Shown here: in pieces, positions 1-59,494 of the stretch | How positions within the stretch are numbered: position 1 is the stretch's first letter | How the letters are laid out: each line of letters opens with the position of its first letter | Assembly: GCA_016928115.1 (NCBI GenBank) | Contig: JAFGLI010000006.1 | Location: 1 to 59,494 of the forward strand | Source of the DNA: Candidatus Woesearchaeota archaeon | Lineage (GTDB): Archaea; Nanobdellota; Nanobdellia; Woesearchaeales; UBA9642 | Length of the DNA: 59,494 nucleotides | Direction: 5' to 3' | Position numbers and translations under genes: made by a program | Notes under the pieces: model-generated | Database searches by the model: none | The model's input: only the letters and a program-made list of their open reading frames with translations | What the model was told of the DNA's origin: nothing

Positions 1-551
1 AAATGTTTCCTGATTATGTTGATTTTATGTATATCTGCTTCTGAAACCAATAGTTGTTTGTTTATTTTCTGTATATTCTCAAGAGTTATATTTTCCTCCG
101 GATAAACCATCAAAGAAGAGCCTCCCCCGGAGATTAAGCATATTACAATATCCTTCTCAGTCATATTATATTTTTCTTTCAAAGATAATATCTCCTTTGT
201 TGAATCCATATTTTTTTGGTCTGGTATTGGATGGCTTGCCTTGTTTATTATTATCTTTTTTGTTTTATAAACAGAATTACAATTAACAATCCCTGCAGTT
301 ATATTCTCTGGTTTTATTATTCTCTCCAGTGATTCAGCCATTAAGCCAGAGGCTTTCCCTGCACCAATAACAAATATTCTTCCTTTTATTTCATATTCTT
401 TATTATTTATTATCAGAACATCATCATTAAACTTAACTGAATTTTTCATAATATTCTCAGGAAGAACCCTTTCAATACCCTTTTCAACTATATTTAATGC
501 CTTTTCCCTTAATTCATTAGTTGAAATCTCATCTCTGTTTTTTATAATCAT
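1..551 (-). CDS. Glycerate 2-kinase (GckA/TtuD, DUF4147 domain); runs off the window start
   Basis: Manual translation from ATG at 551: MIIKNRDEISTNELREKALNIVEKGIERVLP...VIGAGKASGLMA...ASHPIPD...LISGGGSSL...INIIRKH; the GAGKAS, HPxPD and SGGGSSL motifs fit the family. Confidence 0.9.
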   Translation of the reverse strand, partial: MIIKNRDEISTNELREKALNIVEKGIERVLPENIMKNSVKFNDDVLIINNKEYEIKGRIFVIGAGKASGLMAESLERIIKPENITAGIVNCNSVYKTKKIIINKASHPIPDQKNMDSTKEILSLKEKYNMTEKDIVICLISGGGSSLMVYPEENITLENIQKINKQLLVSEADIHKINIIRKH

Positions 552-659
552 AATCTATAAAAGAAATACTATGGTTTATTTAAATAATTTTTCTTAAAAC
601 CGGAAAAACACAGGACAACTAATAGAAACTTTTTTAAGCTATTAAATATTCTCTTCTAA

Positions 660-923
660 TGCTAGCCTGGGTGATTGGTCCCCGCCTGTTACATCAAGTG
701 GACCTTATGGATGAGGCGAAGCCCGGGGGGCGGTGTTTTTTAGGAATCTGGTCCTTTAAGCATTGTCGAGCCTCTGTCCCTATTGATGGTAATGTTTGTG
801 AACCGGATCAGGCCTTGATCGGAGCAGTCCTAAGCTTTCATGATCATGCTTTGGGGGTCGCGGAGAGGAGATGTTTATGGGATTAAGCCAGAGTCTTTTG
901 AAATATCCACCTCCGGGCATGCA
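660..923 (+). ncRNA. ffs: Archaeal signal recognition particle (7S) RNA
   Basis: GC-rich island. Alu domain with UGUUA and complementary loops GGUCC/GGACC; helix 5 GCCCGGGGG...CCUCCGGGC; helix 8 motif GAACCGGAUCAGG...AGCAGUCCUAAGC; TATA-like TTTTTAAG upstream. Confidence 0.92.
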
Positions 924-942
924 CTTTTCATATAAATATAAA

Positions 943-2115
943 ATGATATACTCATATTCTAGGATAAATACGTTCAAGAACTGCCCCTTTCAGTTTAAGC
1001 TAAGGTATATAGACAAAGAAAAGCCATTATGGGAGCATACAGCAGAGAGTATTCTGGGTAATATAGTCCATGAGGTGCTTGAAAAAATGTACTATGACTT
1101 CAAGCACGGAAAAATAAATTCATTAAAGGAAACATTACAATACTTTGAAAAAATATGGAAGAAATGCTGGTCTGAAAATAATATTAAGATAATAAAAAAT
1201 TACAGCAGAGCAGAATACAAAAGGCTGGCTGAAAGGCATTTAATCAATTATATACAGAAATTCAGCCCTTTAAGCCTTAGTGAAGAAGAGAAAAAAAGAC
1301 TAAAAATTCTCGATGTTGAAAAAAAGGTTTCCATTGCACTTAACGGATTCAACATGATAGGATTTATAGACAGGCTTGACTATGAAAACGGCCTGTATAT
1401 AATAAATGACTATAAGACGTCTATGACGCTGCCTTCAGAAGATGATATGAAAAAGGACTGGCAGCTTGCCCTTTACAGCATAGCAATAAAGAAAAAATTC
1501 TCAACAGATAAAATAAAGCTAAGGTGGTATTATATAAACTTTGACAAGGTTTTTGAATTAAAGCCTGATTTCAGTCATGCAGAAAAAATGGCTATTGAAG
1601 GCATACAGGCAATAGAAAAGGCTGAAGAGTTTGAGCCAAAGCCTTCTGCCTTATGCGACTGGTGTGCCTACCAGCACCTATGCCCTTTGAGAAAGCATTT
1701 ATTTATGCCTGAAAAAAAAGAAGAAGTTGAAGGGGAAAAGCTGGTCGAGGAATATGCAAATCTGAAAATAAAAGAAAAAAAAATAAAGGTAATGATTGAT
1801 GAAATGAAGGAGAAAATAATCAATTATGCTGAAGAGAATGATTTAGGAAGTGTTTACGGCAAAAACTATATAGCAAATGTGAAGATAAAAGAGGATATTG
1901 AATTCCCCTCTAAAAGCAGTGAAGAAAGAACAGATCTTATCAGATTACTGAAAAAAATGGGGAAATGGGACAATGTTGAGGACCTTGATGTTTATGCCCT
2001 GAAAAGCATAATACTGAACAAGAAATGGACTGATAATGAAATAGAAAGACTAGATAAATTCATAAAAGAGAAAAAGATAGGATGCATCTCATTAAGGAAA
2101 AGGGAAAATAAATAA
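943..2115 (+). CDS. PD-(D/E)XK (RecB/AddB-like) nuclease with probable Fe-S staple and a C-terminal helical domain
   Basis: YSYSRINTFKNCP, GNIVHEVLE, GFIDRLD, INDYKT, QLALY and CDWCAYQHLCP motifs; start moved to ATG 943 because the ORF extension overlaps the SRP RNA. Confidence 0.85.
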   Translation: MIYSYSRINTFKNCPFQFKLRYIDKEKPLWEHTAESILGNIVHEVLEKMYYDFKHGKINSLKETLQYFEKIWKKCWSENNIKIIKNYSRAEYKRLAERHLINYIQKFSPLSLSEEEKKRLKILDVEKKVSIALNGFNMIGFIDRLDYENGLYIINDYKTSMTLPSEDDMKKDWQLALYSIAIKKKFSTDKIKLRWYYINFDKVFELKPDFSHAEKMAIEGIQAIEKAEEFEPKPSALCDWCAYQHLCPLRKHLFMPEKKEEVEGEKLVEEYANLKIKEKKIKVMIDEMKEKIINYAEENDLGSVYGKNYIANVKIKEDIEFPSKSSEERTDLIRLLKKMGKWDNVEDLDVYALKSIILNKKWTDNEIERLDKFIKEKKIGCISLRKRENK

Positions 2116-2124
2116 AAATATAAA

Positions 2125-2724
2125 ATGACAGATTATGATTTTAGGAATTTAATAAGAGATAGTTTTGACAGAGGAAAATGGGAAGCAAATCTGCATTCTA
2201 ATAAGGGTTTATTTCAAATAAGAGGCAATTCTTCAAATAAAATAGTCGGTCCAAAGATGGACAGTTCCGGAAATATAATAGGAGATTTAATGGCTTATGA
2301 AACAGCATATTTCTATAGCGTTGCAGACAGAGACCAAATCAGATTTTTTGAAATACTCCAGAAGGAAAACCCCCGGGCAGCAAAGGAATATTTATTGGTC
2401 ATTGCAGGAGGCTTAAGAAAATGGAGAGAGGATATAAAATGGCTGCAACTTGCTCTGAAATATTTACAGAAGAAAGAAAGAATGCTTGAAAAAGAAGAAA
2501 GATTAATTAAAGAAGACGAAGAATTAAACAGTTTCACCCAGAATATTCCTTCTGTTTTAAAAAGGCATTTCCCCCAATTATTTTTAGAACAGAACCTGCA
2601 TAATTTAGATTTTATAAGACTATTGGAAAAAATAGAATTAACTCTGAGAAAAGACAAAGAAGAAGAAAAACAATTAGAAAACTATCTTAATAAGAAAAGA
2701 GAGGAAATGCCTTTTCTGTTCTAA
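2125..2724 (+). CDS. Hypothetical protein
   Basis: 199-aa ORF directly after the nuclease; no motif recognised. Confidence 0.6.
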   Translation: MTDYDFRNLIRDSFDRGKWEANLHSNKGLFQIRGNSSNKIVGPKMDSSGNIIGDLMAYETAYFYSVADRDQIRFFEILQKENPRAAKEYLLVIAGGLRKWREDIKWLQLALKYLQKKERMLEKEERLIKEDEELNSFTQNIPSVLKRHFPQLFLEQNLHNLDFIRLLEKIELTLRKDKEEEKQLENYLNKKREEMPFLF

Positions 2725-2731
2725 AAAGAAG

Positions 2732-2971
2732 TCACTTTATTTTCCCTGCTTTCGTTTTGGATTTCTTTTTGCCTTTTTTGTTATTTTTTGAAAAAATATA
2801 TATGTATAATATTTCTAACAAACCTACTGTATTTACCAAAAGCAAAACAATAAACCATGCCAAATGAGAATTCCTTGCAGACTTCCATAAGGCAATTGCC
2901 TTCCATACACCTGACCAAATCATTACAAAAATTAAAATCATAAGATAACCCGCACTCATTCCATAAAGCAT
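2732..2971 (-). CDS. Small membrane protein (DUF5652-like)
   Basis: WSGVWKAIALWKSARN..WFIVLLLVNTVGLLEILY. Confidence 0.8.
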   Translation of the reverse strand: MLYGMSAGYLMILIFVMIWSGVWKAIALWKSARNSHLAWFIVLLLVNTVGLLEILYIYIFSKNNKKGKKKSKTKAGKIK

Positions 2972-3030
2972 ATTTTCACCTCATTTAAAATAAACTATTA
3001 GAAAATATAATTATTAGTTTATATAATTTT

Positions 3031-3666
3031 TTATTTTAATAATTTATTCTTAATCAAAAAATCTTTTACTGTTTCATAAATCAGCTTATGGCCTTCTGAA
3101 TTGGGATGTAATCCATCATATAATAATTTTTTATAGTCTTTTTTAACAAATATTTTGTAAATATCTATAAAATGAACATTGTTTTTTGCACATATTTCTT
3201 TTAAATTATTGTTGTATTCCTGTATATATTCATTTTTATATGAATTAAGGTCGTTGTATAATGTTGTCATGGACTCATCAACAAATGTATAATTGATAAA
3301 GATTATTTTTGAACTGAAATTTTTAGCAAGAGAAATTAATTTTTTTATATTTTTTTTAAATTGCTCGGGTTTTACCTGTAACCTATTCTCATTATGATAA
3401 AAATGGCTGTCATTTGTTCCTATGGCAAAGATTATTATGCATTCCTCATCTTCATTTATAATAGTTGAGGTTTCTTCTTCAAATCTGTTTAAGACATCAC
3501 CCGTATCCTCACCACCAACACTGAAATTAAAGACTTCATCGTATTCATCATTATCCTTGTTCATATTTCTTTTATGGATAAACTTCTTTAATCTTTCAAC
3601 CCAGCCGCCTTCTTCATCCCATGCACCATAAGCTATGCTGTCTCCAAAAACCAATATTCTTGTCAT
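3031..3666 (-). CDS. SGNH/GDSL hydrolase
   Basis: FGDSI, GTND and DGLHPN blocks. Confidence 0.92.
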   Translation of the reverse strand: MTRILVFGDSIAYGAWDEEGGWVERLKKFIHKRNMNKDNDEYDEVFNFSVGGEDTGDVLNRFEEETSTIINEDEECIIIFAIGTNDSHFYHNENRLQVKPEQFKKNIKKLISLAKNFSSKIIFINYTFVDESMTTLYNDLNSYKNEYIQEYNNNLKEICAKNNVHFIDIYKIFVKKDYKKLLYDGLHPNSEGHKLIYETVKDFLIKNKLLK

Positions 3667-3670
3667 AATA

Positions 3671-4429
3671 TCAAACCCAATTTTTCAAAGCTTCCTCTTC
3701 TATAAAATGCAATTCTCCCGGAACAATAATGCAGTGAGGAGGCTTTCCAAAGTCCTCTTTTAATAAGTCCTTAACTACAGAATATTTTATTTTTTTGTCT
3801 TTGCAGCCCAGTCTTGCACAGCCTATGACTTTTGTATCTCCATTGATTAATTTCTTACCCAATTCATTTTCTTTTTCCAATAATAGGTTTAAACCTTCTT
3901 TAACAGACATAAACTTATTGTCTTTAGACTTAATATCTAATAAGCATAATGTATGCAATCCATTTTTTTTATTCATCTTTATAACATCATAAGCAGTTTT
4001 TGGGTTGTAATTTTTTTCAGGAAAAACAATTGATGTTGTCTTGCCGAATTTATACAGCTCCAGACCAACAGAGCCGGCAACATTTATCACAGATGCATTA
4101 TGTATAAACCTGCATTCTATATTCTTTTCCTTGGCTCTAAGCCATAAGTCTGTATGTGTTGTAGCACCGAATATATCACCAACCACTAAAAAACTTACAT
4201 TTTTATCTTTAGCCTTATCTAAAATCTCATCTGCATTGTTCTCAACAAGATTCCTGTCTGCCCCAATAATTTTTTTGCCATAGAACTCCTCTAATTTTTC
4301 AACAGGAACCTGCAATAAAGATGTATAATTTTCCAGAAAAACATAATCACTTTTCTTAACTGCATATAAGCCCTTGACAGTAATGTCTTTTTCATCCTCT
4401 AAACCCAAACCTATAAAGTACAAAACCAT
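3671..4429 (-). CDS. dph5: Diphthine synthase
   Basis: LYFIGLGL..KDITVKGL, ENYTS, ATTH, GLELYKFG, GLHTLCLLDI. Confidence 0.96.
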   Translation of the reverse strand: MVLYFIGLGLEDEKDITVKGLYAVKKSDYVFLENYTSLLQVPVEKLEEFYGKKIIGADRNLVENNADEILDKAKDKNVSFLVVGDIFGATTHTDLWLRAKEKNIECRFIHNASVINVAGSVGLELYKFGKTTSIVFPEKNYNPKTAYDVIKMNKKNGLHTLCLLDIKSKDNKFMSVKEGLNLLLEKENELGKKLINGDTKVIGCARLGCKDKKIKYSVVKDLLKEDFGKPPHCIIVPGELHFIEEEALKNWV

Positions 4430-4430
4430 T

Positions 4431-5324
4431 TTATTTATCAGATTTTTTTTCAGACTCCTGCAGAACCAAGAGGTCCTGTGTTGTCAGTTTCTCTTTTTTC
4501 TTGATTTTTTCCCTGACTTCCTTGGTCCTTTCCTTCAGGGTCTTTTCCAGGTTATTGTCTTCTTTTAATTGTACATTGTTTTTTTCAAGAAGATCATTAA
4601 TCTCTTTCAGCTCCAGAAGCTTTTTGTTCAGTTCATTCTCAATCTTTTTTATTTCATCACTTGCATGGTCGATTTCTTTGTTTAATTCTTTTTCTTTTTC
4701 CTTCAGCTCATTTATGGCATCAGATGTTTTCATTAATTTTTCATGGGACTCCTGGCTCTTATCAGCCATTTTCTGGATTTCATTATGTATTGAATCAGCC
4801 CTTTCCCTGTATTTATCTATATCCACAGACAACTCAGAATTGCTCCTGCTTAATTCACTGATGCCTTTCAGCTTTTCAAGCTTATTTTTCATGACTTTTA
4901 TCTTCTTCATCAACTCTTTCTCCTGTTCAAAAGTCACTGCCCCTATCTCAATTTTATTATAGATGCCCTCAATCTGCTCTTTTATTTCTTCAGGGCTCTC
5001 TTTTATCCCCAGCTTATCAAGATTATTTTTCCTCTGCTTCTGTATTTCTTTTATGTCTTTTATCTTGTCTTTTATCTCCTGGTTCAGCTTTTTCCTTTCT
5101 TTCTTATTTTTCTTTATTGTATTGGTAATGTCATTTCTTTCTTTCTTGAACAAAGAAGCCTGTTTTATCTTATGTTTTATATCCTGGGATATTTTTCTTT
5201 TATCCCTTATCAGGCCTTTTTTTATATTGGACTGTTTATTCAGTTTATTCCTCAGGATATTTATTTCATCCTGGATTTTCCTTAACTCAGAAATCAATTC
5301 ATCTATTTTATTTTGTTCTAACAT
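4431..5324 (-). CDS. Conserved archaeal coiled-coil protein (COG1340-like)
   Basis: Long heptad pattern, ADSIHNEIQKMADKSQESHE, C-terminal KLTTQDLLVLQ. Confidence 0.75.
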   Translation of the reverse strand: MLEQNKIDELISELRKIQDEINILRNKLNKQSNIKKGLIRDKRKISQDIKHKIKQASLFKKERNDITNTIKKNKKERKKLNQEIKDKIKDIKEIQKQRKNNLDKLGIKESPEEIKEQIEGIYNKIEIGAVTFEQEKELMKKIKVMKNKLEKLKGISELSRSNSELSVDIDKYRERADSIHNEIQKMADKSQESHEKLMKTSDAINELKEKEKELNKEIDHASDEIKKIENELNKKLLELKEINDLLEKNNVQLKEDNNLEKTLKERTKEVREKIKKKEKLTTQDLLVLQESEKKSDK

Positions 5325-5389
5325 TTGCGTGCCTTTTATATTTAATCCAATAAAAAAATATTAAAAAAATATTAAAAATTTAGTTATAT

Positions 5390-5716
5390 TTAACCGAACA
5401 GAGCTCCTAAACCTTCAGCAGACTCTTCTTCTGATTTCTTTTCTTCTTCTTTCTTTTTCTCTTCTTTCTTTTCTGTGCCTTCTGCCTTTGGTCCTTCTTC
5501 GCCGCCTGCACTTGATGCTGGTGCAGCTGCTGCAGGAACTGCTGCTGCCTCTTTCAAAGCCTTTTCAATATCCACTCCGTTCAAAGCACTGACCAGGGCC
5601 TTAACTTTTGCATCATCCACCTTAACAGATGCAGCCTGAAGCACTTTCTTAACTGAACCTTCATCTATCTTCTGTCCAGCCTTGTGTAGTAACATTGCAG
5701 CATATATATATTCCAT
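5390..5716 (-). CDS. rpl12: Ribosomal stalk protein P1/L12
   Basis: MEYIYAAMLLH...EGLGALFG. Confidence 0.97.
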   Translation of the reverse strand: MEYIYAAMLLHKAGQKIDEGSVKKVLQAASVKVDDAKVKALVSALNGVDIEKALKEAAAVPAAAAPASSAGGEEGPKAEGTEKKEEKKKEEEKKSEEESAEGLGALFG

Positions 5717-5742
5717 TTTACAACCTCCATAATAGTTTTTGA

Positions 5743-6807
5743 TTATAATTTATTTTTTTTGTCCTCTTTTTTCTCTGGTTTTTCTTCTTTGATTTCCTCA
5801 GTTTTATCTGTTTTAAATTCTTCTGGTTCTTTTTTCTCTTCTTTAATAATTTCTTTAGGCTGTTCATTAACTTCTTCTTTTTTATCTTCAGCTTTCTCTT
5901 CTTTATTTTCTTCTGGTTTCTTGGTTTCACTGGTTGTTTCTTCAGGAACTTCAATTTTCAAATCAAGCAGGGAATTCAGGTTCACTGCCTGTGCATTGGC
6001 CTTTGACAGGATAATTCCTGTGGTTTTATCCGTAAGTATATTCTCATTCAACGCAAGATTTAAGGCCTCTGCATGGGCTTTTTGAAGCAGTATGTTTATT
6101 GTAATATCAGCAGGATAATTTATGCTCAATGCAAGTTTGAATGAATCCATTGCAGATTTAATAATATTATTATAATATTCCTGCTCATCTATATCAAGTA
6201 TGTCTTTTTCAAGTATTTTCCCGTCATCCCATACAGCCTTCAGGTTTAAGCCTATCTCCATCGGCTTTAAATCAAGCCTTTTTAAGATTCCTGCAACCTT
6301 ATCATTAACCGTTTCTCCTTCTTTTACAACAAGGCAGTCTTCTTTTATAACTAATTTTCCTGCATCCACACCTGTTTGTATTCCTATAGACCCCAATTCT
6401 CCTATTATTGGACCTGGAGCGAAACTCGTTGGTCCTTTTGGGACAACAATGTTATTAACTGCTTCCTGCCCTGCTTTTATAGGGGCCTTGGTCTTATTCT
6501 TTTTTATTATGCTGTATAAGCTGAAAGGGTCTTCTTTAGAAAACAAAACAGCAGTCAATCCATCCATATAATCCTCAAGCTTTTCAAGGTTATCTTTGTT
6601 TGTTTTTTCAATTGCTATCTTCATCAGCCTTCTTTTAGTCATTTTTATCAGGACATTGTGCTCTCTTAATTTCGCTCTTATATCCTGAAACTGCCTGGCA
6701 GGAAGGTTTCTTAAATCCAGTATACCTATGATAGGATAACTATTAAACAAATCTATAAACTCCTTCACTTTGTCCTTCTTATATTCCTGGATTTTTGGCT
6801 CTGTCAT
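5743..6807 (-). CDS. rplP0: Ribosomal protein P0/uL10 with charged C-terminal tail
   Basis: GPTSFAPGPIIGEL; position in the L1-L10-L12 operon. Confidence 0.96.
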   Translation of the reverse strand: MTEPKIQEYKKDKVKEFIDLFNSYPIIGILDLRNLPARQFQDIRAKLREHNVLIKMTKRRLMKIAIEKTNKDNLEKLEDYMDGLTAVLFSKEDPFSLYSIIKKNKTKAPIKAGQEAVNNIVVPKGPTSFAPGPIIGELGSIGIQTGVDAGKLVIKEDCLVVKEGETVNDKVAGILKRLDLKPMEIGLNLKAVWDDGKILEKDILDIDEQEYYNNIIKSAMDSFKLALSINYPADITINILLQKAHAEALNLALNENILTDKTTGIILSKANAQAVNLNSLLDLKIEVPEETTSETKKPEENKEEKAEDKKEEVNEQPKEIIKEEKKEPEEFKTDKTEEIKEEKPEKKEDKKNKL

Positions 6808-6814
6808 TTTATCA

Positions 6815-7468
6815 TCATATTAATTTTACGGGCTTGCTCATGGTAAACTTAAGCATAGCATTTTTTACATTGTTTTTTTCTTTTGGCAGGCTGTGGACTA
6901 TGGTGTTATAAGCGACTATTATATTATCAATTATATCATCATCTTTCATATCCTCCTTCCCGACCATAAGATGGACAACAGGATTTCTTTCCACTCTTAC
7001 AGCAAGGGTATGCTGTAGTTTATAGTATAATGCATCAAAATCAGTCTTGGGATTAATAACGCAGCCTATTTTAGGGTTAGGCATTTTATTCCTAGGCCCC
7101 AGAATCCTTCCGAAACTTGAAGCTACTTTAGCCATTATATTTGCCTGTGAAACAAAAAAATCATATTTTCCTGCTATTTTTTTAGCACTTCTCATATTTT
7201 CACTGTATTTATTGAATTCAGAAACCTCAATGACCTTATCAAAAACCTTTTTTGCCTTGCTGACAAGGTCCATATCGACAAAAGCGCAGACAGTCCTTTT
7301 TTTGCCTATAGTCTTATGTAAATTTATGAACAAATTGATCTTATGCTGTGGATTCTTAAAGTCTATATCCTGCAGATTTATAATTAATTCAACTGACTGC
7401 TTAAAGTTCCTTTTCTTGGAATCTTTTCTCAGCTTATCCAATACTTTTATGCATTTATTCTTGTCCAT
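6815..7468 (-). CDS. rpl1: Ribosomal protein uL1
   Basis: KRNFKQSVELIINL, GRILGPRNKMPNPK, KFTMSKP. Confidence 0.96.
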   Translation of the reverse strand: MDKNKCIKVLDKLRKDSKKRNFKQSVELIINLQDIDFKNPQHKINLFINLHKTIGKKRTVCAFVDMDLVSKAKKVFDKVIEVSEFNKYSENMRSAKKIAGKYDFFVSQANIMAKVASSFGRILGPRNKMPNPKIGCVINPKTDFDALYYKLQHTLAVRVERNPVVHLMVGKEDMKDDDIIDNIIVAYNTIVHSLPKEKNNVKNAMLKFTMSKPVKLI

Positions 7469-7475
7469 TTTGAAA

Positions 7476-7540
7476 GGGCCCTCCTACAAGAAATGTAGTA
7501 TGTCCTGTGCTCGAGAAAAGCACATGAACACATCGGGCAA
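7476..7540 (-). promoter_or_regulatory. Structured 5' leader of the L1-P0-P1 operon, probable L1-binding autoregulatory site
   Basis: Stems GCCC/GGGC, UGUGCU/AGCACA and CUACA/UGUAG; the SD GGAGG lies inside the fold. Confidence 0.6.
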
Positions 7541-7578
7541 AATCTTTTAAAGATTCTTAATTAACGGAATTTTGAAGG

Positions 7579-7594
7579 ATTTATAAAGGTTACG
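7579..7594 (-). promoter_or_regulatory. BRE-TATA promoter of the rpl1 operon
   Basis: CGTAACCTTTATAAAT on the minus strand; near-identical context at the rps19e promoter (about 13347-13375). Confidence 0.7.
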
Positions 7595-7730
7595 GAAATG
7601 CAAGCATTTCCTAACTTAAAAAATCTCTGATTTTTGTAAGTTACGGAATTTTGCGGGCAAAATTACGAACTTAGAAAATGCCTACATTTTCGTAAGTTAG
7701 GAATTATTTTATGTTTTCGTAAATTTTGGT
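7589..7730. repeat. Array of about 5 interlocking short inverted repeats
   Basis: gaaatgc-aa-gcatttc; aaaaatc-tct-gattttt; aattttgc-gg-gcaaaatt; gaaaatg-ccta-cattttc, joined by alternating AACTTA/TAAGTTA linkers. Confidence 0.85.
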
Positions 7731-7795
7731 TTATTTGAAAAAATAATGACAAAAGAAATAAAATTTATAAACCAATAGCTTTTTTCAAAAATAGT

Positions 7796-7912
7796 GCCTA
7801 GGTCGCATAACCTGGTATTGCGCCAGCTTGGAAAGCTGGTCCCTCTGGGATTCCCGGAAACCTTTTAGGAAAATGTCTTAAGGGTTGGGAAATTCAAATC
7901 CGGGCCTAGGCG
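7796..7912 (+). tRNA. tRNA-Ser(GGA) with a 35-nt intron between positions 53 and 54
   Basis: Acceptor GCCTAGG/CCTAGGC plus discriminator G; anticodon arm CCAGC-TTGGAAA-GCTGG; long variable arm; T-arm CCCGG-TTCAAAT-CCGGG is restored by removing 7858-7892. Confidence 0.92.
7858..7892 (+). other. Non-canonical tRNA intron with relaxed bulge-helix-bulge motif
   Basis: Central 4-bp helix TCCC/GGGA, 3-nt bulges GG^A and AA^T with cuts after the second base, intron stem AACC.../...GGTT. Confidence 0.85.
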
Positions 7913-8019
7913 TTTTTCTTTATTTAAGGGCTTGACGAACGAAGTGAGGAAACCCTTGGTTTTAGTCAAGTTTTTAATGAAATGTCCAAAAACTTGCGGG
8001 CCTAGGCGTTTTTCTTTAT
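7901..8019 (+). repeat. 23-bp direct repeat of the tRNA 3' end flanking a 73-nt two-hairpin insert
   Basis: cgggcctaggcgtttttctttat at 7901-7923 and 7997-8019. Confidence 0.9.
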
Positions 8020-8079
8020 CAAAAATATAATGAATAATTCAGAAACAATCCTCAGAAAACAATACCAGAATTTTAGATA

Positions 8080-8580
8080 TTAATATTTATACATATTAAG
8101 ATAACCTTTTATTTTATCCTTTATGTCTTCATAATCACTCAGGGCCTTTCTTTCAAATTTTCTAGTGTATGACTTATATATAAACTTATCAAAAATAGTC
8201 CTAAGAAAATAATAAAGCGGCCTGTTCTGCAAAATATTTTCCCAATCTGTAACCAAAAACAAATCAAATATCATATCCACCTTTCCTTTATTGTAAATCT
8301 CTTTTATCCCGTCTCTCTCAACTTCAACATCTTTTATTTCACTGAAAATCATAAATATCCTTATCTCTATTTTAGCATAATCTGATATTAATTTAAATGG
8401 CCTTGCCTCAATAATAATTTGTTTTCCTGTATCATAATGCTCCTGATAATTCTTTAATTCCTGATGGTCATAGCCCATTTCATAGCACCATTTTTCTATA
8501 AGGTCATATAATTCCTTTACCTTGAAAAGACCTATATAGGACAGGCTTTCTCCTTCCACGATATTTTTTATTGCAGTCAT
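8080..8580 (-). CDS. Hypothetical protein, paralogue of 8623-9159 and 52409-53077
   Basis: Shared LY..I..W.....YD and G.......L..D patterns. Confidence 0.75.
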   Translation of the reverse strand: MTAIKNIVEGESLSYIGLFKVKELYDLIEKWCYEMGYDHQELKNYQEHYDTGKQIIIEARPFKLISDYAKIEIRIFMIFSEIKDVEVERDGIKEIYNKGKVDMIFDLFLVTDWENILQNRPLYYFLRTIFDKFIYKSYTRKFERKALSDYEDIKDKIKGYLNMYKY

Positions 8581-8622
8581 TATTATATTACATTTGATTA
8601 ATATAATATTTAGTTTATATAT

Positions 8623-9159
8623 TTAACCTATCTTTTGCCTGAATGCCTCTGACTCTGCATATAAATCAAGTATTTTTTTTAAATCATTTATAAACATAAC
8701 TGTCTCATAATGAACATAATCCGCGAATACACAATTAGTCATCCTGCCCTTAACAGTTCTCCTTAGAAAATATTTTAATTTCTGGGCAACGGCCCCGTGC
8801 TCCATTATATTATCATAATCCTCGACAACCCATGTATCAATAATAAATCTTATTCTTCCCTTATATATTGATTTATTGTTTTTTGTCTTGTCTTTTATAG
8901 GTATAAGCCCCCATCCTTTTATTGCAACAGATATCTGAAACATATAATATTCATCAATCTTTCTTTCTGCAGTTATAGCACATTCTAGTTTATTCGTACC
9001 CTCGACAGAATCAGGTTTATCTTTATATGTAGTTTCATGAATATCATAACGCTTATTTTTAAACCAGGCTTTTATAAAACCATATACTTCAGACCAATTA
9101 ACTACTCCCTTAATTTTTATTATTCTTGAAAAATTTGAAGGATATATGGCTTCTCCCAT
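8623..9159 (-). CDS. Hypothetical protein, same paralogue family
   Basis: VYGFIKAWFKNKRYD, KGRIRFIIDTWVVEDYDN. Confidence 0.75.
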   Translation of the reverse strand: MGEAIYPSNFSRIIKIKGVVNWSEVYGFIKAWFKNKRYDIHETTYKDKPDSVEGTNKLECAITAERKIDEYYMFQISVAIKGWGLIPIKDKTKNNKSIYKGRIRFIIDTWVVEDYDNIMEHGAVAQKLKYFLRRTVKGRMTNCVFADYVHYETVMFINDLKKILDLYAESEAFRQKIG

Positions 9160-9222
9160 ATATATTAAAAATGCCTGAGAAGTTATATAAAGTTTTTGTT
9201 TTTAATAGTTGTATACACAAAA

Positions 9223-11121
9223 CTATTTTATCCTTACAGCCTCAAGATTCCTTGGAGCCTGTGTCTCTATATGGAATTTCTTGTGTATGGAGCTTGCCAA
9301 ATCAAGGGTTTTTGAGTTTTCACCGTGGTTTATTACAACCTTTCTGGGCCTTGGATTGCATCTTTTTATGAAATTCATCAGCTCTATCCTGTCTGAATGT
9401 CCTGAAACCTGTATTGTCTCTACATCCATCTTTAACTGCAGCATTTCCTGTTTCTGCCCTTCCCTGAATGCTATCTCTCTTTCGCCTCTCTGGATTCTTC
9501 TTCCCATAGAGCCTTTTCCCTGATAACATGAAAAAATCAGCGTGTTTTTAGGATTATCTCCTAACTGTCTTATATATTCAACAGAAGGTCCCCCTACCAG
9601 CATACCGCTTGTGGCAAGAATTATGCATGGTCCCTCATTCTCAATAAGGTCTTTTCTCTCTTTCTGGCTTCCTATCCTTTTAATATTAGGCATTAAAAAA
9701 GGATTGTTGTCCTTGTTGAATATCTGCTCTCTTATACTTTTATTAAGGAATTTAGGATAAGCAGTATGTATTGCAGTTATGTCCCAGACAAGACCATCTA
9801 TGTAAATAGGAATCTCTTTTTTTATTTTATTGTTCCTTATAAGCTCCTCAATAGTCACAATAATCTCCTGGGCCCTTCCTGAACCAAGAACAGGCAATAA
9901 TACTTTGCCTTTTCTTTCAATAGTACTATTTATCAATTGTGCAAGCAACTCTTTCTCTTCCTCAGGAGAACTCATCTTGTCATTCCTTCCGCCGTAGGTT
10001 GCTTCAATCATAAGTGTTTCCAGCCTAGGGAACTTAGTGACTGCCGGGCTTAAAAGATGGGTTTTTCCGTATTTCAGGTCGCCAGTATAAAGAATATTGT
10101 GAAGCCCATTACCTACATGTAAATGAACCATGCTGCTCCCTAAAATATGACCTGCATTATATAATGTAATCCTCACATCGGGAGTTACATCTGTAACCTG
10201 GTCATAATCCAAGGTAATGGTGTGCTTAACCATTTCCTTAACCTCTTTTGAGGTATATATAGGGTCCTGTGCATTCCATTTCTGTATTTTTATAAAGTCT
10301 AATTGTAATAATGCCATAACATCCCTTGTTGGAGCAGTGCAGTAAACAGGCCCTTTGTAACCGAACTTGAACAAATAAGGAATCAAGCCCGTATGGTCCA
10401 TATGTGCATGTGAAACAATCACTGCATCAAGCTCATCTATCTTGAATTCAGGCGATTCTAGGTAAGGATACATCTCATCTTCTGAGGCTGCAACATCTAT
10501 GCCACAATCCAGTAATACTCTTGATTCAGGAGTCTGCAACAGTATAGCGGACCTTCCTACTTGTCTTGCTCCGCCCAGATAGGTAATCCTTATCCACTCC
10601 TCTTTTTTCTTTCTCAGCCAGCCGTTGTAAATCCTTTTTCCTGTGCTGTTCAGGAATTTTCTCCTGTAATCATTATTCTGGTAAAGAACATTCCTGATAT
10701 TGTCAATAATCTTTGATTTTATGGGAGGAGTTCTCTGTATTATAGGAACCCAGAATGTCTCTTCCTTTATTTTCTGCAGGTTTTCCCCTTCCTTGCCTAT
10801 TGCAATACCTGGTTTTTCAACCTCAAGGATAACATTTGAACGCTGTGGGTCAAATATCATATTTGAAATCTCTGCCTCATCAGAGATTATTTTTTTTATT
10901 ATCTTTTCTGCCTTTTCCTGGTCCATTGTGACCTCAGGGTCAGGCTTTAACTCAACCCTTTTTTTTATCTTATTGACTATCTCTTTTATCAGGCCACCGT
11001 CATCTAGGAAAAAGTCCTTGTCTTTTGTGTAAAGGACTATGTTTGCTCCCTCAAAACCGGCAGAGCTTATCTTGCCTGCAGGCAAATCATTCTTTATTTC
11101 CTCTATAATGTTAGACTCCAT
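9223..11121 (-). CDS. fttA: aCPSF1/FttA: KH-domain beta-CASP ribonuclease and transcription termination factor
   Basis: FEGANIVLY, KPGIAIGKEG, LGGARQVGRS, SHAHMDH, AGHILGS, SGHSDR; adjacent to psmB. Confidence 0.96.
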   Translation of the reverse strand: MESNIIEEIKNDLPAGKISSAGFEGANIVLYTKDKDFFLDDGGLIKEIVNKIKKRVELKPDPEVTMDQEKAEKIIKKIISDEAEISNMIFDPQRSNVILEVEKPGIAIGKEGENLQKIKEETFWVPIIQRTPPIKSKIIDNIRNVLYQNNDYRRKFLNSTGKRIYNGWLRKKKEEWIRITYLGGARQVGRSAILLQTPESRVLLDCGIDVAASEDEMYPYLESPEFKIDELDAVIVSHAHMDHTGLIPYLFKFGYKGPVYCTAPTRDVMALLQLDFIKIQKWNAQDPIYTSKEVKEMVKHTITLDYDQVTDVTPDVRITLYNAGHILGSSMVHLHVGNGLHNILYTGDLKYGKTHLLSPAVTKFPRLETLMIEATYGGRNDKMSSPEEEKELLAQLINSTIERKGKVLLPVLGSGRAQEIIVTIEELIRNNKIKKEIPIYIDGLVWDITAIHTAYPKFLNKSIREQIFNKDNNPFLMPNIKRIGSQKERKDLIENEGPCIILATSGMLVGGPSVEYIRQLGDNPKNTLIFSCYQGKGSMGRRIQRGEREIAFREGQKQEMLQLKMDVETIQVSGHSDRIELMNFIKRCNPRPRKVVINHGENSKTLDLASSIHKKFHIETQAPRNLEAVRIK

Positions 11122-11204
11122 TTTTATCTACACACAAATTCAAAAAATATTATAATTTAAGATTTTTTTGAGATCAAATTTTTATAACAAAAGATTTAAT
11201 AAAA

Positions 11205-11840
11205 TTAATTATTATCCGGCTTTTTATTCTCAACAAGTCTTTGTATGCCGTCCTTGTTTATCAACACCATATCTATGCCGTTCCCTGAAGCACTGTCCCT
11301 CTTTAAAGCAGAATTAATAGCCTTCAATGCCATATCCTTAGCTTCAGTTTTTGACATGTTTTCTTTGTATTCAGACTCCAACAAACCGTAAACCATGGGG
11401 CTTCCTGAGCCTGAAGCAACAAAATCCTTTACTTCGTTCATGGAGCCGTCAGGGTAAATCTCATAAAGGTGATTCTCATATTTGTCATTGCCTGCAAAAA
11501 GAAAATGGCTTATGCCCGGAATCATGGACATTTTTCTTATGTTATAATAAACCATTCCTGCAAGAAGATTGGCTGCCTCTTTTGTAGTAAGCATTCTCCC
11601 CGACTTCAGGCTTTTAAGCTTTAATTCTCCCCTTAGACCTTTTACTAACATTTGGACATCAGAAACAGTTCCTGCAGTAGTCACTGCCATTTTATCATTT
11701 ATAGGTATGATCTTCTCTGCCTCTTTGCTGGCTATGAAATTTCCGGCTGTTGCTCTCTTATCTGCAGCAAGTATTATTCCTTCACTGCATTTGATTCCCA
11801 ATGTTGTAGTGCCTGTCTTCAGGCTGTTTTCGCTCATCAT
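11205..11840 (-). CDS. psmB: Proteasome beta subunit
   Basis: KTG|TTT propeptide junction, DKRAT, SGSG, RDSASG. Confidence 0.97.
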   Translation of the reverse strand: MMSENSLKTGTTTLGIKCSEGIILAADKRATAGNFIASKEAEKIIPINDKMAVTTAGTVSDVQMLVKGLRGELKLKSLKSGRMLTTKEAANLLAGMVYYNIRKMSMIPGISHFLFAGNDKYENHLYEIYPDGSMNEVKDFVASGSGSPMVYGLLESEYKENMSKTEAKDMALKAINSALKRDSASGNGIDMVLINKDGIQRLVENKKPDNN

Positions 11841-11952
11841 AACACCTTTTGTTTATTTTTATTTCTTCATTTAGATATTATTTAACTCTTAAAGAATTAT
11901 CTTTTCAATCTGTGAAATCGCTCTTTATTTATAAATGTTATTGTTTTTAGGA

Positions 11953-12438
11953 TTATTTTTTCTTTTTAGAGGATTTAGCTTTAGCTTTTTTATTTTCAGA
12001 TGATTTTTCAGTCTTTTTCTTTGTTTTGGCTTTTTTATCATCTTTTTGCTCTTTGTTTTCGGGTTTTTTTGGCTTGCTGTCTTTTTTCTTTGCTCCGCTT
12101 AATTTCTCCTTTATTTCCTCAATCTTTCCTTCAGGAGCCTTTTTCTTTTCCTCTGTCTCTAGGGATTTTCCCTCAAGGTTTACATAAGCTATGTTATCTT
12201 TTTTAATTACATCAACCCTGACATGGTGTGGCGGATTTTTAATGCCTTTTTTCCACAAATGGTCGTTTAATTCCTTTTTTATCTTTACATTATCTGTTTT
12301 CATATGCTTTTTTATAAATAATTTTAATGTTGAAACTGCTTTTTTTGTTCTTTTATATTTAGGAGTATTTATGAATCCCTTTCTTAAAGGAACATTATAA
12401 GTTCTTTTTATTTCTTTTTCATTGTCTTTAGAAGCCAT
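11953..12438 (-). CDS. rpl31e: Ribosomal protein eL31 with Lys-rich tail
   Basis: RTYNVPLR, KRTKKAV, LNDHLWKKGIKNPP. Confidence 0.95.
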   Translation of the reverse strand: MASKDNEKEIKRTYNVPLRKGFINTPKYKRTKKAVSTLKLFIKKHMKTDNVKIKKELNDHLWKKGIKNPPHHVRVDVIKKDNIAYVNLEGKSLETEEKKKAPEGKIEEIKEKLSGAKKKDSKPKKPENKEQKDDKKAKTKKKTEKSSENKKAKAKSSKKKK

Positions 12439-12447
12439 TTTATTAAC

Positions 12448-12618
12448 CTAATCTATGTTTGTCCTTCTCCAGGACCTTTTTACTCTTGTGTGCCTTGCGG
12501 GGTGAACCCTCCTGCCCTGGCCGTATTTTTTTGGTATGGTCCAGAAAGGGGCCCATTTTGTTCTCTTGTTTTCCTTTGCAAGCCTTTTCTTTTTCCCCAG
12601 TTTTTTGTATCTTGACAT
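12448..12618 (-). CDS. rpl39e: Ribosomal protein eL39 (56 aa; not in the ORF track)
   Basis: Manual translation MSRYKKLGKKKRLAKENKRTKWAPFWTIPKKYGQGRRVHPARHTRVKRSWRRTNID; conserved position upstream of L31e. Confidence 0.9.
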   Translation of the reverse strand: MSRYKKLGKKKRLAKENKRTKWAPFWTIPKKYGQGRRVHPARHTRVKRSWRRTNID

Positions 12619-12620
12619 TT

Positions 12621-13334
12621 TTATTGTTTTTCAGTTTTTTGCTCTTTAATTGGTTCTTTTTTGATTTCTTCTGATTTAACTTCTTCGGCTGGTTTAGATT
12701 CTGTTTTCTTTTCTTCTAACTGTTCTTTTGTTTCCTCTTTTTTATCTGGTATTTCTGGCTTAATTTCTTTTTCTTCAGGCTTTTTCTCTTCTTTAATGCT
12801 CTCTTTGGGCTTTTCTTCTTCTTTTGGTTTTTCTTCTTTGGATTCTGATTGTTCTGCTGGTTTAGGTTTTTCTGTTTTTGTTTCTTCTTTCTTTTTTGGT
12901 TTTGTATCTTCTTTTTTGGTAATCTTCTTAGTAAATGAGCATTTATCAATCAATGACTGGCCCTGTGGAGTTAAAATCCTTCCTTTATGAGCCCCTTTCT
13001 TGCCTTGTTTAACCAAACCTGCTTTTTCAAGCTGCTGCAGTATGTCCCTGATTATCTTTCCTGAGCCCTTGACAAATTTATCTGGTTGATGTCCTCTGTT
13101 CTTTCTTGTTCCATATTTTGTTCTTAATTTTGAAACTCCTATAGGACCTAAAAAAGCGACATTTTTCAATACTGAAGCTGACCTCAGATACCACCAATCA
13201 TCATCCATTGGAGGCCTTTCTTTGCCGTGGCTTGTTTTTACAAATAAAGTCCATTCAGGCTGCTTTATTACACCTTTTAAAGCCTCAGCCAGATTTTCTA
13301 CCAATTCCATGGTTTTAATATCATACATAGCCAT
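12621..13334 (-). CDS. rps19e: Ribosomal protein eS19 with about 95-aa Lys/Glu tail
   Basis: PEWTLFVKTSHGKERPP, WWYLRSAS, GSGKIIRDILQQLE, GRILT. Confidence 0.96.
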   Translation of the reverse strand: MAMYDIKTMELVENLAEALKGVIKQPEWTLFVKTSHGKERPPMDDDWWYLRSASVLKNVAFLGPIGVSKLRTKYGTRKNRGHQPDKFVKGSGKIIRDILQQLEKAGLVKQGKKGAHKGRILTPQGQSLIDKCSFTKKITKKEDTKPKKKEETKTEKPKPAEQSESKEEKPKEEEKPKESIKEEKKPEEKEIKPEIPDKKEETKEQLEEKKTESKPAEEVKSEEIKKEPIKEQKTEKQ

Positions 13335-13368
13335 TTTATGTTCTCTGGAATTTTAAGGGGTTTAAAAA

Positions 13369-13431
13369 GGTTACGAAAATTCTTTAGAATTTTCTAACTT
13401 AGGAAATGTTTTCATTTTCGTAAATTATGGT
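13369..13431. repeat. Two-unit interlocking hairpin array abutting the rps19e promoter
   Basis: ggttacg-aaaattc-ttta-gaatttt-ctaactta-ggaaatg-tttt-cattttc-gtaaattatggt; same ends as 7589-7730. Confidence 0.8.
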
Positions 13432-13479
13432 AATAAGCAAGAGAAAACAACAAAGATAAACAAACAAAAAATATTATTT

Positions 13480-13683
13480 TTATATTAACCTGTGTCTTAT
13501 GGTTGTAATAAAATATTCCTCTAATTCAACTTCTTTATCTGTAAATGCTTTGTATAATATCTCAGGCTTTCTTATATTATTTTTAAACATTATTTCACAT
13601 ACATCATCAGGAGATACAATAATATAATCATGAGAATCATTGCTTATATTAAATACATGTATGTTTTTTCCTATGGTTTTCAT
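13480..13683 (-). CDS. Small hypothetical protein
   Basis: 67 aa; ATGA overlap with the upstream ORF. Confidence 0.5.
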   Translation of the reverse strand: MKTIGKNIHVFNISNDSHDYIIVSPDDVCEIMFKNNIRKPEILYKAFTDKEVELEEYFITTIRHRLI

Positions 13684-14222
13684 TTTAAATACCTTAAGTT
13701 TCTTATCAACCTAGTTGCAATTTCTTTTCCTTCATTATTCGAACTTGGGGTACTTGAAACAAGAATCTTCTCTTTTAAAGAATCGCCTACAATATAAACA
13801 TGTTTGCTTCTACCCTCCAAGTCCAAATCATACTTATTCAATATATCTCTCTGAGAAGAACTAAGATGGTGTGTCCCCCTATAATCTGCAAAAGCATTTT
13901 TTATTTCTCTTTTCTCTTCTTTAGATAATTCTTGTTTATTATTTGGATTATCAATACTAATAAGTTCCCATTCAGCTCTTTTTAATATATGATTAACATA
14001 AAGTATGTCCTCTGAATTTTTTTTATTTTGATAATCATTTACTAAATATTCTAAAAAAAACTTTTTCATATTCTCATCAAATCTTTCTCCTTTATTTTGA
14101 AGATTTCCATACTTAAAGTAAACCCCATCAGGTTCTACAAAAGCATAAAAAATTTCGGAACCATCCATAATTTTAAAAATTGTTTCGTTTTTCTCTTTTC
14201 TTTCTAAAAAAACTTGACACAT
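13680..14222 (-). CDS. Hypothetical protein
   Basis: 180 aa; SD GGTGA upstream; C-terminal GRSKHVYI...VSSTPS segment. Confidence 0.65.
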   Translation of the reverse strand: MCQVFLERKEKNETIFKIMDGSEIFYAFVEPDGVYFKYGNLQNKGERFDENMKKFFLEYLVNDYQNKKNSEDILYVNHILKRAEWELISIDNPNNKQELSKEEKREIKNAFADYRGTHHLSSSQRDILNKYDLDLEGRSKHVYIVGDSLKEKILVSSTPSSNNEGKEIATRLIRNLRYLK

Positions 14223-14366
14223 TTTTTCACCTTAATTATTATTTACTACCATATAGTAATACATATTTATAAATCTTTCGTTTTTATCGTCAATTTTTGG
14301 TAAAAAATAACAGTTTTTTAATTATAATAAAAAGATTTATAAATAAGTGTAAGTAATTATTTACAG

Positions 14367-14900
14367 ATGGAAACTAATATAACCATATTAACCCCTTTTT
14401 TTGAGGATCCTGAAAGGAATTTTCATATAAGAGAACTTTCAAGGATAGTAAATATAAACCATACTACAGTAAGAAAATATCTCAAAGAATTTGTAAATAA
14501 AGGATTGTTAAAAACCCAGAAAAAAGGGATTTATGAAACATATGCTATTAATAAAAACAAAAAATTCCTAAATTTAAAGTTATTTTATAATCTAGAAAAG
14601 ATAAGAAAATCAGGAATAGTAGAAGATTTAGAAAAATATTTTGATTATCCTGTTATAGTACTCTTCGGCTCTTATGCTTTTGCTCAGGATAATAAAAAAA
14701 GTGATGTTGATATCTGCATAATTTCATCTTTTGAAAAGGAATTTGAAACTAAAAAATACGAAAAAACACTTAATAAAAAAGTTAGTTTACATATTTTTTC
14801 CGAAAAAACTTGGAAAAGATTAATAAATAAAAATCCAGAATTAGCCAATAATATCTCTAATGGGATTGTTTTATCCGGAGAATTTGAGGTTATGGGATGA
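14367..14900 (+). CDS. HTH plus minimal nucleotidyltransferase (MNT antitoxin)
   Basis: FHIRELSR wHTH; LFGSYA...SDVDI. Confidence 0.9.
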   Translation: METNITILTPFFEDPERNFHIRELSRIVNINHTTVRKYLKEFVNKGLLKTQKKGIYETYAINKNKKFLNLKLFYNLEKIRKSGIVEDLEKYFDYPVIVLFGSYAFAQDNKKSDVDICIISSFEKEFETKKYEKTLNKKVSLHIFSEKTWKRLINKNPELANNISNGIVLSGEFEVMG

Positions 14901-15310
14901 ACTTTGGAAAAAGTACGGAAGAAGGGTATGCCAAAAAGGTTCCTGTTAATACTATTAGGGCAAAGAATTTGATAAAATCCTCAGAACAAACTATAAAGAC
15001 AGCAAAAAAGATAATTTTAACAGAAACAACATCTAAAACTGTAATAAGAGAGCTTTATGAAGGCTTAAGGGAATACTGTGAAGCCATAGGTTATATTAAA
15101 GGCTATAAATTTAATTCACATGAAGTGATTGTTTATTTTATTGAGGATATCTTAAAAGAGAAAAGCATTTCAATCAAGTTTGACAGATACAGGAAGATAA
15201 GAAATGGTATAAGTTATTATGGAAATAGTGTTAATATAAAGACTGTTGAAAAAGCCTTAAAAGAAATACCTATGATGATAAAAAAATTAACTGAACATAT
15301 AAAATACTAA
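14897..15310 (+). CDS. HEPN-domain protein (MNT-HEPN partner)
   Basis: ATGA overlap with MNT; SHE and RKIRNGISYYG (Rx4-6H/Y-type) motifs. Confidence 0.8.
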   Translation: MNFGKSTEEGYAKKVPVNTIRAKNLIKSSEQTIKTAKKIILTETTSKTVIRELYEGLREYCEAIGYIKGYKFNSHEVIVYFIEDILKEKSISIKFDRYRKIRNGISYYGNSVNIKTVEKALKEIPMMIKKLTEHIKY

Positions 15311-15374
15311 AAACAAAAAATTTTATAAACATATTATTTTTTATCTGTAATCATAAAAAAGAGGTTACTGCATT

Positions 15375-16604
15375 ATGAAGATAAATGAGATGATTGCAAG
15401 GATGGTTCTTGATTCAAGAGGCAATCCGACTGTTGAATGTGAGATGCATAATTCTTATACTGGCGTCAGGGCTATTGTTCCTTCTGGAAAAAGTACGGGG
15501 AAGCATGAGGCAGTGGAATTAAGGGATAAAAAATCAAGTTTTAATGGCATGGGTGTTGAAAAAGCTGTTAAAAATATAAACAAAATCATAAAGAAAAATA
15601 TAATAAACAAAGACTGGGAGCAGGAAACACTTGATAATTTCCTTATTAAATTAGACAATACAGAAAACAAATCAAGACTGGGGGCAAATGCAATACTCGC
15701 AGTGAGCATGGCTTTTGCAAGATTAAATGCTATGTCAAAAAATGATGAATTGTTCTTTTATCTGCAGAAGATTACCGGAAACAAAAAGATTTCACTTCCC
15801 ATACCTTTTTGCAATGTAATCAACGGAGGGGTTCATGCAGGGAATGATCTGATGATGCAGGAATTCATGATTGTGCCGAAAGCAGGAAGTTTCAAGGAAA
15901 ACACAAGAATCATAAGCGAAACATACCATGAGCTTAAAAGAATAATAAGAAAAAAATACGGGAAAAACGCAGTGAATGTGGGGGATGAAGGAGGCTTTGC
16001 CCCACCCATAGAAACAGCTGAAGAAGCCCTGGACTTGCTTATGAAGGCAATAATTAACTCAAAACATAAATCACAGTTAAGAATAGCAATGGATTGTGCT
16101 GCATCTGATTTTTACAAAAAAGGAAAATATGAGATTGAGAAAAACAGCTATGTAAGTGCTGAAGAGCTGGGCAATTATTATATAAAACTAATCAAGAAAT
16201 ACCCTATTGTATCAATAGAAGACCCTTTTGCCGAGGATGATTTTGAAGCATGGAATAAATTCATGGAAAAAATAAATAAAAGAAACATACAAGTCGTGGG
16301 AGATGACTTATTAGTATCTAATAAAAAAAGGATTGAGGAAGCTGCTGAAAAAAAGCTCTGCAATGGATTATTATTAAAGCCTAACCAGATAGGGACTGTT
16401 ACAGAGGCTATTGAAGCAGCAAAGTCAGCAATGAAAAACAACTGGAATGTCATGGTTTCTCATAGAAGTGGAGAAACAGAAGACACTTTCATCTGCGACC
16501 TTGCTGTAGCCCTTAATTGCAAACAAATCAAGATAGGAGCTCCATGCAGGGGAGAAAGAACCTGTAAATTCAACAGGTTGTTGAGAATTGAAGAATTGAT
16601 TTAA
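15375..16604 (+). CDS. eno: Enolase
   Basis: LDSRGNPTVE, VPSGKSTG.HEA, GDEGGFAP, VSHRSGETED. Confidence 0.98.
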   Translation: MKINEMIARMVLDSRGNPTVECEMHNSYTGVRAIVPSGKSTGKHEAVELRDKKSSFNGMGVEKAVKNINKIIKKNIINKDWEQETLDNFLIKLDNTENKSRLGANAILAVSMAFARLNAMSKNDELFFYLQKITGNKKISLPIPFCNVINGGVHAGNDLMMQEFMIVPKAGSFKENTRIISETYHELKRIIRKKYGKNAVNVGDEGGFAPPIETAEEALDLLMKAIINSKHKSQLRIAMDCAASDFYKKGKYEIEKNSYVSAEELGNYYIKLIKKYPIVSIEDPFAEDDFEAWNKFMEKINKRNIQVVGDDLLVSNKKRIEEAAEKKLCNGLLLKPNQIGTVTEAIEAAKSAMKNNWNVMVSHRSGETEDTFICDLAVALNCKQIKIGAPCRGERTCKFNRLLRIEELI

Positions 16605-16673
16605 TTTTTTCTGAAAATCTTACGAAAAATTAGTGTATAGACTTATTTATAATGTTCTATTTTAAAATTTTAG

Positions 16674-17090
16674 ATGGTTAAAAGATTTTATTTAGACACT
16701 TCAATATGGATGGATATTTATGAGGACAGAATAGGTTATAAAAAAGAACATTTAGGTGATTTTGCTCTTAAATTATTTAGTTTTATAAAAGCAGAAAATC
16801 ATCGAATATTTATCAGTGATTTATTAATAAAAGAACTGGAAATGAACTACTCAATTGAAGAGATTAATGGAATGATAAATCCATATAAAGAAAACATACA
16901 GAGAATTATTAGTAAAAAAGAAGAAAGAAAAGAAGCAGAAATAATAGCAAAAAAAAGAAAGATTCCTAAAGGGGATGTATTACATGCAATTCTAGCAAGG
17001 AATAATAATTTAATATTAATAACCAGAGATAAACATTTTAAAAATCTGAATGATATTTGTCAACATCATAAACCAGAAGATATTGTTTAA
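16674..17090 (+). CDS. PIN-domain (VapC-like) ribonuclease
   Basis: YLDTSIW, KELE, GDVLHAILA, TRDKHF. Confidence 0.88.
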   Translation: MVKRFYLDTSIWMDIYEDRIGYKKEHLGDFALKLFSFIKAENHRIFISDLLIKELEMNYSIEEINGMINPYKENIQRIISKKEERKEAEIIAKKRKIPKGDVLHAILARNNNLILITRDKHFKNLNDICQHHKPEDIV

Positions 17091-17344
17091 GGCCTTTTAT
17101 CAATAATGTCAAATGCTTTTTCTCTTATTTCTTCATATTCTTCCTCACTAGTTTTCTTATTAGAAGCTCCTTTTAATTTCTTTAAAGCTTTAAGCCAATC
17201 TGGCTCTTCAATATCCTCAACCTTTTCCCTTAAGGCATCCCTAATAAATTCTGTTCGATTCTGATAGTTCTTTTTTTCTACAACTTTATCTATATTTTTT
17301 AGAAAATTATTTTCTAATCTCAGAGTTATCAGTTTTGTTGTCAT
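17087..17344 (-). CDS. Ribbon-helix-helix (CopG/NikR-like) protein, probable antitoxin
   Basis: ITLRLE...IDKVV...YQNRTEFIRDALRE. Confidence 0.85.
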   Translation of the reverse strand: MTTKLITLRLENNFLKNIDKVVEKKNYQNRTEFIRDALREKVEDIEEPDWLKALKKLKGASNKKTSEEEYEEIREKAFDIIDKRP

Positions 17345-17408
17345 ATATCTATTAGATATACATTAGATATATAAAGGTTTCTGTATTATAATTGTAAAAT
17401 TTACAGAA

Positions 17409-18089
17409 TTAACTTAAAATAATCAAATTTCTTGAAGATTTAGTCAAAACTTCATAACCCTTCTCATTCATATAAATATCATCTTCTATTCTTATACCAT
17501 ATTTATTTTCCCAGTATAAACCAGGCTCTATTGTGAATACCATCCCCGGCTTTAACCTCCCTTTCCCATAAAGAGTTATCTTTGGTTTTTGATGAACTTT
17601 CTTTCCCAAGCCATGCCCTAAAGAATGCTTTAAATGTTTTATATAATCAGGATCTTTTTTATTTAATAATTCCCTGAACTTTTTACATAAACTATCTATA
17701 TTCATATTTGGTTTTATTGCTTTTATTGTATTTTCATGAACTTCTTTTATATCATTATAGAGTTTTATGTGTTGTTGTTTTGGTTCTCCTATATAAAACA
17801 TCCTGGTCATATCAGAGCAGAATCCTTTATATATTACACCAAAATCAATCATCAGGAAACCTTTTTTTAATTCTGAATTGTATTTCATATAATGCGGATC
17901 TGCAGAACTTTCTTTTGAAGCAACAATTGGCTTAAATGCTTTTTTTACATTATGTTTTTTATATTGGTCTTCAAGAAATTTCACAATGTCTTTTTCAGTT
18001 TTGAATTGTTTGTTTTTTAGTTTTTTAATTAATTCAGAAAAAATTATATCAGTAAGTTCACATGCTTTTCTTGTTTTTTCAAGTTTCAT
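17409..18089 (-). CDS. M24 family (Xaa-Pro) peptidase, catalytic domain only
   Basis: IDFG..YKGFCSDMTR, HSLGHGLG, TIEPGLY, GIRIEDD. Confidence 0.92.
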   Translation of the reverse strand: MKLEKTRKACELTDIIFSELIKKLKNKQFKTEKDIVKFLEDQYKKHNVKKAFKPIVASKESSADPHYMKYNSELKKGFLMIDFGVIYKGFCSDMTRMFYIGEPKQQHIKLYNDIKEVHENTIKAIKPNMNIDSLCKKFRELLNKKDPDYIKHLKHSLGHGLGKKVHQKPKITLYGKGRLKPGMVFTIEPGLYWENKYGIRIEDDIYMNEKGYEVLTKSSRNLIILS

Positions 18090-18149
18090 TTTTTAAATTA
18101 ATAATAAAGTAAAATTTATATATTTATATATTTTTATTAAAAAATAAAA

Positions 18150-18875
18150 ATGGAAGATTTGGACGAAGTTATTAAAAAAGTGGAAGACCAACTATCCTCT
18201 TTCGATTATGGTTTTAAAAGATCCTTAGCCAGAAGTGCAAACAAAGAAAAAAACTCTTTTGAAATCAAAGGACTTGATGAAAGCGAAGAATTTGAATGTC
18301 TTTATTATAGTTTAAAAGGGAAAGAACTTTTGGAAAAAGAGGGAATCAAAACAGATGTTTATTCTGGAAAAGATGAATCTGATATTTGGGAAAATCATTG
18401 TTTCTTAAAAACAGAAGATGGAACAATAATAGATTTTTCACCTCATTACAAAACAATAGGTGCAAAACATAAAGAAGGTAAAAAAATAAGCGAAAAAGAA
18501 ATAGAACAATATGGTGTGTCCCATGAACTAGAACTAAATAATATGATTCCTTTACATCATGACTCTAAATCAAGAAGTTTTTTAAGAATAGGGTTGGGGT
18601 CTAAGGAAACCTATGGCTTCATAAGAGGTATTTTTAAATTGGTTTATATTGATATGTTTAAATATGATACAAATAAAGAAAAATATGTTAAAAAAGAAGA
18701 GATTACGTTGTTATACAAAGGGGGAAAAATAGACAAAACTAAAAAAACACTTAAAAATCTTATTGATAATGGAATATTAGAAATAGAAAGCGAAACTGAA
18801 AATACTAAAGAATTATTTGAAATAGAATCAACCATAGATGATTATGTTGTTAGATTTATTAAAAGGGTTCTTTAA
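18150..18875 (+). CDS. Hypothetical protein with a possible transglutaminase-like Cys-His-Asp triad
   Basis: FECLYYS...ENHCFL...IIDFS. Confidence 0.55.
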   Translation: MEDLDEVIKKVEDQLSSFDYGFKRSLARSANKEKNSFEIKGLDESEEFECLYYSLKGKELLEKEGIKTDVYSGKDESDIWENHCFLKTEDGTIIDFSPHYKTIGAKHKEGKKISEKEIEQYGVSHELELNNMIPLHHDSKSRSFLRIGLGSKETYGFIRGIFKLVYIDMFKYDTNKEKYVKKEEITLLYKGGKIDKTKKTLKNLIDNGILEIESETENTKELFEIESTIDDYVVRFIKRVL

Positions 18876-20651
18876 TCATTCCCATTCTATTGTTGCAGGA
18901 GGTTTATTGGTTATATCATAAAAAACAGCATCTACTCCTTTTATTTTTAGCAATTCTTTAGATATTTTGTTTACTATGTTTTCAGGAATCCTGCTGAAGT
19001 TTGCAGTCATAGCTTCCTTGCTGTCAACCGGACGCAGAATAATGCTTTCTCCCCCATTAACAGAAACAGGAACAAGAACAACAGGCATCTGCCATATTTT
19101 ATTATATATCTTCTCCTCTTTTAATATCTTTTCAACAACAAAATCTGCTTTTTGAAGAAGGTTAACTCTTTCAGAATTTATTGTTTTTTTCAAAAGTTTA
19201 AAATCTCCTTCTTTTTTTCTTATTATTAGTAAAACCCTGTTTATATCAGAAACACTATTGGTCATTCTTGTTGACAATTTTTCCATATAATTCCAATTAA
19301 TTTCAGAGTCTATTACTGCAGGATGTTTATATACTCTGGAATCTCCCTGCACACCCACACTTTTTATTGGAAGAACATAAGATTTCTTAAAAATATCTTT
19401 AACCTTTTTTTCAGTTTCAGAAACATCTTCAGCTTTTTTGTTATTACACAAAATCCTGACAGCTAAACCAGGACCAGGAAATGGGTGTCTTTCGATTAAT
19501 TCTTCCGGAAGGCCCAGTTTTTTACCAATTAATCTTACTTCATCTTTATATAGTTGTGATAAAGGCTCAATAACCTTACCCTTATTAATAAGCTCCTGCA
19601 TCTTCAGAACCCTGTTATGATGGGTTTTTATTAAGTCAGCGTTTTTCGTACCTTTTGTTTCAATTGTATCTGGATATATTGTTCCTTGTGCGATGATCCA
19701 TTCATCCGAGGATAAAATTTTATCAGATTTATCAAATATACTATCAATAAACAAGTTTCCTATAATCTTTCGTTTTTTCTCAGGATCAACAACATTTTCC
19801 AAAGCCTTTAAGAAAGATTCAGATGCATCATATAATTCCAGATTATCAAATCCTTGTTTTTTTAATACTTCTTCAACATTTTTGCTTTCATTTAATCTCA
19901 TAAGCCCAGTATCAATATGCAAACCCAATACTTTATTTTTACCTAATGATTTATTTAGAAGGGTAAACAAAACTGTAGAATCAACTCCCCCGCTTACAAG
20001 AAGAAATACTTTTTTATCTTTTACTTTATCTTTTATATCAGACCTTATTTCCTTTAGATAATTATCCATATTCCATTCTTTTTTACAAGAGCAAATATCT
20101 CCTGCAAAGTTTTCAAGAATTTTCATCCCGTTGGGTGTGTGGGTTACTTCCGGGTGAAACTGTAAACCATATATCTTTTTTTCAGTGTTTTCTACAGCAG
20201 CTATTTTACAGTAATCTGAACTGGCAATTATATCAAATCCTTCTGGTAAATCTTCAACTAAATCCCCATGGCTCATCCAGACTGTTTCTTTTTTTCCTAA
20301 CCCTTTAAATAGCCTGCTTGGTTTTAATTTCACAAGCGCTTGACCATATTCTTTAATTGAACCTTTATTTACTTTACCATTGAGCATATAGGTTATTAAT
20401 TGGTGCCCATAACAAATACCAAGTAGGGGTATGTTTAGATTAAATATTTCTTTTGATATTTTCGGAGATTCTTGTTCATAAACACTTGAAGGCCCACCAG
20501 ATAGTATAATTCCTTTTATATCTTTATTTTTTAAATTAATAATCGGTTCATTATTTTGTACAATCTCTCCCAGAAAACCTAGTCTTCTTAATCTGTTTGC
20601 AATAAGGTGAGCATATTGGCCTCCAAAATCAATTACAATTATTTTATCCAT
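18876..20651 (-). CDS. guaA: GMP synthase (glutamine-hydrolysing), fused form
   Basis: IDFGGQY, GICYGHQ, QFHPEV, SGGVDS, IKTHHN, HPFPGPGL, KPPATIEWE. Confidence 0.97.
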   Translation of the reverse strand: MDKIIVIDFGGQYAHLIANRLRRLGFLGEIVQNNEPIINLKNKDIKGIILSGGPSSVYEQESPKISKEIFNLNIPLLGICYGHQLITYMLNGKVNKGSIKEYGQALVKLKPSRLFKGLGKKETVWMSHGDLVEDLPEGFDIIASSDYCKIAAVENTEKKIYGLQFHPEVTHTPNGMKILENFAGDICSCKKEWNMDNYLKEIRSDIKDKVKDKKVFLLVSGGVDSTVLFTLLNKSLGKNKVLGLHIDTGLMRLNESKNVEEVLKKQGFDNLELYDASESFLKALENVVDPEKKRKIIGNLFIDSIFDKSDKILSSDEWIIAQGTIYPDTIETKGTKNADLIKTHHNRVLKMQELINKGKVIEPLSQLYKDEVRLIGKKLGLPEELIERHPFPGPGLAVRILCNNKKAEDVSETEKKVKDIFKKSYVLPIKSVGVQGDSRVYKHPAVIDSEINWNYMEKLSTRMTNSVSDINRVLLIIRKKEGDFKLLKKTINSERVNLLQKADFVVEKILKEEKIYNKIWQMPVVLVPVSVNGGESIILRPVDSKEAMTANFSRIPENIVNKISKELLKIKGVDAVFYDITNKPPATIEWE

Positions 20652-20758
20652 AAAAATAGAATATTATATTGGTTTATAAAAATTTTCTTTAATATAAATT
20701 TATCGTAAATTAAAAATAAGTAAAATTTATGAATATATACTATTTTGTATAACATAAG

Positions 20759-20982
20759 ATGACTACTTATATCAAAAGGATTCATGAGGAATTAAGTGAA
20801 AAAGCAAAAGAAGCTCTAAAAAAAGCAAGGAAAACTCCTGAATCTAAATATATTGATTTAGAATGAGTTATAAAATAAAATTACATCCTAATGTTAATAA
20901 ATTTCTTAAAAAATGTAATAAGGATTTAGAAAAAAGAATAAAAAAGAAACTAAACTATCACATTAACTCCTTCTGTAACTAG
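20759..20982 (+). pseudogene. Remnant RelBE-like pair: 35-aa antitoxin-like ORF and truncated RelE N-terminus
   Basis: MTTYIKRIHEELSEKAKEALKKARKTPESKYIDLE* (20759-20866) overlaps via ATGA with MSYKIKLHPNVNKFLKKCNKDLEKRIKKKL, which runs into the pmbA 3' end. Confidence 0.6.
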
Positions 20983-22206
20983 ACTTTTGGTATAGATTCC
21001 TTCCCTCTGCTCCTCTTTTCCTGCAAACCCGACTGACTTGTTCAATAAATCCGTTACAGAGCCTGAAATCATAAAATCAGTAACAGGGATTAGCTTATCT
21101 TTATCCTTCAGGTATGCTTTCTGAACATGAACAGAAAAATCCGTTGTTATGCTATCAGATGTATGCGCGCCCATTATAGTGTCTATTATAATGGCATTAT
21201 CAGGCTCTTTGATATTATCTCCTTTAATAATGACATTTGAGAAGTCTATGCCGAAAAGGGATGAATTTGACGTACTTTTTTTATTGTTATGCAGGGCTGT
21301 ATTGTAATCAAATATAACATTTTTAAGGATTCCTTTGCTTATCAAAACAGTTTTCATAGAGGGGGTTCCCTCATAGTCGCATTTTTCTGAATTTATCCCC
21401 CCTTTCAGGGAATTATCATCTATTATTGTTATGTTTTTATCCAGAATCTTTTTATTCATTTTCCCGGAAAACAGGGACTTGTTTTTCTCATAGTTATCTC
21501 CCCTTAAGTTAGGCAGGAAACCATAATTCAACAAAGATACCAAGGCTTTGGGCCTTATTATTACAACATCGGCTTTCTTATTTAATCCGGAAGCCTTCAA
21601 AAATTCCATTACTTTCCGGTTTACATTATCTGCTGTTTTTCCTGCATCAAAAAACTTATTGTCAAAATAATAATCCTCATAATCTGAAATACTGTCTGAT
21701 GAAGATGCCTCTATATTTACACCAAAATTCAAGCCTTCATCAGTAACATCAATATTGTTTGAGTTTATTAGCCTTATTTTGCTTTTATTCAGGATTAATG
21801 AGCCTGAATTCAGGATGACTTTCTTCTTATTGATTTTTTTTATTATTCTCTTCGAGATATTCACCATATCTTTTATATCCATATTCCTTAACTTTGCATC
21901 CTGCCCTGACTTAAATCTGTAAGAACGAGGCTTCGGCAGGCCGTAGAAATACTCCTTTTCAGGGCTGTTTTCAGCTGTTTTTATTGCATTATTTATAAGA
22001 TTATCATCCAGAACAGAGGAATATGAGCTTCCTTCCCGTTTACCAATATAAACCTTCAGAAAAAAGTCAGTTGAATTGCCGTGCCTGAAATTTTTTATAG
22101 ACTTGCCTTCAAAATTTAATTCACAGTTTTCATTAGTTACAGCATTCAGCTGGAAATGTCCTGTTTCCTTTTTCAGCTTTTTTATGTATTTTTCATATTT
22201 TTTCAT
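20950..22206 (-). CDS. pmbA: PmbA/TldE family protein
   Basis: Follows tldD; D.EGTP, GDFS-like TDFS, MISG motifs; no HExxxH. Confidence 0.85.
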   Translation of the reverse strand: MKKYEKYIKKLKKETGHFQLNAVTNENCELNFEGKSIKNFRHGNSTDFFLKVYIGKREGSSYSSVLDDNLINNAIKTAENSPEKEYFYGLPKPRSYRFKSGQDAKLRNMDIKDMVNISKRIIKKINKKKVILNSGSLILNKSKIRLINSNNIDVTDEGLNFGVNIEASSSDSISDYEDYYFDNKFFDAGKTADNVNRKVMEFLKASGLNKKADVVIIRPKALVSLLNYGFLPNLRGDNYEKNKSLFSGKMNKKILDKNITIIDDNSLKGGINSEKCDYEGTPSMKTVLISKGILKNVIFDYNTALHNNKKSTSNSSLFGIDFSNVIIKGDNIKEPDNAIIIDTIMGAHTSDSITTDFSVHVQKAYLKDKDKLIPVTDFMISGSVTDLLNKSVGFAGKEEQREGIYTKSLVTEGVNVIV

Positions 22207-23573
22207 TCTGAGCCACCTACAAGGGCATCCTTCACCAGAACATAAGGATTCCTGCCGTTTACAGGAACCTGCTGTGCATTCTTGCCGCAGAAACCAGGAA
22301 AATCATACTCCCTCTTATCTGAAATCATAATTATATTCTTCAGCAGCTTGAATATATTTCCTGACAAAGAAACCCCTTTTACAGGCTTTCCCAGTTTCCC
22401 GTTTTTTATCAGGTAGCCGTACTGAGCGGAAAAATGGAATGTGCCTTGTGATGTATTAACCTGGCCGCCTTTTGTGCCGTTCAGCAGAACGCCTGATTTT
22501 ACATTTTTTATCAGCTCCTCTCTGGTGTTTTTTCCTTTTTTTATGAAAGTATTTGACATTCTCACCAAAGGCATATTATCTGTGAACTGGGCCCTTCCGT
22601 TGCCTGTTAGTTTCAATCCTGATTTTCCTGCTGTTTCCCTGCTTGCAAGGTAATTTTTAAGAACACCTTTTTCTATTAATAGAGTCTTTCCGGCAGGAAT
22701 GCCCTCATCATCATAAAAATAAGAGCCCCACTCATTACCTAAAGGAGAATCATAAACCGTAACTATATCAGAAGCAATTTTGGTATTTAATCTGTTTTTT
22801 AAGCAGGAATTGTTCTGCAAAACCAAATCAGATTCTGTTGCATGTCCCAGAGCCTCATGTATGAAAACACTTGCAAGCCTTGGGTCCATTATAACATCAA
22901 GCCTCCCTCCTTTTATGTTTTCAGCCTTGAAAAGGTCTTTTAATATCCTCAGTGAATCCCTGTACATAGCAGGATATTTTTTTGTTATCTCATAGCCCCC
23001 CATCATGCCTGTGCCGTGGGAATAGGATTCAGTCCTGGAGCCTTTTTTACCTACAATTACAGACCTTAAAGCAGTGAATGTCATGTCTTGTTTTATTAAT
23101 GAATTCTCAGAGTTCTCGAACAGATTTTCTATATTACTTTCCTCATACTGAAGCTGCATGCTTTTTACTACTTTGTTTGTTATCCTGCTGTTCCTGACCA
23201 CAAAATCTATCTTCTCCTTTAGAGGAATATTATTCGGGTCTGTTTTAAATGAGGATTTTTTATAATCATTAATTTTATGATGTTCTTTTATTTCGGTTTT
23301 CATTGAAGTTTCTTCTGAAAGCAACTTTGCTATTCTTATTGCTCTCTTAACAGTATTCCTTATATCATCATTTAGATTTCCGTATGCAAAACCAAAGGCA
23401 TTTTTATATAATACCCTTACACAATATCCCTCTTTTGTTCCCCGGCTTATTTTTTTAATATGATTATTCCAGCCCAGAATATTTGTGTTTTTTATTTTCT
23501 GAAACCTGAAATCCCAGTAATCTATCCCCTTTTCCTTCAATAAAAATTTATATGGTTTTATAGATATATTCAT
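22203..23573 (-). CDS. tldD: TldD metalloprotease
   Basis: HEALGHATESD, YDDEG, RMSNT, GGQV, C-terminal GFCGK. Confidence 0.92.
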   Translation of the reverse strand: MNISIKPYKFLLKEKGIDYWDFRFQKIKNTNILGWNNHIKKISRGTKEGYCVRVLYKNAFGFAYGNLNDDIRNTVKRAIRIAKLLSEETSMKTEIKEHHKINDYKKSSFKTDPNNIPLKEKIDFVVRNSRITNKVVKSMQLQYEESNIENLFENSENSLIKQDMTFTALRSVIVGKKGSRTESYSHGTGMMGGYEITKKYPAMYRDSLRILKDLFKAENIKGGRLDVIMDPRLASVFIHEALGHATESDLVLQNNSCLKNRLNTKIASDIVTVYDSPLGNEWGSYFYDDEGIPAGKTLLIEKGVLKNYLASRETAGKSGLKLTGNGRAQFTDNMPLVRMSNTFIKKGKNTREELIKNVKSGVLLNGTKGGQVNTSQGTFHFSAQYGYLIKNGKLGKPVKGVSLSGNIFKLLKNIIMISDKREYDFPGFCGKNAQQVPVNGRNPYVLVKDALVGGSE

Positions 23574-23626
23574 AACAACTAGAAGAATTCAGTTCATATA
23601 AAAAAGTTTTGAAAAAAAGAATAAAA

Positions 23627-24682
23627 TCAAAACCTGAAAATCTCACTAAGGTCAATTTTACTCTCAGCCATATCCTCTTTTCTTTTCATATATGGGTTGG
23701 CTTGAGGCTGCCTTGCTGGCTGTTGGGACATCTCCATATTATTTTTGCTATCTTCTTCAGAAGAATCTTCTTCATTGGTGTTATTATCTTCTGCACTGCC
23801 TCTTGTCTCTTCAGCCTTTTCCTCCTGAGACTCATCAGGTTCATCGTTTTCTTCCTGAGCCATATTTACTTCCTCTACCTCTGCCTGTTCTGGATGCGGT
23901 TCTTCTGTTTCTGCATTATTATTTTCCTCGTCAGCACCATCATCAGGCTCAGATATCTCTTCATCTTTTTCTTCTTCATCGCTGTTTTCATCGCTGCCGC
24001 TGTCTTCAGCAGAATTCTCATCTTCCGCAACATTACTGCCTTCTTCAGCAGCACTGCTTTCTGTTTCCTCATTCTCTTGTAGTTCAGGTTTCTCCTCAGG
24101 CATAATATCGCCCAGGGTTTTTCCTTCTGCCTCTTCTGCCAAATGCAGTGAAGAGTGTACTTCAGGAGAAAAATCCTCATTCTCTTTTTGCCCGGAAATC
24201 AGCTCATTCTCTTTTTTTTCAATCATCTTCTCTTCCACAGCCTCTTCCATACTTGGAGGCTCTTCTATATTATCAGCAGTAAGATTATTTTCTTCAGCAT
24301 TTTGTTCTTCTTCAGGCTCTGTTTTTTCAACAACCTCATCATTCTGTAAATCCTCATTCTCATCAGGAGCATCACCCATTTCCTTGTTTTCAGTGTGAAT
24401 CTCAATACTGTGGGGCTCTTGTGAATTATTTATATCTTCCTCGAATTCTTTTCTCACCGTTTCCCTTGCAGCAGCCTCCATATTCTGGTCCATTTCAAGA
24501 GTTCTTTTTTCCTTTTTCCAGCCTCCTTCCATTCTCTTGAAATCATTCATAACCTTTTCACCGGTTCCCAGTATTTCAAGAGCCTTTTGCCTGGCTAAAC
24601 TGTCTGAACATGCAAAACCTGTGTTTTTCAAAGATTCAGCTAATCTCTGCGCCTCAGGACTTAAATCCCCTGTATTTATCAT
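23627..24682 (-). CDS. Highly acidic, largely low-complexity hypothetical protein
   Basis: 351 aa, Glu/Asp-rich; SD GGTGA upstream; ends KIDLSEIFRF. Confidence 0.75.
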   Translation of the reverse strand: MINTGDLSPEAQRLAESLKNTGFACSDSLARQKALEILGTGEKVMNDFKRMEGGWKKEKRTLEMDQNMEAAARETVRKEFEEDINNSQEPHSIEIHTENKEMGDAPDENEDLQNDEVVEKTEPEEEQNAEENNLTADNIEEPPSMEEAVEEKMIEKKENELISGQKENEDFSPEVHSSLHLAEEAEGKTLGDIMPEEKPELQENEETESSAAEEGSNVAEDENSAEDSGSDENSDEEEKDEEISEPDDGADEENNNAETEEPHPEQAEVEEVNMAQEENDEPDESQEEKAEETRGSAEDNNTNEEDSSEEDSKNNMEMSQQPARQPQANPYMKRKEDMAESKIDLSEIFRF

Positions 24683-24801
24683 TATACATCACCTTCCATT
24701 TGTTTTAAGTTATATTAATATATAAAAGCGTATACTAATATATTTTAGTACATTAAATGTTATTTAAAGTTTTCGTTTTTACAGAATATAAATCAGAGAT
24801 A

Positions 24802-25827
24802 TTACATAACCTTAAAATCAACACAGACTCTGTAGACATAAGGTGCATAATCCCCGCATTTTTCTGTATGGAGAATTTTGCATTTCTTGTTTTCTTTTTT
24901 ACAGATTTTCTTTATTTTTTTATGTATTTCCTTAAACTCTTTTTCAGTTCCGAAATCATAGAAATGTATCACTGTTCCTTTTTTAGATGCATTTAATGCT
25001 GTATCCAGAAAATCCTTACCTGTTTTAGGCAAAGGCATTAAAATCCTGTCAAACTTCATATTTAATTTAGGGACAACCTCTTTTACATCTCCTAAAAATA
25101 GTTTTATGTTTTTTGATTTGTTCAGTCTTATATTCTCAATTCCGTATTTATGCGCAGCGGGATTCAGCTCAACCCCATATATTTCTTTTGCTTCTGTGTT
25201 TTTGGAAATTACTAAAGGATAAGGCGCACAGCCTGAGAACATTACCAATACAGTTTCACCTTTTTTAATCATATTAGCTATTCTTTCTCTTTCGTGAGAC
25301 AATCTTACTGAGAAATAAACCTTTTCAACATCCAGTTTTATCCTCACATTGTTTTCCCTGTATATTGTTTCTTTAGTTTTTTTCCCTGCAATATATTTCA
25401 TATTCTGGGTTCTGAATTCCCCTGAATGAATGTCTGCTTTCTTAAGGACTGTTTTTATCTTAGGGTTTATTTCCAATAATGTTTTTCCTATTATTTTTTC
25501 TTTTTTTTCTAATCCCTCAGGGATTTCCATTACAGCTATATCTCCTATAATATCATAGCTGTTAGGAGCTTCTTTAAGCTCATTTTCAGATAGTTTCCCT
25601 TTCAAAGCCTCTTTCAGGTTAGAAATGATTTTGTTTTGCTTTTCAAGTTTCTTTTCAGTAAACCATATATCTTCTTTTGCTCTTATTATATGAAACCTTT
25701 TTTTTATAGGAAGAAAAATAAAGCCTTTTTCTTTTTTGATTTTATAATCCTTATTATATAAACTATTCTTGACGAGATAATCTTTCCATTTTTCCGCTTT
25801 TCCCAGAGGGACTTTTAATGCTAGCAT
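24802..25827 (-). CDS. trm5: Trm5-family tRNA (guanine-37) methyltransferase
   Basis: YDIIGDIA, GEFR, VYFSVRLSHER, ELNP, FDRILMPLP. Confidence 0.9.
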   Translation of the reverse strand: MLALKVPLGKAEKWKDYLVKNSLYNKDYKIKKEKGFIFLPIKKRFHIIRAKEDIWFTEKKLEKQNKIISNLKEALKGKLSENELKEAPNSYDIIGDIAVMEIPEGLEKKEKIIGKTLLEINPKIKTVLKKADIHSGEFRTQNMKYIAGKKTKETIYRENNVRIKLDVEKVYFSVRLSHERERIANMIKKGETVLVMFSGCAPYPLVISKNTEAKEIYGVELNPAAHKYGIENIRLNKSKNIKLFLGDVKEVVPKLNMKFDRILMPLPKTGKDFLDTALNASKKGTVIHFYDFGTEKEFKEIHKKIKKICKKENKKCKILHTEKCGDYAPYVYRVCVDFKVM

Positions 25828-25831
25828 TTTT

Positions 25832-26860
25832 TCAGAAAAACTTATTGAGTGACTCTTCTTTGGGCTTGTTTTTTTGCAGATCTTTTAATCTCTTCCTGAT
25901 TCTCTCTTCTGAGAAATCATGTTTTTTTACCATTAAGTCTACGACTGCCTCTTCATCAATGCCTTTAAATTCGATATTATAATCAACAACAACACCCATA
26001 TTTTTTATAAGGCCAAAGATTTTTTCCCAGCCGAAATCAAAATCCCAATTATCTTTTATTTCATTGAAAATACCATCAAAATCTTTTCCTTTGTCTTTTA
26101 TTAATTTAAGGGCTTTTTTAGGCCCGATTCCTTTTATGCCCCCTCGATTATAATCTGTGCCCATCAGTATTCCCATAAATATCAACTGGTCCTGGTCAAT
26201 CCCCATCTTGTTGAGGTTCTTATCCAGAGAAATAAGCTCGGGCTGTATTGTCTCATACACTAATTTATTAGATTGTTTTCTTTTTTTGGTTATTGTAAGG
26301 TTCTTTATTATTTTTGGAGCTCCAAACATTAAGGAATCAGCATCCTGGCTTAACACTGCATAAGCATCTCCTTTTTTCACCATATATGCTGCCTGCGCCT
26401 CACCTTCTGAAGGAGCCTGAACAACAGGAAATCCTAGGGCTGTTATTAATTCTTTAGAACTTTTTATAATATCATTAGTTATTATGGATGTTCTCGAGGC
26501 ATATTTTTTCATTCTTTCCATGTCCTTTTCTTTTTTAGCCTCTTCATATTTCTTTTTGGCATCTATTTTTATTTCTTTTCTGTGCTCCCTTTCCTTGTTT
26601 TTCAGTTCAGGTGCTTTGCCGTCAAAAACAAAAACAAACTTTATGTCATTCTCCATTAGTTTTGTGAATCGATTGAATAATCCTGATAAATGGCTTGTTA
26701 TATTATTGTGCGAATCCATGAGCAAAGAGCCGTCTCTCTGCCTTATGGTTGTCAGGAACATATAAATCTGGTTAAATGTATCTACGACCAGAACCTTATC
26801 CCTTAAGCTTTCAAGATTTAAAGCTGTTGTTTCCATCAGCTCAGTTATCCTGCTCCCCAT
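25832..26860 (-). CDS. fen: Flap endonuclease 1
   Basis: FLTTIRQRDG, TSHLSGLF, APSEGEAQAA, GTDYN, GIGPK; C-terminal PIP-like EESLNKFF. Confidence 0.97.
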   Translation of the reverse strand: MGSRITELMETTALNLESLRDKVLVVDTFNQIYMFLTTIRQRDGSLLMDSHNNITSHLSGLFNRFTKLMENDIKFVFVFDGKAPELKNKEREHRKEIKIDAKKKYEEAKKEKDMERMKKYASRTSIITNDIIKSSKELITALGFPVVQAPSEGEAQAAYMVKKGDAYAVLSQDADSLMFGAPKIIKNLTITKKRKQSNKLVYETIQPELISLDKNLNKMGIDQDQLIFMGILMGTDYNRGGIKGIGPKKALKLIKDKGKDFDGIFNEIKDNWDFDFGWEKIFGLIKNMGVVVDYNIEFKGIDEEAVVDLMVKKHDFSEERIRKRLKDLQKNKPKEESLNKFF

Positions 26861-26861
26861 T

Positions 26862-27737
26862 TTAGATATTCTCCCTTATGATTATTCCTTTTAGCTCATT
26901 CTCAGCCATTTCCTTTGCCTTTTTCGTTATCTTTCCTGTTGTAAGGAACAAAACAGGCAGTTTCTTGGTCTGTCCTTTTATATAGACGCTTGACAGGTCA
27001 CCGTCATTGCAGCTCTTCTTCTTTTTTGCCTTACAGTAATATTTAATCCTGCCCAGACCTGAAGGCACATTTACAATAAAATCAATCTCTGTCTTTCTTA
27101 TTATTTCCTTTTCAATAACCTCTATGTTCTTTTTTCCAAAGAAATCTATTATTGTGTTCATGAACTCAGACTGTGTTTTTTCAGGCTTTTTCTTCTTTTC
27201 CTCTTTTTGTTCTTTTTTTGTTTCCTCAGGAACTACTTTGACTATTTTCTCCTGTGTTTCCTTTTTCTCAGGCTTTTTCTCTCTAATTTCTTTCATATAC
27301 CTATCCTGAATTATTCTCTTTGCATCTTCATTTGAAAGCTTGTAATACTTCCAGAATATCTCTTTTTCATCTGTTAGCTGAACCTCAAGAGGTTTTGCAA
27401 AATCTTTTATTTCTCTTAAACTTGCCCTTACCTGTGGAGGATATTCTCTATCTCTTATTATTCCTTTAGTTTTTATTAATTCATAGCTGTTTTTATGAAT
27501 GGTTTTTAAATATTTAGACAAATCATCAAGCCTGAATTCCTGCTCAGGTGTATAGTAAAACGGGCTTCCTCCTAATTTTAATTTAGTTACTCTTATTTTT
27601 CCCTCTTTTTGCAGGTCATTTAATATGGCTCCTATCAGAAAAGTGTCCCCGCCCACTGCCTTTGTTATTCTTGCAGGTATGGTTGGGCCTGTCTGCTGGA
27701 CTATTCTTAAAACATCTTCTTGGGGAATATTTTTCAT
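26862..27737 (-). CDS. Conserved hypothetical protein (wHTH-like N-terminus, possible degenerate PD-(D/E)XK C-terminus)
   Basis: KLKLGGSPFYY; EIDFIV...YYCKAK...DL; contiguous with fen. Confidence 0.65.
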   Translation of the reverse strand: MKNIPQEDVLRIVQQTGPTIPARITKAVGGDTFLIGAILNDLQKEGKIRVTKLKLGGSPFYYTPEQEFRLDDLSKYLKTIHKNSYELIKTKGIIRDREYPPQVRASLREIKDFAKPLEVQLTDEKEIFWKYYKLSNEDAKRIIQDRYMKEIREKKPEKKETQEKIVKVVPEETKKEQKEEKKKKPEKTQSEFMNTIIDFFGKKNIEVIEKEIIRKTEIDFIVNVPSGLGRIKYYCKAKKKKSCNDGDLSSVYIKGQTKKLPVLFLTTGKITKKAKEMAENELKGIIIRENI

Positions 27738-27823
27738 ATTAGTTCTAAAAATGGCTGAATGTTTATATAATTTATTATTTGTTTTGTATAATTAATACTT
27801 ACATTGTAAGTATAAGAACAAGA

Positions 27824-28492
27824 TTATAAACGCATCCATCTTATTTCATAATAAGTAACATCAGCTTCATCATCCACTATTCCTATTAATAATTTCTTTC
27901 TTGTTGAGTGTGCAACCCTGTTTTTTGCAGCAAACTCATGCCATGTTAATGTGGAGCCTTCACTTACAGGATAAACTATCCATTTGGCATGCTCTTCTCC
28001 TGGTTTAATGCCTCTGTCATATACTCTAAAATCAGCTCCGAATTTAAGGGCTGTTTTTACAATATAGCCTCTGTTTCTTATATCTTTAAAGACACAGTAT
28101 CGGGTCCAGAAATTAGGCTCAGCTTTTTTTGCTTTTTTAAGAAAAGTTTCAAACCTTATTTTTCTATTATTTGTACTCACAATATTCAGCTTGCCTTTTT
28201 CCATTAGATATAGTCCTTCAAGCAGAGACAACTGCAATTTGCCATTATCAAGTATCTTACCGAACCTGTTTTTGTTGTAGAAGTTTTTTGCCTCATCAGA
28301 ATCATCTGTGACTATTTTTTCTTTTATGAAAACTGCTCTAACCTTGTTTTTTTGTGATTTTGCCCTGACTTCCTTTACTTCTAATTTTTCAGGGATTTTT
28401 TCAACTAAATCATCAAGTTCTGTGGCTTTAGAAACTTTTTTTTTCTTTTTAGTGGATGTTGATTTTTTAGTTTTGGATAATTTTTTTGTCAT
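27824..28492 (-). CDS. endA: tRNA-splicing endonuclease, single catalytic unit
   Basis: LSLLEGLYL, KFGADFRVY, EEHA, RVAHSTRKK (Tyr/His/Lys triad). Confidence 0.95.
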   Translation of the reverse strand: MTKKLSKTKKSTSTKKKKKVSKATELDDLVEKIPEKLEVKEVRAKSQKNKVRAVFIKEKIVTDDSDEAKNFYNKNRFGKILDNGKLQLSLLEGLYLMEKGKLNIVSTNNRKIRFETFLKKAKKAEPNFWTRYCVFKDIRNRGYIVKTALKFGADFRVYDRGIKPGEEHAKWIVYPVSEGSTLTWHEFAAKNRVAHSTRKKLLIGIVDDEADVTYYEIRWMRL

Positions 28493-28549
28493 ATATCCTA
28501 AGAAGAAATATGCTATTTATATAATTTATGATTTAGAATAGAGAATAGG

Positions 28550-29437
28550 CTATATATAATTCTCAATAAGCTTTGACCTTCTGACCATATCATCATAGAA
28601 ATCATGGTACAGACTGACCATATCCTCGCTCTGTATAACTGCGCCTGTTGTAACCCCCAGATGTATCAATGAAAGCATGACTTTGTTTTCTATAATAAAA
28701 ATCTGCATAGGGACATATTCCTCTATAACATAGATTTTCATGCCATATTTTTTTATTTTCCTTTTAAGGTCGTTTATTATTTTTTTAAGGAAATCATTTC
28801 CTAATTGTGATTTTATTATATTCAGATTAAAATCCAGAGCGCTTTTCTCTATAATTGCACTAAAATGTTTCCCCTTTTCATATGCATCCCTGTGCGCCTT
28901 ATATATAAGAAAAGTCATTTCATGTGTTGTATGTGCAAGAGTTTGCCTGTTTTTTTCTATTGCCTCCCTTACCTTCCTGAATTCAACACTATTTGAAGGA
29001 TAAACAGGAAAAGGTATAGAGCCGTGCCTGACAACAGTCCTTATTTTTCTGCATTCAGCAAGCAGCTGTATCTGCTTAAAAGTAAAGTCATCACCGTTAT
29101 GGATTATTTCTATGTTCTCTATGGATTCCTTTTTCTGCATATAATCAAGAATCTTTTTTTCTTTTTCAACAAGGTCATCGAACTTATATTTCATAAAGTT
29201 AGTTATGTTTTCCTGGGGGTTTGTCATTGTGTATAAAGCAGGCCTCTGAGAGGTTTTTTCAATAAGGCCCCAGGATAATAATTCATTGAGAAAAGAATAA
29301 ATTCTGCCCATCGGAATATTTGTCAGTTTGGAAATATCGTGTGCAGATAAACTTTTATTATAGAGTTGTTCAAGTATAAGCAAATACCTGAACTTAAGGC
29401 TGAATTCAGTTCCAAGCTCTTTTATTATTTCATTCAT
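28550..29437 (-). CDS. TrmB-family transcriptional regulator
   Basis: SAHDISKLTNIPMGRIYSFLNELLSWGLIEK..QRPALY; start moved to ATG 29437. Confidence 0.85.
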   Translation of the reverse strand: MNEIIKELGTEFSLKFRYLLILEQLYNKSLSAHDISKLTNIPMGRIYSFLNELLSWGLIEKTSQRPALYTMTNPQENITNFMKYKFDDLVEKEKKILDYMQKKESIENIEIIHNGDDFTFKQIQLLAECRKIRTVVRHGSIPFPVYPSNSVEFRKVREAIEKNRQTLAHTTHEMTFLIYKAHRDAYEKGKHFSAIIEKSALDFNLNIIKSQLGNDFLKKIINDLKRKIKKYGMKIYVIEEYVPMQIFIIENKVMLSLIHLGVTTGAVIQSEDMVSLYHDFYDDMVRRSKLIENYI

Positions 29438-29564
29438 ATATATATTAAATAAATAATATTTATAAATTTTGTGAATTAAACACAAAAAAACATTTTTTTG
29501 TAGGAAATATATATAAATAGAAAAAATGTATATGTTTAGTTTTGTAACTATTTTTGTGTAGAAA

Positions 29565-30227
29565 ATGAAAAGAAAAAAACTTTTGGATACAATTGATCAA
29601 ATATATTTTAAAAAAAGAAAAAACAAAGAATTAATCAGAACAGATATAAGAAATTCTGACCTTAATTGTTATCTTAACTGTGAAAAAATCTTACCTCACA
29701 ATATTGCATTTGAATTAATAGACTTTATAATGGAATCAGAGCCAATTGAAAGTAAAGAAAAATTAGAAAAATTAGTTAATTCATATAATAAGATGAACAG
29801 CATAATCACAGAATGGGAAAACCAGGATAAATATTCTATGTTATTGAACAGAAAAGTATTGGAAGAAAATAAATCATCTCCAGTAAGCTTTTTTTACAGG
29901 GAAAAGGTATCATATAGTAATGAAAAAAAGGCTGACATATATTTTGCATTTGTAGAAACTGAAAGATTTGATTCAGAAAAGGATAATTTTGATATATCTA
30001 TGTTGGTTGATCCTGAAGATATTGAAAGCGAGATACTTTTATGCAAAGGACATACTTACGAGAGAAGAAATAGGGTATTGGCTATAGGAAGCAATATTAT
30101 AAAATACCTGCAGAAAAATGCAGAAGATATACTTAAGGAAAAACCAGAATCCTTCCTTGAAATAAGTTTTGCAAATGTTCTTAAAAAATTATATCCCGAT
30201 AATGATAATTTACCAAAAACATTATAA
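29565..30227 (+). CDS. Hypothetical protein
   Basis: 220-aa ORF; no motif recognised. Confidence 0.55.
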   Translation: MKRKKLLDTIDQIYFKKRKNKELIRTDIRNSDLNCYLNCEKILPHNIAFELIDFIMESEPIESKEKLEKLVNSYNKMNSIITEWENQDKYSMLLNRKVLEENKSSPVSFFYREKVSYSNEKKADIYFAFVETERFDSEKDNFDISMLVDPEDIESEILLCKGHTYERRNRVLAIGSNIIKYLQKNAEDILKEKPESFLEISFANVLKKLYPDNDNLPKTL

Positions 30228-30253
30228 ATCAATTTGTTTTCTTTAATTTTAGA

Positions 30254-31159
30254 ATGAAAATAACCTTTTTAGGGACTTCTTCAATGGTTCCGACAAAAGA
30301 CAGGAATGTTCAGGCAATTTTTCTTAGATACAAGGCTGAAGGCATTTTAATAGACTGCGGGGAAGGAACACAGAGGCAGATGAATATAGCAGGGATAAAC
30401 AGAAATAAGGTTAATAAAGTTCTGATAAGCCACTGGCACGGAGACCATGTTTCAGGGCTGATTGGATTAATTCAGACCCTGGGAAATAACATGGAGGAAA
30501 AGCCCGTATTGCAGGTATATGGACCTAAAGGAACAAAGGAAAGAATGCATCACATGTTAAAAACAGTTGTATTTGACAATAACAGGGTTGAATTAAAAAT
30601 ACATGAACTAAACCCAAAAAACATTAAAAAGTTTTTTGAGAATGATAACTATTATATTGAATGCGCTTATCTTAACCATTCTGTTCCTTGCTTAGGATAT
30701 AATTTTATTGAAAAGGACAGGCTGAGAATAGATGTAAAAAAGGCCAAAAAAATAGGCCTGAAACAAGGGCCTTTGATGGGAAAGCTGCAAAAGGGAAAAA
30801 CAGTAGAGTTTAAGGGCAAAAAAATAAAGCCTGAAGATGTAACTTATAATGTAAAAGGAAAGAAGATAACTTTTATTTTAGATACCCTACCATGCACAAA
30901 TGCAGTAAAATTAGCAAAGGATGCTGATTTAATGATATGTGAAAGTGTTTATCATTCTTCATTAAAGGAAAAATCTCATGTTTACAAACACATGACTGCA
31001 CAGGATGCTGCATTGATTGCAAACAAGGCAAATGCCAAGAAACTTATTTTAACCCATTTCAGCCAAAGGTATAAAGAAATCAATGAAGTTCTAAAAGATG
31101 CAAAAGATGTTTTCAATAATACTGAAGCTGCTTTTGATTTTAAGAATGTTAAGGTTTAA
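30254..31159 (+). CDS. rnz: Ribonuclease Z
   Basis: FLGTS..VPT.DRN, DCGEGTQRQ, SHWHGDH, GP exosite, THFSQRY. Confidence 0.96.
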   Translation: MKITFLGTSSMVPTKDRNVQAIFLRYKAEGILIDCGEGTQRQMNIAGINRNKVNKVLISHWHGDHVSGLIGLIQTLGNNMEEKPVLQVYGPKGTKERMHHMLKTVVFDNNRVELKIHELNPKNIKKFFENDNYYIECAYLNHSVPCLGYNFIEKDRLRIDVKKAKKIGLKQGPLMGKLQKGKTVEFKGKKIKPEDVTYNVKGKKITFILDTLPCTNAVKLAKDADLMICESVYHSSLKEKSHVYKHMTAQDAALIANKANAKKLILTHFSQRYKEINEVLKDAKDVFNNTEAAFDFKNVKV

Positions 31160-31184
31160 TAATGTTCTTCTCTTCATCTTTTCA

Positions 31185-31198
31185 GTAACCTTTATAAA
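31185..31198 (+). promoter_or_regulatory. BRE-TATA promoter of the leader-leuA transcript
   Basis: GTAACC-TTTATAAA ending about 26 nt before ATG 31225. Confidence 0.7.
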
Positions 31199-31224
31199 CA
31201 AAAACACCTTTCTCTCTAAATAAT

Positions 31225-31293
31225 ATGGCTAACAAAAGAAGTTCATCAAATTCTGAATTTATTTTGTTAGTTCTGAGTCTGTTACTGTTATAA
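31225..31293 (+). CDS. Putative leu leader peptide MANKRSSSNSEFILLVLSLLLL (22 aa)
   Basis: 7 Leu codons in the last 9, four consecutive before TAA; lies between a TATA box and leuA. Confidence 0.75.
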   Translation: MANKRSSSNSEFILLVLSLLLL

Positions 31294-31392
31294 GGCCCTT
31301 GATCAGAATATTCTTTCAAAGGGTCTGGAAATGAACATTGTCTAAATAAGATTCTAAAGAATATTCTGCCAAGAAATGAAATAAAATGGAGG
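31270..31392 (+). promoter_or_regulatory. Attenuator-like alternative RNA stems upstream of leuA
   Basis: GUUCUGA(31270-76)/UCAGAAU(31303-09); GGCCCUU/AAGGGUC (31294-31325); perfect 13-bp CAGAAUAUUCUUU(31304-16)/AAAGAAUAUUCUG(31356-68); SD GGAGG at 31388-92. Confidence 0.6.
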
Positions 31393-31401
31393 AAAGATAA
31401 A

Positions 31402-33033
31402 ATGTTTTTAAAAAAACCTAAGAGCAACAGAGTTAAGATATTTGACACAACTTTAAGGGATGGAGAACAATCGCCCGGAGCAAGCATGACGCTTGAGGAA
31501 AAACTGGCAATAACGGATTATTTGGTAAAAATAAATGTTGATGTAATTGAAGCTGGGTTTCCTATATCATCTGAAGACGACAAAAAGGCTGTGGCTGAAA
31601 TTGCCAGGATTGTCCCTAAACATATTGAAGTTGCTGCATTAGCCAGAGTAAAGAAGGATGAAAAAGGCAGATTTCCGGATATTGATGCGGCTTATGATGC
31701 ATTGAAAGAATGCAAAAACCCAAGGCTTCATGTTTTTATAGGGACTTCTCCGCAGCATATTGAAGCTAAGTTTCCTGACCTTGGCTTAAAAGGAGTTGTT
31801 GAACTTGCAAAAGAAGGAATAAGATATGCAAAGAAATTATTTGGAAAAGATATTAAAATAGAATTTTCACCGGAAGATTTAGCAAGAACGCCTGATAAAG
31901 ACAGGAATTATGTTATAAAACAGATAGCAAAAGAGGGCGTTGATGTAATAAACTGCCCGGACACAACAGGATATGATGTCCCCCACAAATATGCAAAGAA
32001 AATAAGGTCTTCATACAGAATGGCAAATGGTTTTTTCAGAAGGTTTTTTGGCGGAAAAGAAACAGCAATAAGTGTGCACTGCCATAATGACTTAGGCATG
32101 GCAACTGCAAACTCCCTGGAAGCTGTTGCTTTGGGCAATGCAAGACAGATTGAATGCTCTATTTTAGGATTGGGTGAAAGGGGTGGAATGGCTGCTCTTG
32201 AACAGGTAGTCATGGCTATGAGAGTAAGAAAAGATATATTTGGTGAAGACGCTGTCCCTGATATAAAAACAAGATATTTCTTTGACGCCAGCAGAGAATT
32301 ATTGAATATAATAGATAATGATATGATAAGAGCCCCTGTTGTCGGAGATACATCATTTGCCCATGAAGCAGGAATACATCAACACGGGGAAATTAAAGGA
32401 AAAGAGAACAATATCCAAAGTGTCTATGAAATCATGAACCCAAGAGATGTAGGCTGGAAAGGAAACAAGTTTGTTCTTGGAAAGCACTCAGGATGGCATG
32501 CTGTTGAATTTAAACTAAATTCATTAGGTTATTCTCCGGATTCTATAAATGAGAATGAAGCTAAAGAAATCAGCAGGGAAGTGAAAAAACTTGCTGACCA
32601 GAAGAAGTATGTTTATGATAGTAACATTGATGATATTATGATTGCTAAAGGCAAAGCCCCTCATATAAACAAATATGAAGTGGTGCAGTGGATATCAAAA
32701 GACAGAAAGGATGGAACTCCTGTTGTAAGAATCAAGATTGAAGGCGATAGAAAATGGTATAAAGGAAAAGGAGACGGCCTTGTGGATGCTGCAATTAATG
32801 CAATTAATGAAGCAACAGGCATAAAAAACAAAGAGCTTGTTTATTACAGGTCAAGAAACATGGGAACAGGCTCAGATGCTGTGGGCAAAGTTATGATAGG
32901 AGTGAAAGACTCAAACGGAAATGATTCATATCATAATGGTGTTGCAACAGGAACAGACCTTTTTGAAGTCTCAATCAGGGCTTATACCAATGCATTAAAC
33001 AGGATGAGAATGTATCATGCACTAAAGAAATAA
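31402..33033 (+). CDS. leuA: 2-isopropylmalate synthase (LeuA family) with C-terminal regulatory domain
   Basis: FDTTLRDGEQSPG, EAGFP, EFSPED, PDTTG, SVHCHNDLGMATANSL, GLGERGG, FAHEAGIHQHG, LGKHSG, GDGLVDA. Confidence 0.9.
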   Translation: MFLKKPKSNRVKIFDTTLRDGEQSPGASMTLEEKLAITDYLVKINVDVIEAGFPISSEDDKKAVAEIARIVPKHIEVAALARVKKDEKGRFPDIDAAYDALKECKNPRLHVFIGTSPQHIEAKFPDLGLKGVVELAKEGIRYAKKLFGKDIKIEFSPEDLARTPDKDRNYVIKQIAKEGVDVINCPDTTGYDVPHKYAKKIRSSYRMANGFFRRFFGGKETAISVHCHNDLGMATANSLEAVALGNARQIECSILGLGERGGMAALEQVVMAMRVRKDIFGEDAVPDIKTRYFFDASRELLNIIDNDMIRAPVVGDTSFAHEAGIHQHGEIKGKENNIQSVYEIMNPRDVGWKGNKFVLGKHSGWHAVEFKLNSLGYSPDSINENEAKEISREVKKLADQKKYVYDSNIDDIMIAKGKAPHINKYEVVQWISKDRKDGTPVVRIKIEGDRKWYKGKGDGLVDAAINAINEATGIKNKELVYYRSRNMGTGSDAVGKVMIGVKDSNGNDSYHNGVATGTDLFEVSIRAYTNALNRMRMYHALKK

Positions 33034-33121
33034 TTTTTAGTTTATTTTATTTTTTGTCTTAATTTTAAAGTAGATAAAAATAAAAAAATTTATAAGTATG
33101 TTCTCGATTCTGTTTTATAAT

Positions 33122-33799
33122 ATGAGACCTAGTAAGATAATAAAAACAACTTTAGGTGCTATTGTTTTAGGATTGACTTTTGCCGGATGCAACAGCAAGG
33201 CCATAAAGCAAAATGAAGAAAAAGGATTTATAAAACTTGAAGAAGGATTAATAAAACACAATGAGAATGAGAAAAAATCAGAAATTCATTCTTATGAAGA
33301 AGAAATAAAATATATTCTTAATCTGAAGAAAATTGAAATCTGGAAAGAAAATTGTGAAGACTATATGGGACTTCACAGATTGATTAAAGAAAGAAGAAAT
33401 CCTCTGGAAATAATATCCAAAATAAGATATATTAATGGTAAATATTGTATAGATATTGTTAATAAGCATAAAAAAGTATGTTCTGAAACATTTGATAAAG
33501 GGAGAACTGAAATGCATAATCAGATAATTGAGGGAATTGGCCTTAATTCCATTGTAAATTCTGTTTTTAGTGAAGGCCTTGCCGGAATGATTTTAAAAGG
33601 AGAATATGGAAAAGCCGAAAATATGATAGAAACTGGGTTGTCAAGAAGTAGGGATATGAATCGTGAATTTGTGAATTCTATATTAATGAACTATCCTGAA
33701 ACAATGCCTGATTCCATTCCAGAAAAAATAAAAGAAACATTTAAAGAAGAATCAGATAAAATCGGAAAATTTCTGGCAGTAGAAGGATATACTTTCTGA
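33122..33799 (+). CDS. Putative lipoprotein (paralogue of the next gene)
   Basis: MRPSKIIKTTLGAIVLGLTFAG|C lipobox-like signal. Confidence 0.7.
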   Translation: MRPSKIIKTTLGAIVLGLTFAGCNSKAIKQNEEKGFIKLEEGLIKHNENEKKSEIHSYEEEIKYILNLKKIEIWKENCEDYMGLHRLIKERRNPLEIISKIRYINGKYCIDIVNKHKKVCSETFDKGRTEMHNQIIEGIGLNSIVNSVFSEGLAGMILKGEYGKAENMIETGLSRSRDMNREFVNSILMNYPETMPDSIPEKIKETFKEESDKIGKFLAVEGYTF

Positions 33800-33813
33800 T
33801 AAAAAAGAAGAAG

Positions 33814-34464
33814 ATGGGACTTACTAATATAATAAAAACAAGTTTAACCACAATTATTCTAGGATTGGCTTTTAGTGGATGTAAATGTGATGCACCAAAA
33901 TGGACTGAAAAATTAGCAAAATCTCACCATAGTACTGAGAAAAAATTAATCTTTTCTTCTGAAAAAGAGATGATAAATGAAATAAATAGGGTAGCAGTTG
34001 AAATCTGGACAGAAACTTGCGAGGACTATGTTGAGCTTCATGATTTGATTAAGTATGAAAGACCTGCTTATGAAATAGAATGGAAACTGGATCAGATTAA
34101 ATGGGAATACTCTTTAAAAGCATCTGAAGAATACAAAGAAGTATGTTCTGAAGCCCGCAAAAATGGCAAACCTGAAATAGCTGATTCAATATCTAAAGTA
34201 ATAGAACGTAATTCCAATATAAATTCTAATTTTTGTTGTTTTCTTAATACCCTTATCCAGTTAGGAGCATACACCATAGCAGAAGATTTTTTAGAGGATA
34301 AGCTGATGGAAACCAAGTATGTAATGCGCGAATTTGTTGACTCAACATTAGTAAAATACAAAGAACAATTACCAGACTCCCTTTCAGAAGAGATAAAAAG
34401 AACATATGAGAAAGGTTCAGAAAAAATTAACTTAATTTTGATAAGAGAGGGACATTTAATATAA
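33814..34464 (+). CDS. Putative lipoprotein, tandem paralogue
   Basis: MGLTNIIKTSLTTIILGLAFSG|C; shares EIW.E.CEDY..LH.LIK and REFV.S.L..Y...PDS with the upstream gene. Confidence 0.72.
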   Translation: MGLTNIIKTSLTTIILGLAFSGCKCDAPKWTEKLAKSHHSTEKKLIFSSEKEMINEINRVAVEIWTETCEDYVELHDLIKYERPAYEIEWKLDQIKWEYSLKASEEYKEVCSEARKNGKPEIADSISKVIERNSNINSNFCCFLNTLIQLGAYTIAEDFLEDKLMETKYVMREFVDSTLVKYKEQLPDSLSEEIKRTYEKGSEKINLILIREGHLI

Positions 34465-34499
34465 AAAAATAGATTTTTCTTTTAAGAATATTTTTTCCT

Positions 34500-34904
34500 T
34501 CAAACCCCAATCAACTCTTCAAAACTCAATCCCAATAATTTAGCCTTTTCATATTCAAAGACAAAACTCTTGTCTGTTTCCTTTAGGTCTTCTAATGTTA
34601 AGAAAATCCAGTCTTTATTCTTATTGTCCTTGTTGGTGAACTTTACAGCCACCCACGGCTCAACTCCGAAGATATTTGCGAACTGCCTGAGTTCATTTAC
34701 CTCTTTTCTCGTTAAATACTTATTATTGGACTTTGTAGTCTTGCATTCAATCGCTATTTTTTTAATATTATTTCCTGCCAGAATATCCGGAGAGGGATAT
34801 TTCATACTTCCGGAACCTGCTATCCTTACAGCCATCCACCCGTTATTATTAAACTTATGGACTAATTCTCTTTCTGCATCAATACCTTTTGACTTTCTCG
34901 ACAT
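34500..34904 (-). CDS. hjc: Holliday junction resolvase Hjc
   Basis: KG..AERELV, R.AGSG, PDILAG, IECKT. Confidence 0.93.
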   Translation of the reverse strand: MSRKSKGIDAERELVHKFNNNGWMAVRIAGSGSMKYPSPDILAGNNIKKIAIECKTTKSNNKYLTRKEVNELRQFANIFGVEPWVAVKFTNKDNKNKDWIFLTLEDLKETDKSFVFEYEKAKLLGLSFEELIGV

Positions 34905-35581
34905 TTTCTAAAACTTTTGTTTTTGGAAATGCTCAGGAACCTTTGTTCCCGACATTTTTTTATTGCCTTATCCAGAAACTCCATCCTGGGGTTGAAAATA
35001 AATGCATTATGCCTGTCAAAATACCCGCACCTGAATTTATTTAATTCCATCTGAGTTCTTTTGGCAAGCATCAAAGCATAGAAATAAACCTGTGTTGAGG
35101 CATATTTCTCCCTGTGGGCATTAGGCTTGTAGTCCCATATCTCTATCTTATCATCATTCACTCTTAATAAATCAATATGGCCTGACAAAACCTCGTCCGT
35201 ATTAAATATATTCTCAAAATTATTCATCTCCACAGGCTTTATCCATATAGGAACCTCAACACCTATTGTATTTTTATCATGCTGAAGCATAAAAACCTGG
35301 ACATTGCTGTGGGCTGTCTGGTAATTATTCCATTTCAGGCCTTTCTCTGCCCATTTACATATATCATGAGTCCTCAATGATTTTGCCCTTATCCCTAAAT
35401 CCAGTTTTAACTTGCTTGACCTCGGCCCTTTATTGAAATGCTCATCCGGGCAGTCATCAAATATATTTTCAAGATAATCCTTTAGTTCAGAAAAACCATT
35501 CTCGCATAATTTATTTGTTTTCGCAGAATGTATCCTGTAATGGTAAAACCACCCGTGGGCAAAAGATTTGTGTTTTATCAT
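34862..35581 (-). CDS. PD-(D/E)XK family nuclease
   Basis: GVEVPIW, SGHIDLL, IWDYKP, QVYFYA. Confidence 0.8.
   Translation of the reverse strand: MIKHKSFAHGWFYHYRIHSAKTNKLCENGFSELKDYLENIFDDCPDEHFNKGPRSSKLKLDLGIRAKSLRTHDICKWAEKGLKWNNYQTAHSNVQVFMLQHDKNTIGVEVPIWIKPVEMNNFENIFNTDEVLSGHIDLLRVNDDKIEIWDYKPNAHREKYASTQVYFYALMLAKRTQMELNKFRCGYFDRHNAFIFNPRMEFLDKAIKKCREQRFLSISKNKSFRKCRESQKVLMQKEN
34899..34958. repeat. 51-bp two-hairpin insertion with duplicated AAAATGTCG at the hjc start
   Basis: Minus strand: AAAATGTCG-GGAAC-AAAG-GTTCC-TGAGCATTTCC-AAAAAC-AAAA-GTTTTAG-AAAATGTCG. Confidence 0.7.
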
Positions 35582-35648
35582 ATTTTTATTTTTGTTTTCT
35601 TGTTATATAAATTTTTCGTTGAAGAATTCAATCTTAAAATATATTTGA

Positions 35649-35951
35649 TTAACTAAGATTATTCCTGCTCTCATTAATATTCTCTATACAGCTTTTTTTA
35701 AACTCCTGATCAAAAGAACATTGAAAATTTCTGACTTTACAATCTCTGTTACATGCATATTCAGGAAGCCATTCACATGTAGTTGTTACATCACCAAAAA
35801 TATTCTTAGCTGAACAAATTTGACCTGAACATCCGCTAGTGTGACACTGAAAATCAAAAAATGCAATATTAAAAATAGGTAAAACAATTATTATAATAAC
35901 CAATATTAAAATTACAATACCAACAATTAAAATAATATTTTTTTTGTTCAT
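35649..35951 (-). CDS. Membrane-anchored eight-cysteine-cluster domain protein
   Basis: N-terminal TM helix; CHTSGCSGQICS...TTCEWLPEYAC...C...C. Confidence 0.8.
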   Translation of the reverse strand: MNKKNIILIVGIVILILVIIIIVLPIFNIAFFDFQCHTSGCSGQICSAKNIFGDVTTTCEWLPEYACNRDCKVRNFQCSFDQEFKKSCIENINESRNNLS

Positions 35952-36018
35952 ATTATTTTTACTTTTGAAAATATATAAATCTTTGTATTCTCTAATCAAA
36001 AAATCAAAACTCTTTACG

Positions 36019-37009
36019 GGTGACTACAAAAATAGAAAAATATTTAAATGTGGTCACCTTATATATATTATGTTCATAGAAAAAAGAAAAACCAGAACAG
36101 GTATTAAATATTATTTGGCTCATTCTTATAGAGATAAAGATAAGATAAAGAAAATAAGAAAATACTTAGGTAGAAATCTCTCTAAAAAAGAATTAATTAA
36201 AAAAAGAAAAGAAGCAGAAAAAGAGATTAAGAAAAAAATAAAAGAGATTAGAACTGAAGTATTTAATTTTTCCCTTAAGCCAGAAGAAATAAAAAAACTC
36301 AATAAACTCTCTGAAGTCGAAATATATCACTTAGATAAAAAAGACTGGAAGAGATTTACAGAAGATTTTGTTTATAACACAAATGCTATTGAAGGCTCCA
36401 CGGTCAATCTAAATGAAGTAAAAACCATACTCCAAAAGAAACCAAAAATAAAAAACAGTGAAGAAAAAGAAACTCTGAATGTTGCTGAAGCAATAAAATT
36501 TATTAAAAATACAAATAAAACTTTGTCTTTATATCTTATAAAAGAAATTCATAAAATTTGTTTTAAAGGCTCTAAACCATTTGCAGGAGAATTTAGAGAT
36601 AAAGAAGTAGTAATTAGAAATTCAAAAGGAGAAATAATCCATCACAGTGTTTCTTCAGATAACATAGAAGGGTATATGAAAGAAATTATTGAATGGTATA
36701 AAGAGAATAAAAATAATTTTAACCCAATAGTCTTAGCTTCAATTATCCATAATCAATTTGAGCATATTCATCCTTTTGAAGATGGAAATGGCCGAGTTGG
36801 AAGACTTTTATTGAATTTTGTTCTATTGAGGAATAATTATCCCCCAATTAATATTTATCTAGAAGATAGAAAAGAATATTATGATTGTTTAAAGCAATAT
36901 TCTGATAAACAAAAAATTAAACCAACTGTTAAATTTTTAATAAAACAATACAAAAAAACATTAGATAAGGTGACCACATAAAAATAAATAGTTAATAATT
37001 GTAGTCACT
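36019..37009. repeat. Bipartite inverted repeats bracketing the fic gene
   Basis: Outer GTGACTACAA(36020-29)/TTGTAGTCAC(36999-37008); inner 15-bp ATGTGGTCACCTTAT(36048-62)/ATAAGGTGACCACAT(36965-79). Confidence 0.85.
36070..36981 (+). CDS. Fic-domain protein with basic N-terminal domain
   Basis: HPFEDGNGRVGR; inhibitory TNAIEG motif (class II-like); start moved to ATG 36070. Confidence 0.93.
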   Translation: MFIEKRKTRTGIKYYLAHSYRDKDKIKKIRKYLGRNLSKKELIKKRKEAEKEIKKKIKEIRTEVFNFSLKPEEIKKLNKLSEVEIYHLDKKDWKRFTEDFVYNTNAIEGSTVNLNEVKTILQKKPKIKNSEEKETLNVAEAIKFIKNTNKTLSLYLIKEIHKICFKGSKPFAGEFRDKEVVIRNSKGEIIHHSVSSDNIEGYMKEIIEWYKENKNNFNPIVLASIIHNQFEHIHPFEDGNGRVGRLLLNFVLLRNNYPPINIYLEDRKEYYDCLKQYSDKQKIKPTVKFLIKQYKKTLDKVTT

Positions 37010-37041
37010 TTTTTAAAAATACATATTATTTTATATTTTAA

Positions 37042-39234
37042 TCAAGCAAGAATATCCTCAATATTGGAATCCTTGGTAAAAAGGAATGTCCTTTTTATAT
37101 TTCTTGTAGTTCTTGTATACTCCCTTAATTTCCTTAGGTCCTTAACAGGAATTATATGTATATCACCTTCAGGAGACTCTTTTATGCTTTTCCTTAAGCT
37201 ATTGTTTGTTTTTATCTCTATCTTTGTTTCTTTTGGGAACCTTGATTCATACACTAATTTTTCTATATGGTATTTTGCCTTATCACCCTTTCTTTTCGTG
37301 GATATTACCCATATGTTTATAGTGCCTTTCCAGTTCATATACAGCTTAAGGGCAGTGAGCATGGCAAGGTCAAAGTCCCTTTTTTCATATACCATTTTAT
37401 GTATTAAGTCATCAGTCAGCCATATATGGATATCTTTCTGTGACCCAAGGCCCAGTTCCTCATTCTTGTCAAAAAACATAAGACCGACATCAACTTCCTG
37501 AATAGTATTGTATATTTTCTCAAGTTCTTTTTTTGTAAAATTGTCAGGGCCTGCAGGTATTAATAATATGTTGGGGTGGAAAAACTGGCCTTCTATTGTC
37601 TCAAGGGCAATGCATATTCCCTCCATGTAATTTTCCGAGGAAACATGGGCATATGAGCTGAATATTCCCTGCTGGCTGAATTTCTTTACAAGTTCAGGCA
37701 TTTCCTTAAGCTCCTTTTTCTTCTTTTTTTCATCTAATTTCTCCTTATCTACTGTCAAATCCTCTTCAAGCTCCATTCCTAAAACAGATATTATGCCGTT
37801 GGGATAAATAATTGACTTTATAAGAGGATATGTCCCAAGTATTTTCTCTGATGTTGTTGCAGGAAGCAGTATGCTCGGCTTCCATATATGCTTCTTTGAC
37901 TCATCTAAAAAAGTTACTTCTTTTGCAGCCCATTCAGACAGGGCAGAAAACAAGCCTGACCTTACAAATCCTTTTTTTATATGAAGATGCCTCTTTACTA
38001 AAGCAAGATAAGTAATGAAAAGTGCCATTAATGCTATAGTTCCAGCCATGACATTAAGCGAAAACATTATGATTGTAGAGCCAAAAACACCATACAATGG
38101 TATTATCCTCGGCACCTTGAATGTCGGCCTGTAACTCGGCAGGTTTAAAGACTGCTCTATAAATACTACAAGATTAATCATGATATAAGTAATCAGAAAA
38201 AACATAGTTATGACGGGAGCAACTGTATTAATAGAGCCTACAAGCAGTATGGGTAGTATTATAATTGATGAAAAGAAAACAGCATTTCTTGGCTCTCCTT
38301 TGTCGGTTTTCCTTGCAAGTGTTTTTGAAGGAATTATCCTGTTCTCAGCAAGCGCCTGTAATACTCTTGTTGAAGCAATCCATGTTGTTAAAGCACTTGA
38401 AAATGTGGCTGCTAAAATACCAAATAATACCAGGGAGGGAACTGAAGAATAAAACAGAATTGCCAAATTATTATTCACTAATTCAGAAGGGTCTGCCACC
38501 TGGCCAAACCAGAGGATAATTATCAGATATATAACTGTGGTCACAGCGAGAGCAGACAACACCCCTTTTGGAATCTGTTTTTTGGGGTCAGTTAATTCTC
38601 CTGAAAGCCCTATTCCGGCCATTAATCCTGTAGCTGCAGGAAAAAACAGGGCAAACAAAGGCCAGAAGTTAGTCTTCATAGCCTGAATATTAAAAAAAGG
38701 AACTATTGCCCCATGGCTCCACCAGCTTCCGCCTGAAAGAACTGAAACCAAAGAGACCAGTATTAAAAGAAAAACCAGGAACTGGGCCCTTATGGCAAAG
38801 GATGTGCTTATGAATGTTGTAAGGAAAATAATAATAAAAAGGGCCAATAGAACATATATTCTCGGATGCATAGGAAAGATAACGCGCCATGTTTCAATAA
38901 AACCAAATAAATAAATACCCACTGAAAACACCTGCGCCAGAAACAAAGGTATGCCCACACTGCCCCCTATTTCTATACCTAATGTTGTTGATAATATAGA
39001 GAAAGCGCCTCCGCCGCCCATTTTTATGTTAGTCGTAATAGAACTTAATGATAAGCCTGTGGCAAATGTTATGGAAACAGCCAATAATAAAACTGCAATG
39101 CTGCCCACTATCCCTATAGAGCCAACTATGTAGCCAAGCCTTAAGAAAAGAATCACACCTATGATGCTGAGAAAGGTGGGGATAAAAACCCCCCTGAAAG
39201 AGCCGAATGTCCTTGAGCCTGTTGTGGGATACAT
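37042..39234 (-). CDS. Amino-acid permease / SLC12 cation-chloride cotransporter-like protein
   Basis: FG.F.GVFIPTFLSIIGVILFLRLG, FALFFPAATG, SGEL.DP.K.IPKG; about 11-12 TM plus a soluble C-domain. Confidence 0.88.
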   Translation of the reverse strand: MYPTTGSRTFGSFRGVFIPTFLSIIGVILFLRLGYIVGSIGIVGSIAVLLLAVSITFATGLSLSSITTNIKMGGGGAFSILSTTLGIEIGGSVGIPLFLAQVFSVGIYLFGFIETWRVIFPMHPRIYVLLALFIIIFLTTFISTSFAIRAQFLVFLLILVSLVSVLSGGSWWSHGAIVPFFNIQAMKTNFWPLFALFFPAATGLMAGIGLSGELTDPKKQIPKGVLSALAVTTVIYLIIILWFGQVADPSELVNNNLAILFYSSVPSLVLFGILAATFSSALTTWIASTRVLQALAENRIIPSKTLARKTDKGEPRNAVFFSSIIILPILLVGSINTVAPVITMFFLITYIMINLVVFIEQSLNLPSYRPTFKVPRIIPLYGVFGSTIIMFSLNVMAGTIALMALFITYLALVKRHLHIKKGFVRSGLFSALSEWAAKEVTFLDESKKHIWKPSILLPATTSEKILGTYPLIKSIIYPNGIISVLGMELEEDLTVDKEKLDEKKKKKELKEMPELVKKFSQQGIFSSYAHVSSENYMEGICIALETIEGQFFHPNILLIPAGPDNFTKKELEKIYNTIQEVDVGLMFFDKNEELGLGSQKDIHIWLTDDLIHKMVYEKRDFDLAMLTALKLYMNWKGTINIWVISTKRKGDKAKYHIEKLVYESRFPKETKIEIKTNNSLRKSIKESPEGDIHIIPVKDLRKLREYTRTTRNIKRTFLFTKDSNIEDILA

Positions 39235-39335
39235 TAAAAACCTCTTTTTAATTTAACTATAGAAATAATTAAAACCTTAATATAAATATTTTTTGTTAAT
39301 AAGAGTACAAATATATTATTCCAATAATGTCTGCT

Positions 39336-39515
39336 TTAGTTTTTTGCCTGAATCTTCCTAAAAAAATTAATAAAAAACAGAACACTTGCAATTGAAACAA
39401 TTATGCCTCCATTTATATCTCCTCTATTAAAATAATGAAAGGTAGCAAATAGAAAAGCAATAGCTGAAACTAACCCTGGGTAAGGCCCAAAAAACCAAGA
39501 TTGTTTCTTTTTCAT
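39336..39515 (-). CDS. Small membrane protein (59 aa; not in the ORF track)
   Basis: MKKKQSWFFGPYPGLVSAIAFLFATFHYFNRGDINGGIIVSIASVLFFINFFRKIQAKN. Confidence 0.55.
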   Translation of the reverse strand: MKKKQSWFFGPYPGLVSAIAFLFATFHYFNRGDINGGIIVSIASVLFFINFFRKIQAKN

Positions 39516-39659
39516 ATACTTACATTAATTATTGAATAATATAAACATTTCGATAAGGCAGAATAAAATTGAATATAATTGTTATTATGTGTTTTTCTAC
39601 AAGAAAAATGCCGAAGCGAAGCATAAATACAGTATGAAGCAGGAGACGGTTTTAACTGA

Positions 39660-40028
39660 TTAAATAAAACTCATATAAATAAGCCATGCGCCAAGTAGAA
39701 TTAAGAAGATGGCACTAAGCCATTGTTTCTTTTTGAATCTCTGCGCTTGCTTATGTATAATCCCGGGAAAGCCTATTTTTGAAATACCTTTAAGTAAAGT
39801 TGACCAACCTAAAATAGTAATTACTACTTCCCAGCTTACAACCCAGACATTATGCAAAATTATGGTGACCAGTCCCATCAAGAAAGTAATATAACCGGTA
39901 GATATAACAAATGCTTTATCGTCAGTCATCTCTATAGTCCTACCTAATTGTTTTGTTATGATGAACAAAGAACCAAAAACAATAAAGAAACTGCCCCAAA
40001 GCCTTGCGAAAAAAATTGTGAGTTCCAT
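39660..40028 (-). CDS. Four-TM membrane protein
   Basis: ILHNVW..SWEVVITILGWSTLLKG; hydrophobic. Confidence 0.75.
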   Translation of the reverse strand: MELTIFFARLWGSFFIVFGSLFIITKQLGRTIEMTDDKAFVISTGYITFLMGLVTIILHNVWVVSWEVVITILGWSTLLKGISKIGFPGIIHKQAQRFKKKQWLSAIFLILLGAWLIYMSFI

Positions 40029-40218
40029 AGTTTTTATTTAATGATTAAAGTATATAATGTTTTCGGTTAAAAAGGCTTAGAGTAATATTGCACTTAATTC
40101 CTGTCATATTTATTTTTAGAGCTGAACTAAATCCATTGAACTGAGAAAAACGAAAGCTTTATATAATATTTTATAATATTTTATTATAAATTATAATAAA
40201 TAATAAGGTGAATATAAA

Positions 40219-40461
40219 ATGGTACAAGCTATTGTGAACTTAGGAGAACGTGAAGATAGATTATTGACTATAGTTAAAGGTAAGTTTGGATTGAAAAATA
40301 AATCTGAAGCTGTTAATTTTGTAATAGATCAATATGGTGATGAACTTCTTGAACCTGAACTTAGACCTGAGTATAAAGAAGAATTATTAAAAATAGACAA
40401 AGGAAAATTCAAAAGGTTTAATAGTATTAATGATTTAAGAAAGGAAATAGAAAATGTATAG
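40219..40461 (+). CDS. Antitoxin (DUF2683-like)
   Basis: MVQAIVNLGE..DRLLTIVKGKFGLKNKSEA...EPELRPEY. Confidence 0.8.
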   Translation: MVQAIVNLGEREDRLLTIVKGKFGLKNKSEAVNFVIDQYGDELLEPELRPEYKEELLKIDKGKFKRFNSINDLRKEIENV

Positions 40462-40735
40462 TTGGAAAAGAAGTGAAAAGTTAATCAAAATTCTAAAGAA
40501 GTTGTTTAAGAAAGATAAGAGAAGATATGAAACTACGCTTAATAAGATTAATGAAATTATCAGCAGTGAGAACCCAAATCGATATAAAAATTTGTGTTAT
40601 GATCTTAAAGAATTTAAGGGAGTTCATATCGATTCTCATTTTGTTCTCACCTTCAAAGTAGATGAAAATAATAAAATAATTAAATTTGAAGATCTACAGC
40701 ATCATGATGTGATCTACAGAAGGAAAAAGAAATAA
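40454..40735 (+). CDS. RelE/YafQ-like toxin
   Basis: YKNL.YDLKEFKGVHIDSHFVL.F...HHD.IY; overlaps the antitoxin. Confidence 0.82.
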   Translation: MYSWKRSEKLIKILKKLFKKDKRRYETTLNKINEIISSENPNRYKNLCYDLKEFKGVHIDSHFVLTFKVDENNKIIKFEDLQHHDVIYRRKKK

Positions 40736-40816
40736 TTATTTTTCTCGTATTGATTAATAAACTTTTTCACTCTAATATATATACTTTTTTAAACTCAAAG
40801 GCTTTCTTTATTGAAA

Positions 40817-41521
40817 ATGGCAATAAATCCATCAAGAGAAGAATGGAAAACTTATAAAAATGTTTTTTCAAAGTTTAGTATAAGGCTTTTAGATAAATTA
40901 ATCTCTGAAGATGTTTTCAAAGGTTTGGAATCACCAATAAACATAGGAAAAGAAGCCAACATATTCACAGCATTAACAAAAAAAAATAAAAGGGTTGTAG
41001 TTAAAATTTATAGATTAGAAAGCTGTAATTTTAATAAGATGTATGAGTATATTGTTCAGGACACGCGTTATTCAAATATAAAAAAGAATAAGAGAAACAT
41101 AGTTTTTAAATGGACACAAAGGGAATATAAAAACCTGATGAAAGCAAGGGAAGTGATTAAAGTTCCCACCCCGCTGGCAGTAAAGGAGAATATTCTGGTT
41201 ATGGAATTCATCGGCACTAAAGAGCCGGCGCCTATGCTGAAAGATAAAGAGCCAAAAAATCCTGAAAAGTTTTTTAATGACATAATTGAAAATATGAGAA
41301 AATTATATAAAACAGGGATTATTCACGGGGACCTGTCCAAATTTAATATCCTGAACCATAATGAAAAGCCTGTGTTCATTGATTTTTCACAGGCAACATT
41401 AAAGGAATCATTCAATGCAGAGTATTTGCTGAAAAGAGATATTAAAAATGTGAGTGGTTATTTTTCAGGGTTTTTCGAGATAAATGAGGAAAATATACTA
41501 AAAAAGATAAAAGGCTCATAA
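40817..41521 (+). CDS. rio1: RIO1 serine kinase
   Basis: IGKEANIF, VKIYR, LVMEFIG, HGDLS.FNIL, IDFSQ. Confidence 0.93.
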   Translation: MAINPSREEWKTYKNVFSKFSIRLLDKLISEDVFKGLESPINIGKEANIFTALTKKNKRVVVKIYRLESCNFNKMYEYIVQDTRYSNIKKNKRNIVFKWTQREYKNLMKAREVIKVPTPLAVKENILVMEFIGTKEPAPMLKDKEPKNPEKFFNDIIENMRKLYKTGIIHGDLSKFNILNHNEKPVFIDFSQATLKESFNAEYLLKRDIKNVSGYFSGFFEINEENILKKIKGS

Positions 41522-41554
41522 AAATTTAAAAACAATGCTCTTTTTCATAATAAA

Positions 41555-42094
41555 ATGGAATATGAATACATACTGAAAATACCTAAAGGAAGGATTGCTG
41601 TGCTAATAGGTAAGGAGGGGGAAATAAAGAAAGAAATAGAGTCAAACACAGATACAAGAATGGATATAGACTCAAAAAATGGTGAAGTAAAGGTAATGGG
41701 AGAAGACCCTTTAAAACTATATATAACAAGAAAGATAATAAAAGCCATAAGCAGGGGCTTTAATCCAAAAACAGCACAATTGCTCCTGAAGCCAGATTAC
41801 ATATTAAGGATTATCTCGCTGGATGAGTTCATAAAAAATAAAAACCACAGGAAACGGCTCAAAGGAAGGGTTATAGGAAAAGAAGGCAAGGCAAGGAAAA
41901 CAATTGAAGAACTGACTGACTGCAATATGTGTGTATATGGAAAAACCATTTCAATTATAGGCTTTGTCGAGGATGTTGAGACAGCCGCAAGGGCAGTTAT
42001 ACTTTTATTGGAAGGAAGCCCGCATTCAAATATATTCAGGTTTCTTGAGAAAAAAAAGAAAGACAAGATCGGTGAAAGGCTTAAAAGAGAATAG
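41555..42094 (+). CDS. KH-domain rRNA processing protein Dim2/Pno1
   Basis: RIAVLIGKEG, AISRGF.P, KGRVIGKEGKAR, VYGKT; rio1 neighbour. Confidence 0.92.
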   Translation: MEYEYILKIPKGRIAVLIGKEGEIKKEIESNTDTRMDIDSKNGEVKVMGEDPLKLYITRKIIKAISRGFNPKTAQLLLKPDYILRIISLDEFIKNKNHRKRLKGRVIGKEGKARKTIEELTDCNMCVYGKTISIIGFVEDVETAARAVILLLEGSPHSNIFRFLEKKKKDKIGERLKRE

Positions 42095-42240
42095 GATATT
42101 AACCCAAACATTTATAAACCCTTAGATTTCACAGAAATATATTAAGAAAATATGAGTGAGAGAGCACTGGTAACAACATATACTTTTCGCTTTTTCTATT
42201 AAATCATATTATATAAATAAATATTGTGAGGTAATTAAAT

Positions 42241-43536
42241 ATGAATACATTTGAAAATCTTAATTTAAGCGAACAACTAAAAGAATCAATTAACAGATTA
42301 GGTTTTACAGAACCTACACAAATCCAAAGAGAGTCTATCCCTTTAATATTAAAAGGTAAAGATGTTATAGGAGAATCTGCCACAGGCAGTGGTAAAACAC
42401 TGGCTTTTGGTGCAGGAATTATTAAAAATTGTAATCCTGATGGAGGAATTCAGGCAATTGTTTTAGTGCCAACAAGAGAACTGGCTGAACAAGTAAAAGA
42501 TGAAATGATTAAAATTTCTTATAACAAACCAATTAAAATTCTGGCAGTTTATGGCGGGGTTTCCATTAATCCGCAAATTGAAAAGTTAAGGAAAACCGAG
42601 GTTGTTATTGCAACTCCCGGCAGATTACTGGATCATCTAAACAGGCATACTATCAACACCTCTAAAGTAAAAATTATGGTATTGGATGAAGCTGACAGGA
42701 TGGTTGAAATGGGCTTTATTGAAGATGTTGAGCGAATTATTAAATCGTGCCCTAAGGACAGGCAAACATTGGTATTTTCAGCAACCATATACGGGCCTAC
42801 AAAAAGAATTGCACAAAAATACATGAAAAACCCTGAAACAATAGAAGCTACAAAGATGGTTGACCCGTCTAAACTAAAACAAACATATTATGATGTTCCC
42901 CCGAAATTAAAAAAAGAATTATTGGTCCACTTATTAAAAAAAGAAGATTCTGATTTGGTTATGGTCTTCTGCAACACCAGAAGAATAACAGATATAGTCG
43001 ACAGGGTTCTTAAAGCTAACGGCATTAAATCAGCTACGATTCACGGAGGGTTAAATCAGTCAAAAAGATTAAAAACAATTGAGCTGTTCCATAAAGGCAA
43101 ATTTAGGGTTTTAGTCTGCACAGATGTTGCTGCCCGGGGATTACATATAGAGGGAGTAACACATATCTATAATTTTGACATACCTAAAGAACCTGGGGAT
43201 TATGTGCATAGGATCGGCAGGACGGCAAGAGCAGGCAAGAAAGGCCTAGTTATTAATATTCTATCCTCTAATGATTATAAACTCTTTTCCAGATTAAAGA
43301 TGGCTTATGGGGAATTTGATATTCAGAAAGAAGAGAGGCCTTATCTAACTCCTATAACAAAAAGTGAAAAGAATTATTCAAGAGGAAAAGGTAATTTTAG
43401 AAAAGGTTATCGAAGAAAAAACACCAACAAATATGGAAGATCATCTTCAAGAAATAATACTAATAGACATGGAAAATCTTCTTCAAAAAATCCAAGATTC
43501 AAATCCCGAAGAAACTTTAAAAGGAAATATAATTAA
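42241..43536 (+). CDS. DEAD-box RNA helicase
   Basis: Q motif, ATGSGKT, PTRELA, TPGR, DEAD, SAT, HRIGRTAR; basic tail. Confidence 0.97.
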   Translation: MNTFENLNLSEQLKESINRLGFTEPTQIQRESIPLILKGKDVIGESATGSGKTLAFGAGIIKNCNPDGGIQAIVLVPTRELAEQVKDEMIKISYNKPIKILAVYGGVSINPQIEKLRKTEVVIATPGRLLDHLNRHTINTSKVKIMVLDEADRMVEMGFIEDVERIIKSCPKDRQTLVFSATIYGPTKRIAQKYMKNPETIEATKMVDPSKLKQTYYDVPPKLKKELLVHLLKKEDSDLVMVFCNTRRITDIVDRVLKANGIKSATIHGGLNQSKRLKTIELFHKGKFRVLVCTDVAARGLHIEGVTHIYNFDIPKEPGDYVHRIGRTARAGKKGLVINILSSNDYKLFSRLKMAYGEFDIQKEERPYLTPITKSEKNYSRGKGNFRKGYRRKNTNKYGRSSSRNNTNRHGKSSSKNPRFKSRRNFKRKYN

Positions 43537-43671
43537 TTTGTTTAGATATTTTTCTTGAGGGAGTTTAATTGTTGTTATATTTCCTGTAAGGCTGAATTTT
43601 AGTGCAACGTTCCGAAGGGAAATTTCAGAGTTAAGTTTTCACGATAATAAATAACGACCGCAGAAGACTAT

Positions 43672-43724
43672 ATCATGAAAATCAGAGATTTTCAGGATGC
43701 CAAAAATGTTCCATTTTTGAGCAT
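43672..43724. repeat. Two-unit hairpin array
   Basis: atca-tgaaaatc-aga-gattttca-ggatgcc-aaaaatg-ttc-cattttt-gagcat. Confidence 0.8.
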
Positions 43725-43767
43725 GTCCGTTAGGACTGAGGGGGAGTTCGATTAAATATAAAATTAA

Positions 43768-44025
43768 TCACTTTCTTTTCTTATTTTTAAGAAATCGTCT
43801 AATTAAATATACAGGAGATATTATGATTAATGAAACAAAAAATGAAATTATAATGGGTACTATCATTTCTAATCCCTGCCAGTTTCCCCACATACCCACA
43901 TTAATTGATCCTTTGTAAAATATACCTAAGAATATAAAAAACCATAATAATATTATTAAAATTATATCTAAACGATTGTATGCTTTTTTTAGATATGTTT
44001 TTATTTCATTTAACATTTTAAACAT
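43768..44025 (-). CDS. Small two-TM membrane protein, cassette-like
   Basis: 85 aa; bracketed by GGGGGAGTTC(43740-49)/GAACTCCCCC(44080-89). Confidence 0.6.
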   Translation of the reverse strand: MFKMLNEIKTYLKKAYNRLDIILIILLWFFIFLGIFYKGSINVGMWGNWQGLEMIVPIIISFFVSLIIISPVYLIRRFLKNKKRK

Positions 44026-44100
44026 TTAGTATTCATTGATTATAAATTTTTTGGTAAAAATGGAATAAATTAAACATTTGAACTCCCCCCCTTTGCTTCT

Positions 44101-44149
44101 TCCATAAAAATCAAGATTTTTAGGGTCCCAGAAATCTTTGATTTCTGAA
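44101..44149. repeat. Two-unit hairpin array
   Basis: cca-taaaaatc-aa-gattttta-gggtcc-cagaaatc-ttt-gatttctg. Confidence 0.8.
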
Positions 44150-44315
44150 GATAACGAAGGCACCTATCTAAAAGATTCGAGGTTTGCCGACGGAGGAGAC
44201 AGTAAGAAAATTTTGGCTAATCGGTGTTATATGACCGACCCATACGAAGTATGGGGAGGGTAAGTCGCGAACATTAAAATTTCTTTTTGTAATTTTAACC
44301 ATAAGGTTGTGAGCG

Positions 44316-44343
44316 ATTTCATATAACAATCTATATGCGAAAA
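44316..44343 (-). other. Putative dif/attI-like recombination site
   Basis: TTTTCGCATAT-AGATTG-TTATATGAAAT: 11-6-11 layout resembling XerC/XerD arms, about 200 bp upstream of the recombinase. Confidence 0.55.
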
Positions 44344-44538
44344 AGGGGGAATTCGGGGTTTTTAGGGCTTTAGATGTTGGAATTTCATTATTTGATGTAG
44401 AAAAACTGTCTTTTTTAAACAGTGATGAAAATAAATATTATGGAATCTTGAAGATTTTTGATTGTTTTGCATCTTTAACAGAGATTTTTCGATTTTTTTG
44501 GGATTAGGTTTTTTAAGGAGTAGAATAAATATACATTA

Positions 44539-45351
44539 ATGGCAGTTGATGTAATTTATAATATGAAGAGGGAAATGCTTAGGAGAAAGCTATCGCCAAA
44601 AACAGTAAAGACATATCTTCAGTATGTTAAGTTATTTCTTTTAGCTAATAAAGATAAGGCTCCAAAAGAGTTCTCAAAAAAAGATGTTCGTGAATTTCTT
44701 TATAAGATGGAAGAGAAAAATGTTTCGGGAAGCACGCTTAATGTTGCACATAATGCACTAAGATTTATGATGATTGATGTATTGCATAAAGCGTGCTATC
44801 TAAAGATTCGCTATGCTAAAACACCTGTCCGAAAACCAGAATATTTAACAAAAAAAGAAATTAAAAAGATTTTAAATGTAATTACCAATAAAAAACACAA
44901 ACTCCTTGTTTCTCTGATGTACGGAGCAGGCCTTAGAGTAGGAGAAGTGACAAGATTAAAAGTATCTGATTTTTCATTTGAAGAAAATATTGGTTGGGTG
45001 AGAGCTGGAAAGGGGAACAAAGACAGGCCTTTTATTATTCCTCAAAAAATCAAAGAAGAAATAAAAAAACTATGTGAACAAGAAAGAACATGGCTTTTTC
45101 CGGGAAGAAAAGGGGCACTGACTATTAAATCAGTACAGGTAATGGTTGAAAAAGCCGGAAAGAAAGCAAAAATCAAAAAACACATTCATCCACACATGTT
45201 CAGGCACTCGTTTACAACACATTTGCTCGAATCTGGGATAGATGTAACATCAGTACAAAGTCTTTTAGGGCATATTAGACCAGAAACAACTCTTGGATAT
45301 TCACATACATTAAGACCGAAAATGATAGCGATAAAAAGCCCCCTAGACTAG
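44539..45351 (+). CDS. Tyrosine recombinase, Xer/IntI-like
   Basis: SPKTVKTY N-domain; YGAGLRVGE, GKGNKDR, HMFRHSF, LLGH, TTLGY; IntI-like C-terminus KSPLD; no obvious IntI-specific insertion. Confidence 0.93.
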   Translation: MAVDVIYNMKREMLRRKLSPKTVKTYLQYVKLFLLANKDKAPKEFSKKDVREFLYKMEEKNVSGSTLNVAHNALRFMMIDVLHKACYLKIRYAKTPVRKPEYLTKKEIKKILNVITNKKHKLLVSLMYGAGLRVGEVTRLKVSDFSFEENIGWVRAGKGNKDRPFIIPQKIKEEIKKLCEQERTWLFPGRKGALTIKSVQVMVEKAGKKAKIKKHIHPHMFRHSFTTHLLESGIDVTSVQSLLGHIRPETTLGYSHTLRPKMIAIKSPLD

Positions 45352-45447
45352 TTTTTCTTTCTATTTGGTTTATTAATAAAGCTTATTAATAAAGCTATAT
45401 ATATAGAAAAGTTTATTAATCTCTTATTTTTTAGGAAATGGTTGAAA

Positions 45448-47151
45448 ATGGCAGATAATCGGGTTCATGCAAAAGAGCTGGCAAAACACCAGAGGGAGAT
45501 AAGCGTTGCTGAGTTCTTTGAGAAAAACAGGCATCTTCTTGGATTTGATAATCCTAAAAAGGCTTTACTGACAACAATAAAAGAGGCAGTTGATAATGCT
45601 TTGGATGCATGCGAGGAGGCAAGGATACTGCCTGAGGTAAATGTTGAAGTAATTGACATGGGAAACAGCCGGTTCAGGGTTATTGTCGAGGACAACGGTC
45701 CGGGAATCATAAGAAGCCAGATACCCAAGATTTTCGCAAAATTACTCTATGGCTCCAAGTTTCACAGGTTATCCCAGAGCAGGGGGCAGCAGGGAATAGG
45801 GATTTCTGCCTCTGTAATGTATTCCCAGCTTACAACAGGAAAAGCAGTTAAAATTATGAGCAAAACAGACTCAAATGGTGAAGCCCACTACTATGAATTA
45901 AAGATAGACACAAAGAAGAACAAGCCTGAGATAATCGTGGATGAAACAAGGCCATGGGAAAACAAAGAGCACGGGACAAGGATAGAACTAGACCTGGAAG
46001 CAGAATACAAGAAAGGCTCCACAAGCATAGATGAATACTTAAAGGAAACAGGAATAATAAATCCTCATGTCACGCTCATATATGTGAATCCTGAATCAAA
46101 GCAGATAATTTTTCCAAGGGCAGTTGAAGAGCTTCCAAAAGAGCCAAAAGAAATCAAGCCCCACCCATACGGTGTTGAACTGGGGGCATTGATGAAGATG
46201 ATGAAGTTCTCGGAATACAAGAACTTAAATAAATTCTTAAAAAATGAATTCTCTAAAGTCGGCTCAGAAACTGTAAAAAAAATATGTGAAGAAGCCCTTA
46301 TAGACCCTTCTGAAAGATTAAAAAACATAAGAAGGGAAGAGGCTGAAAAACTAATACAGGCTATTAAAAAAACCAAAATAATAGCTCCCTCAACAGACTG
46401 CTTAAGCCCAATAGGCGAAGAGCCACTGGAAAAGGGATTGAGAAAAGGCATAAATGCTGAATTCTATTGTTCTGTAAGCCGAAGTCCTAATGTTTACAGG
46501 GGAAACCCTTTCCAGATAGAAGTGGCACTGGCTTATGGCGGAGAGCTGGAAAAAGAAGGAAAAGCAGAGATAATGAGATTCGCAAACAAAGTCCCCTTGC
46601 TTTACCAGAAAAGCGCATGTGCCATAACCAAGGCTGTGAAAGAGGTAAAATGGAGAAGCTACAGGTTAAAGCAATCAAATAATTCCATACCTGACGGCCC
46701 ATTAACTATTATTGTCCATATGGCTTCTGTATGGGTTCCGTTCACTTCAGAATCAAAAGAGGCTATTGCCCATTATCCGCAGATAATTGACGAAATTAAG
46801 CTTGCACTGCAGGAAGCAGGAAGAAAACTAAAGGTTTACCTTTCAAAAAAACAAAGAATAGGAAAAGAAATCAAGAAAAGAAGTTTGATAGAAAAATACA
46901 TGCCCCATGTTGCAGAAGCACTGCAGGATATACTGGGATTGAGTGATACAGAAAAAAAGCAGCTCATAGATGACCTAAAGATTGTGCTGGAAAAAGACAG
47001 GGGAAAAATCGATGATATTGAATTTGACAAAGATAAAAATGCTGATTACAGCGACACATGGGCTCTTAATAAAGAGAATGAAGAAGAAAATGAAAACAAG
47101 GATGAAGATGAATACAATGATGAAGAAGAAAATGAAAACAAGATGGAATAA
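45448..47151 (+). CDS. top6B: DNA topoisomerase VI subunit B
   Basis: EISVAEFFEKN, KEAVDNALDA, EDNGPGI, SRGQQGIG, RFANKVPL. Confidence 0.97.
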   Translation: MADNRVHAKELAKHQREISVAEFFEKNRHLLGFDNPKKALLTTIKEAVDNALDACEEARILPEVNVEVIDMGNSRFRVIVEDNGPGIIRSQIPKIFAKLLYGSKFHRLSQSRGQQGIGISASVMYSQLTTGKAVKIMSKTDSNGEAHYYELKIDTKKNKPEIIVDETRPWENKEHGTRIELDLEAEYKKGSTSIDEYLKETGIINPHVTLIYVNPESKQIIFPRAVEELPKEPKEIKPHPYGVELGALMKMMKFSEYKNLNKFLKNEFSKVGSETVKKICEEALIDPSERLKNIRREEAEKLIQAIKKTKIIAPSTDCLSPIGEEPLEKGLRKGINAEFYCSVSRSPNVYRGNPFQIEVALAYGGELEKEGKAEIMRFANKVPLLYQKSACAITKAVKEVKWRSYRLKQSNNSIPDGPLTIIVHMASVWVPFTSESKEAIAHYPQIIDEIKLALQEAGRKLKVYLSKKQRIGKEIKKRSLIEKYMPHVAEALQDILGLSDTEKKQLIDDLKIVLEKDRGKIDDIEFDKDKNADYSDTWALNKENEEENENKDEDEYNDEEENENKME

Positions 47152-47153
47152 AA

Positions 47154-48236
47154 ATGAACGATGTAAAAAATGAGATAAAGGACATTGTAAAAAGGGTTTA
47201 TGATAAAATCAAAGTCAGGAAAAAGCCAAGCCTTGAAATGCCTATAAGGTCATTATCTAATGTAAGATATGACCAAGATGAAGGGTTTTTCATGCTAAAA
47301 GGCAGTAAAAAGAAAAGGACCTTGACTGCAAATACAGTAAAGACCTTTGCCCAGACTCTGAAAATGATGGACCTTTCAAACAATCTAATCAAGGATGATG
47401 ACATGGCCACTAAAAGAGAGGCTTATTATGTAAGCAAGAACTGGGACGAGGCAAGATTCAATGAGCAAAGCGAATCTGATACTGTGATGGATGATGTCGA
47501 AGCCATGCTCATGGTCAACAGGGAGCAGATGGGCTTTGTGCCTGAAGAAAAAGGAGGAGATATAGCAGGTTCTTTAATAGTCATAGACCAGGACCCTGAA
47601 ACAGGAAAAGAAATAAAAATAGACTGCACTAAATTCGGCTCAGGGGCTTATTCTGTTCCAAGCAGTGTAGAACATCTTAAATTTGAAACAAAGGCTGATT
47701 TTATATTAGCCATAGAAACAGCAGGTATGTTTCAAAGGCTGGTGAAACATAAATACTGGAAAAAAGCCAACTGTATTTTAATCAGTTTGGGTGGTGTTCC
47801 AACAAGGGCAACAAGAAGGTTTATCCGTAGGCTGAGTGATGAAAAAAAGCTGAAAGTTTATGTTTTTACAGACGGAGACCCTTATGGGTGGCTTAACATC
47901 TACAGGACTTTGAAAGTAGGCTCGGGAAATGCAGCCCACATAAATGAATATTTCTGCGTCCCCAATGCAACCCTTATCGGGATTACCCCGCAGGATATTG
48001 AGGATTATAAATTACCAACACATCCTTTAAAAGATATAGACATAAAAAGAATCAAAGACGGCTTAAAGAATGATCCTTTTGTAAAAGAGCACAGGGAATG
48101 GCAGAAAGCCCTGAAGCAGGCTAAAGAAATGAAGAAAAGGGCTGAGCAGCAGGCTCTTGCAAAATGGGGATTAAATTATGTTATTTCTGATTATCTTCCT
48201 AAGAAATTAAAGAATAAAGATTCATGGCTGCCTTGA
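47154..48236 (+). CDS. top6A: DNA topoisomerase VI subunit A
   Basis: TKREAYY, EQSESD, IET, DGDPYG, EQQAL. Confidence 0.96.
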   Translation: MNDVKNEIKDIVKRVYDKIKVRKKPSLEMPIRSLSNVRYDQDEGFFMLKGSKKKRTLTANTVKTFAQTLKMMDLSNNLIKDDDMATKREAYYVSKNWDEARFNEQSESDTVMDDVEAMLMVNREQMGFVPEEKGGDIAGSLIVIDQDPETGKEIKIDCTKFGSGAYSVPSSVEHLKFETKADFILAIETAGMFQRLVKHKYWKKANCILISLGGVPTRATRRFIRRLSDEKKLKVYVFTDGDPYGWLNIYRTLKVGSGNAAHINEYFCVPNATLIGITPQDIEDYKLPTHPLKDIDIKRIKDGLKNDPFVKEHREWQKALKQAKEMKKRAEQQALAKWGLNYVISDYLPKKLKNKDSWLP

Positions 48237-48284
48237 TTTCTATAAATAATAAATACTACTTATACTATTGATAATTAATTATTC

Positions 48285-49484
48285 TTATTTTATAACCTTT
48301 AATTCAACATCAGGCCTTACGGTTTCCTTGTAGCCCACACCACAAGCCTTCATTAGATAATCATTTATAACTTCACAGCTGTTTTTGTAATTGCTGTCCC
48401 ATTTTTCTTGTGTTTTCTTAATAAATTTATCAGGGTTTATTCCCAAACGCTCTGCCTCTAATGTTAATCTCTGTTTAGTTGGCCCATATGCTTTCAAAGG
48501 ACCTATGTGTATTTTCAGGGAAAAATTCTTTATCTTTTTGTCCATATCAGTAAGATATTTTTTCAATGTCTCCGGATTAGGATTATAAGCCTGAGGATAT
48601 ATATCAAGCCCTGCATTTAATATTTTTCTCAGAGAATATTCCTGGTCTTCGAGTGTGGTCAAAGCTTGGACATTGTCCTGTACGTTCTGCTCATCACACC
48701 CTTTCAAAGCAGTTAATACCTTTATTTCAAACCGGGATAATTTCTCAAGGATATTTTTCTCATAAATGCCTTCTTTTTCAAATTTGTCTACCACTATTCC
48801 TGTTGAAAGGTTTGTGTCTAACTGGCCTACAAAATCAAGTCCTTTTTTATCAATCTTTCTCCATAATTCAAGAAGGTAATCCAGCGCTATCATCGGCTCT
48901 CCGCCTGAAAACCTCAAAACCCTTATGTCCATATCGGTGTCTGCTTGTTCTTTGTATATTTCTTTTACTCTTTCTCTGTTGGCTATGGCGCTTTCAATAT
49001 AATCTCCTATACTTAAATAAGCCTTTCCTGTGCAGGGTTTGCCGTCATTGCTTTTATTGTCAACATAACAATACCAGCATCCTCCTGTAGCATTTCCGTC
49101 ATGAAAATTACATCCTGCCACCTGGATAATCTGGGGGGGATTATAATCCAGAATATTCTTCATTTTAAACCTTTTTGTGTGCTTATACCATAAAGGGAAA
49201 TCAAACTCATGTTTTTTAACAAAATCCTCTATTTCTTTGTCTGTTTTTTCAGAAACATCAAAAAAATCTCTTTTATATTTTTTACGTGCTAGGGGGTCTG
49301 CCTCTTTAACATTGAACTTAAACCTGAAAACATGCTCCCCTGTATTTATATTGGGCATTACATCAATGACCTTTGAAGTATCTTTTCCCTGTAATGTGCC
49401 TGAATAATCAACAACAAGAATCTTATCATTTTTTACCACTGTTTTTCTTAACTCTAAAGCCCTTTTTATCGGATCTACTTTCAT
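48285..49484 (-). CDS. Radical SAM-like protein with CX10CX2C motif
   Basis: QVAGCNFHDGNATGGCWYCYVD; RFSGGEP; DTN. Confidence 0.8.
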   Translation of the reverse strand: MKVDPIKRALELRKTVVKNDKILVVDYSGTLQGKDTSKVIDVMPNINTGEHVFRFKFNVKEADPLARKKYKRDFFDVSEKTDKEIEDFVKKHEFDFPLWYKHTKRFKMKNILDYNPPQIIQVAGCNFHDGNATGGCWYCYVDNKSNDGKPCTGKAYLSIGDYIESAIANRERVKEIYKEQADTDMDIRVLRFSGGEPMIALDYLLELWRKIDKKGLDFVGQLDTNLSTGIVVDKFEKEGIYEKNILEKLSRFEIKVLTALKGCDEQNVQDNVQALTTLEDQEYSLRKILNAGLDIYPQAYNPNPETLKKYLTDMDKKIKNFSLKIHIGPLKAYGPTKQRLTLEAERLGINPDKFIKKTQEKWDSNYKNSCEVINDYLMKACGVGYKETVRPDVELKVIK

Positions 49485-49707
49485 AACAACACCCCCGAAA
49501 AAAACCCGCCCCCTCTTTTCAGAAATAATGAATTTAATTATTGTAAATACAAATAATATAAAAATCTTTGTTTTTTGTTTTTAAAAAAAGGAAATGAGAA
49601 AAAACCACAATATTTATTAATTTGTTCTCTTATTAGTATTTATAGCGGGGTTTATTTATTATTAATCATAGGTTATTGATAATATAAGTTTTGTTGTTGG
49701 GGGTAAA

Positions 49708-50502
49708 ATGGCAAAGATAATCTTTTTAGGAACAAGCGGAGACTCTATAGTTACAGGAAAACAATTAAGGGCTTCAGGAGGAATTATTTTTAATTACAAT
49801 AATATGCAGTTTCACATAGACCCTGGTCCGGGGGCTCTGGTAAGGGCGCAGCAATATGGAATAAATATAAGAGAAACTACTGCAATACTCGCAAGCCATA
49901 ACCACACAAACCATGCTTCTTCTGTAAATGCCTTAATCAGCGGAATGACTTTGAACGGAATGGACAAGAAAGGAATTCTGATAGCCAATAAGGGAATAAC
50001 TGAAGGGAAAAACAGCTTTGTCACAGAATACAACCAGACTTTACTGGAAAGGGTAATAAATATGGACGGGGTTGCAAAAGTAGGGATAAATAATATTGAT
50101 ATTGTCAAGACGCCTGTAATAAACCATGCAGGCAACGGCTTTAAGATTACAACGCCTGAGTTTATCTTATCATATACTTCAGATACTGAAAACGGCGTTG
50201 AGCTGAAAAAGGCGCATGAAGACTCAAACATCATAATAATCAACTGCAAGCACCCTTCAGGCGTATCCCAGGAAGGACATATGAATGTGGATGATGTCAT
50301 TGATTTCCTGAAAGCAACAAAGCCCAGCCTTGGAATAATAACCCATTTCGGAATAAAAATGATACAAAAGAATCCCCTTGATGAAACAAGGATTATACAA
50401 AGAGAATCAAAAGTCCAGATAATAGCAGCCAAGGACGGCATGGAGATAAACCCCAAGGATTATTCTGCTTCTTTAAAACAAAAGAAACTCAAGAGTTATT
50501 AG
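49708..50502 (+). CDS. Metallo-beta-lactamase fold hydrolase
   Basis: FLGTSG, IDPGPG, SHNHTNH, YTSDT, GHM, THFG. Confidence 0.85.
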   Translation: MAKIIFLGTSGDSIVTGKQLRASGGIIFNYNNMQFHIDPGPGALVRAQQYGINIRETTAILASHNHTNHASSVNALISGMTLNGMDKKGILIANKGITEGKNSFVTEYNQTLLERVINMDGVAKVGINNIDIVKTPVINHAGNGFKITTPEFILSYTSDTENGVELKKAHEDSNIIIINCKHPSGVSQEGHMNVDDVIDFLKATKPSLGIITHFGIKMIQKNPLDETRIIQRESKVQIIAAKDGMEINPKDYSASLKQKKLKSY

Positions 50503-50531
50503 TTTTTTAATCCAGATAAAAAATTAATTCT

Positions 50532-51176
50532 TTAAAATCCCAGAATTTCTTTCAAGTCATATAAGGAATAAATCTTAACTGAGGGATTTACATTAGAAAA
50601 TTTGTATTTATTATCTTCCCTTATTAAAAGAACATCAAGCACATCTGCATTTTTTGCAGCTTCCACATCTTCCTTAGCATTTCCCACATACATGGCTTTG
50701 GATTTATCCACACCCAGTATATTCAGGCAGGATTCCAATCCATGAGGATGGGGCTTTGGCTTTATCCCGTTTGAAGCCTGCGCAATTATTATGCCATCAA
50801 AATCACCTTCCCCCAGCATACCAATCTCAAGGGAGGCTATATTATTTTCTGCAGCAGTAACTATTCCTGTTTTGTATTTTTTTTTCCTTAATTCTTCTAT
50901 AAAAACAATATCACTATATGGTTTTGTAAATTTTTCTCTTATATTCGGAGTATCATATTCCCTGAATTTGTCCCAGAATAATTTACTGTCTACTCTGAAT
51001 TTTTCACGTATCATCTCATCCCTGTTGGACTCAAACCAACACATATCAATGTCTTCATCTTTTGGATTGGTGATTCCAAATTCACGTAATGTCTCTCTAA
51101 ATGCATAATGAATATGACTCATATTAGTATGCACAAGCGTCCCGTCCAGATCAAAGATTACTGCTTCATATTTCAT
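50532..51176 (-). CDS. HAD-superfamily hydrolase (phosphoglycolate phosphatase-like)
   Basis: FDLDGTLV, GIVT, KPHP, YVGN..ED. Confidence 0.9.
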   Translation of the reverse strand: MKYEAVIFDLDGTLVHTNMSHIHYAFRETLREFGITNPKDEDIDMCWFESNRDEMIREKFRVDSKLFWDKFREYDTPNIREKFTKPYSDIVFIEELRKKKYKTGIVTAAENNIASLEIGMLGEGDFDGIIIAQASNGIKPKPHPHGLESCLNILGVDKSKAMYVGNAKEDVEAAKNADVLDVLLIREDNKYKFSNVNPSVKIYSLYDLKEILGF

Positions 51177-51232
51177 AATTTAAAGAATTAATAATAAATA
51201 TAAAAATATTTCGGAGTTAAATATATATTAAT

Positions 51233-52177
51233 TTACAGCAAAAAAACAATAAAATAACCTACCAAACAACCTAATGTGACAAAGGGCATTGCAGGGTAAT
51301 AATGCTTCTTTTTTGAATAAAGAAATAATAAGAACAAAGCCAGGGTTGTAGTAAAAGTTATTATTGAGGTCTGTAAAAAGGCTGCACCTTTAGTCAGACC
51401 ATTCATTATCAGGCTCTCCATCACTGCCCCGGAGAATATCAAAGGGAATGCAATATCCCCCCCGCCAAGGATTGCAATATTTGCTTTTGTTTTTATGGTT
51501 TTTTCTGCTTTATCTTCTCTCAAGACAGCTTTTGTTTTGGATTTTAATTTTCCTATTTTGCCTTTTGAATAAGGTATCATCAGTCCGGGAAATATGCTGT
51601 TTTCAAACTGAAACTTAGCCATTTTTACCATATGTTTTGATTTCCATACTGCAAACATATCATAAACAGAAATAACTAAAAGAAGGACAAAAGCCCAGAA
51701 AACACTGAACAAAGGGACTATCAGAACAGCAATCCCTGAATATATGAGAACCTCGGTTATATTGTGCAGAAGAACACTGCTGAACCTTGAAATCTTCAGG
51801 AAAGCCAGCACTAATGCTGTTCCCCAGATTACGTATTTGTTCTTAAACAAAACACCCAATGATATTGATAGTGTAAGAAAAACTGCAAGGAAAAACCACC
51901 CTCTCCAAACCATTGTCTTGTTAAACCTTATAATCATAAGTATCAATAATGTTCCTATTGCAACAGCCCCCAATATATAAAGCAGTGAGGAATATCCCTC
52001 AACATTGGGTCTATCGCCTATTGCTGTTTCATCGTGCCTGACAACTATTATTGTTTTATTATCAGGAGTAATCTCCTCGCCTATTTCAGCATCCCTGCTT
52101 ATAAGAAATAATCCTGTGACCTGGGAAGCAACAAACAAAAAAAGCAGGAGTAATGTTATTCTAAGGTTATGTTTCAT
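51233..52177 (-). CDS. Presenilin/signal-peptide-peptidase family intramembrane aspartyl protease
   Basis: SVYDMFAVW, LGGGD, YPAMP; multiple TM; start moved to ATG 52177. Confidence 0.9.
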   Translation of the reverse strand: MKHNLRITLLLLFLFVASQVTGLFLISRDAEIGEEITPDNKTIIVVRHDETAIGDRPNVEGYSSLLYILGAVAIGTLLILMIIRFNKTMVWRGWFFLAVFLTLSISLGVLFKNKYVIWGTALVLAFLKISRFSSVLLHNITEVLIYSGIAVLIVPLFSVFWAFVLLLVISVYDMFAVWKSKHMVKMAKFQFENSIFPGLMIPYSKGKIGKLKSKTKAVLREDKAEKTIKTKANIAILGGGDIAFPLIFSGAVMESLIMNGLTKGAAFLQTSIITFTTTLALFLLFLYSKKKHYYPAMPFVTLGCLVGYFIVFLL

Positions 52178-52231
52178 TGATAGTTTATTTATGTGGTTAT
52201 TTATAAATTTTGTTTTGGTCATTTAATGTTC

Positions 52232-52381
52232 TCTAAAAACACGAAAACATTTATACATGTAAAAATGAAACATTTTTGAGCATAAATATTTTCTAAAAAC
52301 ACGAAAACATTTATACATGTAAAAATCAGGAAAAAAGATTTTTGAGCATAAATATTTTCTAAAAACACGAAAACATTTATA
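52232..52381 (+). repeat. Three tandem copies of a BRE-TATA promoter segment separated by hairpin modules
   Basis: tctaaaaacacgaaaacatttata at 52232, 52292 and 52358 (periods 60 and 66). Confidence 0.92.
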
Positions 52382-52408
52382 TATATTAAAAATTAGATTA
52401 TAATTAAA

Positions 52409-53077
52409 ATGGCAGGACCTTACAGGGATTTGACAAGCAAGGAGATTCATGTCACAGAATATGAGATAGAGAATGAATCTTTTTTTCATCTTAAAAGCCT
52501 TTACAGAATGATATATAACTGGCTTATAGAGGAAAACTACCGTGACCCAAAAGACGGCGGAACCAAGTTTGAAAGGGTTTTTATGAAAAAAGTAAGCCCC
52601 ACAGGAAATGAAGAAATACATTGGTGGTGGAGAGCACAAAAAACTCCTGAAGGAGCAAACAAAGACTACTGGGCTTATTTGTTTAAGATACGCTGTCAAT
52701 TAATTGACCATAAAAAAGTGAAGCAAAAGATAAAAGGAAGAAATTATAAAATGGATACAGGCTCTTTCACAATATATTTCAATTCATATCTTATTCTTGA
52801 CAAAAACAAAGAATGGGAAAAACATTCCTTTTTAAAACACCTTGATAACATTTACCGTACAAGAATCATAAGAAAAAAAATACTTTATCACGTAAATGAA
52901 GTCTACAGGGAAAGCTACAGGCTGAACAATGCAATAAGAAAATTCTTTGAGATGCAGACTCCGTTTGAGGTTCCAAGGACATTCACTCCTGAAAGAGGAT
53001 ATGCATATGAAGAAGGACCTAATACATTACCTGAAAGCAAAGGCCCCGGAAAGGAATTCTTTGAAGCAAATAAATAG
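52409..53077 (+). CDS. Hypothetical protein, third paralogue of the 8080/8623 family
   Basis: FHLKSLYRMIYNWLIEENYRD, TGSFTIYFNSYLILD...WE. Confidence 0.75.
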   Translation: MAGPYRDLTSKEIHVTEYEIENESFFHLKSLYRMIYNWLIEENYRDPKDGGTKFERVFMKKVSPTGNEEIHWWWRAQKTPEGANKDYWAYLFKIRCQLIDHKKVKQKIKGRNYKMDTGSFTIYFNSYLILDKNKEWEKHSFLKHLDNIYRTRIIRKKILYHVNEVYRESYRLNNAIRKFFEMQTPFEVPRTFTPERGYAYEEGPNTLPESKGPGKEFFEANK

Positions 53078-53097
53078 ACTTAAATATTAATCAATTC

Positions 53098-53970
53098 TTA
53101 CTTATTTTTCACATTAAACCCTATCTGCTTTATTTCCTCTTTTGCCCTCTCGCATAATTCAACAGCTATGAGATAAGGCTCCCTCACCCTCACATTGGTG
53201 TTGTTCATTATCACTTCTATAATCTTGCTGTTTCCGTATTTATCCCTTTTCAATGATTTTAATTTATCCATTTCCCCTCTCTCAAAAATCTCTTCCTCTG
53301 ATTTCTGGAGTTTCAAAAGCCTTATATACACCTGCATAAGCTGGTTTAAGAGCAATGCAGAATCCACATATTTATGTTTCCCTGGATGAAGAGTCTCCAT
53401 AATATCCCCGAACCAGGAGCTTTTTATTTTTATTTTATCCCTTATCTTATTATTTCCACCATGTGCCTTGTCATATACCTGCCCGATTGCCTTGTTTACA
53501 GGCATGACATTGGTTTTTATGCCATTAATATACTTTTCAATTTTTTGCTGCTGTTCTTTGATATCCTTCCTGACAATTACCTCCTTGGGGTGTATTTTTT
53601 CATCAAGAATAACATATATTATTAATGTATAAAGAGCGATAATGCCTAAATTCAGGAAAACAATAACAAGGTTATCCATATCCATTAAAAAATTAATTTC
53701 TCTTGTCAGGGAATAAAACAAAACAAGCAGCAATAAAGGAATGGCCCAGAGGGCTTTCTTCATCTTCGGGTCGCCTTTATACAAAAAAACAAAAAGCACT
53801 ACTGTAAGAACTGATGGAAAGAAAGCTGCTATAACATAAAATATCTCAGTATTTGTATGTGCAGCAATAGTAAAAACAAAAAAAAGAACTAAAAATAAAT
53901 AAATAACAGAAGTTCTGTCAAAAATTTTCTTGATGAATCCTTTGTTTATAATCAAATCTTCTTCTTCCAT
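53098..53970 (-). CDS. Membrane protein (4 N-terminal TM plus soluble domain)
   Basis: Hydrophobic first about 120 aa; NKAIGQVY...GG...R.KIKI. Confidence 0.7.
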   Translation of the reverse strand: MEEEDLIINKGFIKKIFDRTSVIYLFLVLFFVFTIAAHTNTEIFYVIAAFFPSVLTVVLFVFLYKGDPKMKKALWAIPLLLLVLFYSLTREINFLMDMDNLVIVFLNLGIIALYTLIIYVILDEKIHPKEVIVRKDIKEQQQKIEKYINGIKTNVMPVNKAIGQVYDKAHGGNNKIRDKIKIKSSWFGDIMETLHPGKHKYVDSALLLNQLMQVYIRLLKLQKSEEEIFERGEMDKLKSLKRDKYGNSKIIEVIMNNTNVRVREPYLIAVELCERAKEEIKQIGFNVKNK

Positions 53971-54153
53971 CTTTTATAAATACATAAAAAATTAATAATA
54001 AACTATAAAAATGTTTTGCTGTTTTTTATTTTCAAGGTAAAAACCATAAGTTTTATAAATAGATAATTATTCCTCTGAAAAAACCCGAGTGAGAAGCGAT
54101 TATAGGGTTTCAGATATGCTTCTTTTTAATAAGGGTTTTAATATGATGTAAAA

Positions 54154-54642
54154 ATGGCTGAAGATAATAAAATACATAGAAAAACAAAAGAAGGAAAAGG
54201 ATTCAAGCATTTAGTTAGAATAGGGGATACTGATTTAGACGGAAGTAAATATATAATCGAAGCACTGAGAAAAATAAAAGGAATCAACATGAGTTTCTCA
54301 AATGCCTTATGTAAGATTACTGATATAGACTCAAATAAAAAAGCAGGGGAGCTTTCTGATGAAGAAATTAAAAAAATAGATGATGCAGTCAAAAACCCTA
54401 TAAAATATAATCTGCCTAGATGGCTTTATAACAGGAGAAAAGACTACAAAACAGGCAGTGATATGCATATAATAAAAGGAAAGCTTGATTTTGTAAAGGA
54501 TGAAGACATACAGAGAATGAAGAAGATAAAAAGCTACAAGGGACTAAGGCACCAATGGGGGCTTACTGTAAGGGGGCAAAGAACAAGATCTAATTTCAGG
54601 AAAAGCAAAGCCAAAGGCTCAGGATTTAAAAGAAAAAAATAA
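54154..54642 (+). CDS. rps13: Ribosomal protein uS13
   Basis: HLVRIGDTDLDG, WLYNRRKD, YKGLRH..GLTVRGQRTR. Confidence 0.97.
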   Translation: MAEDNKIHRKTKEGKGFKHLVRIGDTDLDGSKYIIEALRKIKGINMSFSNALCKITDIDSNKKAGELSDEEIKKIDDAVKNPIKYNLPRWLYNRRKDYKTGSDMHIIKGKLDFVKDEDIQRMKKIKSYKGLRHQWGLTVRGQRTRSNFRKSKAKGSGFKRKK

Positions 54643-54663
54643 AATAAATTATGTGATTCACTA

Positions 54664-54757
54664 TGGGACAAGTAAAAATTACACAAATCCAAAAAAAGAT
54701 TTGTGAAGTATGGAAGAAAAACTTCCAACTTTCAAAAAAAGAAATTTTTGAGTCCCA
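54664..54757. repeat. Nested multibranch hairpin in the S13-S4 spacer
   Basis: TGGGAC/GTCCCA and AAAAATT/AATTTTT enclose CACAAATC/GATTTGTG and TGGAAG/CTTCCA. Confidence 0.75.
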
Positions 54758-54776
54758 GTATTTTAAGAGGTAAAAA

Positions 54777-55397
54777 ATGGGAGACCCAAAAAAAATCAGG
54801 AAAAAATACACAACCCCATCACACCCATGGCAGAGGTCTAATCTGGAGAATGAAGCCAGGCTTGTAAAAGAATACGGACTGATAAGAAAAAAAGAAGTAT
54901 GGAAAGTTAATTCCCTGCTTAAGAAAATCAAGGCAGAAGTCAAAGAAATCGCTGCTTCTGAAGGAGAAAAGGCAGAGAAAGACAAAAACCTGCTACTCAA
55001 AAAACTTAAAAGCTGGGGACTGTTAAAGCCTGAACAGGGAATTGATGATGTGCTTGTTCTCGAAACAAAGGATTTAATGGAAAGACGTTTACAGACACTG
55101 GTTTTCAAAAAAGGAATGTCCAAATCAATAGACCAAGCAAGACAATTCATAGTCCACGGCCATATTAAAGTCGGGGACAAAAAAATGAATACTCCGTCAT
55201 ACATGGTAAAAACAGGGGAAGAAGACCTGATTGGATTTATTGGAAGATCATCACTATCAGACCCTGAGCATCCTGAAAGAGTTTCAAAGAAAGAGAAAAA
55301 ACTAATTAAAGAGGAGCCAAAGGCAGAAGAAAAATCAACTGAAGAAAATAAAGACGAAAAAACTGAAGATAAAAAACAAGAGAGCAATGAAAAATGA
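54777..55397 (+). CDS. rps4: Ribosomal protein uS4
   Basis: MGDPKK.RKKY.TP.HPW, ERRLQT, QARQFIVHGHI. Confidence 0.97.
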   Translation: MGDPKKIRKKYTTPSHPWQRSNLENEARLVKEYGLIRKKEVWKVNSLLKKIKAEVKEIAASEGEKAEKDKNLLLKKLKSWGLLKPEQGIDDVLVLETKDLMERRLQTLVFKKGMSKSIDQARQFIVHGHIKVGDKKMNTPSYMVKTGEEDLIGFIGRSSLSDPEHPERVSKKEKKLIKEEPKAEEKSTEENKDEKTEDKKQESNEK

Positions 55398-56254
55398 TAG
55401 AAAGGGATTTTGTAAAACAAAAAATAAAGGAATTTGAAATCAAGGAATATATACAGAGCAATCTGTCAAATGTAGGCTTAAGGAATGTTGAGATGAAAAG
55501 AACCCCTCTGGGAATCAAGCTGGTTATAAGCGCATCAAAACCTGGATTGGTTGTAGGCAAAAAAGGCTCAAACATCAACAAGCTTACAGAAGACCTAAAA
55601 GTCAAATTTGAGCTTGAAAATCCACAGATTGAACTTGAGGAAGTTGAAAAGCCCTATTCATACGCAACAATTGTTGCTGAAGAAATAGTTAATTCACTGG
55701 AAAGATTCGGGTCAAACAATTTCAAGAGTATAGGATATAATGTAATGGAAAAAGTCATGAGGGAAGGAGATGCCCTGGGAGTTGAGATACTTATCTCAGG
55801 AAAAGTTCCAAGTGCAAGAGCAAGAGTCTGGAGATTTTACAAAGGATACCTGAAAAAATGCGGAAATATCGCATACAGGGAAGTGGATAAGTCATTCCAG
55901 GTTGCAAAACTGAAAACAGGCACCATAGGCATAAAAGTGAGCATAATGAAAAAAGAAACCAAACTGCCTGATGATATCATACTAAAAAAAGAAGATATGG
56001 AAACAGAATTCTCTGAAGTTGAAAAAGATAAAGAATTAGAAGAAAAAAAGGAACAAATAGAAAAAGATGAAATAAAAGAAGATAAAAAACCTGAAGAAAA
56101 GACTGAAAAAGAGAAAAAGAAAACTAAAAAGAAAAAAGACAGCAAGACAAAAAAAGCTGGGAAAAAAGATGATGAAAAAGCCAAAACAAAGAAAAAGACT
56201 GAAAAATCATCTGAAAAGAAAAAAACAACAAAGAAGAAAGGTAATAAAAAATGA
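55394..56254 (+). CDS. rps3: Ribosomal protein uS3 with long charged tail
   Basis: [38 protein letters not shown]. Confidence 0.95.
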
Positions 56255-56649
56255 GCAAGGAAAAAACAAGATGGGGGATTTGTCATATTTACTCTTCATA
56301 CAATAACACAATAATCCATATTACAGATATTACAGGAACAGAAACAATCGCAAAATGCTCAGGAGGGCAGGTTGTAAAGAGCGACAGGCTGGAATCAAGC
56401 ACAACAGCTGCAATGACTTCAGCAAAAATAGCAGGGGAAGAAGCAAAGCAGAAAGGCATTGATGCAATAAATATAAAAATAAAAGCCCCGGGAGGGCACA
56501 ACGGTCCAATGAGTGTGGGTGCCGGAGCACAGGCAGCAATAAGGGCACTGTCAAGAATAGGGCTGAGGATTGGCTTTATAGAAGAAGTAACACCATACCC
56601 CCATGATTCATGCAGGAAAAAAGGCGGAAGAAGGGGCAGAAGAGTATAA
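56251..56649 (+). CDS. rps11: Ribosomal protein uS11
   Basis: [34 protein letters not shown]. Confidence 0.97.
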
Positions 56650-56675
56650 TCATTAAAACAGCTGAGGGAATAAAA

Positions 56676-57476
56676 ATGGCTAAACCAAAAATAGAGCTTT
56701 TGAACAAAAGCAAAAAACCTGAAAAGATGAGTTTTTTGATATCTGATGTGCCTATAGAATACATCAACAGTTTAAGAAGGTACATTATGAAAGAGGTTCC
56801 TGTCATGGCTATAGAGGATGTTGAGATAATCAATAACAGCTCCATAATTTATAATGAGGTTCTGGCACACAGGCTGGGACTTGTAGTATTGTCAACTGAT
56901 TTGAAAACATATAACATGAAAAACGAATGCAAATGCAAGGGCAAAGGCTGTGCAGGATGTGAAGTGAAAATGAGCCTCAAGGAAAAGGAGCCCGGCTATG
57001 TATATGCATCACAGATAAAATCAAAAGACCCTAAAATAAAGCCTGTTTACGGAAAAACACCCATAGCAAAACTGAAAAAAGGGCAGAAAATAGAGCTTGT
57101 GGCCACAGCTGTTCTGGGTAAGGGAAAAGAACACTCAAAATGGAATCCCGGGCTGGTTTATTATAACCAGATGGTCTCAATAGATATAAAAAACAAGGAC
57201 AAAATAAGTAAGGAAAAGGCTGAATATATGGTAAAACATTTTCCTGAAGTATTTAGTCTTAAAAACAACAAAATAGAGCTATTGAAAAAAGAATGGAATG
57301 ACAGCATATTATATTGTGATTTTGCAAATGACCCCAATATTGAAATCAAGAGGCTTGACAAATACGTATTTACTGTTGAGCCTTTCGGGCAGTTAAAGGC
57401 AGGGGAAATGATTGAAAAAGCCCTTGATATTTTTGACTCACATCTTGATGAGTTTGAAAAGAAAATAAACAAATAA
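56676..57476 (+). CDS. rpoD: RNA polymerase subunit Rpo3 (D)
   Basis: NSLRR, VPVMAIEDV, NEVLAHRLGL, GKEHSKW; start moved to ATG 56676. Confidence 0.95.
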   Translation: MAKPKIELLNKSKKPEKMSFLISDVPIEYINSLRRYIMKEVPVMAIEDVEIINNSSIIYNEVLAHRLGLVVLSTDLKTYNMKNECKCKGKGCAGCEVKMSLKEKEPGYVYASQIKSKDPKIKPVYGKTPIAKLKKGQKIELVATAVLGKGKEHSKWNPGLVYYNQMVSIDIKNKDKISKEKAEYMVKHFPEVFSLKNNKIELLKKEWNDSILYCDFANDPNIEIKRLDKYVFTVEPFGQLKAGEMIEKALDIFDSHLDEFEKKINK

Positions 57477-57477
57477 A

Positions 57478-57834
57478 ATGACTTTGGAAAACAAAAACCG
57501 GATACTGAATGAACTGATTGAAAAACTCAAGAAGCTTTCAATAGATAAAGATGCAAAGCTATGGAAAAGAATAGCTTCTGACCTGGAAAAAAGCACAAGA
57601 AACAGGAGAGTTGTAAACCTGTCAAAGATTAACAGGTACAGTAAGGAGGGCATTACTGTTGTTGTGCCCGGCAAGGTTCTGGCAGGCGGAAACCTTGAGC
57701 ATCCTGTGAATGTTGTTGCATATAATTTTTCAAAAAAGGCATTTGATGAGATAAACAAAAAAGGCTCAGCCATAACACTGAATAATTTCATAGAAAAAAA
57801 TCCAAATACCAAGAATATAAAAATAATAGGCTGA
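57478..57834 (+). CDS. rpl18e: Ribosomal protein eL18
   Basis: LWKRIA, VNLSKINR, VVPGKVL. Confidence 0.95.
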   Translation: MTLENKNRILNELIEKLKKLSIDKDAKLWKRIASDLEKSTRNRRVVNLSKINRYSKEGITVVVPGKVLAGGNLEHPVNVVAYNFSKKAFDEINKKGSAITLNNFIEKNPNTKNIKIIG

Positions 57835-57838
57835 TAAA

Positions 57839-58273
57839 ATGGCAGAAAATGAACTGATTATAAACGGGGAAGGCATGGTGGCAGGAAGGCTTGCAGCCAT
57901 TGCAGCAAAAAAAGCCCTGCTCGGCTTTGATGTAAATATAATCAACAGCGAAAAAGCACTGATAGTTGGCAATAAAAAAGAGATTATAAAAAAGTACAAG
58001 ATAAAAGAAGACAGGGGGATACCCTCAAAAGGACCGTTTCTGCCAAAGAGGCCTGACAGGTTTTTAAGAAAGATAATCAGAGGAATGCTTCCTTATAAAA
58101 AATCCCGGGGAAGAAATGCTTATAAACAAGTAAAATGCTTTATAGGAATGCCCGAGGAATTCAAAGACAAAAAAATAACAGAATATGATAATGCTCATAT
58201 AAAAAAATCAAAGCACACTGAATTTATAACAATAAAAGAGATACTAAAAAATCTGGGAAGTGATTTTGAATGA
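57839..58273 (+). CDS. rpl13: Ribosomal protein uL13
   Basis: GRLAA.AAK, GPFLPKRPD, RGMLPYK. Confidence 0.96.
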   Translation: MAENELIINGEGMVAGRLAAIAAKKALLGFDVNIINSEKALIVGNKKEIIKKYKIKEDRGIPSKGPFLPKRPDRFLRKIIRGMLPYKKSRGRNAYKQVKCFIGMPEEFKDKKITEYDNAHIKKSKHTEFITIKEILKNLGSDFE

Positions 58274-58665
58274 AAATAATAAACAGCTCAGGAAAAAGAA
58301 AAACCGCTATTGCAAGAGCAACGCTTAAGGAAGGAAACGGAAAAGTGAATGTAAATAATGAGATGCTTGAGAATATAGAGCCAAGCATATCAAGAATGAA
58401 AATAAAAGAGCCTTTAATACTTGCAGGCGAGACAGCCAAAAAACTAGATATTGATGTTGATGTGAAAGGCGGGGGGTACAATGCGCAGGCAGAGGCTGCA
58501 AGAGTTGCAATTTCAAGAGCATTGATAAAATATGATTCAAAACTGGAGAGGATTTTCCTTGACTACAACAGGAGCCTTCTGGTTTCAGATGTAAGGAGAA
58601 AGGAATGTGCCAAGCCTAATTCAAGAGGAAGGGCAAGAGCCAAAAGGCAAAAGAGTTACCGTTAA
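58270..58665 (+). CDS. rps9: Ribosomal protein uS9
   Basis: GKRKTAIARA, VKGGG, ARAKRQKSYR. Confidence 0.97.
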   Translation: MKIINSSGKRKTAIARATLKEGNGKVNVNNEMLENIEPSISRMKIKEPLILAGETAKKLDIDVDVKGGGYNAQAEAARVAISRALIKYDSKLERIFLDYNRSLLVSDVRRKECAKPNSRGRARAKRQKSYR

Positions 58666-58684
58666 ATATTGCGGGGTGCAAAAG

Positions 58685-58747
58685 ATGATAACAATAAAAA
58701 ATATTAATTTTTTAAGTCACCATTTTTTCAACGGGGTGAAAAAATGA
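58685..58747 (+). other. Possible 20-aa uORF coupled to rpoN
   Basis: MITIKNINFLSHHFFNGVKK* with its own GGGGTG SD; stop overlaps the rpoN ATG (ATGA). Confidence 0.4.
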
Positions 58748-58941
58748 TAATACCTATAAGATGTTTTTCATGCGGAAAGCCCATAGCCCATTTATGGGAG
58801 GAATTCCTTGAAAGGACCCAGAAAGGGGAAAACAAAAAGGACGTACTGGATGATTTAGGCCTGGAAAGATACTGCTGCAGGGCATTATTCCTTGGGCATG
58901 TTGACCTTATAGACACAGCCGGTGAGTTTAAAAAATTTTAA
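58744..58941 (+). CDS. rpoN: RNA polymerase subunit Rpo10 (N)
   Basis: MIIPIRCFSCGK...RYCCR. Confidence 0.97.
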   Translation: MIIPIRCFSCGKPIAHLWEEFLERTQKGENKKDVLDDLGLERYCCRALFLGHVDLIDTAGEFKKF

Positions 58942-58943
58942 AA

Positions 58944-59483
58944 ATGCCTGGAAAAAAGACTTTTAAAGAAAATAAAATCAAAGACATATTATCTACAATT
59001 GAATCAGATTCTAAATTCAGGGATTTTAAAAAGAAAAATCCTGGTTATTATTTAGCGCATTTGTTCTATATGGAAAAATCTGAGAATGAAAAGAATGAGC
59101 CATGGCAGGCAGGCTACTACGATAAGAAAAAAGACAAAATGGTTGTCTTTAGTTTAAAGGAAAATAATAAAATTGAAAAGGAGCCTGAATCAGAGATTTT
59201 TAAAAAAGACAAAAAAGCAGTTAATAAGCTTGAGCTGAAAAAAATAAAAATAGATTTTGAGGAAGCCAAAAACATAAACAATGAGTTTGTTAAAAGCAAA
59301 TACAATGGTGAGCCAATCAAGGACAGAATATATATAATACAGAAGCTTGAAAAACACATATGGAACATAACCAATGTAAGCCGTTTCTTTAATATTATTA
59401 ATGTGAAGATAGACGCACAGAAAGGAAAGGTAATTAAAAGCAGCAAAGACTCTTTAATGGGTCTGGGCAGGGTTATGGAATAA
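58944..59483 (+). CDS. Hypothetical protein (PepSY-like C-terminus)
   Basis: WQAGYY...WNIT...NVKIDAQKGKV. Confidence 0.65.
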   Translation: MPGKKTFKENKIKDILSTIESDSKFRDFKKKNPGYYLAHLFYMEKSENEKNEPWQAGYYDKKKDKMVVFSLKENNKIEKEPESEIFKKDKKAVNKLELKKIKIDFEEAKNINNEFVKSKYNGEPIKDRIYIIQKLEKHIWNITNVSRFFNIINVKIDAQKGKVIKSSKDSLMGLGRVME

Positions 59484-59494
59484 TCCGAATAACT

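Follow-up and report, generated by a model that had tools for sequence, protein, structure and literature searches.

Hairpin arrays at archaeal promoters behave like a small mobile repeat carrying a copy of a promoter signal

We describe arrays of short hairpins in the genome of a Candidatus Woesearchaeota archaeon that behave like an undescribed small mobile repeat copying a promoter signal, as judged from sequence. The arrays have a regular anatomy, dock at the BRE|TATA junction of promoters, occupy sites that are empty in a related genome or in a paralogous copy, and turn over their units while keeping linkers and palindromy. The explanation that we favour, with somewhat more confidence than doubt, is that they are copies of a small, genus-specific, BIME- or MITE-like non-coding repeat docked at this junction, whose spread and effect we infer.

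Results

Architecture of the arrays

The window is a 59,494-nt stretch of DNA from a 0.77-Mb genome that is 91.5% complete (G000), which we compared with a sister species of the same genus (G001). The arrays at 7589-7730 and 13369-13431 of the window are real and stand far above chance. Folded as single-stranded DNA, the first gives a z of -5.61 (0/200 shuffles as good) and the second a z of -3.34 (2/200), and the linker-core-linker pattern has 13 matches in G000 versus 0 for the reversed control, bearing out the hairpin arrays that an earlier note had recognised at both positions. The features of the two arrays and their surroundings are as follows (array units carry no strand; the basis of each call is in brackets).

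6815-7468, 5743-6807 and 5390-5716, minus strand: genes matching Ribosomal_L1, L10 and 60s acidic (Pfam)
7580..7587, minus strand: TATA box TTTATAAA of the L1-L10-L12 operon promoter (sequence; same box conserved in G001)
7588..7595, minus strand: terminal half C-linker CCGTAACC (minus strand), in BRE position on the TATA box (sequence)
7589..7615: L1-array unit 1, promoter-nearest, GGAAATGC-tt-GCATTTCC between two linker centres (8 consecutive pairs; unit detector)
7615..7640: L1-array unit 2, AAAAATC-aga-GATTTTT (pairing; unit detector)
7640..7670: L1-array unit 3, G(T)AATTTTGC-cc-GCAAAATTCC (pairing)
7670..7696: L1-array unit 4, GAAAATG-tagg-CATTTTC (pairing; unit detector)
7696..7722: L1-array unit 5, far end, degenerate, terminating in TTTTCGTAA (sequence; unpaired in the computed fold)
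7723..7730, minus strand: former BRE ACCAAAAT (minus strand) at the far end of the L1 array (empty/filled comparison with G001)
7796..7912, plus strand: tRNA gene of 117 nt, divergent neighbour of the L1 array (Rfam RF00005, 32.5 bits; gathering score 29)
7955..7990, plus strand: empty target site in a tRNA-promoter cassette, ...GTCAA-G-TTTTTAATGAAATGTCC (comparison of cassette copies)
13361..13368, minus strand: TATA box TTTTTAAA of the S19e-L31e promoter, with the ATG at 13334, 28 nt downstream (sequence; Pfam)
13369..13376, minus strand: terminal half C-linker CGTAACC, in BRE position, S19e array (sequence)
13370..13398: S19e-array unit 1, GAAAATTC-taaa-GAATTTTC (pairing; fold; unit detector)
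13398..13423: S19e-array unit 2, far end, GGAAATG-tttt-CATTTTC, terminating in TTTTCGTAA (sequence; fold)
13424..13431, minus strand: S19e-array flank ACCATAAT (minus strand), a far-end junction like that of the L1 array (conserved in G001, which has 4 units there)

The arrays are built from two different constant palindromes, CGTAA-C-TTACG and CTAA-G-TTAG (consensus linker words ..TT.CGTAACTTACgaAAA and TTTtcTAAGTTaGgAAtTtt), which are flanked by GGAAA/TTTCC shoulders and enclose variable palindromic cores. In 9/9 multi-unit arrays, linkers centred on C and on G follow each other in strict alternation, two core classes alternate along with them, and a single alternation of both linkers forms a two-hairpin module of ~50-56 bp. 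Centre-to-centre distances between linkers are 25-33 bp, with one exception (a unit of 17), and the promoter-nearest unit spans 25-30 bp. The alternation of linkers described in the earlier note therefore stands, while its reading of neighbouring linkers as inverted-orientation copies does not, as these are two distinct palindromes and not mirror copies of each other.

Both window arrays consist of 25-33 bp units with paired stems and with loops that vary in length and sequence. On the minus strand both start with CGTAAC abutting the TATA box, and their far ends read TTTTCGTAAATT(T/A)TGGT (7714-7730 and 13415-13431); the sequence thus confirms that each begins at the BRE of a ribosomal-protein promoter and ends in TGGT. 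In units of both arrays one base adjoining one linker is unpaired; the earlier note had reported a bulged or mismatched base in the outer stem.

Pairing is kept across the family while loop length and sequence vary, as had been proposed: 50/60 units form at least 6 consecutive pairs (mean 6.9, versus 2.7 with arms swapped between units), and the 60 units hold 50 distinct cores. Paired cells account for 94.8% of 327 and 95.5% of 200, compared with ~80-83% in shuffles, where 0/500 reach the observed values. G-U occupies 2/527 cells, and changes affect both stem sides as Watson-Crick double changes. Such strict Watson-Crick pairing, with G-U nearly absent, points to the level of DNA and not RNA. 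Single-stranded folding, in whose favour the variable loops had been cited, is not needed, as duplex or cruciform DNA would account for strict Watson-Crick pairing no less well. Tandem Repeats Finder did not report the arrays because their cores differ.

The unit detector finds 51 units in G000, against 11-28 across 10 Markov simulations. Loose chains of at least three alternating NAA(C/G)TT words discriminate weakly (8 versus 0-5 in 20 simulations), so stricter patterns were used. The core AAAAT(C/G)-loop-(G/C)ATTTT fails as a mark of the family, with 24 occurrences in the genome versus 11-31 in 20 simulations. A genome-wide scan for palindromes with stems of at least 7 returned 902 hairpins versus 794-829 in 5 simulations, which we counted as not confirming. 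Five further positions that had been assigned to the family in the earlier note (34899, 43672, 44101, 52255 and 54664) lack the linkers, and 0/5 pass the unit detector; 34899 lies within coding sequence and 52255 is a 62-66-nt tandem repeat.

Promoter context and distribution

In G000 the family totals 13 loci and ~45 units. At 11/13 loci the array ends in C(G/A)TAA(C/G); this CGTAA/CATAA half-linker abuts a TATA-like box and serves in the position of its BRE, and the half-site touching the TATA box is always the same one. The genes behind the arrays serve mostly translation and proteostasis; they comprise L1-L10-L12, S19e-L31e, S2, EF-1alpha-S10, EF-1beta and L10e-S6e, and further Pop5-proteasome alpha-SBDS, GTPase-OapB, DUF655, a Cdc48 operon and a tRNA. 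Several of the promoters have an additional AAAATTCC word downstream of the TATA box and ahead of the transcription start. Seven of the nine multi-unit arrays lie downstream of a same-strand gene, some right after its stop codon, and two (L1 and S2) lie between divergent promoters. Each of three loci located away from protein-gene promoters contains exactly two hairpins. The tRNA gene beside the L1 array (7796..7912) probably bears an intron, judging from its length; ARAGORN gave no match for it.

The family was found only in one genus (G000 and G001), plus one array in a further genome, G041. Among the loci listed from all species genomes, unit runs were found only in those identical to G001 arrays and in G041, whose array consists of perfect tandem copies of ~54 nt, equal to two hairpins; beyond this array, pattern matches in G041 are at control level. 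The linker pattern was not found in the relatives of other genera scanned, and 0/28 EF-1alpha loci of other genera have adjacent units. A viral source was considered and rejected, as the 37 viral-contig matches are all single and none has a unit run. The G041 array adjoins two contig ends, and a possible further array in G000 breaks off at a contig end, so that arrays of this kind may affect assembly.

Empty and filled sites

We compared 11 orthologous promoters between G000 and G001, leaving out the Cdc48-operon and L10e-S6e arrays. Unit numbers at each promoter are as follows.

L1: 5 in G000, 0 in G001
Pop5: 4 in G000, 0 in G001
DUF655: 7 in G000, 1 in G001
S19e: 2 in G000, 4 in G001
GTPase: 3 in G000, 4 in G001
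EF-1alpha: 5 in G000, 4 in G001
S2: 6 in G000, 6 in G001
EF-1beta: 4 in G000, 4 in G001
LonB: 0 in G000, 3 in G001
RHH-HIT: 0 in G000, 4 in G001
Sec61beta-NAC: 0 in G000, 4 in G001

At 5/11 promoters the array is present in one species only. Empty sites show an ordinary BRE on the TATA box, and in three filled sites the old BRE is preserved at the far end of the array. The L1 promoter reads CCAAAAT-A-TTTATAAA when empty and CCAAAAT-[TTACG...CCGTAAC]-C-TTTATAAA when filled; in G001, ACCAAAAT lies directly on its TATA box. For RHH-HIT the empty form is CCAAAAC-A-TTTAAATAC and the filled form CCAAAAC-[TTACGG...TTCGTAAC]-C-TTTAAATAC, and for Sec61beta-NAC the two forms are AATCAAAAA-TTTTTTAAA and AATCAAAAA-[TTAC...CCATAAC]-TTTTTTAAA.

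The tRNA-promoter cassette provides the same comparison within G000, where 2/3 copies are empty and 1/3 is filled, an empty majority that rests on three copies; the outgroups have none of these arrays. In the filled copy (C21:27095-27146), two hairpins totalling 50 nt are inserted immediately behind the G of ..CAAG, with inverted ends running from TTAC(A)AAAA to TTTTTCGTAA. One of its units is identical to a G001 EF-1beta unit and the other closely resembles a DUF655-array unit. Empty and filled sites and unit-number polymorphism, which the earlier note had proposed to look for, thus occur both between species and between paralogous sites, and the differing unit numbers support its idea of a propagating element: the repeat is non-coding, and its arrays vary in length.

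The step that it envisaged, in which each event adds a single hairpin together with an inverted flank copy, does not fit the cleanest insertion, which adds two hairpins together (~50 nt, from TTAC to CGTAA plus the centre base). Single-unit differences exist too, and since the GTPase promoter differs by 3 versus 4 units, the two-hairpin step is not the sole one. The two flanks of a junction have 1-3 nt in common, (A)AG or AAC, and these may just as well form the end of the element. An empty site could also reflect precise loss via such short junction repeats instead of the ancestral state.

Where both species have arrays at orthologous promoters, unit content has turned over, and the linkers, unlike the cores, are kept between G000 and G001. 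Cores that are the same or almost the same recur across arrays at differing positions and in both loop orientations. The GGAAACAcagagcGTTTCC core is common to 5 arrays and GGAATTTTGC-ss-GCAAAATTCC to 6. The AAAAATC-aga-GATTTTT core of L1-array unit 2 is also found in the GTPase array of G000 and, with one arm base changed (GATTTTC), in the EF-1alpha array of G001; the core type of unit 3 occurs in 5 other arrays with a cc or gg loop, depending on orientation. In the G001 S2 array, one unit occurs twice, two units apart. These shared sequences point to copying of units between loci. All sequences are metagenome assemblies and unit counts rest on assembly; collapse is unlikely, given the distinct cores and linkers of 9-11 nt, and G001-type arrays are reproduced on four independent metagenome contigs.

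Candidate enzymes and binding proteins

Profiles of five transposase families, Y1_Tnp (PF01797), DDE_Tnp_1 (PF01609), DDE_Tnp_4 (PF13359), the TnpB zinc ribbon (PF07282) and rve (PF00665), have no match in G000 at its 91.5% completeness. Control genomes did match PF01797 (Y1 HUH/RAYT), and its 0 matches in G000 leave the HUH nuclease suggested earlier without a Y1 transposase candidate in this genome. An IntI-like recombinase had also been suggested, with co-occurrence as a check. Phage_integrase (PF00589) has a single match in G000, the sole member of the tyrosine recombinase family there and read from domains and size as putatively XerA-like, but PF00589 also matches 17/19 of the array-free relatives of other genera searched. 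The arrays could depend on an enzyme that is novel or encoded by a virus.

Two roles involving DNA-binding proteins were rejected. Histone positioning is opposed by the lack of a match to the histone-fold profile (PF00808) in G000; a linker-reading extra TFB would call for a second gene, but G000 has one TFB gene, as do most relatives searched. A tandem RHH protein (L240:541-861) is a candidate binder, and its own promoter has an array only in G001.

Discussion

If the arrays are copies of a small non-coding repeat, its building block would be a module of ~50-56 bp composed of TTACG, an A-run core, CTAA-G-TTAG, a GGAATTT-type core and CGTAA. Modules sit at AA-(C/G)-TT sites, most commonly where BRE and TATA box meet in strong archaeal promoters. 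With CGTAA and the centre base at its end, the module would give the TATA box a new BRE-like word while displacing the old BRE to the far end of the array; with the old BRE displaced and a new one supplied, the promoter should stay usable. Arrays would then gain and lose units and swap whole units with one another. We infer that the arrays are spread and resized by host recombination or repair, for which the repeated linkers and the brief similarity among BRE|TATA junctions would serve as substrates, through template switching, gene conversion or slippage rather than by a dedicated enzyme. Palindromy may be maintained by hairpin or cruciform formation, or may be a product of unit copying. The element would be largely selfish or neutral and might incidentally affect promoter strength or insulation, although the gene-set bias and the invariable TATA fusion could reflect function instead of target preference. 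By analogy with yeast Ty3, which lands at TFIIIB-bound sites, the start machinery itself might aim the module at promoters, with TBP/TFB-kinked BRE|TATA DNA as the landing site; the module would survive as a BRE mimic, its stacks would tune or insulate the strongest promoters, and a selfish element would be becoming part of the promoter. We regard this extended version as unlikely.

Function is at the centre of a different explanation, in which the arrays are control DNA: a dimeric or cruciform-binding protein would read the linkers and their GGAAA/TTTCC shoulders across a translation and proteostasis regulon, and the last half-site, overlapping the BRE, would help or block TFB/TBP. This is a possible account, though we think it rather less probable than a repeat. 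The fusion of 11/13 loci to the TATA box by one and the same half-site speaks for it, as do the coherent set of target genes, the conservation of linkers but not cores between species, and the further AAAATTCC word between TATA box and transcription start at several promoters. Yet at 5/11 orthologous promoters just one species has an array, and the array-free versions keep an ordinary BRE and TATA box, so that the arrays are dispensable for these promoters. The linker-centre distance varies over 25-33 bp and therefore imposes no fixed helical phase, a linker-reading protein leaves the palindromy of 50 different cores unexplained, and no regulator was identified, G000 having one TFB gene and no histone-fold match. 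Operator arrays such as the MetJ met-boxes and archaeal Lrp-type sites also consist of palindromic boxes in variable number, at or overlapping the core promoters of related genes. The arrays share with them a variable number of such boxes in such places, but differ in their variable spacing (25-33 bp), in spacers that are freely evolving palindromes, and in that boxes are missing from orthologous promoters of the sister species.

The hairpins might instead act as RNA or in transcription, as multi-hairpin terminators or insulators that end the upstream gene, or as a structured upstream transcript. Stable hairpins, the T-runs that end many units and the position of 7/9 multi-unit arrays behind a same-strand gene, some right at its stop codon, would suit this proposal. 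We nevertheless consider it very improbable: the L1 and S2 arrays (2/9) are flanked by divergent promoters, with no gene transcribed towards them, two-sided changes with G-U in 2/527 cells are unusual for RNA helices, the constant linkers and exact TATA fusion are left unexplained, and Rfam yields nothing for the arrays beyond chance level, its match to a plant microRNA family scoring 27.6 bits where the threshold is 119. Only slightly better placed is the idea that each array is a local satellite that arose in place, its own BRE region being copied repeatedly through slippage or fold-back, without any transfer from locus to locus. The BRE does resemble a linker half, CC(G/A)(T/A)AAC, tandem two-unit copies are present, and none of the five transposase families has a match. 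Local origin is difficult to reconcile with the same or similar cores across arrays (GGAAACAcagagcGTTTCC in 5, GGAATTTTGC-ss-GCAAAATTCC in 6), or with a tRNA-promoter insert whose units match those of G001 EF-1beta and resemble those of the DUF655 array.

A small mobile repeat, our preferred explanation, has parallels among known elements. REPs and BIMEs are the classic, still poorly understood small palindromic repeats of bacterial genomes. REPs are described as conserved imperfect palindromes, 20-40 bp long and tagged at one end by GTAG or CGTC, with proposed roles in supercoiling, termination and mRNA stability (PMC3733652), and BIMEs as regularly spaced REPs of alternating orientation, usually in >100 copies per genome (PMC2817692). 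The arrays resemble REPs, BIMEs and REPINs in their short extragenic hairpin units, regular spacing, alternating linkers and two unit types, and, like BIMEs, they vary in copy number per locus and between closely related genomes. In REPs, however, the hairpin itself is conserved, whereas here the linkers are constant and the cores vary. The arrays also have no GTAG/CGTC tag (units begin TTAC or TTAG), number ~45 units in 13 loci and not >100 copies, sit at BRE|TATA junctions and not at gene 3′ ends, and occur in an archaeal host with no RAYT (PF01797) match in G000.

Like MITEs, the modules are non-coding with inverted ends (TTACGRAAA and TTTYCGTAA), and insertions differ between relatives (5/11 promoters) and paralogous sites (1/3 cassettes). 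They depart from MITEs in their very small size (~50 nt) and in stacking by landing in their own linker-like target; a target duplication is not clear-cut, as the 1-3 nt shared at junctions may be part of the element. There is also no match to a parent insertion sequence or transposase in the five families, and the end doubles as a promoter signal. Integron attC sites are hairpins stacked by a promoter, in which structure and an unpaired base are retained although the sequence varies. The arrays match this description; they differ in having no gene cassettes, no ORFs between units and units of 25-33 bp, and the sole tyrosine recombinase family is also present in array-free relatives. A census reports a high MITE density in one Woesearchaeal genome (PMC11602168), and full-text literature searches returned no description of such arrays in archaea within the portions retrieved.

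As a mobile repeat, the family would illustrate a selfish-DNA lifestyle in a packed 0.77-Mb genome, sitting between BRE and TATA box with its own end replacing the BRE, which would allow it to persist without breaking genes. These promoters probably belong to the most highly expressed genes, whose output the arrays may alter. For the role of DNA upstream of an archaeal core promoter, sister species in which one and the same promoter has from 0 to 7 units provide a natural experiment.

Two hairpin arrays at ribosomal-protein promoters

The window is the entire contig C13 of genome G000 (774 kb, 23 contigs, 33% G+C), which is archaeal since it carries an archaeal SRP RNA and encodes archaeal ribosomal proteins along with topoisomerase VI, Hjc, FttA and tRNA-splicing endonuclease. 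All sequences compared here come from metagenome assemblies. Two promoters in the window carry rows of hairpin units set between constant palindromic linkers:

Array 1: 7730-7580, minus strand, promoter on the right; ACCAAAAT, five hairpin units, CCGTAAC, C, TTTATAAA
Array 2: 13431-13361, minus strand, promoter on the right; ACCATAAT, two units, CGTAAC, C, TTTTTAAA

Behind the TATA box of array 1 lie L1-L10-L12, and behind that of array 2 S19e-L31e. As single-stranded DNA, both fold much more stably than shuffles: array 1 (7580-7730) gave z -5.61 (0/200 as good) and array 2 (13361-13431) z -3.34 (2/200). The L1 operon leader (7469-7579, minus strand) is about 85-110 nt long, has two small hairpins and is conserved in G001, the sister species and one congener of G000; S19e, unlike L1, starts about 28 nt past its TATA box. 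It could correspond to the autoregulatory site of L1 known from other archaea.

Across the nine multi-unit arrays of G000, two distinct palindromic linkers, CGTAA-C-TTACG (C-linker) and CTAA-G-TTAG or TTCG (G-linker), alternate without exception. The earlier note had described linkers in alternating orientation; the alternation stands, while the orientation gives way to two different palindromes, and the bulged base reported in the outer stem corresponds to the additional G and C that the C-linker has. Two core classes alternate in step with the linkers: an A-run core (GAAAAAC...) follows the C-linker, in units of 25-27 bp with a few longer, and a GGAATTT-type core follows the G-linker, in units mostly of 27-33 bp. 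The true period is thus a two-hairpin module of ~50-56 bp.

Pairing was examined in 60 units from nine G000 and six G001 arrays. At least six consecutive Watson-Crick pairs, counted inwards from the linker, occur in 50 of the 60, with a mean of 6.9 versus 2.7 for arms combined across different units of the same class. Two alignments built from the distinct units have 327 and 200 cells, of which 94.8% and 95.5% are paired, as against 80.4% and 82.9% in shuffled alignments, which reached the observed value in 0/500. Cells changed on both sides number 50 and 25 (17.3 and 7.8 in shuffles), and sliding the partner column lowers pairing to 22-66%. The proposal that pairing is kept while sequence varies is borne out, with 50 distinct cores among the 60 units.

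The family is defined by its linkers

The dispersed family proposed from seven sites in the window is partly real. Taken alone, the core AAAAT(C/G)...(G/C)ATTTT occurs at chance frequency (24 in the genome versus 11-31 in 20 simulations), and the sites at 34899, 43672, 44101, 52255 and 54664, which are without linkers and fail our unit detector, fall outside the family. Genome-wide the detector found 51 units (11-28 in 10 simulations), and hairpins overall are slightly in excess (902 versus 794-829 in 5 simulations). With linkers as the criterion, G000 has 13 loci: the nine multi-unit arrays, the L10e-S6e promoter with just one unit, and three two-hairpin loci, all near tRNA genes. One further locus, broken by the end of contig C22, is possible.

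At 11 of the 13 loci the terminal word is C(G/A)TAA(C/G), set directly on a TATA-like box that points away from the array. The genes served, for the most part of translation and proteostasis, are L1, S19e, S2, EF-1alpha-S10, EF-1beta, L10e-S6e, Pop5-proteasome alpha-SBDS, GTPase-OapB, DUF655, a Cdc48 operon with two small ORFs, and a tRNA. The words that usually precede TATA-like boxes in G000 are CGAAAA, CGAAAC, CAAAAA and similar, and CATAAC and AGTAAC are also found ahead of array-free TATA boxes, so that the half-linker is, by its sequence, a plausible BRE.

Arrays turn over between sister species

EF-1alpha is 94% identical between G000 and G001, and DNA flanking the compared promoters 83-91%. 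Comparison of the two genomes revealed both the empty and filled orthologous sites and the unit-number differences that the earlier note had named as a check; every empty site was read across continuous sequence.

Hairpin units at orthologous promoters (promoter: G000, G001)
L1: 5, 0
Pop5: 4, 0
DUF655: 7, 1
S19e: 2, 4
GTPase: 3, 4
EF-1alpha: 5, 4
S2: 6, 6
EF-1beta: 4, 4
LonB: 0, 3
RHH-HIT: 0, 4
Sec61beta-NAC: 0, 4

Our key result is this turnover of arrays between sister species, the empty-site differences being compatible with change in either direction. Where both species carry an array, linkers and outer flanks are alike and many cores are wholly different; the S19e and GTPase arrays have zero units in common. 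Across arrays the same core types recur, differently placed and with both loop orientations represented.

The L1 junction reads CCAAAAT-A-TTTATAAA when empty (G001) and CCAAAAT-(TTACGAAAAC ... TTTCCGTAAC)-C-TTTATAAA when filled (G000); at RHH-HIT, empty G000 has CCAAAAC-A-TTTAAATAC and filled G001 CCAAAAC-(TTACGG ... TTCGTAAC)-C-TTTAAATAC. Sec61beta-NAC is arranged in the same way: what directly follows AATCAAAAA is TTTTTTAAA in empty G000 and TTAC... in filled G001, where CCATAAC adjoins the TATA box. The Pop5 site has CCAAAC when empty and CCGTAAC at each end of the array when filled. In these comparisons the array precisely separates an ordinary BRE from its TATA box: the old BRE remains at the far end of the array, and the array's last half-linker occupies its former position. 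The common ending TTTTCGTAAATT.TGGT of the two window arrays, observed earlier, is accordingly where the right half of a C-linker meets the region of the old BRE.

Distribution and candidate enzymes

In 41 genomes, the linker-core-linker pattern was found 13 times in G000, 8 times in G001 and once, chance-like, in G031, and was absent from the other 38; a reversed control gave 0 in G000 and G001. Among prokaryotic species, each represented by one genome, unit runs turned up only in loci carrying G001 arrays and in G041, whose single array (L103, L125; two contig ends) has the same linkers in perfect tandem copies of ~54 nt and no visible TATA fusion. Of five contigs from a metagenome scan, four match the G001-type arrays at the promoters of GTPase, S19e and S2 but for one difference in a loop; the fifth is a chance match inside a bacterial gene. 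No viral contig had a run of units, and 28 EF-1alpha loci of other genera had no adjacent units. The literature open to our full-text searches yielded no description of such archaeal arrays; one report notes high MITE density in one Woesearchaeal genome (PMC11602168).

G000 (91.5% complete) has zero matches to Y1_Tnp, DDE_Tnp_1, DDE_Tnp_4, TnpB zinc ribbon and rve, the five families searched, each of which matched in control genomes. The suggested link with an HUH (Y1) transposase thus finds no counterpart in this genome. The other candidate is the only Phage_integrase match in the genome:

44539-45351: putative XerA-like recombinase gene, with an N-terminal SAM-like domain

Of 21 genomes examined, 19 contain its family; among the 19 genomes that belong to other genera the count is 17. 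In relatives of other genera the linker pattern has no match bar the chance-like one. The family therefore does not track the arrays, a co-occurrence that the earlier note had suggested testing.

Readings of the arrays

Best supported, and on balance probable, is a BIME/MITE-like repeat, specific to the genus, with a two-hairpin module that imitates the BRE and docks at BRE/TATA junctions. The REP and BIME features used for comparison are those of PMC2817692 and PMC3733652. Host recombination or repair at the repeated linkers would be what moves and resizes the repeat. Likeness between the junction ..AA(C/G)-TTT.. and the linker centre ..TAA-(C/G)-TTA.. would explain landing both there and inside existing arrays. 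A true, protein-bound regulatory array seems to us rather unlikely, weakened as it is by empty orthologous promoters and variable spacing, although this and the BIME/MITE-like reading can both be partly true.

We give little credence to purely local growth, which is at odds with units common to different arrays, and least to RNA or terminator elements, a poor fit. G-U occurs in only 2 of 527 cells, and such strict Watson-Crick pairing suits duplex symmetry, cruciform or arm-to-arm copying better than an RNA helix.

The tRNA-promoter cassette and other features

A tRNA-promoter cassette (..GGTTTTRGTSAA-G-TTTTTAATGAAATGTCC) has three copies in G000, two of them empty (one at 7955-7990 in the window). 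In the third, 50 nt (TTAC-core-GAA-C-TTAG-core-CGTAA-G) are inserted immediately 3' of the G; one unit is identical to a unit of the G001 EF-1beta array, and the other closely resembles a DUF655-array unit. Nearby lie:

7796-7912, plus strand: tRNA gene of 117 nt, too long to be intron-free (Rfam tRNA 32.5 bits, threshold 29)
About 7902-7925 and 7998-8020, plus strand: duplicated final ~22 nt of this tRNA with a T-run (GGGCCTAGGCGTTTTTCTTTAT)
Between these two copies, within 7902-8020, plus strand: ~70-nt cassette with a tRNA-type promoter at its end

ARAGORN missed this tRNA even with intron options and reported zero tRNAs across the window. The ~70-nt cassette, also present at C14:18993, C21:27146 and on several G001 contigs, may be a small mobile element, either a tRNA-promoter or an sRNA cassette, or else an integration scar; the upstream part of its paralogues has C- and D-box-like words (TGATGA ... 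CTGA).

Further features were noted in the window:

52225-52393: tandem repeat with a 62-66-nt unit, 2.7 copies (88% matches); every copy has a small hairpin and the BRE/TATA-like word CGAAAACATTTATACATG
52409-53077: downstream 222-aa ORF without Pfam match
43730-44100: inverted repeats (GGGGGAGTTC.. / ..GAACTCCCCCC) around an 85-aa ORF without Pfam match; no Rfam match
55394-56254, plus strand: 286-aa ORF with KH_2 and Ribosomal_S3_C domains

The first looks like a tandemly repeated promoter outside the linker family. The inverted repeats lie in the 1 kb that separates the recombinase gene from a DEAD-box helicase gene, with hairpins 43672 and 44101 just outside them. On C14 (43040-43363; L240:541-861), the first gene of an operon that also has HIT and PAPS-reductase genes encodes a protein of 107 aa whose single chain contains two ribbon-helix-helix stretches; the promoter of this operon, array-free in G000, has the 4-unit array in G001. 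The S3-like ORF at 55394-56254 sits between S4 and S11 in the S13-S4-S11-RpoD cluster, an unusual site for such a gene.
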